This document shows positions 1-64,000 of a stretch of DNA of 64,000 nt, piece by piece; position 1 is the first letter of the stretch; each line of letters begins with the position of its first letter. Position numbers and translations under genes: made by a program. The notes beneath the pieces are model-generated. The model was given only the letters and a program-made list of their open reading frames with translations, was not told where the DNA came from and made no database searches. Source of the DNA: Botryllus schlosseri (taxonomy: Eukaryota); NCBI GenBank assembly GCA_051294905.1, contig CM119375.1, positions 11,966,001 to 12,030,000 of the forward strand, given 5' to 3'.

Positions 1-1114
1 AAACGTGTTTTATGGTCTTTTTTAGCCATAAGCCGTCACGAATCATCAACTGGGGCGTCTCAGAAATTTAACATTGTTATATGGGTCCTTAAAAATTACC
101 ATTGACAGGATCAAAACTGCTTCTTTGACCCAGGTTTTAAACGGACCGCAGAACATCTTTGACCAGGACCATATCGTCATGCAGCGATTTGACGGTCGGC
201 AGTCATCATGATCAGAACATCCATTCCATTCCGCCTCAGTAACATATAATTAATTGCTTCATCGCCGATCCCGCTGCTCACGCAGCGCGTTGATAAAAGC
301 ACAGAGGTAGAGTGAGCCGAGCTTTGAAGTCGGCGGCAGAGACCCGAAGTGAACGCAAGGAAAGCAAGAATGAATGAATGAAAGTGCGCGAGCATGAAAA
401 AGTCCAAAGTCCGAAAGCAAAGACACTGAACTGTACTAAATGTATTGTCGTGGCGCACAAGGCCTACACAGGCGATAAGCGCCACTGTTGTTGTGTGTAA
501 TAATAATAATAATGATAATAATATTTGCCATAATTGTTCAACCGACGACGATTTCGAAGGTTCCAACCATTCCATATCGTCTACATCGACTATATCTATT
601 GTAAGTCCTCCAAAGGCTCACACTACACGAGGGTATTTACTATAGGGACCGTGGAACATTTTATGATTAGTTGTCCAAGACATGATTTTCATCAGACATT
701 TCATCGGACATTTCATCGATTAATGTGCTCAATTGAAAGTGAATTTTTGTATTGTTGATTTAGTTATTGATCCTTGTATGCAGTTGAATTTGATTTTATC
801 GTGTAACCGTTCTTTGTAGCTTCATTGTTTTATGCTACTCTGTTATCAATCGTTTTCACTCCATTCTGATATCCGTCATTATTTCATTCGACCTCCCCTT
901 TTCGTTTACAATAGCTTTAACAGTGGCGCAAAAGGCCGTCAGGCGATAAGCACCATTTATATTCTTTTAATAGACAAAACAAAAAACAGCAACAAGAACA
1001 ACAACAATACACAACTATGTATAATCATACAACTTTTCGAAATAAAGACAGATTTGATATGGAATTTGTTTTAAAAAGTGTTTTGAAACACCTCATGTTG
1101 TAAATGCAACGCTA
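1..1114. mobile_element. MITE family A (TIR TAGGGTTGC...GCAACCCTA), 5'-truncated by the window edge, with an internal insertion at ~240-525
   Basis: Bases 1-230 and 530-640 align by eye with 41990-42350 and 2260-2510 (e.g. ccatgacgtcacgaat, atcatcagaaca, accgacgacgatttcga). The right end aaatgcaacgcta (1102-1114) resembles the TIR of the full copy at 41910-42492. Confidence 0.7.
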
Positions 1115-1364
1115 CATGCTATCCGTATCAGAACTCAAGACATAAAACTACATTTTACAAGTTCAGTCTGTCCGAAAAGCGAAATGACTATTACGGAACT
1201 AGTTCCCCGGGTAGGTTATATATAAACAAGAAAAGAATCATACATTGCCTGTCAATTGCACACTATTGAACCTTGTAAAGGCCCTTTCAACAACCCATCT
1301 ATATATTATTACAGTGGTGGTATACTAAATTATCGCGCTAGATTTCATTACCGGCATGACTTAC

Positions 1365-3005
1365 CTTATACAATTGCTCAAAATCTTCTTGAGCCCTGCT
1401 ACTTACAAGAAAATGCGAGGCATCTCTGTCACGGGTTGGTTCAGAAATTGGCGGACGTTCGTCCTGTGTATTTGCTGTGAATTGCTGATAGTTCTGGAGA
1501 CGCTGCTCGAGACATAAACATGCACATTCATTATATATTCATAATATTGCTCTCTATATATAACAAATAGTTTTATCATGGATATATAGCGCTCTATATA
1601 TCCCTGAGTTGTATTCACTGGTACACGTAAACTGTTGCTGCGAAGCCTGCTAACAGTAACGATGCATTCTTTAACTATTGAATAAGCTTAAATTGTGCTG
1701 AAACTTCGGAGTGTTATTCAATTTTAATCGTCATCCGTGCGGCGTTTCATCCATATACGATCATCGATTCTTGATTTTGGCTGACATCGGATCTCGAAAA
1801 GCTATATCCATTCACCTGATTGCGTATCCAGGCTCGAAGTTATGGTTAAAGGTCACATCACGGAATATACCTTGTGAAAGCATTAAATCCAAGTTGTTTT
1901 CACCGCACAAGTAGTCACTGCTGGCCTGCTCAATTATTCCAAATGTTGTAGTATTTGACTATGAACAGGCGATTTGAAGGCAACCCATATACTATACTAA
2001 AGTCAACCACTACATTACTAAATACAAGTGAATGTAGCTTAAATGTAGCTTAAATGTAGCTCAAACCCTGAACCAAACCTAAATCGACTGAACACATATT
2101 CACATTCAGCCAAAGATACGAGTCATCGCGACTGCATGCAGTGTCCAGCTAAGGTTCTCAAAACAGTTATAGACTTCCGTATACCATAGGGCTAGGGTTG
2201 CATTTATCACAAAAATCAATTGAAAACAAACATATTTAAAACATGACCCTTGTTTAAAACATGTTTATTATTGTTGTTGTTTTTAGCCATGACGTCACGA
2301 ATCTTTAATTGTGGCGTCACAGTAGTGACATTGAAAACATAGGTTAAATATGGATTATTCGACGAAAAGCACTTCCGACCACTGTTATAAACAGACCAAA
2401 AATATCTTCAACAAGGACTTATCGTTATGCAGCATTTTTATGGTTGGCAGTCATCATCATCAGAACACCCATTCCGTACCAATGTTATCTACGTGCTATA
2501 ACTGTTGTAGGTCTTATTGCCAACACCATGGATGCTCTTTTCAGTTTTTCTGATTTCACGATAAGAAGAATGATGACATTTTTTACTGTCACCGTTAAAG
2601 GAATTCCTAAAAGGTTTCATAATCACTGCTATGAAGTGTACAGTATAGCTATTGTGGGCGTAGAACATGTGTACCACTATAGTACCATGAAACCATCTTG
2701 AATATATTATAGAAATGTATCACAGCTAGTACCTCGCGCAGATTCCTATTTTCGTGTCGAGTCTTTTGTAAATCCCTCTTCAAGTTTTCCAATTCTTTTT
2801 TAAGATCTGCGAGCTCTGTACAGTTCTCCTAGAACCAGCGAAATATTCTCTTCATTCTAGCCGTACGGCTACCGAAATGCTTAGGTCATCTACCTGTAGT
2901 TTACGCTGGCTTTCGAGCAATGATCGTTGGAGCGATCGTATTTCTCCTTCGTGATGGTTGGGGATTGGCTCGCTTGCCGGGTCTTCGATCGTGTACGATG
3001 TTCTA
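1365..3005 (-). CDS. Partial multi-exon coiled-coil protein gene, identity unknown
   Basis: Exon ~3002/3005-2894 (..DPASEPIPNHHEGEIRSLQRSLLESQRKLQ|gtagat) joins in phase 0 across a 65-nt intron to exon 2828-2733 (ttctag|ENCTELADLKKELENLKRDLQKTRHENRNLRE|gtacta), with clear heptad character. Weaker candidate exons are 1925-1871 and ~1480-1365 (..SRAQEDFEQLYK|gtaagt). Start and stop were not found. Confidence 0.55.
2193..2520 (+). mobile_element. MITE family A, partial copy in an intron of the coiled-coil gene
   Basis: Starts tagggttgcattt and is colinear with 41910-42250. The right end is unclear. Confidence 0.65.
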
Positions 3006-3610
3006 CTTGTTGTACAGCAGCGGGAAAACATGACATGGACACTGGGCTGGGAGTGACAGTAACTGATGGTAAATAATGTATTAAATACTACATTGTAGAA
3101 AATTGCATTCATTAATTCCGTTTCAATTGATATTCTAACATTATGGCCATCTATAATCCAGCTATATCCAAATCCCCTAATTTGGTAGGGCCACATATTG
3201 CGATATTTATAAACTATATCTAACCGTTTAATGCAAGGATGGCTAATCTTTTTGGCCTAAGAGCCGAGTGTGGTTTTTCGAACCATTGCGCACGCCACTT
3301 GAGTGATTATGACTTTTTGTCATCGTCCGATATGAGTGAGTCGGATTAGGCAACGATGGACGCAAGACGTACCTTACGCACTGACATTTATGTCATGAAA
3401 AATTAGTGCGCAATATTTTAGCCGCGCGATGCGCGAAAACATTTCAAAGTAGACTAATGAAATCGGTCGATATTGTTTGTACTTGAATCGTGCATATATG
3501 TTGCAATGTTGCATGTGCACCACGGCGCACAGATTGCTAGGACAGCAGTATTCGGCGTCGGACATACCAATATCGAAGGTTTCAGCCAACACGCTTGGGA
3601 AGTATTATAT

Positions 3611-3936
3611 TAGGGTTACCATATTTTGTGAATCTGAAAAGAGGACACTTTTACAAAATTGTCAGACTTACAATTCTGGGGTAAAATCCTGAAAAATGGT
3701 AAATTTTTCCCGACTTGGTTGTCGGTTGACTAAAAAAAGGTCATTTTTCTGGGTCAAGTCCCGAAAAAAACCGTCGGACCGTTACTTGGCCGTTGATTTC
3801 CTATATCCCAGTCCAATTTCCACGTACATTTAACATAAATATCAAAAAAGAGGACAAAATCTCAAAAAGACGACATTTGAGAGTCCTCCGAGGACACTTT
3901 GAAAAAAGTCAAAAATGAGGACGTATGGTAACCCTC
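3611..3936. mobile_element. MITE family B (TIR TAGGGTTACCATA), probably hAT-type
   Basis: tagggttaccata at 3611 and tatggtaaccct at 3924-3935. A second, opposite-orientation copy starts at 7368. Confidence 0.75.
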
Positions 3937-4224
3937 TTATATAGAATCTGGTCCAGGCGATAGTTGGATGGATCTATATAGAAAATTGACCTATAATGTA
4001 CTCCTCCAGCGTGTTGGCTGAAACCTTCGATATTGCTATGCCCGGCGCCGAATACTGCTGTCCTTGCAATAATAATATACGAACCGAACATCGCAGATAG
4101 TCATTGGTGCTGCAGGGGTCGTAGGCCAAAAACTCATGAGACATATCCAACAGATTCCCGGAAACGTTCGATTCGACATGATCCAAAATATCACGTTATT
4201 GGGCACTGTGCAATGTACATATTC

Positions 4225-4790
4225 TTCGGAAGGCCTTGGAAGCGCCACTAGACTAAAATTACACTTGTGCGCGTTAATCACAGCATAACCTCTGTAATTT
4301 CGATTCTTCATTTTCAAACATCTCTACCTCTGCTCTGCAACCTTTGCCAATTCTTCATCTACCGCAATTCTGTAGTCTGACCCCTTCATGCATTGCATAG
4401 GAATAACAATTTGACTGTATTACCGAAATTTTAAAAATTACTCCAATCTATCCATTATCCTTTGGAGGCAGGCTGCACCCCGGATTATGTGTGTATTTAC
4501 CAGTCTTACTGTGAATAAAGAATAATAGTCTTCGGTAGGCCTTGAATGCGCCACCGGACTAAAACTAGCCTACACACGCGATTTTCCATTTTCTATCATC
4601 TCTACCTCTACTCTGTAACCCTTGCCAATTCTTCATTTACCTATATTCTATAATCTGGCATCTTCGTGTATTGCATAGAAATAATAATTTTACCGTATTA
4701 CCGAAATTGTCAAAGTTCACTGGTTACTCCCCGGATTATGTGTGTATGTCTAACAGTTTTACAGTGAATAAAACTATATTGGTAAAAATT
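4225..4790. repeat. Diverged tandem duplication of a ~300 bp unit
   Basis: 4225-4525 and 4530-4790 share tcttcgg.aggccttg..gcgccac, tctctacctct.ctctg.aacc.ttgccaattcttcat, gtattaccgaaatt and ccggattatgtgtgtat. Confidence 0.8.
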
Positions 4791-5978
4791 TACACGTGTA
4801 TTAATTCACCTGCATCTCGGATACAACCCACAACAAACCTTTGCGCATACATTGGATGGATAAAAGATACATTTAGGCAGTCTAATTTGTCATAAATTCT
4901 GTCTCAAGCTGTCTTTGCGAAGCCAAAATGTGTTCCGCCATCCTCACACATAGTTACGACCTCAAGTTTCACGTTAATCAAATAGCCACGCAATGTAATT
5001 CCGTCATATCCAAAGGTGCGTGCTGGTTATTCACAGTACCCGGGAATACCAAAATATGACATATATTCCTGTAACATATACGCTATTTATCTGGATAATG
5101 AGAAAACTATATTGGCTGTGTACTCCATCCGTTTTGAGTAAACACAATCAGAACGGAGTGTATTGTGGGAAACAGCGATTTTGTCACAGATTTCATTCGA
5201 GTTTAGATATATAATGTTTATACCTTCGTGAATGATTGAAATGTAAACCCGAGGGATCTTCTTCTCAAGAGGTCACCAACTCTATTCTGAATGAAACTGG
5301 TTCGCAGACTGGCAAATCTAAACTATTCACGACAATACAAGTTCAATCATATGAATGTATAGCAAATGAAATATAATCAGAAACGTGATATTGAAGGAGA
5401 ATTCATAATCCACGAAGTATTGATACATCTTCGGTTGGATAAGTATAGTTCCCAATGTCTTCGATAGCACTCCTCCCCCAGTTGGCAATTTTGAGGAACA
5501 AGGGAGTGAAAATATTTAAGGGAGCGATTGGGGGGGGAGCGAAAACGTACGAAGGGGGAAATAGCAGGCGAAAATGTTAGGATATATTTAATTACCCGGC
5601 TACCGGAATAATTACCGGCCCAAAAATACTCGTGACAACGGGTTATTCTGGAACAGCCGTGAAAGCTGATTTCGAAAAGGTCAACTCGCCACAAACCATC
5701 CTCAGATGCCGGGATCGCCGCGGAAAGTTTACCATTTAAAAAATTCAGTCAATTCACCAGCGATCAGAGCTGCATAAGTTCCCCGTTTAATAGTCCTCTT
5801 TCTCGGATCCGGAATTATGAGGGACGATAGATATATATGTCCAGCTGAATAAGGGGGATAAGGGGGCAATGAGTCGAAAAAGGTTTGGAACCCGTGGGTT
5901 ATACCAAGAACCGCGGTGCAGGAAAGGCGGATATATTGTTTTCCTCCTTCCCTAAGACTTCAATGCTAGTGTATAGAT

Positions 5979-7929
5979 CAGTGGTTCCTAAACTTTTTCG
6001 GTGTGAGGGCCAAATTTAGAATTTCAGAGTACGGTCGGGGCCGCACGAATACTACGGCTATGAAACGGACCCAATCAGTCATCATGGCTATTTCGGAGTA
6101 ATTTTATTGCCCTGGCGAGATTTCAAAACTGTACACTGTTTACCGCTACTTATCTGCTGCATTGGGAGTCCGTTGAGTGAATCAGCTTTTCTCGCCTAAA
6201 CGCGCGAATCGCGAGAAATTTCTTCAGTTTCATGACTGAATCGGTCAATATGATCGGGAATTGCATGTATTGCTATCAATTTTCATCCTGTCTCTGTTCA
6301 CGTAATTTAATTTACCAGTAGAGCTGAGTGAGGTGTGTTTGAAAAGGTATAGGCCCCCTCAATAGTAATTAAACATCTCCTGGGTATACCCGTTGGCCGG
6401 AACGTAACAGCACTTTGTCAGGACCCCGGGCTCCCATAGGGTAATAAACTGACCCCGCATCACGTTGTTCGCTTTTGCCACGAAATTAAAGTTGTACTGT
6501 TTAGTGAGACAGCGCGAATATTTCGATAATTCATGATTAAATCGGTGAATAAGATCGGGAATTGCATGGTTGTCCTCTTTGCCCACGTAATCAGATTTAC
6601 CGGTAGAGCTGAGTGAGAGGTGTCTTTGAAACTGCAGACCCCGTAAAATTAAACATCTTCGGGCCGAGGTATGACTTCTTTACATGATGTTATTTCGTGA
6701 CCTCATGTCTGCTATATCAAAAAATGTAGCATTGCCCAAACCTACTAAACTGAAAGATCACACGATTTCAGATTGGTATTTCTTCACTGGCATATAATTT
6801 TCTTTCCTGCGGGATGGTATTTGTCTTGTGAGGTTCAGATTGCCAAGACAAGTCATTAGGCGCCTATATGGACAATTAAACCTATATGTATTTTGTATAT
6901 ATAACGAAGTTTTTGGTATTTCGAAGTTTTTGGTCAGCATAAAAGCAGTCCTTTACGGCCAAGGCTTTCTCGCTGCCAATCGTTCTGACACACTTCTTGG
7001 AGTCACATGTTACATGGCCTAAAACTTTATATGTCTTGGTGCGTTGTGGTGTGGTCATGGCCAACCCTGATATGTCCATTTCTATAAATCATGCGTATTT
7101 TTTCTTGGGGAAGAGTACCCAATAATCAAGATATGTGGCAAATTGAAATCGCGCACAGCGCGAAAAAAAAATTGAAAAAGTTGCATAAATTTGCAAAAAA
7201 TACTCTATAATTAATGCTAATTCACGTCCCGCCTCAATTGGGGGATTTGGGGTGCGGCAGTTACGGCCCTGACTATAGGACTACCAATTATGCTGATTAT
7301 AGCCAGATAAGCAGTATGCATCTCGGCGTATTCGACCGTGAGTCTCGTGCTGCACATCTAGTTATCATAGGGTTACCATACGTCCTCTTTTAAGATGATT
7401 TGTTCGGAGGACGCCCAAATGTCTTCTTTTTTGAGGATTTTGGTTACATATAGGGCCAAATTCGCCTGATATACATTAAGTCAGCACTGTAGGAACGCTA
7501 CGGCTGCTATTTCTGGAGCTGGACCGGAAAGTTATACCTTTTGTTCAGTCAACCACCTGTTAACGTGAAAGAAAAACTGTATTGTTGAGCCTCTTTTTCT
7601 TTTTTAGTCAAGCGACCACGAAGTGGCAAAAATTTACAATTTTTTCAGGATTTTCTTTCGGTTTTGAAAGTTATCAATACCTATATATATCTATAGCTAC
7701 TGCTCGTTCAACTGGAAAGTTAGGGCACATTGCATTGAAACAGCAGTGACGTAACGTCAGCAGTCTATACTCACAACTTTCCTGCAATTCTATAATTAAA
7801 AACTACAGAAGCCAAGCCAAGCATAAGTATTTTATAAATATAAATTTTATTTTTTGTCATAAATCGATTTCTTAATATATTTTTGGGGCCGCAAGAAGGC
7901 TATCTGGGGGCCGCGCTTGGGAATCACTG
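5979..7929. mobile_element. Non-autonomous hAT element with nested insertions
   Basis: TIRs cagtggttcctaa / ttgggaatcactg. Exact 8-bp TSD gtatagat at 5971-5978 and 7930-7937. Internal duplication 6170-6340 vs 6490-6640. Nested family-B MITE from 7368. Confidence 0.85.
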
Positions 7930-10674
7930 GTATAGATGATGAGATGATGACAGGGCTTTAACCATATTACCGCACTATAGGAACTTATATAAAACATTAT
8001 CTGCCTGATATTCTTAACTAGTGGTCCGTTATACAAGAATGTTGATGCGGTCCGCGAGTGCGCTGAATTAACTATCGACCTCTCTGAGATTGCATATTCG
8101 GTTCACGTCATGCGTGAATACCAAACTTAGATATAGTATAAAGAATTTCAATTGGAAACGCGTGGAATATTATCAAAAGCCTGGTCGGAACACTTCTGTT
8201 TAAAAAGTTTATATCCTGGCCACCGCCCACCTGTATGCGTTTTTTTTTTCTGATGAATTTAGAAAGTATTCCATTTGTAGCATCTGTTGATATTGTCTTG
8301 CTATTTACTTTATCAATGAATGTGAACGTGTAGGTATGTATTTTTTAATATGTTCAATACTTTAAAAGGGGTCCGACAACACAAAAGTTTGAAACCCACT
8401 CCGCCAGGCGGTCATTCCATACCTACATTAGCTATGGGACACATTTGTTGCATTGCTTACGCACTTTCCTTCTACTCTATATCTTTTGATTTAACGCGGA
8501 CGTGAACTTCAAAGTCTCTACCATGGTCTACTAAACGCTTCGACTGCTAAAAGTAGGAAGCCAACTTGGTCAAGACTAAGGTAATAACCACGCGAGTTTT
8601 CTGACACTGCCAACACCCTAATTGATATTTGGAAATGTCAATCTTCGGCCAGTTCATTGAATTACCGTTGGTATTGTTACAGTTTACATGTTAATTGTGC
8701 GTACAATATATAATATATATTGTATATAAATTATCATTTTGACACGACAATAACATCTCATACATCAGATTATTTATAGGATGAAAAAAATACAGTGCGG
8801 AAGATATTGAGTACATAGTGGCTCCCTAACTTTTGTTGTTGCGACATATTTGTGAAAAACATGATGGACTTTCGACGCACCGCTAATCGTGGCTTTTACA
8901 GTGATTTTGTCTCGCGCCAGCGGAGTGAATTAATATCTGCGCAATGTATTTTTATTACGTAATAAAATGTCTGGTTAGAAAGCGGGTTGGTGGCGGACAT
9001 ACACACTACACAGAATCAACATCTACTATTCTATCTAACTATCTATCCGCGAATCTGCCACTTTGGGCTGTATCTATATGTTAATGATATTGTTGTTGTT
9101 TGTGGTCTGCCGACTTGTAGCATGGCCCACTATAGGCTTTTTATGACATCGTTTTCGCGGATCAGATGGCGAGAAGGAGCCTATAGATAAACCTCCGATA
9201 CTAGGGAAGGGATTCTGGAAGTGTTGTGACTTCGGGATCAAATTTGAAATCCCGGTACTGGGATTTCGCCGGATTTGAGTGGAAGGTAATTAAATTTCAT
9301 TCAGAGTTTCATCTTGTTCAAGTGCCTAATACCGATACTGTTCATATGGGTAAAAATTGGTTCAAAATCAATATAGTGACCAATTGCTGAATGATAAATA
9401 ATTTTGGGGGAAATACAGTCGAGTAACACATTAATTCAGTGACCGAGATTTGGCTAGTTTTGTTTCCTGTGTAGTTATCTTGCGTTGATTTGTCACTCTA
9501 AAAGTCTATACCTAAAGAGCATTTGTCAATCAATATGAACCGCGCGAATGAACTGTATTCATTTCACTCAAATGACGTGTCACTCATGAGGATGTGGATA
9601 TACGTCATCCTTATCAATCTTTTACTTCAGTGATGACGATTAACGGGCCCTCATCGTTAGTCAATGTTCAATGCTCATCCAACAGCAACATCCCGATACA
9701 TACGGTATAAACACACTACAAAACATTGAACACAAAATACCATGTGATGATATGGACAAGCTACTGTGCGTCATGTTGTTAAATATTCAACGATTACAAG
9801 TTTCTCGATGCCCGTTGTGTGACTTCATTGTTCAACTAGCAGATTAACTAGCATATGAAATATGGCTTGGAGGAATGTAAGTCGGAGCTGATGATTCGAT
9901 TTTACTATTTCAAAGGCCGATGATAACTTCGAAGATGATAAGATCCACGAACCTGTTCGGCGCGCCGCGATCGCCCGCAACTTTTCGTATATGTACGCTG
10001 CGTTTCATGCAGTCGCGCCGGACTTCGCTGGTAATGGCAGTGCGCGACGATTCCCGTCAAAAGGTCACGACCTTCTATTCTCAGACGCAGTGCGGAGAGG
10101 CCTATTCGCATTGACGACCGACCTTGTCTGCTAGTCGGTATCATCGACGATCCATGCGAAGCGCGAAGAACCCGATAGCTCGTTTTCTTTCGTCGCAGAA
10201 CACAGTTTGCCTGCGAGCGGACGGGCCACTCGTGGTACAATCGGCGGTTGCATTATAGTAAGGTGCAAGGTATTGAATAGCGCAAACTCTGTCGGGATAT
10301 CGGCTATGTTTGAAAATAATTTGACAATGACACCATCTACGTTTTCCAGTAAATTATGTATTTTATCTGTGCATTTTATCGTGTATGAATTTTATCTTAC
10401 GATGACGCGAAAAATATATATAGCAAGATATTGTACACGTTTTCGTCACAAATCGATATTAGTTAGCCTCTGTTTTTCTTCAACATGCCTGGGATTATTT
10501 AGATCGCATAGCAAGTTAGGCTATATGTCAGAAATCTGCGATTCCCCAGGATTTCACTCTTTGGACACCGATGCCCAGAAATCGAATTTATCGCATACGC
10601 TTGCCTGCACTGAGGAATCTTTTACATTTGAAAAACTTGCACCAAAGTAATCGCAATCGCATTGGAGATTAACC

Positions 10675-10680
10675 TTTATT
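10675..10680 (-). terminator. Probable poly(A) signal AATAAA of the LRRD1 gene
   Basis: tttatt on the plus strand, 53 nt beyond the TAG stop at 10733. Confidence 0.55.
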
Positions 10681-10732
10681 CATTGAAAGCGTCGTCATAA
10701 TTTCAAGGCTCCATACTCTACGAACGAAACAG

Positions 10733-13700
10733 CTACAACTTCAAGGCTTTGGCGTAAATTCTCATAGCGAGCAGTTGAGAAATGATCTTTGGCAAGTCCA
10801 CCAGATCGAGAGCGTGAATGAACTTATTTTGAGCTTCAACAGCTGTAAGGTCTTTGCTGGAATCATCAAAGAAATTTAATACTGACCGGCAACAGTGAGA
10901 ATAGACTATATTACTGGGTCTTACTTCACTCTTCGCCAAAATTTAAATAGCGTTTCTATCTGCTCTTGTTCCGACAAAGATTTATTTTTCGCCACCGGTA
11001 CGATATCGTCGTATTGCAGACGCAGCTTTGCACATGTTCTATTGAAATCGTCCACATCCAAGTTCCTGGATGCGTACTCCATCATCAGGTGAAGCAGTTT
11101 CTCTGCAACATTGAATTGGTCATTGAGAAAGTTGTTTAATTGACTTCCTGATCTGGTATGCACCCTCGATACAGAATCAGCGCTGGATAATGTTTGTTGG
11201 AACAGTATCAAAAAGTTTCTGAATATGTTTAGTGTCTGGACAGCAGATTCAGATAATTGCAGTTTGTGTAAAATATTCGCCCAACTCGTGATGTAACACC
11301 TCATACTGCGGGAGTAAAATGTAGGGGACGTTTTTAAGTTACATAATGTGAGCCGAGGGTTGCGAGGGTTCGTATCACGCATCATTTTCCGATTCCTGCC
11401 GAGGTAATAATGAAATGTACCACCACCGGTTGCATACGGTTGTTTCTTTATTGAGTGAATTCGCAAGAGGACCTCATCTGTATGTTTCACCGATTTTAGT
11501 GACGATGATGTAAAATGTTTTTGTCCGTGATATTGTTGCGGCACACACACCGACTCATGATACACATATGTGCATTGTGCATATGCATACCATGAGTGCA
11601 TGATGTGCATATGCAGCCGGACAGGGGAGATGCATGCTATCCCGGACATGCTGAGCACCATGCAGGACAGCCACGGATACCAGTTGTACTTACTTTGGCC
11701 TGACCAGGCTGGTATTTATATGACGCACCTTCTCTTTCTTCAGTACTGACGACGTATCTGCTGATTGGTCCCACCTGTCCACAATCCGCAAGTTCTCGGG
11801 GTGGATTATTGACTGGATTTCCATCAACGTTAAAGAATTGCAATTTGTTGAGATCGCCAAGCTTCACCGGAAGCTGTTCGATATGGTTACCTTAAACATA
11901 CTAATGGTTGGCAAGTGGAACCAACAGCACAACTCATCCGTTTTGGAAACGCAAAAGGGAAATAACACATTCGCGTGCATCGATAAAGCAAACTAGCGGA
12001 TTGGACTGAGAAAGCAAGATGAATACAGAACAATGTTCAGGCGATAAGGTATGATGAGTGAATGTAAAGTTGAACTAGCGGTTCTCTAAGGGGGCGATTT
12101 CGGGAGCTAAGAGGATGCCAGAGAGTCGGCAAACCACGATTACTCGCCAGGATACCTACGTATTATCGATCCAGTCTCTACATTAGAAGGGGTGATCAGT
12201 AACGATGTACTTCCACTTTTTCGGAGAAGTCAGTTAGGTCCTCCCTGCGTGCGCTACTTACACAAGTAGTCAAGTTTTAGAGTGCTGCCACTTTTCTATT
12301 AAACAGTTTTTAGACAAATTTGCTTACTTTATACATAATGAATTTTGTGAAGTAGAAACTAGTTTTGGGATAGGTCTGCATCACTTTTCTGAGAGATATT
12401 GTCACAACAGCTCGTTGACATAACAATGACAACATATAAATATCGCGGCACGTGAATATAGTCTTGAATTTCGTACCTATACTAGTACTTAGTACTGCCA
12501 TTAGTAATTTAATTTGGTTGATAGATATTGCAATTTCGAAAGTATACAATAATACATATACCTTCGACTAACTGCTAGACTGCAGAGGTCTCAAACTCAA
12601 ATGTGCTCGCGGGCCAGTTTTCCAGTTTTGACGACGCCGCGGGCCGCAGCATTTATAGGGGTATTCTATGTCTTTCCAAGTAGGCCTTATTTGGCGGGAA
12701 TGAATTGTCGTATTGAATGTGAGCCGATCCAGCAGACTGACAGTAAACACACGTCGTCAAAATGTGATTTACTCTTGTATCAATGTAGGACTGGCACGAA
12801 AAGAATCATCACATTTATAGGTATTTGAACAGAATTGTAGTTGCACTTGATATAGATTAATTATAAGATATAGACACCATATGGGCGGACAAATGTATGA
12901 TGCCTTCATAAAAGCTATCGGGTTATAATTTTTCAGCTACTATGAATATTTTGAATTTAACAGATTGATAATAGAGACTGATCTGATATCAAAACATTTT
13001 CAAGTTGAGCATTGTAATTCCAATCCAGGATTCGACTATGCTTCTGATAAGTTATATAGGGCATTAATCTCATGGCCAAATATCTTCAAATATAGGAGCA
13101 GAAATAATATAAATATAATATAAATATAATAATGAATGTGTCCTAGTGATTGAAATGTTGCAACGCCGAACGGCCCATTGCTGTTACATCGTTGGAGTGT
13201 ACCACTACGGTACTCGGTACCTTTAAGATGGCCTTAATAACATGGTTTAGAGACCGAAGACGTAACTAACAGATTACAAATTGTTGCCATAACTACTTGC
13301 TTAGTTAGCGAAATACCAAGCTGCGACCTTCTGATCTATTACTATTCCCCTGACACGCGATTAGTTTTTTGCGTCCATGGTTCTAGCAAATTCACGACAT
13401 TCCGAGTCACTCAAAGTCCACTCGAGTCATTTTCATTTTGCCATTGAGTTAGCCCGAGTCTGAGTAATCCCAAGAAAGGTCGCGTCCAAGTCCAACTCAC
13501 AAATTTCAGTCACGAATCGTCCAAGGGTCAGGTTTTGTCATCATGAATTGGAAATGTGGCGAAATAGTGAATATTCCACTGCATGGTAGCGTTTGCAATT
13601 GATGTGATAGTGAAGTTTGATGAATAGTTAAAGGCTTTCGGAGCAATTTAAGAGGGAATTTCCACTTTATAAGCTGAAAAGATATATGTGACACTTCCAT

Positions 13701-16700
13701 ATTGTCAAATTATTGAAAATTTAAAATGCCGTCGCGGGCCGCACAAAATGCTCCGGCGGGCCGCATGCGGCCCGCGGGCCGCGTGTTTGAGACCTCTGTG
13801 CTAGAGAATGCCACCCTTCCAGCAAATATACTTTTTTAAATTAGTAACTTGAGCACTTCGAAGACCTTCATTTCCTACTTCAAACTTGAAGAAGCTATGA
13901 CATGTTAGGAAGATCGCTGTTACTACTGATTGAGTAGAAATTTACGACGTTTGCTCGGCTTCTACTTGGCTACCAGCTGTACATTAATCACCTGTGTGTA
14001 TTATTGGAACGGATTTAGCGAAGGCTCACCACTAAGATCCAACGCCTCGAGTTCAACCAAGTCGCAAAATGTAGCGGGTAAGTCGGCCAGGTCGTTCGCG
14101 TGCAGTGATAAGCGGCGTAGGTGTGAGCAGTTAGCGAGCGATTCTGGTAGATGCTTTATTCGGTTGTTACCCAGCTTTAAAACCTACGAGAAATCAAGTC
14201 AGTGACCGAAAAGTAGCAATTGGTATTAATTTACGCCAGTAAACCTCCAGATCTTTCAATTCTGCTATGTTTTCCGGGAGCGTTATTGCTTTTCGGCCGT
14301 ATCGCTGTTCATAATCCAGAACCCTGAGATTTCGTAGGAAGCATATGCGTATCGGGAACGTGGCGAAACCATTGTTGCGTAGTTCCAGATGGCGTATTTC
14401 TGTGAGCTTTAAAAATATCTTTTAATTCGGCATCATTATATTTCCTGCATTGATCAGCTGCCATGGAATCGCTAACAGGTCAATGTAGGGACGGCAATGA
14501 GCTATAAAGAACACCTTCAATCATTTCGGATATTTAGCGACACCCGGTGATACATGCATTAGTATCATGCCAATTGCCCGTTGCCCACGACACTGATGCA
14601 CCAGTTATATCAAGCAAAATTATCGAAGAATGCTTCCAATGAGAGTATCACAACATGGAGTAGTCGCTGCATGTTTCACAGCAGCTCATCATGAAGATCC
14701 TCACTCACATTTTGTATTTGAAACGGCAAATTAGTGATGTGGTTGTCGTTGAAAAGAAGCTTGTTCAGAGTCGTCACGAAGCACAGCTCGATGGGAAAAT
14801 CCTTGAAGTTATTTTTGCTCAAGTCGATTTCGCGTAGTCGCTTCAAAAACCTGATTTCGCTCGGGAGGTATTGCAGTAAGTTGTTTGAAATATCCACCTC
14901 TTCAAGCTAGACATACAGAAGAAATGTCGGAATGAATGGTATAATGCAGTAATGTCTTCCACATACCTCCGTAAGATGACACAGGGCTGTAGGAAATTCG
15001 ATGAAACGATTCTTCCTCAATACAATTTTTCGCAAATATGTCAACGATATGACATCTTTGGGCAATCGGTACAATTCATTTTCACTCAGATCTATGACAT
15101 GGACTCCCACCAAGGAGCACACGGCCCTGGGCAGATTTTTCAAGTGGGTGTTGCCAATATATATCTGCAGAGGAAAATCAATATCTCGACGTTGTAATTC
15201 AACACAATTGCGGATACACGACAATCGCAGACTTCACGTAATACCTGCCTTGGGAAATGCTATGTTTATATCTGAAAAACTATCTTCGTTGCGCTTATTA
15301 TTAGCCATTATGGTACAGTATGCCGAGAAACACCGATAGGTCTAATTCTCATTAGCATACTTTTTATTTATTGAGCAGTTCCACGAACTGTTGCGTCACA
15401 GTCGAAATACTTGCCTCTTGGAGTTGATTCATTACTTTCAGTTCGATAGGGATGTCTCCTAACTCGGCATTATCCATCAAATGAAATACCGTTAACGACG
15501 ACAAATGTGATATTGATGTCGGAATTGCGTCAATGCCTCCAAGTTTGTTATTCCCAACGTACAGCTCAGTCAAACTCTCCAGACACCCTGTAACCAACAT
15601 GTGTTATTTCATCTTAGTGCGATGTACATTTCACTCATAGAGTGGTGTATAACAACTATCTATAATGATTTGAATATTGCCTACAATTAAATAAATACAG
15701 AACAAATTGCCCTTATTTCCAATCAATGATCTATAATTCTATATTCTACAGATGCAAATCAGACCTAATCAGTGTACAGAATAACATTTCACTTGTTGGG
15801 TCTCACGTTCAGAGCTTCGATTTTATAAGTCGTAAAATTTCAGGACGATTACCGACTGCCTCATTGATTTTTGTCAGTTGGTTCCCTTCGAGTCCTAATA
15901 TCTGTAGAGCTGAGCAATATTTTATTTCTTCAGGTAGGTCTGTCATTTGATTCCGATTCAATCCTAAAGATCGTAACTTTTGAAGCATGCAAATTTCACC
16001 ATCGATGCTGGTGAATTCGTTCCTGAAATCGATGTCAACAACTTCAGTTAGGTATCGGCAAAATAGACCTTTATAATATATACTTTGATCCAAGGCAGAT
16101 TCCTTGAAAAGATATGATGCAACTATATATGGTCTATGGCTGCGAGTAGACAATATAGGGGCAGTCGAGCATATTTGACACACAATTTGTAGCAGCAATA
16201 TTTACGGCACCATGCCGAATACAATTTGTATCGGAATTGGCAAGATATGATTCACATTTATCTGATTAAACTATCGCACTCTCTAGTAACATATAAAACT
16301 TTATTTTTCTGTATGACGGACGCTCTGGCATCTTACCCGCATAGAACAAGTTCTTCTAAATCCATCAGACGGTAGAGCTGCTTTGGCAATGTGCTCAGTA
16401 AATTGTCATCAAGCCGGAGCTCTCTCAAGCATTTCATCTTCTCGATTTGTCTGGGTAAACTGCGGAAGACATTGCGGACGTATACGCAGGTATATAAGAA
16501 CAAAGCAGCGTTGCACAGAACTAAATCAACTCGACAATTCATGAGAAACGCCAGTAGGCGAGATTCTATGTATTGGAATGATGCTGGCGTGCCATTTCTG
16601 AGACATCGTAACGCTTACCTCCCGATTTTATTTCGCGAAAGACCGAGTGTAATCAAATTTTTCAACTTGGTTACCGGTGTCGGAAAATAATCAAATCTGT

Positions 16701-17712
16701 TTTCGCAAAGGCCCAATATACGCAGTGAGTCCATGAAGGTTCCAATATCCTGGGGAAGGTCGCGCAGTCTGAATATATGAGATTAACGAAAAGAACGTCC
16801 CAATTACACGAATACAATACATGCAACGTACGGGAAAGATAGCGAACTCACTTGTTCCCATTTAATCCAAGAACTTCGAGTTTCCATAGGTGAACGAAAT
16901 CATCTGGCACTGATTCTATTTCGTTATTGTTGGCGAAAAAATGTACCAGCTCTTTAAGATTCGAAATTCGACTCGATAGTTTCTGAAGTTAGGCCAGAGT
17001 GAGTTTGTTGCTAGTTCATATTTCGGTCAAACATCTGTCGGTTGAATCGCATTCTTATGAAGCAAACTAGCGTATTATTTCATGTTTTAAATCCCAATCA
17101 AAACATATCTACGGAGAATGTGAGATAGAACTATAATCGTGCTATAGTTAATAAGTGGAGGCCTATAGTGGTTCTAAAGTTATTGAAACCGCGAACAACA
17201 CGACACGTAACGGAATTTATTTGTCAATACCCTGCAACAGCCTTCAAATGGCAATATGCATCAGCAAGATTTAGGTGTGGTAGCCTAGATACAGTTCATG
17301 TATATACGAACCTTTATTTTGTTGTGACTGCACTCAATGTATTGGAGGCTCGGCAACTCGCATAGTGCAGACGGAATTTCTTCGATTCTATTGTGTTTCA
17401 TGGAAATCGCGTGCAGACTTTGCAGTTTTCTGTTAAGTAATAGCCAATCACAAAGCTGTGCTGCTAAATATTTATCATTTACGAACATTTCAACGTTTTG
17501 CATTCGAGAATTTGCATACTGTGAACATCATGACGTATGATACCTAATTTGCGATGGAATCGACTTGATGTCATTGTTGTCCAGTATAATGCATTCCAAG
17601 TCATCAATTTCCCATAAAGCATCCGGTATCTTCTTCAGTCCATTATCCGATAGGTTTATAGTAAGCCACCCTCCGGGCCCCCGGAATGTCGTACTCCGCA
17701 AATCCGCCACAA
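10733..17712 (-). CDS. LRRD1: Leucine-rich repeat and death domain-containing protein 1 orthologue (5' end unresolved)
   Basis: Fourteen phase-consistent exons: 17712-17544, 17429-17312, 16982-16852, 16768-16619, 16459-16337, 16022-15853, 15587-15415, 15164-14967, 14906-14709, 14406-14245, 14183-14030, 11890-11729, 11102-10925, 10856-10733 (~735 codons). They encode ~23-aa LxxLxLxxNxLxxLP repeats, including the atypical DYEQRYGRKAITLP repeat. After GNPVNNPPRE comes a death domain ending ..FWRRVNKDLTAVEAQNKFIHALDLVDLPKIISQLLAMRIYAKALKL*, which matches my recollection of the vertebrate LRRD1 C-terminus. A possible upstream exon lies at ~18094-18043. Confidence 0.88.
12583..13798. mobile_element. 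hAT-type MITE family C (TIR CAGAGGTCTCAAAC) in LRRD1 intron 11
   Basis: cagaggtctcaaac at 12583 and gtttgagacctctg ending 13798. Charlie-like gcggcccgcgggccgc subterminal motif. Near-TSD tgctagac/tgctagag. A truncated copy lies at ~22425-22650. Confidence 0.85.
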
Positions 17713-19335
17713 CTGTCATTACATTATAAATGTGATATAAAATATATTATTCCCTTGAAAAACAAATTCATGCCCCATTAGTCCTATGATACAGATTAGC
17801 TAAAGTAGACTCACTATCTCATAGTAGCCCACCCTTATTGAAGAGTGTCATAGTATAGGCTATTACCAGGTGACTAGCCCACTATTGCCACAAGATGCGG
17901 TGCAAAACATCAAACCATTTTCATGGTCCAAGATTCAATTGTGTAAATGTTTCCACTCTCACACGATACATTACAAAGTTGATCAACGATCAAATACATA
18001 TACACGCAGAAATCCAAAACAATTGACTACGGAAACTGCATACGAGATGAGGCTTCTTTAGTGGTATCGTATATCTCGTTGTTGGATGACACCTCTAAAT
18101 GACATACCAAACTAATGGTATGCTTAGGCTAGCGTATTCCATAAATATAAATGAGGCCGCTGGGAAGCAGGTAAACATATCAACATCTACTCGATACGAC
18201 GTTGCACCACCAATTTTATGTCTTCAATTTGCTCTATCATGCCTTTCAATAGCATAAATGGTATGCTATTTGAATCGTCACTGCTACACTGCTACACTTC
18301 TTCCCGAATTTAAGCTAAACCTTTGCGGGCTGTTATTTCTGAAGTTGGATATATCTAACATCCATCCGCGTATGCTACTATGCGACGCAATATTGTTATG
18401 TAGACGGTTATTTCTTTGATACATCTGGCTCGGGCGGATCATCAAATAACTTGAATAAATCGCCTGGTATGAATGGTATAATGTAGCAATCCATTGTCGC
18501 CTGAATAAAAGCAATCCAGTCTATTATTTACTTAACAAGATCCCCCTATTATAATAGCTAACATTACCCAAGCCTCAGCAAACATGACTCTGCGCTAAGC
18601 CTATTGTGGCCTATTGACTCGCGATCATTCATCTTCAGCACCGCATATTTACGGTCACAAAAGCAAAATATCCCACAATACCATGTGAAATATTTCGTCG
18701 TGTATATGGAAAGATAATAATTGAAGTTAAGTTAGCATACATTACCATAAGTATCTCGTAAACACTGATCAACGAGTATAGCTGTTATAGAGCTTGGTTA
18801 AATCGAGTAGCATGGCGATTCGATTCCGACTCCAGCATTTGAGTATCACCTATGATTTGATGACATTCTAACTTAACGCGATAAATTACTTGTAACGTTC
18901 AACTATGCATCTTTTTTCTGTGGCCACGGGGAAAATAATGCCGGTTACACGTCATCAAAAATAATAATTTATATCTTCACCATGAGTATTCCAGAGCGCT
19001 TTGCGACAATACTGTCGGTCGACCACTACTTTACAGAAATGTTGCTTACATGGATATTCTTAGGTCTTTAATTTACGGCATATGCTTTGGATACTTTGCT
19101 TATAGTTATGAGTTATGACTAGTGTCATCAAGATGATTTGAGTGCTCGAATAGGAATCGGTTACGACAGTAATAATTAGAATCGAAAATATGAGAAACGG
19201 TTCTGTTATACTTTTGTTGCTTTCATTTCAACGCCGAAGCCCTAAAATCTCATTCGACCAAATCACAGAATACAGAACATGAAGTACAAGACTTATTACA
19301 CGCGTTCATAGAAATGACATTTGTGTGAGTTAGGT

Positions 19336-19338
<3 letters not shown>

Positions 19339-19369
<31 letters not shown>

Positions 19370-19635
19370 AGAGAGGGGGGAAAGAGAGAGAGAGAGAGAT
19401 GATATTCATTCTTCCCTGCACCGTCGAGATGCTTTGACGACGGAGATGCGATACGACCGCAATGTGATCTAGTCTGCAGCCCCGTTTTTCTCCTCCATGC
19501 TATGCGTGGATGCTGAGCGCCTGGCAGGATAGCCGCGCGGACACCAGTTTTCGAGTATATGATCTAAGCCAGCCGGGGATTCAACCCAGGATATACGGAA
19601 CAAGAAGCCGGACGCATCACTATCTCGACCGCGAT
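19339..19635 (-). mobile_element. Probable tRNA-derived SINE with a (TC)n 3' tail
   Basis: On the minus strand: A-box-like region ~19635-19620, B-box-like GGGTTGAATCCCC (19587-19575), ~180 nt body, then a (TC)n microsatellite at 19399-19339. Confidence 0.55.
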
Positions 19636-19824
19636 CATTGTCACAAAGCGATATAGGTATGGTTCAAAATTACTTTTCTTTAATGTGCTGCAACTGACAT
19701 TACTATCAGTTCATATCTGAAATTTAGAATCCAGAGTACTTGATCCGACATCGAATGACTTAGGTATGCTCGAGTTCTATCAGCCGTACAATTGAGATTT
19801 TGAGGCTCCGACGATGAGACGGTG

Positions 19825-20495
19825 TACTAGGGCTCTTTAAAAATGACTTTTTTTCCCAAATCGTACTGGCTACTTGATAAAATTGTTAGGTTACCTAATT
19901 TAAGCCTACACACAAAATTTGGTTCAATTCCAGCCAATAACCGCTTTGCTACAGGAGAAGAGAGTTTCTATTTATTGTATAAAAATAAATAATAAAAAAT
20001 TTGAAAATTTTCTGTTCACCCCATGAAAGTGTTAGTCTGTCTATAGAAACGATCCTCACCAAATTTAGTTCAATTCCAACCAGTGGAAGTAGAGTTATTG
20101 CCGTCGAAAAATTTTGATTTGAATAAAATAGTATTTACGGTGTGCACAACTATAATAAATAAACAAAGAATCGGTCACCGTAAATACTATTTTATTCAAA
20201 TCCAAATTTTTCGATGGCAATAACTCCGCTTCCACTGGTTGGAATTGAACCAAATTTGGTGAACATTGTTCCTATAGACAGCCTAACACTTTCGTGGGGT
20301 GAACAGAAAATTTTCAAATTTTTTATTATTCATTTTTATACAATAAATAGAAACTCTCTTCTCCTGTAGCAAAGCGGTTACTGGCTGGAATTGAACCAAA
20401 TTTTGTGTGTAGGCTTAAATTAGGTAACCAAACAATTTTATCAAGTAGCCAGTACGATTTGAGAAAAAATTTCATTTTTGAAGAGCCATACTGTA
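19825..20495. mobile_element. Near-perfect ~670 bp palindromic MITE, Tc1/mariner-like ends
   Basis: 19825-~20135 is the reverse complement of ~20177-20495 (e.g. aaatcgtactggctacttgataaaattgtt / aacaattttatcaagtagccagtacgattt), with a ~35-40 bp loop. The right end reads gccatactgta. Confidence 0.9.
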
Positions 20496-21486
20496 CAAAC
20501 TATATGTCATCAGCCCAAGCTTTGTCAACAAAAGGAGTTCGTGTACAATCTTAAAATAGTACATTGAACGCTCTCTTATTCGGGATCTTATTTTATGTTG
20601 GTGACGTCAAATTTCGAGAAACGATTGTTGATATACAATGATCTTTCCAATTCTCTACTATAGTTGCTGACGATTACCCCTGACGAGTGTCAGCCGAAAA
20701 TATACGGGTTCATTGCAATATGAATATACTATTTAATTGTATATGAAGTTCTATACCTTCAAGAAGCTCTTCTAATTTCAGTAAATAACTGATTTTTACT
20801 GAGCGCATCGAGTACCGGCATTGGTTCCCAACGTTTATGGTGGCGTACTCCTTGCCGGAACCCCTAACTCCTTCAATTGACGCAAACACAGGATTTTGCA
20901 AAATCACGCATTGAACGGCAACGAACGCCCTTAGCATGCAAAATGCAACTTTCATGATCGGACCATATGGTATTAAAGGGGCACTGCGTTCTGTATCGTG
21001 CCACTAATTTTGCAACGGCTGAAGCAGAGAAGACGCGCGGTCATGACACTATACAGATTTATTTATGTAGTGAAAGTGCGATGGGGATGTTTTTAATACT
21101 CTTTTCGCTGCAGTGCCATTACGGTGGCTTTCTGAAGAAGATTTCTTAAAATCTTCAATTTGAGACCACATCATATTTAGAGCCCAGTGACAACTCGTCT
21201 ACCTAGGCTACTTATTGGCCACAGCGGTGAACTTGATGAAGATGTAATGTACCTATACAGTACAGTACACTATTCCCTGCATAGTGTTCTGTAGACATTG
21301 GCGTAACCAACCAGAGATTGCTCGAAACGCTAGCTGTATTTTTTATCAATCAAGAGAAGCATCACGACCCGTTGTTTCCCAAATAGTATATCGGAAAATC
21401 CACAGAGACGAATTACGGAAACAAATATACCTGCTTGTAGAATTACAAGCTACAACCCGGATGCTCGAATTGCTCTAATAACGCTA

Positions 21487-21610
21487 ATAGCCAAGCCATG
21501 TTATTTTTGGCATCTCCGGAACCAAATGCCAAAACTGCAAAAATAAAAATTGTAAAATGCCAAAAATAAGCTATTTTTGGTGTTTTGGCATATACCAAAA
21601 TATAGATTTT
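21487..21610 (+). repeat. Short MITE with TTTTGGCAT/ATGCCAAAA arrays (left part); the right part of the same element type is at 23300-23396
   Basis: tagccaagccatgttatttttggcat at 21487 is the inverse of atgccaaaagtaacacggcctggcta at ~23368-23393. The internal atgccaaaactgc.aaaataaaa is shared in direct orientation. Confidence 0.7.
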
Positions 21611-22424
21611 TATGAACGTTTTAGATAGAAATGTCAACAAGTATTGAAATGAGTCTGCATGGAGCGACAAAACAAGTGTGTAACGCTAAATTTCTAAATT
21701 GAGGCCCGTAAACCCTTCGTTAGGCCGCGGTCAACCGTCCAAGGATCTATGTAATGAGAATGAAAATCTTAGCGTCAAGGCAAAATAGTCGAGTACTAAA
21801 ATCTGAATTAACGATATACTGTTGTTTAATCAACCCGGGTAGTAAATGATATCTAGGAATTAGAAAAATGGTTTCCAGTGAACTCGGCCCTTGGTGAATT
21901 CGGCCCTTCGAAATTTTTTTATTAAAATATATTACCAACTATTATTATGGTTTAATTAAACTAAAAATATTATGATCAAATGATTTGTCAATATCGGTGT
22001 AGCTCAATATCAAGGAATTTTCCTGCTGTCACCTCTCGTGCATTTTTGTTACATCATGAAGCCGATACGCGCGACCCATGCCGCATTTAATTCCACGCGA
22101 ATATAATTCCATTTACTTTCAACTTGTTAATGAAAATGTGAGCATATCGTGTGCAAGCACGTGCACTCTCGTTGGACAATAGCAGGGTTACCGAACGTTC
22201 TCCTTTAGGAGGATTTGTCCACATTTTAGAAGAAATGTCCCCCTTCGCCCAAATGTTTTTTAGCCAATACCGTATCGTTAAAAACTGGGTAATTCGGGAG
22301 TCCAGTCAAAGTGATGACCTTTTTATAGTCAACACAACAAGATTTCCAGTAAATATTTCGAAATCAGTTGTTTTTAATTTCGGTAAACTAACTTTCCCGA
22401 TTCCAAAATATGATAACCCTAGAC

Positions 22425-22650
22425 CAGAGGTCTCAAACTCAAATATGCTCGCGGGCCAATTTTCTGGTTTTTGATGACTTCGCGTGCCGCAGCACCAATA
22501 ACAGGGGTATTTAATGTATTTCCAAGTACACCTTATTGAACCTTGCAGACTGGCATTCCATACAAACATCGGGGAAATGTGATTTACTATTGTCAATTAA
22601 CGCCTGGCACGAAAAAATCACATTTGTAACTATTTGAGTAAATTTTCTGA
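22425..22650 (+). mobile_element. Truncated copy of MITE family C
   Basis: cagaggtctcaaactcaaatatgctcgcgggcca, colinear with 12583-12810. Confidence 0.8.
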
Positions 22651-24050
22651 TGTAGGGGAGATGTAGTACCGATGGATCAAAAATTGCAAAATGATCTCTG
22701 GCCCTGAAATCTTCAGCCGAGAATAGCAGATCTTTTGCTGTCTCAACACTCTGCTACAAGCTCTACCTATCGCAGACATTTACATGAATATTCGCCTTTT
22801 CAAAAAATATTTATAAACGTTTAAAATTTGTTGCTCGAACGTGTCATCGGTCCCCACCCGGTGGGTCCAAAGGCACACGACCATGGGACCTATGAGACAT
22901 ACGCTCAAAAACTCAAATTTGTTAACTTGTTTTGTTGTGTACTATAAGCTAAGCTACAGCAAGCCAATGAAGAATGTTTCGTCGCGACCTTCAAGAATAA
23001 AATAGATTATATCAACTCAAATGTTGGCATACTGGTATTGTGATCTGTGTGAATGCAGGTAATTATTTATATGCAAATCAAATCGCTATTCGCATTAGAT
23101 ATTGCAGAAGCGGTCGATCGGTTTTGTATTGGGTGAATTGACTTTCCAACGCCGCTGTCAATTCGGTTTTTACTTCCGCTGTTTGATGACACCAAGTGGA
23201 TACTGCACGCTTTGCGACTTTCTTTTGATATGATATTACACTATACACTGTATACTGTACAGCGTTTTACATCGTTAATTCGAGTATACAAATATGAATT
23301 TCTGGCGATGCCAAAACTGCCAAAAATAAAATCTGAAAAATGCCAGAAATACGCTATTTTTGGCATATGCCAAAAGTAACACGGCCTGGCTAATAGCGCA
23401 ACCCCTTTCTTCAATTCCACACCTTACACCACTGCAAATGAAGTGATGACTTTTATTCTTGTAAATTCCTTCTCTCTTATAATACGACGGTACCAATTGT
23501 CCGATTTCCTTGTTCTATTTCAAATGACGCTAGCAAACCAGATTGCAGTGTTTATTTGGAACTCTTACGTCATGTATATGCGCATGTGTCTTTGAGATAT
23601 ATATATCACAATCTACATGGGATTTGCCATATAAACAGTAAGTTTTAGTACACTGTAAAATCAAGATCAAAATCATCCCAATAGCAGATACATCGAGTGT
23701 TAATAACATTATTAAAACTGAATTGACTTGTTCCGTTTCTCATATATCGTAAAACCAGACCTGTTAAGATTATATAATTATTTATAAAGTAAGACTTGAG
23801 TGCGTAACGTAACATAGTATCAGCAAGAGCTATAGCCTACATTAATGGCTATGTGTTAGTCTGTAATGGCAGGTAACATACATACGGTAGAGTTATATAT
23901 AAATGTGAAATGTATTGTATATAGGTAATGATTATATCTGTTGGTAAGACAATGACTGTGTCGATGGCGTACATTTGGCGTATGTTTGTGAAACTAAAAG
24001 GACTGTAGACCTATATAATACAATATTCGGGCATCGCGGAGTTCCATTCT

Positions 24051-27000
24051 TTAGTTATCTTCATCAATCAGTTTCAGCAGCATCTTTTCATATCCACCGC
24101 TAGTCTCTTTCTGTTAAGAGACAATATAAATTGTCAGCGGAGCTACGTTGAGGGAATCAGTTTCTAATGCGATGTGATCGTCAGCGATATTGCAGCATTA
24201 CAGGATTCTATAATAGTGGAGCTTATTGCTCATGACCTGAATCTTCTCGATCAGCAGCATGATATTCAGTCGTAACTCGCACACTGCGACCTACCTCGAT
24301 TTTCTGTGCTAGAGGAACTTGATATTTTTTAGCAAATTCTTCCTTGATATCGATCATATCGATTTCGCTTCTCGTGGTCAAAATGTAGATCAGCTGGTTG
24401 TCCTCGGTTCCCATGCCCTGTTAATTTGTTTAATTGCTGATTGTAAAAGCGTATTGGTATTGAATAGTCCTTACCTTCATCGCTTCGTACAGCTGTGTTG
24501 CGTAGTAAACAGGAGGAATGTATACAGAGAAGCGAACTAAGGTAACAAAGATAAAACAAAGATTAGAACGGAATATATTCAATCAAAGCTTATGTCGCAT
24601 ATATACGCAAAACTTGATGTGAAGTCAAAGGACATGGTACATTTGAAGATCTTTGGAGGTGGTCTACAGAGACAATTGAAAAATTATGAAGTGGGTGATA
24701 AGTTCAGTTTTGCTCGTGTTATGATGTTAGCAAAATATCCATCAATATGCATGATGCACTTATGCAGATGCGCCGAATTCAGAATTTGTCGATGTGACGT
24801 AATTGAGACGTTTAAACATGCTCGTGAACGGCACAATCCTCGGATAACAGTCCGGAAAGAAATTTTATTACAAAGCAACCGGAAACCAACACATCAATAA
24901 TGAAATATTCGCCCCTGGTCATTAAACAGGAGTCCGATTATTATTTATCATTTTTACGGCATGGGGCGAGATCCCCTATACATTTTGAGCAAAACTTCAA
25001 GAGGTAGACCACGAAATATATTCAAATAGGAAAGTGGCCACGACTACAAAAGGCTAAGCGCCACTGCTTGCTCAAAAGTCGATCCAACCGCACCAACGAA
25101 GATCACCAGAAGTAAGAGTTTAAAACGACGACAACAACATAGTCCTAATTTAGAATTCGTCTCTTTTCCCGAAGATCGTACCCAGTGTCTTGAGTCCTTT
25201 CTTCAAATTCCCCTTCGATTCTTGGTCGATCGTGTCAAGGAGATTGTCTTGCGACACCTTGGGCCAGCTCTCGTTAAAGAGGTACCACAGATGTTCAAAG
25301 CTCCGTTCCGTGAATACCTCCAGGAATTTTGGATTCGACGGATCCCAATTCTTCACCGACATCTGTGCCAGTGCCTGTCAAAGTCGAATTATACAGTAAC
25401 TGCTTACTGGTCAAGTCACTGATAGTCACTGATCTTAGACCTATATATAGTGTCCTTGTTCCATCATAGGATGCAATCACTACTCTCTAAAGTGGATAAC
25501 AATCCATTCGAATATGCCCGTTTACGAAGTATTTAATAATCGACTTCAAACTATAGTCAATATCGATGCACCATGGTCGTACCATCGCGTCCGCGTCTGC
25601 CAAGTTTGCTACCACGGTTCCGTTGTCGACCGGTCTGTTAGCTTTCAAAACCGCCAGCAGAAATTTCTTGAAATCCCCAGATGTTTCGCTAGCGATGTCG
25701 TCCTCCAGATCTCTTTGGAACTCTGAAATATTGTTACGTATATACAGAGGGGTCAGAACCGAAGTCCTACTTATTCTGAGTACTCAAGTAGGTTTTGCCT
25801 ATCTGTACTATTTACTCAAGCGGATATGTTATTACACTACTTAACAGTTTGTTACACAGGACTACTTACTTTTACACTTTGTAATTTGCAAAAGTATAAA
25901 GCAGTTTTGCATCCCTTGTATGGGTGAAATTGAAAAATTGAAATAACGACCGGGTTAAACAGCCTTGTATTACGGCCATATGTTTGAAAATTGCACCTAT
26001 ATTTGTAGTGTCATTGTTCACTTTTCCTTAGTCGTGAAGATTCGCCCTGCAATTTTGGATGTGGCCACCTCCGATAAACTGCTAAAAGTACTTGAGTACT
26101 TCTCAGATGTTCATTATCCGCTTCTAGACGTAGTAGAGTTGACATGTAGTTGAGATTGCTACTTCTATACTTGTAATTAGGATGAATTTACGGCATTAGC
26201 TTTATTCTATACTTTAGTCGCAACTCTTGACTACTTTGACCACCTAAGCATATATAATCATAATTACAATGTGTCTACGTGCATTTGCGAACTTAGTAAC
26301 ATCTGCATTATGTACCTGCCGTATAAATCACTTTGATCAACTCTATGTACCTGCCGTATAAGTCACTTTGATCAACTCTATCTCGCGACTGCTCTGCGTG
26401 CACAAGATCTCGATAAGCGTGGCTTCGTCGGTCCCCATGCCTTTGAGAGCTTTACGCAAAGCGTTGGCGTCCATCTCGCTCCTGTTCCACATCAAATGCA
26501 ATGCAGTCGATTTCACGTCTCCGCTAAGTTTATCCTTCAAGTCTTCGGTGAGTTCCTACACGATGACAGTGAGTTTTCTGCGTTGACTTACGCTCCGAAA
26601 CTGATTTCAATTCAGTGCAACAACAAATGGCCCTTGCTTACCTTGCCGAATTTGTTGATGTATGAAGCTGCGATGGCGATCCTTTGAGCCTTCGTGCGTC
26701 GCGGGAGGATGTTGATTACTGCCTCATCATCGACCACTGTTGCAGATGATATTGATATTAAACTATGATGATAATAATTAGTATAGCAGGGGTTGATCTC
26801 TATAGGAATAGTATTTACTTCTCGTGGAACGCGTTGGTTGATTGTTTCTACGATATCAAATAGGTTATAGCTAGAGCATACTAACTTCGAACGTATTTTC
26901 TGATGCGTATAACTTAACGGGTATGAGGAGTGAGGACTGTTTACAATTTACAACGCTACACCTGACATGACGAATAGACATCATTTCTCTTGCAGCTTTG

Positions 27001-27325
27001 TTTTACTCAAGTTTGTGGTCAATTAATTGCCGGTGTACATTTTTACGATTTGTTTCATGAGGTATTTTTTTTCTAAGTTTAGCGACCAATCGACCCGTGC
27101 TTGGGTCAAATTCGACTTACTTGTTCAACAGTTCAGTTAGAAGACTTAGGTGGAAATTTGATTGAGGGATCGCACAATCGGCGCACAGCCCGCAAATGCG
27201 CCACGCTCCTACTTACGGAATTTGTCCAATCCCTTGTGTATTTTTTCAGCGTCGCCTGACGGGTCGAACGGCTGCACTGGTTGAACTGTCCCGCCCTTTA
27301 CTTTCCATGTAACTGACACCACGCC
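24051..27325 (-). other. Annexin core domain of the fusion gene (8 exons, 4 repeats)
   Basis: [22 protein letters not shown]...; KGMGTDE; [16 protein letters not shown]; [17 protein letters not shown]; [12 protein letters not shown]. Confidence 0.95.
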
Positions 27326-30300
27326 CTGTCACAAAAGCATTATCGCCACAGGATCAAAATTTGTAAGAATAGCCTTCAGTAACTCGATAACACGTTTATA
27401 TAAACCCATAATACCAGTATTGGCTATCTCGGTATACTCCATATAGGGTGTTATACGTATTCCATTCATATCTAGATACCCAGCCATTGAGTTCTAGATT
27501 ATACCATATTGTAGAAAGCGGATATGCTGTGAATATACTGCAGTATACGCAGAATTTCCTGGGTAGTACTGTTAGAAAGCGACGCATAGGCTAAATTTAT
27601 TTACATCTGAGTATTTATAGAATTATACCAATGACATGCTATACGATTGTGTGGTATAATTGGTAAATTGAACGTGAGTATCGCGATATTCATTGGATGT
27701 TTTGGACATTATATTCAAGAAATATTCTAATGTATACACGAGGTTAAGATGAATTAGCAATGTCGTCATGTATATGATTCTGAACTTCAAAACCATTCAC
27801 AAATGTTCGGGATATAGGCGTCACGGCGGTGGGATATACAAGGATGATAAAGGAGGCATTAAGTGAGATGATGAATTGACCAGTGAAAAATTTTCCTCGA
27901 CTCTAATAGCTTGTGCCGTTGTGCGGTTTACCACAGGTTTGAGACTGCGTCGTTTTTGCCTCCGTTTTTTCTTTTTGCATTTCACAGCCCGCACGGCGCC
28001 CAGCGATGCAAGCGCAGAACGCGATAAGGAGCAACCATCCGGCACACTGCAGTGTTCCGGAATCAAGTCCGATATTCTGTTTGGCGGCGGCTGAAGCACA
28101 TGTTCATTCACATTTGATCTCTACTCGCTGTTCGATTGATTTTAGGTACATGTGTATGAAGTGGCAGTGGGCTGAACACCGCAGTTAAACATCAGCCAGA
28201 TTTGGGTGCGGCAATCATTTTGTTAGTTCCCGGTCTTTCAATCATTCACTGGCTAGCATGACTTTTAATGGGACTACAAATATTAGGACGATATTTATAC
28301 CTTACTTCGCTGCGCGACCCGACTTGGACTGAAACTTCGTATCTGCTGCATGCCGTCTTATTAGACGACTTTCAAGAACCCGTATTCAAACATAAACATA
28401 TAATCCCTGCTACCCACATTAATTTCAGCGGCTATATTACATGCTGTTGTAATAATTACTATTGATGGTGTTTCGACTACGTTGGTGATGATAGACTATA
28501 AGGCAGATATTCTTTGTTATAATTCCTGACCTGCTGGTGTTAGCACTGTTAGCAGCACGGCCACATTCATTCTAACCTTTTGTATAGGGTGGAAAAGAGT
28601 AGCCTACATTAAACCCCAGCACATAGGTGTAGGAATTCTGCGGTCGATAACGGCATTACTAGATCGCGAGACTCCTTGGTGATGCCGTCGTAGAACGTAC
28701 CACTACACCACCATGTCACCAAAAGCTATAAATACACCCATGATGAAGTGAGCGGCATCATGTATAGTGGCAGAGTTTGATGAACACCTTATTAGTTACT
28801 GAACAATTACTGAGATCTTCGTTTGATTTTATGACTGCGTATAAATGAATGCATGGGATCTTACGTATAAGCGATTGACTTCAGATTGACCTCCAACGCT
28901 TTTGAAAACACCCCCAATCACAAGATCATATTCGTGATACATGCTTGTATTCAATGAACAATACATCAAAATGTCACTTCTCATTCAGATATGTTTTGGT
29001 ACATTTCATACGAAGAGCGTTTGTGTGTAAAAGCAGAGACTCATATAGACGAAATAGACGAAAGGCATTAAATGCGCTACTGTACGAACTACAGAATTGA
29101 CAACTAAAGACGGACATTCTTGATTCCCCTCTTAATTTGCTCTGCACTTCAAGGACTTTCGGCTTATCACTGCGAAAATAAACGAACAAATGTTTGAGTT
29201 GGCATAAAAAGTTAACACTTAAAATATTTAAACTTGCTAGCGATAATTATCATTAAGAATTTGATCGGATTGATCTATCGATACTTTGAGATCATCAGCG
29301 ACATGATTTTGAAATTGTGGCCTGATTAACGCGCGCGGAACTAAGGTTGTGAAGGACTTTGAATGAAATGTTACTGAACCAGATTGGAAGAATGTTTCAT
29401 AGTATGTTTCCTATGCTTCTCCGTGCCTAGTTATTGTTGTTTCTAGATTAGGGTAGCGATTCAGCAGTCAGACATTGATTTGTACGATTATGGTGCTACC
29501 GAGAATAATAATAGCATATACCTCCATGTGTTTATTAGCCGTGAACACCAAGCAATGATGTTCCATTGTAATATGTCATTATAATTATTGTCCGACGCGC
29601 CCTAATATTCGACCCCAAGTATATACCCGGTTTGGAAGGTATACTGTTCGGCAGATCATAGCACTGCGTGTTAAAGTCGCGACGTCACAGCACTCGTGAT
29701 TCTGTGCTTTAGTATGAAGTGAACGTTAGTGACGGATGTGTATATGCCAGGGATGAAATATGAATTGCATTGCTACATTGCAAACTGAGGTGAACAGGCT
29801 CTCACCTTCTCTTCTGGTCCTTTGCCTTCCATCATTTCCTCGACGATGTCGCTGGCAGAGCGAGAAGACGCGCTAGAGCTGGATCGTGAGCGGCTCTTGG
29901 AGCTTGATCGCGAGCGTGAGGCGGAGCGTCCGCGGTTCGATCTGTCCGGTTTGAAGTCGGATTTCTCCACTTTAATGTCCCTGCGTATGACAAACGATAT
30001 GTCATGCGTGAGTATCGTGGATTTCCGAATGCCACAAATCCACATTTGCTGTTCATTAACTCTTTCGACGCCGAGCTAAATTTGACGATTGTCTTCAAAA
30101 CGCCGCGATTTTCACCAAATAACCCCAATTTCAACCGATCGTAACTTCGTCGCTACCTTAGCTACCGAGACGTACCTACGTCCGTATTGTAGCCGCGAAC
30201 GATATCTATCTAATGATGCGTAACGTGCCTTGATTGATCCTGTCGTGTTGCTAGGACAGGCTTCGGTACGAACTGAAGTTTGGCTGATTTCAGGCGCGCT

Positions 30301-33300
30301 GCTGCCAAGGTATGGATTTTGTTAGTGTTTCTATGGTACTTATAGATTAGCTATGACGTTGTAAATTTCACAGAATATTCTTATTATATTATATATTGAT
30401 AATATATTATCCTTAAATCGTTAATTCCTTTTCAATGGCAACGCGGAGGTTCAGAACCGTCGTGAAATACTGCTGCCGACATGATCTTCGGCCGTCGATG
30501 CTTCAAGATTATCATTGTGACGTCAAATCCACAATAATGGCTCGAAAATTTGACTTTTGCTAGTACCGGTACTCAAGTTTGTTTTTCAGGCGCAGTAACA
30601 TACCGACGGAGCCCATTTGTGTACGATTACAAGCAACGATCTGGACAAAAACATCATTACTTGTCTCCGTTGAGTCCTCGTCATCTCCCGACGCAATTTT
30701 ACGTTTGAAAAACTTGAATAAATACGTATATATTGGTGTGAAGTCTGTGTTGTCGCAGTACATGTACTGACTTGGTGGCTTTAGTAGATCCGTATATTAA
30801 CTTAACGCGCGATATGTCGCTAAAGATTGGTGATAATGATGTAAAATGTCTTTAGGTATTGACATCTGTTGAAAATCATTACCGTCGTGGAAATATATAT
30901 CGAATAAAGTTACTATTCCGTACAGGTAATCCAGCGAAATTGCTTCTTAGTAGCAAGTCTTGAATTTCGAATTCATTACCGCACAATGCCCCGACTGCCA
31001 TGGACGCAAAACGGCATGTCAGATTTTCGAGACAAAAATACGCTCTCTCGATTTAGCGAACATATGGGGATACGCGGCGTTTTGAGACAATCTCTAGCGA
31101 ACATATGGGGATACGCGGCGTCGAAAGAGTTAAGATGTCGTTTTATTGAAATGGAACAACTGAAATACATCGAATACCCATAACGAATAGGACCCGCAAA
31201 CACGAATCGGCTGTGATTTACGATCCTGCCACATAAATGTCATTCCAACCCTACTAATCATAGATCACCCGTCAGACATCGTGGAATTAGCAAAACCAAA
31301 TGTGGAGTAGCCTATTACTGAAGTTCGTTTTCCCAATATAGTTCCACATCTACTTGACTGTTTTAAAGGCGTAACATACAGACTCCTTGCACTTTTCATT
31401 CTGTGAAATTGAATGTAGTTTAAGGTTATGCATACATCACCTTTATGAGTGAAACTGTCATAAAAAATGAGGATATACAGCTCCTGAGTCAAGGTAACGG
31501 AATTTATTATCTTATATTGAACCTATTTGTAGTGTCAACAATCATTTCGAAGTATAGTCACATCCGATTATTAACTGCTAAATGTAAGCGACACCTCGAC
31601 CAATTCTACTTTTAACACCAAGTACTTGAGCACTTTTCATACCTTTATTTTCGTCTTCCAACTAATGTAGCCTAAATAGTTTTGACATATCTTGGAATTC
31701 GCTACTTCGATTTTTAGATGAATACTAACGCTGACTACTTTGATAGGCACTGAGCAGAACATACCTGGACTCTTCTCCTTGCAAGAGCTTGTGGTAAATA
31801 GCGATTTCCTGGTCCAAACTGAGTTTCAAGTTGTTGAGATCCTGGTATTCCTTCAGATATTTCGCAAGGTCCTAAGACAAAGCAGTATATTGTTACAAGT
31901 CCACGCTCACTCGCTGGATAGAATCTTACCAATTTCGCGTCGTCGAGTTCTTTGCTTAGTTCGTGAATCTCCTTATCCGCAGATGCATTCTGTTTCGCGA
32001 GTCTGTCTTCCAAATCTTCAATTTGCTTCTCCAGGTTGTCGGTCTGTAGCACGAATGTTATTGGGGTTCATAAGTAGTAAACTAAGGAGTGCCAATGAGG
32101 ATTATGACACCAGATGAAATGCAGCATTGCGTATAAACCCTCTTCTGTACGAAGAGTTGGGTCAATTTATATGCTCATAATATCAAAGATGGGTTGTAGG
32201 ATTCATAAGCGCTTCTGCATGACAAGAATACGGGTCGAATTGCCACTGTTTCTCCTATGTTCTCTGCAATGAAGTTTTGTGTTCTATATTTTAAGACGAC
32301 TTGTAGATGTGGATGTTTGATGGAGATATGTCGATGTGGAAATATTATTTTGTATTTCATTTCCATATCCAGAAGTCCAGTAATACTTTACCTTGCCACG
32401 GAGTGCTTCCAGCTCCATCTCCAACTGATGAATGGTCTTTCTTTGGTCGGTGTTTTCTTGCTTGAGCCCACGGTTATCTTCCTGTGTCGCTTTAAGTTGC
32501 CTGTTCATGTTTTCAAGCTATAGGAAATAAATATAAGACAAGATAAGACGTGATGCCAAACGACAATATATCCCCTTGTGAACGCATGGTGCGTAAAATT
32601 AGGCATACGGTTTTGGAAGTACTCAGATGTCACTTTAGTGTTTGCGGCTATACGCTATAAGCAATAGGATATACGAAAGCGCCTAATAAGGAAATGATGA
32701 CGCACAATGCCAAGTCGTAAAAGAGTATGCGGTCGTGCCTTTTCCTTGAATTGCGACGTAATAGCTGGAACGTGACCTTTTGCGCGCAGATCTAATATTA
32801 GACCGGCAAAGCCGGCGAATATCAAACCGCATCGCCGGACATGCCAATAAATGTGTATTTCGCTAACAGTCTTATGTTATCATTGTAAATACCAAACCTC
32901 GTACAGAATAATGTAAATTTACTGCGGCGAACATTCCGTGAATGAAGCAAATGACATTTAAGGAACACTTTTAGCCTATGCTACATATGTAAAACACATA
33001 GATGCGCTTGTGGATATAGTCTTAATGGGTCCATTGAAAATTTCAATGGCAAACCAAGTTATTTACGGCGGGCGAGCATAAAGAATTGCTTGACCAAACA
33101 AACCTTCTCCTTGTAAAAAGCGTCAAGCGACTCCATGTTCTTCGTGTTGAACGCCTCGTATTGCTGCCTCACGCTCTGGATGGCGTCAGTCAGATCAGAG
33201 GTAACCAGGGAAGATGGTTCGTTCTCCAACATAATCGCTGAGGCCGGTTGGATTTGGCCGCGGAGATTCTCCAGTTCCTGCAAAGAATCGGTCATAAGGT

Positions 33301-35786
33301 CTGGGAAAAATGTCGATGACCGCACAGCAATCAGCATAGAGCGATCTCATTAACTGATTCATTAGTTGATACAAGTTAATACCGACCAAGTGGTCCATGA
33401 CTATTGACTATTGACTATCATGGTATCTGTTATTAACTTCGTCATTCGTAGTGTAACGTATACGGTAGAACAAGAACTATTGTAAGGAAACATACCACAG
33501 CGTGTGCTTGTCTCTCGAGTTGCAAAGTCTCTTGGAGATTCTCCAGCTTGCTCTCCAAGCTGACTCTTTCAATAGTTGCGTCATCGACATCCTTTGGAAG
33601 GAAAGCAAGCGTTTTAAAAATGTTTCTGTGTCGACATAATTTGTTCCTGTTAAGGGTAGATTTTGCGCCGCTCTGAGACAAGGCGAACATGACATTCTGT
33701 ACGAGCGACAGTTCCTAATGTGTTAATTACAGTCCATTATGATTATACGCGAGCGATAGGTGCAACAAGACACAGGAACATGAGATATGGGTTGCAGGTA
33801 AAAAGAATTTAACCACGTGCCTTGCGAAGGTCTTTAACTTCTTTTTCGAGAGCCTTTCTTTCTTCTTGCTCCTGTTCCAATCTGAAAGAGATGTGCCGTC
33901 GTTTATTATCATTACACGTACATTAGATAGGCTATGTATACAATAGGTGAATGTTATAGGTTGCAGAGGGATCTCTCCTCGCCTTGCTAAATAACAGGAT
34001 ACACCCTGAGCCGGCATTACAGGGCTCATTTATCATGACTGCGATAGACGTATAATTTACTCGGCGTATACGTGACAGCGCGTCGGCGAGGACGGACACG
34101 CCCGGAAAACACACACTACCATTCAAAGATAAATAATATCTTCACATGCCTGAACTAGGAAGGATAATAAGGTGACTTTCTAAATATTATTTCGGCAATC
34201 CACGTTAACATAAAGCCTTTATAAAGTTGCGCGGTCGACGAGTTCTGCGACGCAGCTAAGTCACAACGCGCTGCTGATATGAATGCGAGCACAGGCTATT
34301 AACCTAACGCATCTGACCTAAGAAAGTCGTGTACTATATAAATGCATTACTTTTCTTCGGTATCTTCCAAGTCATATTTCAAGTTGTCTTTTTCGATCTC
34401 CAATCTCTGGTTTTCAACGGTGAGGTCTTCCACTTTGGCACGAAGTTTCTGGGGAACAAATTGTATATGATGCCACGGTTCAACGAAGATCCACGCCGTT
34501 AGCATTACAAGTGTGAGAACGTGCTGAAGTAATTTGCGATCATTGACGGGAGAAAAGGTTTGTTTTGACTTTGACGCACTCATAATATAGGGTCCTTTAA
34601 ACAAATCAAGCTATTTCCATGAACGGTGTTAAACGTTCTGTATATGATGGGCTTCCGTAGAATTTTAGAGAGGGCTCGTGATTGAGATAATATACTCTGA
34701 TTGCTACAATATAATTTGAAATTGTTGATGAGGTTTCTGAATCTCACAAAAAGAGTAGGACAAATTAAATTCGTAGCCGCACGAGTACACAGCGGATTTT
34801 TACGCAACAATGCGCACAGTGTAGTTCACGCAGCTCCACCGTAGATATTATACGAGGACCCTATCTATTCTATATAGCTGCGTACCGTTAATTCATCTTC
34901 GTAAAGTTCTGCGATGTCCTTCTCGGGGCCCTTTTCGGTCTTACGGAGAGCGGCGTTTTCGGCTTTCAGAATTCTGTTGGCCTCGATCAAGTCGTGAACT
35001 TTGTCGATGTAATTGACCAAGCGGTTGTTACATTTCTTCATCTTCTCCTTTTCCGCTTCTTTGTTCTTTCGCATTTCTCTGTGGGTGATGGGTGAAGCTG
35101 AGTGATAATTATGCGCGCGAACAATATACGGTTTCGTAATCAAAATTTGGAAGGTTTCCCTTTGTACACGATTGATTCCTATAGACGTTCGCTTTTGAGA
35201 TGTCTATCTGCTAATTAGTTCTTACCAGTGCTTAAAGTACCAGTGACGTAATAAGTTGATATTGAACACATTTACATGTTTATGGGCACTGTACCTGTTG
35301 AGCCATTCCTTCATTCAGACTGAAGTATTAAGGCGTTAAGTCTATCATAAAATATAAGCACCACATTATAAATGTAAGTACGTTTCGTGCAATCTTGGAA
35401 TAACTAATATAGGGTTTCGTTTAAAGTGGAAATGCATTTAATAGGCAGATGTTTAAAATGTTTTTTCTTGTTGTTGTTTTTGTATGTTCGTTAACCATCA
35501 CCATTTCATCACCTATATATGAAATTTACTATCACAATTTCCGGTTTGTTAAGTTATATGCACATCCACATACACGACAGGTCTGTTTCAGCAAACGATT
35601 TGATTCAAATACAACCCTACTTATATTCAAATTTTCCAAGTTTTACCTGCGAATAACACAGTAATTCTGGTCAACAATTTAGGTATCTATTCTATACACT
35701 TACGGAGTGTTTGCGACTGACATCGAATACGACGATTGCTTCCCATAGCTTCGTCTGTAAGCTGAAGTTCTTGACTTTGTAGACAT
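24051..35786 (-). CDS. IF-F: Intermediate filament-annexin fusion protein (IF-F-like), 18 exons, 737 aa
   Basis: Exons 35786-35704, 35078-34886, 34448-34351, 33881-33821, 33591-33496, 33277-33104, 32517-32392, 32043-31930, 31871-31765, 29980-29806, 27325-27217, 26736-26642, 26555-26351, 25722-25583, 25374-25182, 24536-24475, 24417-24295, 24110-24051 total 2214 nt in one open frame. The protein has a type-III-like head ([15 protein letters not shown]), coil 1a ([11 protein letters not shown]), rod end ([15 protein letters not shown]), an RS-rich linker, then four annexin repeats ([54 protein letters not shown]). The IF part has no stop, the annexin part has no ATG, and the phase-0 junction is in frame. 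Confidence 0.88.
29806..35786 (-). other. Cytoplasmic IF domain of the fusion gene (head, short-coil-1b rod, RS tail)
   Basis: The rod reads [24 protein letters not shown] with no 42-residue coil-1b insertion and no lamin tail, which is the chordate pattern. Confidence 0.95.
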
Positions 35787-36237
35787 GTTGGCTGCAAAAA
35801 ATTTTGGTCAATGAAATATTACTGAAATTTATCGAACTGCAGGGTCCAATCTGCGGAATAGAGCTAGAATATAATTTGCCGCGCCATAACCCTGTATATT
35901 CTACACTCTACTGCAATGAATCATTCCGGCCCAATAAGTTTGATTCCAGATAAACTCGATGGCTCAAGTCTGTGAACGACACTAATCAATGCAATGGACC
36001 GAGGGGGTGTATGACATCACAATTCGCAAAGCAAGACCGTCACATTCGATCGTTAAAACGTCTGGGAGCCAGCGATATAATACAAGCGATTGGAAAATAT
36101 GAAGTTATAAACCTCTTTACTCCCACCCGTAGGGCTGCACAGTGCACATGCACACCAATATGCATCACTGTAGCGCACGGACGAGATGAGATAAGTTGAC
36201 TCATCTCTGCTGTACAGCGCACATTGCTCATTGCTAT

Positions 36238-36745
36238 TAGGGCTGGGCACAATGATTCGAGTACTCGAATATGAATCGAGTATTAATTTTAATGATTCGA
36301 GTGGAGTAGTAAAAGACGATTTTTTTCGAGTACTGAAATTATACGCTCCTCGTAACTGAAAGGTAATTTACAAACGAGAATTATAGTTTTGATACTATTT
36401 TCCATTGAGGAAGCCTTAAAACCTTGATTGGCCGTGTCGCTGCATACGAGGCATAGTACAAAGTTACGAACGTTACTGGAAATACCACATTTCCGAAGTC
36501 ATGATCATCCCACAACGTTATCAAGAAATGCAATGAAATCGGTATGGTCGAAAAAATACCAAATTATATTTAATGGGATGGATAACAGGCATTATGTTCT
36601 TTGTGCTGGCATAAAAGATACATATTTGAACTTCGACATAGTATATTCTGTTGTGACGTCATAATGAGCGATACTCGATTCGACTCGAAGCATAATACGT
36701 GATTCAGAATCGAATAACTCGGGTACTGGATTTTACCCAGCCCTA
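36238..36745 (+). mobile_element. hAT-type MITE family D (TIR TAGGGCTGGG), copy 1
   Basis: tagggctgggcac at 36238 and cccagcccta ending 36745. Flanks attgctat/attactag match 6/8, a probable degraded TSD. Confidence 0.85.
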
Positions 36746-36988
36746 ATTACTAGTATATATGTATACATTTTCACCGAGTTTAGATTAAATTGGTTTTATA
36801 CATTTTGGTGTCACATCGAAACCACGAATTATCTAGAAGTGTGAAGAGTTGAGTATTTGAAAGCAGGTGAAAGAGATATTGATGGCACGATATGCGCATG
36901 CTTATGCTCAATTCGTTATGGCTCAGGCCTGTAGGTGTCTGCGGTAAAGTAGTGTATTCGAAACAGCAAATATTTAATCGGAGATGAC

Positions 36989-37507
36989 TAGGGCTGGGCA
37001 AAATCGAGTACCTGAGTGATTCGATTCTGAATCACGTATTATGCTTCGAGTCGAGTCGAGTAAACGAGTAGCACTCATCATGACGTCACAACAGCATGTA
37101 ATGTGTCAAAGTTCAAATATGTAACTTTTATGCACCAACAAAGAATATAATGCCTGTTATATCCATCACATTTGAGATACTTCGGTATTTTTTCGACCAT
37201 ACAGGTTTCATTGCACTAGTTGACAATGTTGTGGGATGATCATGACTTCGGAAATGTGCTATTTCCAGTAACGTTCGTAGCTTGGTACTATATGTTTCGT
37301 ATGCTACAATACGGTCAATCAAAGTTTCAAGGCTTCAACAGTGAAATTTAGTATCGAAACCATAATTCTCATTGACAAATTACCTTTCAATGGCGAGGAG
37401 CGTATAATTTCAGTACTCGAAAAAATGGTCTTTTACTACTCGACTCGAATCATTAAAATAAATACTCGATTCAGATTCGAGTACTCGAATCATTGTGCCC
37501 AGCCCTA
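36989..37507 (-). mobile_element. hAT-type MITE family D, copy 2 (inverted relative to copy 1)
   Basis: tagggctgggcaa at 36989 and gcccagcccta ending 37507. Exact 8-bp TSD gagatgac. Confidence 0.9.
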
Positions 37508-39216
37508 GAGATGACGCGCGAGGAAGCAATTTATGATGCGATCAGTAGCACCGGTGAATAAGTGTGCTTACACGCATATTATTAGTGACAAAAATATTTC
37601 GATTCAGAAATGTAGATATGAAATATAATTGGTACCTGCTGAGATATTCACTACTCCGCAGACAAGAGAACATTATCCCGATATCAAGCATACGGAAGGA
37701 AGCATACATACAGACATACCTACACTCACACGCACATATTCACAATATAGTTGGCTACAGTAAACGAAAAGATTGTTTGAATTGCCCAAATAACTTTACA
37801 CAGAGGCAACACTAGTGGCCTGTGTATATTGGCTTTGTGATCGTTTCAAAACCAGTCAACCACCAGAGAATCAAAGTGAAGGCTTATTAAGTTTTCTAGC
37901 GGTTCATGCCAGCTTGATTGCAAGGCCATTGGCTAGATATAGAAGAAATTAAGAAAGAGCGTATCATTGTTCGGCTGGTCGCAATGAAACTCAATATTTC
38001 ATATGTTGTCACTGAAAGCGAGATTGTTAGGTGTCTTTAGAGGAAAAATAGCTGTTGCTTGACTACATTGTCAAGGACCAAGTCTGTTATATGATCCCAT
38101 CACGAGAACTTCTCCAAATTCCATGCTCCATTGCTATGGTCGGATATTTAAACCGGCAATATCTATGATCTTAAAGGCACACCCGCGGAAAATGCTAAAA
38201 CGCCGGAAAGGTACACAACGCCACGCCCTGTGACGACATTCCAAACACGCTTTCTAAGTATTGCAGAGTCGTGCCCGGAACAGAATGTTCCTTATGCTTA
38301 GGCATTCCAATTGTCAATAAGGAATATGTCGGCGCGACGTGAAAGGCATTATTTTCCACTTCGCTGCGGAAACACATTGGGCCGTTTGGTCGGTCTAAAA
38401 GTCATCGGTTTCACAACAGGGCGTCCGCATTCGTTTTTATGACGTATGTATACTTGCTACTTTTGCTTAAAACCAGTTGAGACCGTTCGTTCGTTATTAC
38501 ACCATCTGCTAGCGTTACGATGCTGACGATATTCGTAAATTCACAGCCGAGGATGATTATTACGGAAACAATGTCGTCGCTATGCGCTGAAACCGCCATT
38601 TCGAGTCAAAACCAATATGTAATTTGAGTACTTATCCGAAATACGTATAAGTACACATGTGGTCAGCGATCAAGCTAAAACGCTCACTTTGTCAAATCGT
38701 TTCAACGTAACTATTCGCAATCTTGCAATTCTTCCAAGAATGCAAACGACTCGATCCGGTTTACACAATCAGCATGAAATGAAAGATTGCCAGTTTGTTT
38801 TGGCAGTGATGCTGTACGACGTAAATCACATCATAGTTCGATTTTTGAAGTTGCGAAAGGTCGCAGGATGCCATTGCCTCTCCCATCTTCTCACAAGTCA
38901 GCAAAGTCACCGCACGGTCTATTTTTGATTGCAAAAACCCGATTTCTGTTGTTTGCTCGAACGCCATGCAGTGAATAGGCTGTGTCTTAGCACGAAACCT
39001 TCGTAAATATTACACTAGCTACGACTGGTTTGAGACACTTCCGCAAGTAATGCACCATCATTTTGGCATACTCTGCACAACACTGCATTGCCAGCGATGT
39101 TCTGTTCAATCATGGTACTATCAAGGTCATGATGCATTTAAACCAGATGCTACCCGTAATATTGCACCAAGCGCGACAGTGCTCTAAATTATGGTAGTGA
39201 CAGTAAATGAGCTTAC

Positions 39217-39563
39217 CTTTTTCCGAACTCGAATGGTACTAAATTCACCGATGAGTAGAGATCCCGCAGCTTTGGTGGCAAGTGGCTATGTCCCGGTAAG
39301 TCGCTGCATATATTCGTAAGATCTGGCGTAAAGGTGCGAGAGAGGTGAGCAAACAGATCGGACAAGCTCTCGTCTCTAGGAATCATTTGGTTGAGATGAG
39401 AAAAAATAAGCACCGGCTGCATTTCCGAGGCATAAAGCCCATACGAGTAAGTTAAGTTAGCGTTTCTGTCATTTCCGGAAGAACCGTGTGAAATACGCTT
39501 TGAATTGACCTGAAATTCACCTATATAATCTCTGTAGACTGATCGACTGAGCCCACCTAGCAT
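39217..39563 (-). CDS. Candidate ATG-initiated exon (115 codons plus phase-2 donor), possibly an alternative first exon of the IF-annexin gene
   Basis: ttttttgtgtag|agcatatcaATG LGGLSRSVYRDYIG...LVPFEFGK AG|gtaagc. Phase 2 matches the acceptor of IF exon 35078. No protein family recognised. Confidence 0.45.
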
Positions 39564-40819
39564 TGATATGCTCTACACAAAAAACGTTCCAAATATGGGT
39601 ACTGATAATAAACAATATCTATAATGCAGTTTTATTAATATTTACATCCGTTCAATACACGCAATTAACAAGGGGATACATGAGACAGGCCTACACATAC
39701 AACAAAACACACATCTTCGACCTACACGAGTATTGTTGCCATTGATGCCCGATATAATACCCTAGCCATAAGTATAAGCTTAAGGCAAAGTTAGGTCAAA
39801 GGAGAGTGGATGGCTGGTGGTAAATTTAAATATGCTAACACGTTACAAAAAAACTCCCCGTACGATGCTGCATTGCATCGTGATATACATCCATATAAAG
39901 CATTATGAGGAATCATAAAGGTAGGATTGGCATTAATCTCTCTTATTCCCTCTTGAAAGCATTCCACTTATGATTATTGCGCCAAAGATTCTCAGGTATA
40001 GCGCTAAAATTTATCTTCGAGTTCCACTGATCAACGAAAAATTATGTTTCTGAAGGGATGTCATCACAACAGCGGTGCTTTGATATAGGCTAGTCAATTG
40101 CTCAGTTGCAGCATTATGCTCAATTCAAGTTAAGTGCGTCTAGCATCCAATTTCAACAGTGATGTTTGGAATGTACAAAAGGAATATTCTATAGGCGTCT
40201 CGAACACTCGCCGACAGCCTCGGTTGATTTAAGGGCTACGTCGGCGAGTGACAAACACGACAGCCGCGCGACAAAAGGCGTGCAAACACGAATTGGCGTA
40301 ACGTGGGAGAAAATCAAGCGTAAGCTTTACACAAAGGGGTGTGTAAAGCTTTTAGCTGTCTACAAAATCGAAGATAAATTTGAGTCGGTTTTGTGTGATC
40401 AACGCAGATATGCCTTTTGTATATTCTGGCCACATCTTTCAACCAGAAACAAAAATGAACCTGGTATCAGTGACAGTGCGGGTAGCTACAGTTTCCTAAA
40501 TCTACTCTTTTTCAGACTAGACTACATAGGATGTGTCCGCAAATACTGTTTGCCGCGATCAACCTAAATCAGTTGCACTAAATCTCGCGACTCAAGCGTT
40601 TTGCGAGCATGCCATTTTGTTTTGAAGCCTAAACAATTAAATTGGCAGTTTCTAATCTTCCATAAGATAGCGCAAAACTATAGGCACATCGAACAGCATG
40701 TAAATCAAGGTCTGAACATTTAAACTCTGCTCAACTCTGACTGTCAGAGAGTATCCGCCTTTTTGCGACCTCATGAGCACGCGCTACTCGGATTGTATGT
40801 ATTTATCAGTGACGTGCGA

Positions 40820-41800
40820 TGAGGTTCATGGCAGTGATGAGCATCGGACGGACTCGGATTGGGTTAGGACCGGATATTTTTGATGCAGTCGGAACGGATT
40901 CGGATTCTAATATAGATTTTGTTTCGGATATTTTCGGATAGTTGTAACTTCTGCTTCGGATAGTTCTGACCAGACGTGATTTTTTATTTCAAGTCGACGA
41001 CCAAACACGGCCAGTAAACACGTTTTGATAGCACTGGTAGCACTCTAAAGTTGTTCTGTCAAGGGTCCAAGCAAATATGAATCAGCTAACCCTAACCTTA
41101 GCCTTTGCAAGGACCACTCTGCTCAGATATGTAATTAGGATTCTTCGGAATATGGTCATTTTAATCGAATTTCTCGGATTCTGGACGGCATTATTCGGAT
41201 TCGTGTGGATTTTTGGTTGAGATTGTTCGGATTCAGATGGATAGTTCCTCAGAAACTCGAGCTGTCGGACGCGTATTCGGATTCTCAGAAACCAATATCT
41301 CTGGTTCGTGGCCGGGGAGGCACTGAGGTCAGACCGACATTCCTTATAAGGATTTCTGATGCACCGACTTGTAGCACGACCCATTTTCGTTTTAGGCTTA
41401 TTTGCAAGACACCGCTTACGCGGATCATATGACGAAGAGGAGTCTAGCTAGAACTTGAAATGCTTGGATATAGTTCGAAACTCTCCGGCATTTTCTTTGC
41501 TGTCGGATCACCCATCATGATTATCTTTTTAACAAAATTGATGTACCAAAATCGGGTTCGATGCACGATGCATATAAAATGCATGGCTTTTATAAAATTT
41601 GCTCATGTTAAAATAGAGTGCTGGGTGTCAAAACTGCTCAAAACAGCGAGTGGTACAATAGCGAGCAAGTCAAAATGACCGGAGTTAACCTAATATTATA
41701 CAATTAACCCGAAAACAAACCGACCTGGTCCCTACCCAAACCTAAAACGTATACACGCTAACCCATATCCCCTATTTCTGATGCATCGGTGTTTTGAACG
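40820..41800. repeat. Fragments of CGGAT/TCGGA-rich MITE-like and AACCCT-rich (Helitron/Helentron-like) repeats
   Basis: Arrays of cggattcgg/ttcggata at 40845-40960 and 41140-41290. ctaaccctaacctta at 41087 and aacc-rich tracts at 41690-41770. Confidence 0.45.
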
Positions 41801-41909
41801 CCTGGCTATTTTCACGCTCCGCTACTGCGGTTGCGGATACATACAGGAATGTTTTACATGGTAATTTTATTTCACCAAACATGAATGGGAACGGTGTCAC
41901 GATTACAGA

Positions 41910-42492
41910 TAGGGTTGCATCTATAACAAAACAAAAAACAAATTTATAACAAACATGTCTAAAACATATGGCCCTACTCTAAAACATGTTTTATTGTGTT
42001 TTGTATGTCTTTTTATCCATGACGTCACGAATATTTAGTCGTGACTTCACAGCTGATTGTCATTGACAATTGAAAATATAGGGTAAATATCGCTTCTTTG
42101 ACTAAAAAGGCTTCCGACCACTGTCATAAACGGGCCAAAAGTATCCTTAACCAGGACTACATCGTTATGCAGCATTTTACGGTCGAGGGTCATTATCATC
42201 AGAACATATATTCCGTACCAATGGTCTATAGCTGTGCTATAACTGTTGAACCGACGACGATTTCGAGGTTCCAATGATTCCATATCTTGCACTTCGAGTC
42301 GTAGACTATATATCGTGTGCAAATCGTCCGTAGGCTCATACCACATATTTTGTCGAATCTATATTCACAAAATTATGGCACAATACACAACGTTTGAAAA
42401 AAAAAACGTTTTTACGTCATTTTTTAAAACACTGTTTAAAAGAGTTTTAAACCAAGTGTTCTAAATAACCATTTGATTAAAACGCAACCCTA
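41910..42492 (+). mobile_element. MITE family A, full-length copy (583 bp) about 400 bp upstream of the JIP ATG
   Basis: TIRs tagggttgc / gcaacccta. Flanks attacaga/gttacaaa match 6/8. Confidence 0.85.
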
Positions 42493-42888
42493 GTTACAAA
42501 TCAGTCGAGTGATATTTTGATATAAATATTTTGGTATTGGGACATCTTGGTACTCCACCTGCAAACAAGTGCTGCTCATCGATGTATGCAGTATTCACAA
42601 TGAAGAATTAGACAATAGAAATGGCCGGTGCAGTCACGACACCGTGCTCTTGTGGGTTGAATTTGAATTGCATCATTTCGTATGGTGGCGCTTTGCCGAG
42701 TTACTAAGACAACCACACCCAAATGGCCGTAAGGGGATGCATTATTGATTCGTATTGATCCTGAATGCTCGCCGAACGTTATGTCATTCCATACTAACGC
42801 AACGAGACGCGCGTTCGTCGATAAACAGAAAGTCAGAGCGAGATAGCTTTGAGACCGAATTCACATCGACTCCATTCACATTTTGGGA

Positions 42889-45800
42889 ATGGCGCATTCA
42901 ACTTCAACAAACGAGTCATCCGATTCAGAAGAGGAGTTTTCATGCAGAGACGTTTATTGGTGATAAAGCCTAGCGATTACCTCAGTAATTCTGTAGAATC
43001 GATGCGTCATTATTGTTTTACCTTCCAGCGAATCGCCAGACTTTTTACTTGACGAATACAATGATGAGGATCTGAGCGAAATTGCGGAGGAGAAGTCCCT
43101 GAAATACAGCCTCGTAAACGGCAGATATAAGGTCCGTATTATGCAGAGTGCAAGATTGCGTTATCGGGCCTCGTGAGTTTTGTCGCGGGGATTCACCGGG
43201 ATATTGTGATGCTACAGAAACAGAAAGTGAAGCTGTCGTCCAGCGAAATTTCTGCACACATGAAGAAAATATCACCGGAAATGATACAGCTGGACTTTAC
43301 GGAAGAATTCGTCGCGGAACAGGAGACAGGGATCGAAGAGAAGTAAGTTACGGATGTTATATTTCGTTAGTAAATACATTTCCTTTTGCAATTCGATTAG
43401 AAATTAAAATCTAATCAATCATTCTGCGAACTGCCATATAGGACGAATCTGGCACGGTTCAGCAAGCGGATATATTGCCTACAATGACATCGCGGTTGGT
43501 TGATTGGTGACCTTTGTTTGACTAAGCGGTTAATATTGCGAAAAATTTATACATCTGTTATTCAGTCTTGACTCGACAACTCTGTATTTGAAAACATATC
43601 AGTCACTGGTTTCTGATTTTTAGAGTTTGATTTGAGACAATCGCACTATCGCCTCAGCCAACGCAGTTTACACGTTTTGCGTGCTCGTGCTCATGCGATC
43701 ATACGAAATTCTGGTTTTTCAATGTTCAGAGTTCACAGATACGTATCGCAATAGGCCACCGGGAGTTTGACTGTAATAAATATGCACAATAGTCTTTATG
43801 CAATGTAATGGAATGTATACAATGAAATATGAAAAAACAAGCCTGTGACCTGAGACAGAGCAATCTGAAGAATCTGCTCGTAAAGGTGTTGTTTTTCTCG
43901 CTGATCGGTTTCATAACGTCGATCACGATGTCACTGGTAATATGGTATAGTATTTACATGTAGGCTCTAATTGTATGCATCATGCAGTAGCCTACCATAT
44001 TCTTTATTGTGAAATCAGAATTTTAATATACGGGATGTTAAATACAGGCCGACGATCGGGTGCTACTATAACGCCAGCATTCGCACTACAATATTGACCA
44101 CAACGCTTTTACTAACTGATGTACCGTTTCAGTTCCGAAAAGGGGCCTTCACGTCCGCGAACGCTGAACCTATTCTCGCAAAATTACAAAAAAGGCGAAG
44201 AAAATAATGGAAGTTTTCATGACTGCCTTCCAGCGAAGGGTGAGAGATTTCAAGAGTGATGATGTTAAGCGTTAGCGGAAGAGTGTTGCGAATCAAGAAT
44301 CGACAAAGGAATGTGATATGTATAGCGCGCTGGGAGGTGATATTCTAACCTCGCATGAATAATTGAAGAGATCACAAGATGCAAACGATGTATTCCCAGC
44401 AAACGGAGATCTCGTTATTCGTTTCTTGCGAATACATTCATGTAGCACGAATTGAAACAACCCGATCTACGCCATGATCAATGTTAGTTTGAAATTCGGC
44501 TCCTAACCTATAATGGGAGAAGTCAATCGAAATGGTATTGTAGACATCAACAATGATTTAGTGTGAAAATCGTATGGAAAATTTCTCTAAGTATTGGTTC
44601 TTGACATATTTCCCTAATACGGTATACGTCACGAATCCCCTACATTCGAAGATAGGTGACATTGGAAGGGACTGTGAATAGTGATATGTATAATCTATGT
44701 AGGTCACCGAAAGAAACCTATAAGAAGATCGTCGGAGGGACAAAGCGAGGTAAGCCCTGAGCCCTGAAATTCTATATTACTGACGTAACCTATAATCATG
44801 TAATCATATTTGAGTTGTGTCAGGAGTGGGATTTTTTCGTGATAGATCATCCAACTTGTGTAGGCCTACAGCAAGTGAGGATAATTGGTCAAACTACGCC
44901 TTATTAGATTTACGGCGACATCCAATGTCTGTACTGTAGGGATGGTGTGAACCTCATGACGTCACGTGACGTCATATTGGTACTTCCAATCCTACATTTT
45001 AGTGAAGTGATAGCCAATATTAATGTACACGAGACCTGGCAACGACTCGGGCCACATAATGCCACAATGCTGAAGTACATATTGACGTTTTAAACGTAGC
45101 CAAATGTATCATCTGGGGCAATCAAATGATATCATAATCCCATAAAATCAATATCGTCCCGTCGCTTTGCCAACAATTTCGACGAGGACCTGCAAGGGAA
45201 TATAAGCTTGCGCCGGACTAGGCCAGACCGTATAATGTATTCGGTGTCTGAGTATTGCTGCGCTGATATTGAGTAGAGTGTAAAACGGGTTTCTATACTT
45301 GCTACCAATGTTACCCCATACAGCAGTAGCCAACACCTCAATCGCACGGATTTGGTTTTTATGATACAATGAACATATATGTAATCAAGATTGACCCCGT
45401 ACGCTTGCTAGATTTTTTTTACATCAGACAACAATATCAATTTCATCGATTGCTTGAATGAGCATCTATCGGTGACTATTATATACATACAGTGTATTTC
45501 GCTCTTGATGTTGTGTGATTGCGGGTCAAGCTCACAGCACAGAGTCACTAAATATTCACAAACGGAAAGCTGGATATTTCGAGCAAACCTTTGTAACAAA
45601 ACAAGTAACATTTTTGTGATTATCAAGGTGCATGCTCGTTTAGTGTTGATATTTTTATGCTGCCAGCGCCATGCATAGAGTGGCCTGCAGTTGAAATGCA
45701 ATAAATTTCAACCAACGTTGTTATCATGAAGTGAAATTGTAATATATGAAAAAGGTTCACGGTGCAGAACCGACCAGGGTTCATTTGTGAACGTGGACAT

Positions 45801-48800
45801 CTAAATTTCTGAGGTTCAGACACTGAACGCGAACGTTAACCGCACATTCACACCATCCCTAAGTTTTCCAATGTCACCATACTATCAAATTTTAGCCAAG
45901 GTGCATTCGTCTAATTTGTTATAATTCTCTTTTTTCCTCTTATAGAATATCCCAAGGTCCGAAGACGTCAGCTCGAAAACATCTAGATCCAAAAGGAAGT
46001 TAGTTCATAATATAACTCGAGTTGATTGCAGGTGTTAAGATACATCCTTGTCTTTATGTCAGAGACAGGCCCAAGTATACTTACGAAGAAAAAATTGACA
46101 AAATCGACCAGTTTCTTACCAGGAGTGCGTCCGAATGGTGTAAGTGTGCTATAGTGCTATATTTTCCCAACGCAGAGTGCTGCAACACTATCATTTCATA
46201 CATACATAGGCGTAACTTATCCACATGCCGATGCAGTACTTATAAATTTCACGGTATGCATCCATACGGTGACTATTAAAGAAACCATATGTAGTCAGTA
46301 AAGGTGACTGGTACATAAATACTTCTACTTTTCCGTTTTGCCTACTTGCACTACTTACTCAAGTGGTTATGATTGTATACGACTTCTACTTCTACTTAAC
46401 AGTTTTCCTTTTTTCTGCAAAACTAGGCCTAAAATACTTACTTTTCTACCTACTTGGAAAACGATATTTCTGCTTGTACTCTTCTTGAGTATAAAATCAA
46501 CGATGGCCACTTTGACCCCGTCTGATATAATCAGTGCCTTATATCACGGTCACACACTCTAAATAACACTATGATACAACACAGCAAATTAGAAGCAGAA
46601 ATGTATGTCGTGATAAGAGGCCTTTGAACATTGTTTGCACCTTGAAGCAAAATTTGGTTACTCATGGCCCTCTTCAGTGGTCTAGGCCATAAGCCTTACA
46701 GTAGGTAGATACAGTCTTAGCCTACGTATTAAATAGTGATCGACGGTCTAAAACACAGGCGAGACCGGGTTTCATTCCTGTCCCTTACGATAACCTTTCC
46801 ATTCCGAGGGAACAATTAAGTATATCTGGCTAAATTGGCTGTGAGACATTAAGCTTAGACCTGACGTGACATGGACGTTATTTATGCCTGATATGTAACG
46901 GGCATATATGCTCGGGCGATGAGAACAAGTGCTTCTCATTATTGAATTACAGCAATTGACGATCCTCAAAGTGTCGAATATTGTTATTTGGACGGGGAAA
47001 TGAAGAAGCAAACTCATGTTTCTACTTTTAAATTCGTGCCTCGGCATTCCGACGAATTATACCTTGACGTGAGTAGCACAGCCGTTGATCCATATATTTA
47101 CAATTTCGTTGACTCGTTTCCTTCGAATTCACGTTGAAGATTTATGACCCTATTCATGTCGAAGCTCAACACGACGATCTGTGGTACGAAGGGCTGAACA
47201 TGCGGACAGGAGAGAAAGGCATATTTCCATGCTACTACGGGCAGAGCGTATCAAATTACCTGGAGGAGTTCACTTGTAAGTCAGAGGAATTTCCTAGCAA
47301 TTACTGTCTCTGACTAATGATAACGCGCTGTCCTTATTAAAGCTTTCGAAGACACGGATTCAGAAAAGTTTTTCTTGTATTTCATTGGTTCTGTGGAAGT
47401 ACCATGTCACAAAGGACACGATGTCCTATGTCAAGCCATGTACAAGGTAAGAATACAGACATTGTTGATACAGTACTTTAATACTAGTAGCGGATGTGGT
47501 ATAAGTAGTCAACATTGCTGCTCAAATAGAATTAAAAGTAATACCATTTTCTCTAAAGTACAAGTAGAACTACATATTTCTAAGACATGTAAAAACTACT
47601 TTAAATAGTATAAAATTACTGCTTGTAAAGTACTGAAGTAAATAGGTTTCAAAAGTAGATTTGGTCAGAATGTCGCGTGCTTTTTAGCGGTACATCAGAT
47701 ATCGGCTATTTTCGAAATTATACAAGACCCATCTATACCAGTGTTGTGATCAAGTCACAACCTTCGAGTCACAAGTCATCTCGAGTCATTGCAAATTCTG
47801 ACTCGAGTCAAGTCAAGTCGACCACGCTTACAAATAGAGCAATTTTTGTAAATATATTATTATATTATACTCATAATAGATCGTATATTTCGACAATTTG
47901 ATATGATCATTTCACTCATAAAATTGATACAAACCAATCCCAGAACTACTTTCTACTTTACAAAAGCCAAAGTGTAAATGTAAGCAGTTTTGCGTGAAAA
48001 ACTGTTAAGTAGAAGTGAAAGCAGTCTGCAAACATACCCAATCGAGGAAGTAATGCAAGTAGAAAGATCGGACTTTATCAGTCCGACAAGGTAGAGGTAG
48101 GCCTACTTCTTTATTGGCCGCATCTGATTAATAATACGATGACTGGCAGCGTTGGGATTACAACCGCTATGTCGTATACGTAATAAGCATTTGCATGACA
48201 GGTTGCCGAAGTCCGACGCCAGACAATTGATTGCAGTCCACCGGCTTACGTTTGCCTCATGATCGGAGCGAGGGGAGTGAAAATGATAGATCAATCGGCT
48301 TTGAAGCATTACAAGTGTCGAAAATCATCGGAGAGCCGTTTCAGCTCGAGTTACAAGGTAACTGAATCAGCCGCGTCCCAACTCCGCGGTAACTCCTGGT
48401 ATCGGGATATTAGGACGTGAAAATGTAGCCTACTGATGACCACGGTTGTTCTGGACCTGTATCTAATGGGTTTCGTAAAAATAGCCCTATGAAACAGTCT
48501 ATCCTACAGTGGTGATCAAAGTGGTCACAAGTAACGCTGTAAATTTATATTAAATTATAAGTAGAAGCAATTCCAAACAGAAGATTCGGTCGAAACGTCC
48601 AGATATATCTAGACATCCCTGGAGACGTCGTATACTTTCAGAGCCGATCCAATGTGGCTAATTTCAAAATTTCAGGATGCATCTTCATGACTAGCATAAT
48701 AAATGATTGATGCCACGAAAAATAATTTTCAAAGATATATTCAGTCCCGGGGGCTATTTTACTAAGTCGCTATGACAATTTCCCTCAAAAACATGTTGGA

Positions 48801-49313
48801 AACTTCCCAAAACTACGATCTACCTTACAACAATAAGTGTGTATTGATTTGCCAAATAAGTGAAAGTATAGTCAATAAACATAACCACTTGAGTAAATAG
48901 GCCTAGTGAACATGTACGTACGCAAAAGCTACTTGAGTACTCCGAAAAAGTAGTAGTACTTCGTTACTAACCACCTCTGGAAACAGTCTATCCTATCTTG
49001 TAGTATGCCACTCCGTCTCGCACCACATAATTGTCCAATCAGAATTGTGGCAATGTATCCGTTTCGACAGGTAAAACGACGAACGCATTTTTTCCACATG
49101 AAAAACATATCCTTCTGCGGCCATCATCCTCGCGACGAAAAGTATTTCGGGTTTATCACTCGACATCCAACTCAATATCGATTCGCCTGTCACACATTCG
49201 TCTGCGAAAGTTCCACACGCGACGTCATCGATTGTTTCGGTTCCGCTTTCTCGCGATATTTCCAGGACTACATGGAGTTTGTGCAGCCGGCTGCAGATAT
49301 TTATTTGGAATAG
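42889..49313 (+). CDS. MAPK8IP1: JNK-interacting protein 1/2 (JIP/IB1) scaffold, 12 exons, 445 aa
   Basis: Exons 42889-42959, 43029-43131, 43218-43342, 44133-44239, 44703-44749, 45946-45998, 46063-46139, 46953-47068, 47140-47275, 47343-47446, 48202-48357, 49071-49313 total 1338 nt, all phases consistent. Motifs: LDEYNDEDLSEIAEE (JIP acidic N-terminus), KGPSRPRTLNLF (JNK docking), SH3 (QTHVSTFKFVPRHSDELYLD..LWYEGLNMRTGEKGIFP), PTB (FIGSVEVPCHKGHDVLCQAM..KNISFCGHHP..YFGFITRHP), C-terminal ADIYLE*. It is probably a co-orthologue of MAPK8IP1/2. Confidence 0.93.
44937..45861. mobile_element. hAT-type MITE family E (TIR TAGGGATGGTGTGAA) in JIP intron 5
   Basis: tagggatggtgtgaac at 44937 and ttcacaccatcccta ending 45861. 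It is an inverted homologue of 53785-54617. Confidence 0.85.
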
Positions 49314-50692
49314 AGTTTGGGGCAATCCCAGTGAAGCTCGATTCCAGGATCGGGAATGGGTGTAATGCGTATATAAAAATTATTTTTGTAGTATTCTCTT
49401 CACGACGAGTAGGCTTATGACGCCGTTCTGGAAACGCATCATAGATTTGTATTACGTAGTAGCATTGGAAATCAAGGCAAATAAAACGGTATTGAAAACT
49501 TGTATTTCCGAGACTACTGCAACGAATACATAACAGAAACCACGGATGACGTAGGCTTATCTACCAAAGCCGTTGACATGAAAAAATGTCTATGTTCATG
49601 TTCATACTCTCCATTACAAAGGTTCTTCTATATTCATGTTATGATTTGCACAGTTCACGTACACTCGTACCACCTCATCCGATCATTCTATTATAGAGGC
49701 CTTATATCATATGACCACGAAGTGAAATATCAAATACGTTACACTCAGATTGCAAATTCAACATCAACTTCGGGGGTGGCCAACTGCGGCCGCAGAAGGA
49801 AATTCTTGCGGCCGTTGACACGCAATTCAATTAGTAACTGATGGTGGTTGTTGACATGCAATTTGAATTTACGAATTGACTGCCGAATTTTTCACAGATT
49901 TTAATCAATCATTGAAATTTTCTTCCCGCTGCGCGCGGTTCAATCTGACTTCATTTTTCGATTTTAATATAGTTGCTCCCTTTGCAATCTGAATCCCACA
50001 GTACAGATGCGAACAGTAGAAGAAAAGGATGCGTCTCATATAGAAATACCAACTCGGAATCATGTGCTCTTCACTATACCGACAATCCTGATGGGGGGGG
50101 GGGGTCAAGAAATAACAACATGTAACAGAGTAACTACCGGTTATAACAATTAGCCCACCCGAAGAGTCGAGTCATTTCCGTATTCTGATAAAATGACTCG
50201 AGTCAAGTCGAGTCGTCAGAAAATCGTGACTCGAGTCATTACAACCCTGCTGGTGACCCAAGTTCAAGTTCATCTCTCAATTTCTCCCAAGATATATGTC
50301 GTAGCGGGCTGCTTTTGGTTTCTATGGAAAGCCAGCTATCTTCTAATTTATATGATACCTAATTTGAAGGTATAAGGCATGACAATTTTCGAGTACCGAC
50401 GATCTTACATGAGGAGTTTGGCCGAAAATACGCATGCCGAAAAAAGTAGAATTGTACCTTTATAGATAACTAACCCACGGATAGATGTGCAGTGCAACAC
50501 GTGATTCACGGTCGAGTGATGCTACAGTCGACAGTTCATAGCATGAAACGGCAACGTAATTGCTAATCCCATAGATGACGACCCGAGCGCTCAAATGAAA
50601 GAAAGTTGATCTTAATTTGAAAGCTACAGATGCGCTGATTCTGATAATATACATTAAATTTTCATCCAGGCAACGAAACCACCCCGAATTAG

Positions 50693-50814
50693 CCTTCAAA
50701 GTATAAAAATCGGCATTGTTCTAAACAGTCACAACGACGAGGCACAATGACCATAGCAACGGTCCTTGCGCGGTTGCGATTGTTCAGAACAATGCCGATT
50801 TTCAGACTTTAAGG
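50693..50814. repeat. Small (~120 bp) hairpin/MITE
   Basis: ccttcaaagtataaaaatcggcattgttctaaaca pairs with tgttcagaacaatgccgattttcagactttaagg. Confidence 0.7.
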
Positions 50815-51772
50815 GGTATTTCGCAGAGGTGGTCAAAGTAGCCAAGAAAGCTACTCAAGTAGAAGTAGAAGTAGCGACGAAAAAACCTACTCAAGTACGA
50901 GTAGAAGTACTTTTTCAACAAGCCGCCAAAAACTACTTGAAGTAGGAGTAGAATTGACTGACTTTAAAACCCAAGTAAGTAAGTAGTTTTGAAAACAGTC
51001 TTAATTTGTTCGCATGGACTGTCAAAAACTGCGAATTGAGCTATGCGGGAGGTGCAAAGAGCTTGATTCGTATTGATGCATCCCAGGAGGTATCAATTTT
51101 CGACAGAATAAGCATTCTTCCGCATCATGGGATGCCAATTATAGTATTGATATGAAAATGCGATACTAAACCATTGTTTACTAGAAGACCCCGTTTTAGA
51201 GAATATCATGGCATGGCGCCCTACCCCATATTATAAGGCCCCAAGTTTAGGCGAAGAGCAGTTGAGTTGTAGCAGTTGAGAACAGCAACGTTGAAGTTGT
51301 ATCGGATACGGTTTCATCACTTTGCGCGATTAGTATACATTGATAACAAATAGTGTGGATCGTAAAAGTTATATTTAGTGTAGCTTTATTTTCGGAAAAT
51401 AGAGGCATTACTACACTTGCTTTTATGCTTCAACATGTATGCTCTGCTGACAAAAGAACCGAAAGTAATTAGAACTGAAAGTTTGATGCTCGCAATTGAA
51501 AGTGAAATACAAAACCACTTTTAAAAAGCGGAAAATATATTTCATGTTATTTGTCCATAAAGCTTTAAGGGTGATCTGCTAAACAGGTGTAACGTTCAAA
51601 AGGCTGGATTTTCTAGATTAGAAAGGCACGAAATGGGCTTCTAGATTACGATATGATAGGTAATTGCTAGATTGCAAAACGGTAGTTTCAAACGTTATGG
51701 TGGCATTGGTGGGCCATATACCTAAACTATATTCTCTGATACTTTCGTGAAAACATATTTGTCACTCCATAA

Positions 51773-52780
51773 CAGGGGTCACCAACCCGGTGCCCGCGGG
51801 CACCAGATAGCCCGCGAGGACTAGATGAGTAGCCCCCGAGCCCATTCTAAAAATAGGTGGAATAGCAGCATTTACCAATATTCGTCAGATTATTACCAGT
51901 GAGCTTTTAGATATATAGATTGATTGATTCAGCTATTCTTGTTTAAAACACACTAACATGTAACTTACATATATAAACACCTAAAAATATCTTCACCAGA
52001 AATTCAAGATACGGCGCATTGCCTATACAGGCGACATGACGGAATGCCGTTCACGGGCTTCTTGAAATGGTGGGGGGTTCCGTTACGATAGCTCGACGAC
52101 CAGGACAATGCCAAAGTAGTAAACAATATTACTATTCGGAGTCAGATAGCCGTGAAGTATACTAGCAGATTTTCAATATCCGTATACCGATTACGTATTG
52201 CATCTTTTGGCACAGCTTGTTTCTGTTACACTCAACGCAGTTTAATATACCATGTTTCTAACTTTCTGCTGTCCGTTATAATGAAATCTTGTCATTTCTG
52301 GATGCTGAACAGTTGGAGATTGAAATTGTAACACTGCAAAATGACCCCCACCTCAGTCTGCAGCAAACGTTTGGTGCATTGTTGATACGGAAAAGTACAG
52401 TGGTGTATGCGCAGCAGCTATGAAGGTTGCAAGCGTCTATGGTTCAACTTATCGTTGTGAATAAGCCTTTTTGGACGAGAACTTCATCAAAAACAAACAC
52501 AAAACATGCTTAATTAATGCACATCTGGAACACTCACTCAGAATTGCATTGTCAAGTTGAATACCAGAGTACAGCGCACTATAGTTGATATCATACAATG
52601 CCAGGCTTCCCACTGACTGCTATAGAAACAGATAACATTATGTCCAGTCATGCCCAGTGCTATGAATATGAAAGCGGAAATTCAGTGTAGTACGGATAAA
52701 CGGCGGGAGTAAATAGTAGCCCGCCGCTTCAATCATTACGCAAAAGTAGCCCTCGGTTGCAAAAAGGTTGGTGACCCCTG
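51773..52780. mobile_element. hAT-type MITE (TIR CAGGGGTCACCAACC) nested in the left foldback arm
   Basis: caggggtcaccaacc / ggttggtgacccctg. Exact 8-bp TSD ctccataa (51765-72, 52781-88). Confidence 0.92.
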
Positions 52781-53586
52781 CTCCATAACTACTGTGCGCG
52801 AAGCGCAACAAAATTTCTGGGCTTTACTTGACTTTCATGAATATTAAATGTTGGTACTCCTTGAAATTAACAGCCCCGAAATTCCTCAGGCAATCTTTCG
52901 TATTGGGGGATGAAACTACTTCTACTTGACAAACAGAAAATAGCGAAAAGTAAGTAAGTAGATCACAAAATATTATGAAGTAGAAGTAGAGAAAATCAGA
53001 TCTACTTGACTAAGTACCATAAGTAGAGGAAAAACACTTGAGTACTTCCAAAAAGTAGAAGTAGACTTTTTCGAAGTACTCAAGTAGTTTTTCTCTACTT
53101 CCAATCAGGAAGATAACCTGAGGAATTTCGGGGCTGTTTTCACGAAGTATCAACATTTAATTTTCATAGAAGTTGAGTAAAGCCCAGAATTTTCGTCGCG
53201 CTTCGCGTGCAGTGGATACGGAGTAACCAGTATGATTTCACGAAAGTATCGGTGAATATAATTTAGGTAGCGGGTGGGCGTGGTTCCCTTCACACCGCAT
53301 TGTCGCCCTTCACCCATATGAAACAATTCATCACAGTATATATGGCTCAGAATAACGTTTGAAACTGATGTTTCGCAATCTAGCATTTACTTGTCACATT
53401 GTAATGGTAATCTAGCATGTCCATATATGGCGTGTCCTTATCTGAAAAATGGACTATGACTTTTTTTTTAAGTTTTAAAGCTGTTTTAGCATACCACCTT
53501 TGAAACTTTCTGGACTAAAGACATGAAATACATGTGCCGCTTTTAAAAGTAGTATTTATATTTCACTTTCAATTCCCAGTATCATA

Positions 53587-56040
53587 CAGAGTTGGATCAA
53601 TCACAATAATTCAGTTCAATTACAATTGCAATTACAATTACTTCCTTGTATGTTTCAATTACATTACAATTACAATTACTCAATGCTAAAAATATCAAAT
53701 TACAATTACAATTACAATACTGGTAAACATGTAATTAATTACAATTACAATTACTGTTAAATATGTAATTGATTCGGTAGAGAGTAGGGATGGTGTGAAC
53801 GTGAGGTTCACGTTCGCGTTCTGTGTGTAAACCTCTGATATTTAGAGGTTCACGTTCACAAACGAACCTTGGTAGGTTCTGCACTGTGAACCTTTTTCAT
53901 AAATTACAGTTTACACGTCATCATAACATCTTTGGTTGAAATTTATTGCTATTAAACTGCGGGCCACTCAATGCATGGCGCTGGAAGCATAGAAATCAAC
54001 ACTAAATGAGCAATTGGCTTGCACCTTGAAAATCTCAATAATTTTACCTGCTTCGTTACAAAAATTTGCCCGAAATATCCAACTACGTGGTCCATCTCGA
54101 TTTCATATGTATATTGTATCATAAAAATCAAATCCGCGCGATTGAGGTGTTGGTTACTGCTGTATAACTTCTTAGTGGAGTAAAATCCGTTTTACACTCT
54201 GCGCAACATTAACGCAGCAACACTCAGTCGCCGAATACATTGCTCAGTCTGGCCTAGACCGTTAAGGCGTAAGCTTATATTCCCTTGCAATTCCTCGTCG
54301 AAATTGTTGGCAAGGCGACGAAAGATATTGATTTTATGGGATTATTTTACCATTTGATTGCTCCAGTTGATACATTTAGCCTCGTTTAATAAGTCAGTAT
54401 GTACTTTAGCATTGTGTCATTATGTGGCCCGAGTCGTCGCTAGGTATCGTGTTCACTGTTCAATCATATATATATCTCTTCACTGAAATGTAGGGTTGGA
54501 ATTAGTAATATGACGTCACGTGACGTCATGAGGTTCACGTTCGCGTTCACACAGAACCTTTCAAAAAGGTTCGCGTTCACACGAGCCTGAACCTTTCAGG
54601 GGTTCACACCATCCCTAGTAGAGAGGTGTTCTTTGACAACTATGTAGCGACGTAAATAGCAACAATCTCAAGCTATTCATGTTTCATTCATGATACGTAG
54701 AATACCCTTTAATTTAAAAAAACCGAACGTATTCGAACTATTCCTAATCATGAGTAATGAAAACTACAAACACAGAAAAATGTTCCAAGCGACTGTTAAC
54801 AACCAAAAGTTTGGGCGACTAATAGCGAATACGCTACAGGACAGTCAATGAAGTGTAATCAAACGATTAGGCTACACAGCGAGCTGAGTGAGGATAATGA
54901 AATGTAATTGGTAAGGCGTCAGCGATAAGGATGATACCAAGGTGCTTAAAATTAAAATAAATGCAAAATGAAAGAACCTCCTGATAACTACGAATTACAA
55001 CATTTTGGATCACATTTACATTTTTACTTGCTCGGAAACTGTTAGATTGCATCTGATGAACGTTAGGATGCGAAAAGTTTCTGGCCTCAGTAAATTTGGC
55101 CAAGATTGGAGGTAAGATTGGGATAACATCTTTACAAATACGTGATCAAGTTTGATGAAGCCTTGGTTGAAAACTGGAATTTCTTTTTGAAATTGTTGCA
55201 GCAAGCCTCGGTACTGGTCAGAGATTTGAAAACAAAAAACTCTGACCATTGGTGTAGAAAATGGTTCAGCACAGGTTTCAGAAGAGTTTATTTGCTGTTC
55301 ATCCATTTTTGAAATATTAAGATTTAGTTTAGCCCACTTGTTCTCTAACTTTTTGACAGTGAAATATTTCGTGCCCTCCTTATCATCATATCACACAATG
55401 AAACCAGAATGTTAGCAATCCTTACAGATAGTTTGATGGTATGGAAGGTTATGACTGTTGATGAGAGAATGAGAATTCTCCAATATGAAATTCGGAGTAT
55501 ACGCAGAGCAATAACTATGAAATAAAGGTGAATCGCGCCAGGCGCGGAAAAAATTTCAGTTTACCGGAGCTTAGCGCCCCCCCTTCAGATGCTTTCACGC
55601 CGCCCAAGGAGGGCATGCCCCCCAGTTTGAGAACCACTGGTTTAGCCTATATTGTAATTCACAAAGTTTTCTGTTGCTACTGAAGTATGGGAAACAGTTT
55701 AGCATGGCTGAATTATAACGCGGCACGCATAGAACACCGATGTAAATAGGCTAATTATTACAGGTGGCGACTGTGTACTAAGGCCTTAAGGCCTTGCGGT
55801 CCCTCGTCGTCATCCTGGTCCGTACCGGGTTCTCACTGGTGTGACGAATAAATGATTGATTGATGGATTATTTTATGTTGTGATTGTCAGGTTTCCATAC
55901 AGTGTAATGGAAATTGTAATTGAGCAAAATTTTTATCAAATTAGAATTACACAAAATAGAAATGCTTCACTTACAATTACATGAAAAAATGTAATTAATA
56001 ACATTCAGCTCAATTACAAATTACAATTGATACAACTCTG
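53587..56040. mobile_element. hAT-type element (TIR CAGAGTTG, ATTACA subterminal arrays) nested in the right foldback arm
   Basis: cagagttgga at 53587 and tacaactctg ending 56040. Exact 8-bp TSD gtatcata. (caattac)n arrays at both ends. Confidence 0.9.
53785..54617. mobile_element. MITE family E nested inside the 53587-56040 element
   Basis: tagggatggtgtgaac / gttcacaccatcccta. Exact 8-bp TSD gtagagag (53777-84, 54618-25). Confidence 0.92.
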
Positions 56041-56742
56041 GTATCATATAGCCTACTTTGAGTTCTAATTAATATCAGTTCTTTTGTCTGGAGAACATAC
56101 ATGTTAATTGAAGTATAAAAGCAAGTGTAGTAATGCTTTTAATTTCCAGAAATAAAACTACACAATATAGCATTTTTACGGTCCACCATATTTTTTATTA
56201 ACGCTTACTATTGCGCAAAGTGTTTACACCGTATCCTATACAACTTCTCCGTATCGCCCTTCGACTAAACTACGGGCCTTATAATATGGGGGATGGCGCC
56301 ATACCATGCTATTTTCTAAAATGTGCTGTTCGAGAAAACAGAGAATTAGTATCGCATTTCCATATCAATACTATCATTTTCATCCCATGATGCGGACGAA
56401 TCCTTATGCTGTCGCAAATTGGATACCTCCTGGTAGGCATCTTTCGCATAGCTCAATTTGCACCTTTTTATAATCCATGTGAACGAATTATGATCATTTT
56501 CACAACTACTTATTTACTTGAGTAGATTTAAAGTCAGTCAATTCTATTTGTAGGTAGGCCTACTTCAAGTAGTTTTAGCTTGCTCATGGACGAATTACTT
56601 CTACTCGTACTCGAGTTGATTTTTTCGTTGCTACTTCTACTCGAGTAGCTTTCTTGACTACTTTGACCACCTCTGCGCGGTTTACGTCCATAACGGCTTG
56701 TACGAAACCAGGCAGCGGTGGCTACTGGCTACGCACTGAGGC

Positions 56743-57467
56743 ATGATCTTTGACTTTCTGACGCCATCCTGGGGGTCAGCCTTGAAAAATGAGAGACGGA
56801 GATTTTTTAGAGAAAAACTTTATTCTTATAAAAAAAACCTAGACATGTCATGGGGTGTCGATCGAGGGCGGAAACGGTCTGCTATACTCCGCCCACTTTC
56901 AACTGGAACCGCTCAGAGTCAAGTTTGTGAGGTCACGGTATGAATTTGAAAAGTGACAGTGACCCCCATTAAAAGGGTTAAGAGCTTAAGATATCGCTTA
57001 CGCAGATCATATGGCGAGGAGAAGCTTAGATAAACCTACAACACTTGAGGTTGTAGCCAATTTATGATGAGAGAGAGCTGGACCTGGAGCAATTAAACAT
57101 CTACGCCTACTTAAAATCTCTGTTCTACACCAACGTCTTTGCGTTTTCCCGCCCCACCAGACGACCACAAAAACACACCAGCGATCCGAGTGAAGGTTAT
57201 TTAGTTGAGAGAATACCAATTTCGCAGAATAAAAAGATGAATCAACGTAGCAACAATGATAACAAAAAGGCTGAAACGCGAGAAACGAAACAATCTCGAA
57301 AACGCGGGCGGCGCGCAAGTGACCAAACGCATCCTGAAACAGGTCTGTCCGTGCTCCGCTTTAACAAAAAACGAGCCGTAAGAACAGTAGCGCTTCCCGC
57401 TAGCTTGGAAACAATTTACAGAGGAACGATGCACGCACGGCGTAAAACACTTGAATCGGACTGCTGA
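56743..57467 (+). CDS. Candidate two-exon orphan gene, 201 aa, basic
   Basis: Exon 56743-56937 (ATG..VCEVT|gtatga), 119-nt intron, then exon 57057-57467 (ttgtag|PIYDERELDLEQLNIY...ESDC*), a phase-0 join with no stops. Plus-strand AATAAA at 57954-57959. No family recognised. Confidence 0.45.
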
Positions 57468-57526
57468 CAAGTCAAGGTTTGTTCAAAGGGTCCTACAGCG
57501 GTTGCGCAGGGGCACAGTTCTTGGAG

Positions 57527-57575
57527 TATAAAAATATCGTTATCGTCGTCACTCATTCGAATGAGCGCGGTAAGA
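57527..57575 (+). promoter_or_regulatory. Candidate TATA box plus initiator, followed by a micro-exon ATG AGC GCG|gtaaga
   Basis: TATAAAA at 57527-57533 and TCATTC at 57553-57558 (A at +28 from the TATA T). Donor gtaaga at 57570. Confidence 0.3.
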
Positions 57576-58153
57576 GTAATGCAAGTATTTCACGGTCCGG
57601 TTGTTACGAAACCATTGCGGAATGATCCATGATTTTGCTCGCTCGCATTCGCACGAACGTGACTTTTAACGGAGTGCGGTACTTGAACACAAAATGATAT
57701 TCGATGCTTCAATTCGCGCTCAAACCGCGCGAGTTCAGTTCAAATCCGAAACGGCGACCGCGGAAATACCGCTCATCACAAAGGGTCCAAAATTCCGGAC
57801 AACGCCAGCAAAAATGGACCCCCGGCATTCTTCAGTGCTTCAGGTAAAATAGAGTTTGTAACAAATCACAAATTGTTATATTCACCGCTCGGCTTCAACG
57901 AGGTTATGCGCATACGCGCACGGGCAACGAGAGGGTTAAGAGCGCGCGGTAGTAATAAAAGCGTAACGAGGACGCCGCCGCGAATACACACGATTACACG
58001 CATAAATATATGAATCGTAAACCGCACCACGTAAATATCTGTATAGAACGTATGTGTTATGATAAAAGGTGAAGAGATATCGGCTCTGGCAGTCAAAATC
58101 CGGCCGCGTGACGCGTCTCGACGCTCTGCTCCGCTCCGCTTCATGTAGACGAC

Positions 58154-61100
58154 TCAGCAAAAGGAATCGTCCGTCGATTCGCCGAGGTCGAGGTGCAATT
58201 TGTTCCGGGCGTCGGCAGTACTTGCGTTGGACTTACCTCCGAAACCGTCTATGCCGGTGAACTGTTCTTTCGACAGAGACAGGCTGACCGATTTGCTCAT
58301 CGGCGGGGTCCGCCCTGGCATAGTGGACAGCCCGCCAGAGTGACTAGAGTCGGACATACATCTATCGTTTTTATCTGAAAACGTTCCGTTTTTGGAAGTC
58401 TTATCTCCTGCCTCGTGACCCGGTAGCGGCGGGGTAGACTCGGTAGGGCTAACATGCTGGGCCTGTCTACGCATCCAGTTCCTTGCCGAAGTGGCTGGCA
58501 AGAGCCGTTGGCTTCGAGGCCGGTGAGACGAAATGCCGGCATCTATCGTGTCCGCCGAAGTGCTACGCTGAAACGACTCAGAGGCGTGGCCGCTGTCTTG
58601 GCTCGATTTGAAAAAGGGTAAGTTTTTTAGGGAGGGTCTCCGCGGGCCGTGCGTCTGCGTGTCCGAATTCTTGGCGGCTTGAGAGATGTCGGACAGGTCG
58701 GACGCCCTGCGGCCACGCTTGCCGCCGGATCCGAATTTATTTGCTGTTGTTCCTGCGAAATTGTCGCGTTTATTGTTAATTGTACAAGGAGGATACATTT
58801 GGACTTTGGAGACTACATACAACACAGTAACTGCACTTTTTACTCAACACAACGAGTATTCACCTACTCTCACTACTTGCTTCAAAAAAAGTGGTAGTGA
58901 AAAAACAAAAAACACTTGAATAAGTCCTGCAAGTTGGCAAACGTACTACATTATATGCCACCTCTGGTAATTGTATAAATTTGCCGAAAGTTGGAAGTAA
59001 TGAAAGAGACTTGTTGGCTAGCTAGTATTCATGTTTAGATGTAGTTCTACAAACAAGGATACAGAATTTGAAAATATCTCAACAATATTATTTAGCATAG
59101 GTTCAGAAAATATTCGTGCCAGTACCAACCTTTCAAACTATGATTCGAAGATGAGTTCTTGGTTACACTAGTGCGATGTGAAAAGATCGTTCTCCTGTCT
59201 ACAGAATGCAAAAGAAAATGGTCAGTTGGATCGTCGCCGAAAAAGTGCGATTTCAACGAATACACATTTGTGACAAATCAACACTGGGAAACAGTCCATG
59301 CTAAACAACACAGGCTGATATAGTAGATGACTCCGAAAAGCGGGCATCGAGTATAGCATGCAACTAACGATCAAACCATCCCCTCGAATGACCTCGGTTG
59401 AACATATTTTTTATACACCATGGGTCTCAATATCGGCAAATGGCATGTACTCCAACTTGAAAGACGTCGTGAGCCACAAGATTTCATTGTTCACACAAAC
59501 ACAAGCTAAAGTTTGTAACATGTCTTAAGATAACAACCCGTTCTGCTCTTCAACTGAAATTAATTTCAGCTTTCAAATATACATTCAGGCACATTCATTT
59601 CTAAATCTCAAATCAAGTCGCAAGCCGCGAGTCAGAGACCCCTGTTATGCATGAACAATTGAACATATGATGTAACCTGCAGAATATCTTCGCATTGATT
59701 GTATATACAGCTAGGCTAATTATGGAAAAATGTTGCTAATTGGATGGAGCAAAAATCAATCAGAAGACAACACCTGCACATGTCTCTAATCCTAACGCTA
59801 GCAGAGCCGTACTTACGACACTTGCTCTCAACATGCAAATAAAGCAACGTTTTAACTGCAGTGAGGCATGGGTTTACTAATATTATTGTATGGAATAACA
59901 AAACGATGCTAGAAATAGGACTTCAAACATCCATGCCCAACTCTTTCCAATAATATCGTTCTGGTGATGACATGCAACTAAATTTGCTGTGAAGGATCGG
60001 CAGCATTTTTACACAGCGTCAGTCGCTCTACGGTCTAAGAAATCACAATCAAATTCCAAGCTTAAAATTGAAGCAATTAGCCGCAACATCGAGACAAAAG
60101 TCGCATGCTAGCAAGTAGCACGTGACTTATTCAAATTGGGTCAGTTGATTGGCATACATTTTAGAGATTCATTACTTTATTCGCTACGTGTCCTAAGGCG
60201 TCTCTACAGTGAAGAGTTCAGGGATTATGCATCAAAATATGAAAGGTATCCAAGTTAATGCAGCAGTGGTGCTGAAACCCAACGTTGTGGCAACGTACCG
60301 TGGACATTAGGAACATGAATGCTACCATGTTCACACAGATGAGATGCTAAAACCCAACCTTGTGTTACCGTGACATAACCACCCGCTTCAACCAGCCTTG
60401 ACATTGCTAGTTTCTGTGAAGAATTTTTGATAAAAAATAACAGACAGCAACCATTGTTCGACTGAAAACGTCTCCAGACACTACAAGACAGGCTAACCAA
60501 GCACCGCTTTCAAAATGAACTGCATGCAAGACATAGAACAACGCACTAGCCTAAAAGCGTGCAAGCGGTTGCTGGGAAGAGAAAAAGAAATCACAAACCA
60601 AGGTGCATCAAGATTCGAAATCATTCGAAGACAACAAGCTCATGATCGTGTAGCGACAACAAAGTGTCAACCGTTAGTACATCAACTCACCATTAGTAAC
60701 ATCGAACCCATCATTGTTTAACTCCGTCCGCTGCGTAAGGGAAGCATGCAGTAGTAGTGGTGAAGTTTGTCGTTATAAGGTGCATGTGACTCGAATACAT
60801 GCTTACTCGGGGGGGACTCACCAGATTAAAAAGGACATTTACAGAATTGCTACTAGAATAGTTAGTTATGTGTATAGCAAATGTAACATACTACATTAAA
60901 AACACCGCAATTGCTAATTAATATCTAATTATATATATGCAAGTTTTGTTATCACGCTCACTAGTTATGATAAACTTGCCCGCAAATTTGCACCGCAACC
61001 TATAAATCTGTATTTAACCAATTTACGGTAGTCATCTATGTAAGAATGGAAAAAGTAAGCTGCAGGGTTTGGGGCAGATGCCGGAATATCGAGTGCGATC

Positions 61101-62292
61101 GACACCAAAGAGTGAGAATTACATGCCAGGATATCTTACAGGGAGTCGTAAGACAGGCTACAAGCAGTGTCCATAGCAAAATTACAAAGACAAAATTATT
61201 CTCGGTCAATGTCAGATATTGAACACAAAAACTCACTCCTTTACTACAATTTTCTCTGTGGTTTTCCCAAAAAATATATTACAGCATGACCAGATTTTAA
61301 AATGCTTCGACTGTTTTTGAATGATTGTCTAGCGTTGCTTAGCAGGTCTACGATTGGTACTGGATTGAATTCAGGCATTTTTCTACGTACATCGTCTATC
61401 AATAGTATTCGATTGGAGGAGGAGACAACAACTAAAACTTCACTCTATTTTGGCAAGGCCAATACACAGATTTTAAATAACTGCTGAAATTCATCGCAAC
61501 CGCGAGTCGATTGAATTCAACATCATATAATACGATTGATGCGTCAGCTACATCAACAAATTGGGGTGTGGGCAGTTGTTTTCAATACAGCACACACACA
61601 CACTATGAATCTATTGCGTCATCGACTAATAATATGACCCACAGTGCTACGAGGCCACTGCAGGCCGAAATGACCAGCACAATATCCGCCAGGCCCAAAT
61701 TCACGTTAATATTTAGCCTACAAAGGAAAAACATCAGATTAGCGTCAGATTGTAATGCGGTGCAGGTAGTAAGAGATAGAAGTGCATGTATTATTTCGCA
61801 AGCAAAGACAGACACAGTAACTCGCGACGCGGTCTCGTAACTCAAGACACGTCGCGTCGAGTAAGTTATGAAACAAGAGGTGATCGGTTGTCCACGACGT
61901 ATGAAGACAAATGAAAAGAATCGCTTTTTCCATAAAAATGCCCTGAAAATGAGCTGAGAACCAGCGCTTGCAGATTACCTGATTGTCTTCTGATCTGTTA
62001 TCTATTCTAGGCGACGTCAATTCGTGGCTCGGCGTGAGGCTGGCTAAGGAAGACCGTGACGACGTGTCCTGGTTGGCGTCGGCCGCTATCGGGTGTCCGA
62101 CCGTGTGTGTTGGGGTGTCGTCGTAGACCAGCGGCGACTGCTGGGACGCGATAAACTCTGGCGACAGGTCGGAGGTCATGCTGACGCGGTCCGAGGCCAG
62201 GAATTCCATAGAGCGGCGGTATGTCAGAGGGCTCGACTTGATCCGCGGTGATTCGTCACCGTCCGGAGTCTGGACACTTTCGACATACGGAC
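58154..62292 (-). CDS. 3' part of an unidentified gene (Ser/Pro-rich disordered protein); 5' exons lie beyond 62292
   Basis: Phase-consistent chain 62292-61979, 61444-61291, 59505-59419, 59198-59130, 58812-58154 (stop). The terminal exons are GC-rich, long and open (..RRSMEFLASDRVSMTSDLSP..; ..KRGRRASDLSD..PRRPSLKNLPFF..TDDSFC*). The internal exons are less certain. Confidence 0.65.
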
Positions 62293-62946
62293 CTAGAAAA
62301 AGGAACGCGTTTCAAAATCTCAACCCAATTCGTAGATAATGTGCACATTTTTCAAAGCTAACGTACTCAGCACACCTAAAGTCTGCTTTTGTCGGTAAAT
62401 CACGAATATGCAAACAGACTGTCACCGATGGCACACTGCCGTAAAAACATTACAGCCTGGTGATCACTTCAGACAAGTTCCCAAACTGGGCACCTAGCAC
62501 CTTTCTAGTGATAGCAAACAAACGCAACAGAACCGCCTAACAGTGAGGCGAATTACGGCCATGTTCCCTTCTCTCGCGTCTTTTCACGGAGTGAAAGAAC
62601 ATTAGTAAAGTCACAATAACCACTTGACACAGATAGAATAGTTATGCATATAAGAAATACCAAATGCTGCAGTTATCACATTGGCATTTACGTTTACGCT
62701 GTATTTTTACAATATCAGGATAATTTAATCAACCTTAGCCCTCGCTGATATTTCTTCAGATCATAATTTGAAAAGACTTAGATTTGTTTGTGGCTACGGT
62801 TCAAATCGAATCCAAATTTGAAACTGTATAGGCTGTGAAAATATCAGTCTTTGTGTCGTCTAAAGTGATATTTGCGCAAAGTCAGATTTTCGCAGTTACG
62901 TAATCAAGTCGAACTACCGCAATCATATTGACATCGCAAGATGCGC

Positions 62947-64000
62947 ACCGTAAACCGGGGTAACTTTGGACAATTTTCAACAATTCCGCTTTGTATCTTG
63001 GAAATGCTAGGCTGAAGGGGAGGCAAGTTTTGTGTTTTTCATAGGTCATGGAGCAAAGATTAGAATTGCCTAATCCAAAAATCTTCATGGTCCTAAATAA
63101 GTGCCTTATTTTCGTAAATTATCCGTGTCCAAAGTTACCCCTGCATGTGGGGTAACTTTGGACAATGTAGTTTTTTGTATGCCTTTACACTCTATTGTTT
63201 ATGAAACCTTGTAAATGAGGCTTATTTGGTAAGAGTTGATGAGAGCAGTGGCTAAAACTGAAACAAAATAGTATATGTCTGGCCTATTGCATGATTTTTG
63301 CCCAATACCCCCCCCCCCAAAAAATAGGTACTTTATGAAGGGTAATGCCCCCTTATTCATCCCTTATCTCAATTTTCCCTCATGCCTTCACCAATTGGGA
63401 CTTATAAATAACATATGGTGATAAGGGGTATCCCACTGGCAGTATCAGCAATCGACAGCAAACATTAAGAATGTTACCGTGATTATTGCCATTTCAAATA
63501 TATTACTGTTCTTTAAAAGATACAATTTCCCTTTTTTCTGTCCTCTGATGGATATATTTGTCATAATTTACAATATCCCATATTCTGCAGGCACATCTTT
63601 AGGAGTATGTGATAAGTTTTTGAAGTAGCTTACACCCGATTACAATCTCTCAGCTCATTGCCTACCCATTTTTTCATATTTTGGCAAACTCCTAATTTAT
63701 TAACCTTCTCATTGCATTTTAAAAAGCCATCAGGCCGGTCATAAGGAATATAGTTGACGATACACTTTGACACAGATGAAGCAGCCACTTTGCAGAGCTC
63801 TAAATATCACATTTTCTGCTGTCCAAAGTTACCCCGTTCTGATAAAATTTGACGGGGCAACTTTGGACATCACATTTTCTTGTATTGATCCAAGGGTGAG
63901 CCCACTGAGATTTTTGCCATGGATTAAAACTACTTAGAGGTATCTGCTGCCAAGTTTTGAATCTCTGAATCACATGCTATCTATGTTTGGTTGTAAGAAC
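62947..64000. mobile_element. Pogo/Tc1-like MITE with GGGGTAACTTTGGACA subterminal repeats, running off the window end
   Basis: accgtaaaccggggtaactttggaca at ~62947. Inverted gtccaaagttacccc at ~63126 and ~63821. Direct copies at ~63150 and ~63854. Confidence 0.7.

Follow-up and report, generated by a model that had tools for sequence, protein, structure and literature searches.

The locus analysed here, in a window of 64,000 nucleotides of Botryllus schlosseri DNA, raises the question of whether an intermediate filament (IF) protein is fused in frame to a complete annexin, as a preliminary description had claimed, and of what such a gene produces. We consider it very probable that this is a single gene orthologous to the Ciona IF-F gene, with an IF body encoded by exons 1 to 10, a choice of 3' exons at the 29806 donor and a proposed annexin-mediated anchoring.

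The rebuilt model occupies the minus strand from 35786 to 24051, in 18 exons and a single frame of 736 codons plus stop (2211 nt, Table 1); the exon count and frame given previously hold, the 737 residues having included the stop. From N- to C-terminus the protein consists of a short head with SAYRRSYG, the IF rod, a tail of 58 aa rich in Ser and Arg, and an annexin with four repeats. An in-frame stop lies seven codons upstream of the ATG at 35786. At the junction, exon 10 ends ...GGACCAGAAGAGAAG/gtgaga (last base 29806, phase 0), leaving the IF side without a stop, and exon 11 starts ...gtgacag/GGCGTGGTGTCAGTTACATGGAAA (first base 27325, phase 0) without an ATG, in agreement with the earlier reading of GPEEK/gtgaga. 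An in-frame TGA stands two codons 5' of exon 11, and the first in-frame Met downstream of its start is at the end of annexin repeat 1. Sixteen introns are GT-AG and one (donor after 33821) is GC-AG, assigned by homology rather than RNA as the sole choice giving the ...LRK/DVDD... join that is kept in all orthologs. The joints between exons 8 and 9, 9 and 10, 10 and 11 (29806/27325), 11 and 12, and 12 and 13 are backed by RNA contigs or reads, and the remaining ones by a gap-free end-to-end alignment with the Styela clava protein.

Table 1. Exons of the IF-annexin gene and alternative 3' features, with the evidence for each
Feature	Coordinates	Strand	Content and evidence
Exon 1	35704..35786	-	ATG and head with SAYRRSYG, phase 2 end; aligns to Styela clava N-terminus
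Exon 2	34886..35078	-	Rod start (coil 1); Pfam Filament 2-56, E 5.6e-10
Exon 3	34351..34448	-	Coil 1B; homology
Exon 4	33821..33881	-	Coil 1B; GC donor AAG/gcacgt
Exon 5	33499..33591	-	Coil 1B; model and Styela clava alignment
Exon 6	33104..33277	-	Linker L12 and coil 2 start; Pfam Filament 143-197
Exon 7	32392..32517	-	Coil 2; model and Styela clava alignment
Exon 8	31930..32043	-	Coil 2; joint to exon 9 in 4/4 RNA runs
Exon 9	31765..31871	-	Rod end; Pfam Filament 278-312, E 1.2e-9; joint 31765/29980 in 4/4 RNA runs
Exon 10	29806..29980	-	Ser/Arg-rich tail, SDIVEEM motif, ends GPEEK; isoform branch-point donor
Exon 10b, alternative terminal	28950..29169	-	Acceptor ttattttcgcag; codons TGA then TAA
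Minor alternative acceptor region	27765..28090	-	Joint 29806/28090 in one X1 contig, depth 4
Exon 11	27217..27325	-	Conserved annexin N-terminal segment; joint 27217/26736 in X1, X2, X3
Exon 12	26642..26736	-	Annexin repeat 1, Ca2+ loop degenerate (KFLV replacing GxGT)
Exon 13	26351..26555	-	Repeat 1 end and repeat 2 start (KGMGTDE); Pfam Annexin E 1e-14; RNA joint
Exon 14	25583..25722	-	Repeat 2 end and repeat 2-3 linker (DNGTVVAN); Pfam Annexin
Exon 15	25182..25374	-	Repeat 3, GxGT absent in every ortholog; Pfam Annexin E 3e-5
Exon 16	24475..24536	-	Repeat 4 start; model and Styela clava alignment
Exon 17	24295..24417	-	Repeat 4 (KGMGTED); Pfam Annexin E 9e-12
Exon 18	24051..24110	-	Repeat 4 end (KETSGGY...); TAA stop at 24053-24051

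The conserved motifs by which an IF rod is recognised at its start (LNDR type) and end (YRKLLEGEE type) are both present in the model. Residues 1-402 align to residues 1-399 of an IF-only relative (P0166), whose residues 21-347 align to vimentin 92-412 (4e-57) without the 42-residue insert. The rod is of the short type (~310 residues), without the 42 extra residues that lamins and protostome IFs carry in coil 1B. The head motif SAYRRSYG (residues 8-15) recurs in the conserved form SAYR(K/R)S-G in Ciona, Clavelina and Styela; the head nonapeptide of type III IFs is of the SSYRR-FG type. The Ser/Arg-rich tail lies outside the coverage of the vimentin alignment, and neither the type III tail consensus nor a Pfam match of note was seen in its 58 residues. 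The label "type-III-like" given earlier is supported by head motif and rod similarity and not by the tail; as no type III tail domain was seen, we write "type III-like" rather than type III.

The comparison with tunicate proteins proposed earlier identifies an ortholog of Ciona intestinalis IF-Fb (CAE01321.1/Q70KQ6). The model aligns end to end (1-736 with 1-748) to the closest relative found, the 748-aa "uncharacterized protein" LOC120330013 of Styela clava, at 68.7% identity, and nearly end to end to IF-Fb (56%) and to a Clavelina protein (57%); on these alignments it is orthologous to Ciona IF-F, and its architecture is one already known from tunicates. The same join is found in IF-Fb and Ciona isoforms X1 and X3, in Clavelina isoforms X1 and X2, in Styela clava and in nine further transcript assemblies. 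At the Styela locus the phase-0/phase-0 boundary is identical in position, and a stop-first exon like 10b lies in the intron ~620 nt past the donor. At the join, the annexin N-terminal segment ranks with the most conserved stretches of the protein (57-78%, versus 21-55% for the tail), and IF-only proteins from Ciona savignyi and further assemblies end at the join or 1-12 residues after it; the name IF-Fb suggests that Ciona "IF-Fa" would be such an IF-only form. With its in-frame join at this boundary and its end-to-end similarity to IF-Fb, the predicted protein belongs to the IF-F orthologous group. The relatives identified by name all come from tunicates (Ciona, Clavelina, Styela), in line with the claim of a tunicate-specific architecture. 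An IF-annexin fusion (IF-F) was reportedly described from Ciona intestinalis by Karabinos, Zimek and Weber in 2004 (Gene 326:123), an attribution of the preliminary description that is right in substance; reference lists confirm the title. The fusion is real, but since it corresponds to Ciona IF-F, a gene that received its name in 2004, it is not new. The architecture is also already auto-annotated in other tunicate genomes, and the open literature searched apparently contains no follow-up on the function of this protein.

Two products arise by alternative 3' processing at the join, both joints of the 29806 donor being seen in RNA. The main one is a 408-aa IF-only protein ending GPEEK, made through the 29806/29169 joint (253 reads in run X23; contig depth 768 in run X1). 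Its acceptor lies 636 nt downstream of the donor, and a stop codon opens exon 10b, the 3' end of which, near 28950, is an estimate from a drop in depth. The minor isoform is the 736-aa IF-annexin fusion, in which exon 10b is skipped and 29806 is joined to 27325, so that a 328-aa annexin, encoded by eight exons, is added to the head, rod and Ser/Arg-rich tail common to both forms. This joint, at GT..AG sites, is found in RNA contigs that extend 30-31 nt past it on their shorter arm. They come from two runs of one and the same study, X1 (depth 189) and X2 (169), in which exon 10 is the sole upstream link of the annexin contig. The ratio of IF-only to fusion is ~4:1 by contig depth in two runs besides X23 (768 versus 189 for the annexin contig in X1). 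Raw reads of X23 gave 0 for the fusion joint versus 253 for 29806/29169, in a run where depth is ~1-4 over the annexin exons and ~290 over the IF exons. The in-frame fusion claimed earlier is thus carried by the X1 and X2 contigs, although as a minor isoform and not as the product of the gene, the IF-only form through 29169 having been missed; the RNA expected across 29806/27325 came from these contigs, and neither from X23 raw reads nor from the unjoined annexin contig of run X3. The minor acceptor at 28090 opens a reading in frame for ~50 codons, including a polybasic run, and no splice downstream of this exon was seen in RNA contigs or reads.

Pfam, alignments and an AlphaFold2 (AF2) model agree on four annexin repeats in the core. 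The whole core in the annexin half of the ortholog (316-320 residues) can be aligned with annexins V (2e-69), IV and II, and the AF2 model of the Styela half is an ordinary four-repeat helical core (pLDDT 82.9). Canonical type II Ca2+ sites (GxGT and an acidic residue ~38 positions on) are found here in repeats 2 and 4 only. In repeat 1 both the GxGT loop and the acidic partner are lost, in the window species only, and the site of repeat 3 is absent in all orthologs; with these two sites lost, Ca2+-dependent lipid binding may be weak.

The promoter-proximal IF body (exons 1-10) is followed by a choice of 3' exon at the exon-10 donor. In the mechanism that we propose, the IF-only and fusion forms should co-polymerise because their assembly-competent parts are identical, and in the resulting mixed filaments some of the tails would carry annexin cores. 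The N-terminus of an annexin is on its concave face and membrane binding on the convex one, so that the membrane-binding face of an annexin entered at its N-terminus would stay free. Since repeats 2 and 4 keep their GxGT...E sites, annexin subunits could attach filaments to membranes: upon a rise in Ca2+ they would bind acidic phospholipid membranes with no need of a plakin-type linker. The isoform ratio, and with it the number of anchors per filament, would depend on whether the stop-first exon is used or skipped.

Such Ca2+-dependent anchoring by the annexin tail is suggested by sequence features, and these can be read differently. The fusion may be made while its annexin tail acts without Ca2+, for example by binding proteins, by bundling filaments or by binding lipid constitutively, which we hold to be unlikely though far from negligible. 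Repeat 2 alone has a canonical site in every ortholog, the repeat 4 site being lost in several lineages in addition to the losses above, and the strongly conserved GV(I/V)SV(S/T)WKVKGG segment and GTVV linker, which the AF2 model pairs with modest confidence, are not lipid-binding features. However, repeats 2 and 4 do retain the loop and its acidic residue here, the core is otherwise that of a standard annexin, and membrane binding persists in annexins that have fewer than four active sites.

Run X3 bears on the number of outputs. Its annexin contig (depth 62) is not joined to exon 10 and extends 134 nt into the intron, up to 27459, its IF contig reads through the 29806 donor, and the annexin to IF depth ratio is ~0.9, versus ~0.13 in X1 and X2. 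As this annexin contig is unlinked to exon 10, the fusion is not the sole RNA form of the annexin exons. Instead of coding for a fixed fusion, the gene could act as a regulated switch with three outputs, the stop-first exon setting the annexin-bearing share between ~1% and 20% or more by tissue, and tissues of the X3 type combining read-through of the IF donor with an annexin-containing transcript from an internal start in the 2.5-kb intron. Annexin-only mRNAs with their own start codon (P0095, P0169), from a planktonic species, would fit this third output. We nevertheless judge it improbable: an internal-start transcript would have no open frame into exon 11 in the window species, the evidence comes from contigs of one run, and contig depth is a flat mean, so that the upstream piece in X3 may be low-level pre-mRNA. 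If true, the switch would be an extant intermediate state, part way between a pair of adjacent genes and a single fused gene. A locus made up of an IF gene that ends at 10b and, next to it, an independent annexin gene, with 29806/27325 as functionless occasional read-through (conjoined-gene) splicing, would fit the dominance of the IF-only form wherever measurable, the unlinked X3 annexin exons, which are covered about as deeply as the IF exons, and the planktonic annexin-only mRNAs, but is highly improbable given that exon 11 has no start codon, a TGA just upstream and its next Met at the end of repeat 1, that join, phase and flanking peptide are kept in all three named genera and the nine further assemblies, and that the X1 and X2 annexin contig is linked upstream to exon 10 only.

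IFs normally reach membranes via separate linker proteins. A single IF-F gene whose filament subunit can carry a built-in, predicted lipid-binding domain would offer a simple natural alternative to them, which seems restricted to tunicates, the group most closely related to vertebrates. To the 2004 description our analysis adds that ascidians from three orders have kept the fusion, that it is the minor of two isoforms, chosen by a conserved stop-first terminal exon, and that only part of the annexin Ca2+ machinery is kept. These findings offer concrete handles for testing, namely the ratio between the isoforms, the Ca2+ sites in repeats 2 and 4, and the conserved stretch beside the join.

Among known systems, Ciona IF-Fb has the same head, a short-type rod and a Ser-rich tail with (S/T)(D/E)IVEEM, followed by the GV(I/V)SV(S/T)WKVKGG segment and a four-repeat annexin, with the join at the same place. 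Ciona belongs to a different order, the window gene grouping with Styela, a stolidobranch; the repeat 1 Ca2+ site is lost in the window gene, which also shows no counterpart of the 45-aa acidic linker cassette of Ciona isoform X1 (NCBI), and the IF-only form of Ciona savignyi ends one residue past the join, whereas that of the window gene ends exactly at it. Styela clava shares the boundary (KEEK/gt ... ag/GVVSVTWK) and the stop-first exon in the intron, but its tail is longer and spread over two exons, its exon-4 donor at the same intron place is GT instead of GC, and its repeat 1 keeps GRGT where that of the window gene is degenerate.

With vimentin and desmin, which are type III IFs, the window protein shares the short chordate form of the rod, which lacks the lamin insert; vimentin is the best match among solved chains, and coil 1B scores higher with vimentin and GFAP than with keratins. 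Its SAYRRSYG resembles their head nonapeptide, but their tail consensus was not seen in its short Ser/Arg-rich tail, and no vertebrate IF is known to carry an annexin. On the annexin side, annexins A7 and A11, with their long N-terminal extensions, likewise bear a foreign part attached N-terminally to a four-repeat core that is itself intact, the GGTV(R/Q)P...DAE pattern before the core of the window protein is typical of annexins, and engineered PDZ-annexin A2 chimeras among the PDB matches show that N-terminal fusions fold; unlike in A7 and A11, the "extension" is here an entire filament-forming protein, and the repeat 3 Ca2+ loop is absent family-wide. LMNA also derives two tails from one IF gene by alternative 3' exons (lamin A versus lamin C), as the IF body of the window gene gets alternative C-terminal ends by 3' exon choice, but the window protein has no lamin insert, and neither an NLS nor a CaaX motif was seen in its sequence. 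Finally, plakin linkers such as plectin and desmoplakin are the usual connectors between IFs and membranes, and the annexin anchor proposed here would do the same job, but built into the filament subunit itself.

The gene lies on the minus strand, and the whole model was rebuilt from the stop-free stretches of that strand and a splice-site table, giving 2211 nt that encode 736 residues and a stop codon. The preliminary description had announced 18 exons in one 737-aa frame: the exon number and the single frame stand, but the length has to be corrected, the 737 including the stop codon. The phase-0/phase-0 boundary between the exons coding for the intermediate filament (IF) and those coding for the annexin was also found as first described when both phases were re-read. 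Sixteen introns are of the GT-AG type and one has a GC donor, which we chose because it is the sole donor that would give the ...LRK/DVDD... join common to every ortholog; the Styela clava ortholog has instead a GT donor at this position. An AG acceptor lies five bases 5' of the ATG; judging from the sequence, tunicate spliced-leader trans-splicing, or an intron in the 5' UTR, would end at such a site.

Features of the fusion gene and its surroundings, with the state of the Ca2+ sites in relatives
Feature	Position	Strand	In the window	In relatives
AG acceptor	35787-35798	minus	tttgcag/CCAAC
Coding model	35786 to 24051	minus	18 exons, ATG 35786 to TAA 24053-24051
GC-AG intron	33815-33821	minus	AAG/gcacgt, GC donor after 33821	GT donor in Styela
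Filament (Pfam)	exons 2, 6, 9	minus	profile start, middle and end, respectively
Spliced transcript	30263-31133	plus	in the intron between exons 9 and 10
Last IF-side exon (exon 10), end	29806	minus	...GGACCAGAAGAGAAG/gtgaga, phase 0	KEEK/gtgaat in Styela
Stop-first terminal exon, start	29169	minus	begins TGA TAA
Third acceptor and stretch behind it	27765-28090	minus	trace level	unrelated acidic cassette in Ciona X1 and Clavelina X1
First annexin exon (exon 11), start	27325	minus	gtgacag/GGCGTGGTG..., phase 0	ttcag/GGAGTCGTG in Styela
Annexin (Pfam)	exons 13, 14, 15, 17	minus	Pfam matches
Ca2+ site	repeat 1		lost, KFLV for GxGT, K for acidic residue	canonical GxGT in 10/11, GLGR in one
Ca2+ site	repeat 2		GxGT and E retained	retained in all orthologs
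Ca2+ site	repeat 3		none (VKNW.PSN.)	none in any ortholog
Ca2+ site	repeat 4		retained	retained in Styela and Ciona, lost in several lineages
Predicted strand pair	residues 22-24 and 193-195			model madc2a8cd8273 (Styela clava 400-748)

RNA from three contig sets (X1, X2 and X3) and one raw-read run (X23) was mapped over 26200-32100. The joints between exons 8 and 9 and between exons 9 and 10 are present in all four runs, and those between exons 11 and 12 and exons 12 and 13 in the three contig runs. RNA across the fusion junction had been suggested as a check of the model, and the 29806/27325 joint (2480 nt skipped, GT..AG, minus strand) is indeed carried by contigs of two runs, X1 at depth 189 and X2 at depth 169. 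In both runs the contig bearing the annexin exons crosses this joint, extends 30-31 nt into exon 10 and ends there, which is the behaviour of an assembly graph where isoforms merge. A stronger joint leads from the same donor to the acceptor at 29169 (636 nt skipped), with 253 reads in X23 and a contig depth of 768 in X1. The exon reached in this way is preceded by ttattttcgcag and opens with two stop codons, therefore these transcripts encode a 408-aa IF-only protein ending exactly at GPEEK. Since a canonical AATAAA is absent on the minus strand near its estimated 3' end, the latter was placed by the fall in depth alone. Judged by depth, some 12-20% of the transcripts are of the fusion type in X1 and X2. 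In X23 the share is no more than a few per cent: the annexin exons have a depth of 1-4, exon 10 one of about 290, and the fusion joint has no reads above the listing threshold. One gene gives rise to two mRNAs that differ only in which acceptor the exon-10 donor is joined to, the IF-only form being predominant.

The third acceptor used by this donor, at 28090, was seen at a depth of 4, in a sole contig without further splice out. The stretch behind it reads in frame for about 50 codons, with a polybasic run, as far as a possible GT donor, and would correspond to an in-frame cassette placed before the annexin.

Run X3 could be read in another way, kept here as a rival. Its IF contig runs past the exon-10 donor and reaches 29200 in the intron, which would add 10 residues and a stop, and the depth on the stop-first exon is not reported for this run. 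Its annexin contig extends 5' of exon 11 to 27459 without joining exon 10, and the depths of the annexin and IF parts are alike (62 and 71). Taken literally, X3 would thus contain an IF form slightly extended by read-through and a transcript of the annexin exons beginning inside the intron. A TGA lies in frame two codons ahead of exon 11, in the X3 variant as well, which rules out an in-frame annexin start 5' of this exon, and the first in-frame Met after it sits at the end of repeat 1; a transcript starting in the intron therefore could not encode a full annexin. The depth of a contig is a flat mean, and minor paths are lost from contigs. We regard the gene structure with its two isoforms, IF-only and IF-annexin, as very probable.

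On the opposite strand, the spliced transcript found in the intron between exons 9 and 10 has GT..AG joints from 30307 to 30588/30589 (26+7 reads) and from 30305 to 30574 (14 reads), and a contig depth of 50-98 in X1 and X2. More exons are suggested by its loose ends at 30056, 30309 and 31133. In an ORF scan of this transcript no ORF exceeded 91 codons and no frame stood out as coding. The transcript may represent a nested gene or a non-coding antisense RNA.

The database search began with an exhaustive run in which exon 13 was the query. Multi-repeat annexins were on top, and a 733-aa protein was also returned, matching at residues 477-542, the exact place of exon 13 in the model. This protein is annotated as Ciona intestinalis "intermediate filament IF-Fb" (P0081 in our set; CAE01321.1, Q70KQ6), and its tail-to-annexin region was used as the second query. 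Proteins combining Filament and Annexin domains were found in Ciona (isoforms X1 and X3), Clavelina lepadiformis (X1 and X2), Styela clava (LOC120330013) and nine transcript assemblies. The window model aligns over its entire length (1-736) with the Styela protein (1-748, 68.7% identity), and near end to end with Ciona IF-Fb (56%) and Clavelina X2 (57%), which places the window in a stolidobranch-like ascidian distinct from S. clava. At the Styela locus the boundary and phases are those of the window. A blastn comparison of the large intron preceding exon 11 with its Styela counterpart detected no sequence conservation. A motif scan of the Styela intron identified ttatttttggcag/TGAGAACGCAAAAACGTCC about 620 nt in, the window counterpart being ttattttcgcag/TGATAAGCCGAAAGTCC, 636 nt into the intron, and in an IF-only mRNA of a Styela-like species ...EEK is immediately followed by TGAGAACC. 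The stop-first terminal exon is therefore conserved and not an accident of this genome. The IF-only proteins of Ciona savignyi and eight assemblies end at the fusion boundary or soon after it, all but one within 12 residues, and the two-isoform design is thus general in the group. When the IF-only protein of C. savignyi served as query, no C. intestinalis protein named IF-Fa was among the matches listed. Two planktonic metatranscriptome contigs (L003 and L004, 1-260) represent annexin-only mRNAs with poly(A) tails that belong to this annexin subfamily (GVISLEWEIKGG, VANWSPSN); each has an ATG of its own, and the N-terminal part, 64 residues long, does not resemble an IF. The ATAAG... with which both contigs start could derive from the end of a tunicate spliced leader.

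On the IF side, the head (36 residues) contains SAYRRSYG, similar to the type III nonapeptide, and the rod (about 313 residues) belongs to the short chordate type. The alignment of an IF-only relative with vimentin 92-412 (4e-57) shows no insert, and vimentin and GFAP fragments gave higher scores with the coil 1B of this relative than keratin fragments did. The 58-residue tail is Ser/Arg-rich, terminates with the conserved motif SDIVEEM and had no Pfam match of note, so a plain "type III" would not fit; given the head motif and the match of the rod to vimentin, the original label "type III-like" is fair.

The annexin half of the ortholog aligned over the full core with annexins V, IV and II (about 1e-66 to 1e-69), and the AlphaFold model of the Styela half (pLDDT 82.9) has the usual four-repeat helical core. 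The segment following the join is conserved at 57-78%, compared with 21-55% for the tail. The model predicts, with modest confidence (pLDDT about 60), a pairing between its VSV strand and GTV, an invariant part of the repeat 2-3 linker, and this pairing may set how the annexin is oriented with respect to the filament tail.

Because head and rod are common to both, the 408-aa and 736-aa forms should co-assemble in filaments. IF surfaces tolerate bulky tails when a minority of subunits carry them, which fits the observed isoform ratio. The N-terminus of annexins lies on the concave face and, since the fusion enters the annexin there, the convex Ca2+/lipid face would stay free. With two intact sites, the annexin tail could bind acidic phospholipids on a Ca2+ rise, and filaments would then be tied to membranes without a plakin-type linker. 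Ca2+-dependent anchoring is perhaps the function of the tail, a proposal whose chances we place slightly short of even.

The function of IF-F had been presented as little studied, and this holds, no paper on it being found in the open literature searched. The annexin fusion of Ciona IF-F was reportedly described by Karabinos, Zimek and Weber in 2004. Reference lists confirm the title of that paper. The gene of the window is the ortholog of Ciona IF-F, and similar proteins of Styela and Clavelina were already auto-annotated; what the window adds is proof at the RNA level, in another species, that both joints exist, the ratio of the isoforms together with the conserved stop-first exon, and a map of the retained and lost Ca2+ sites.
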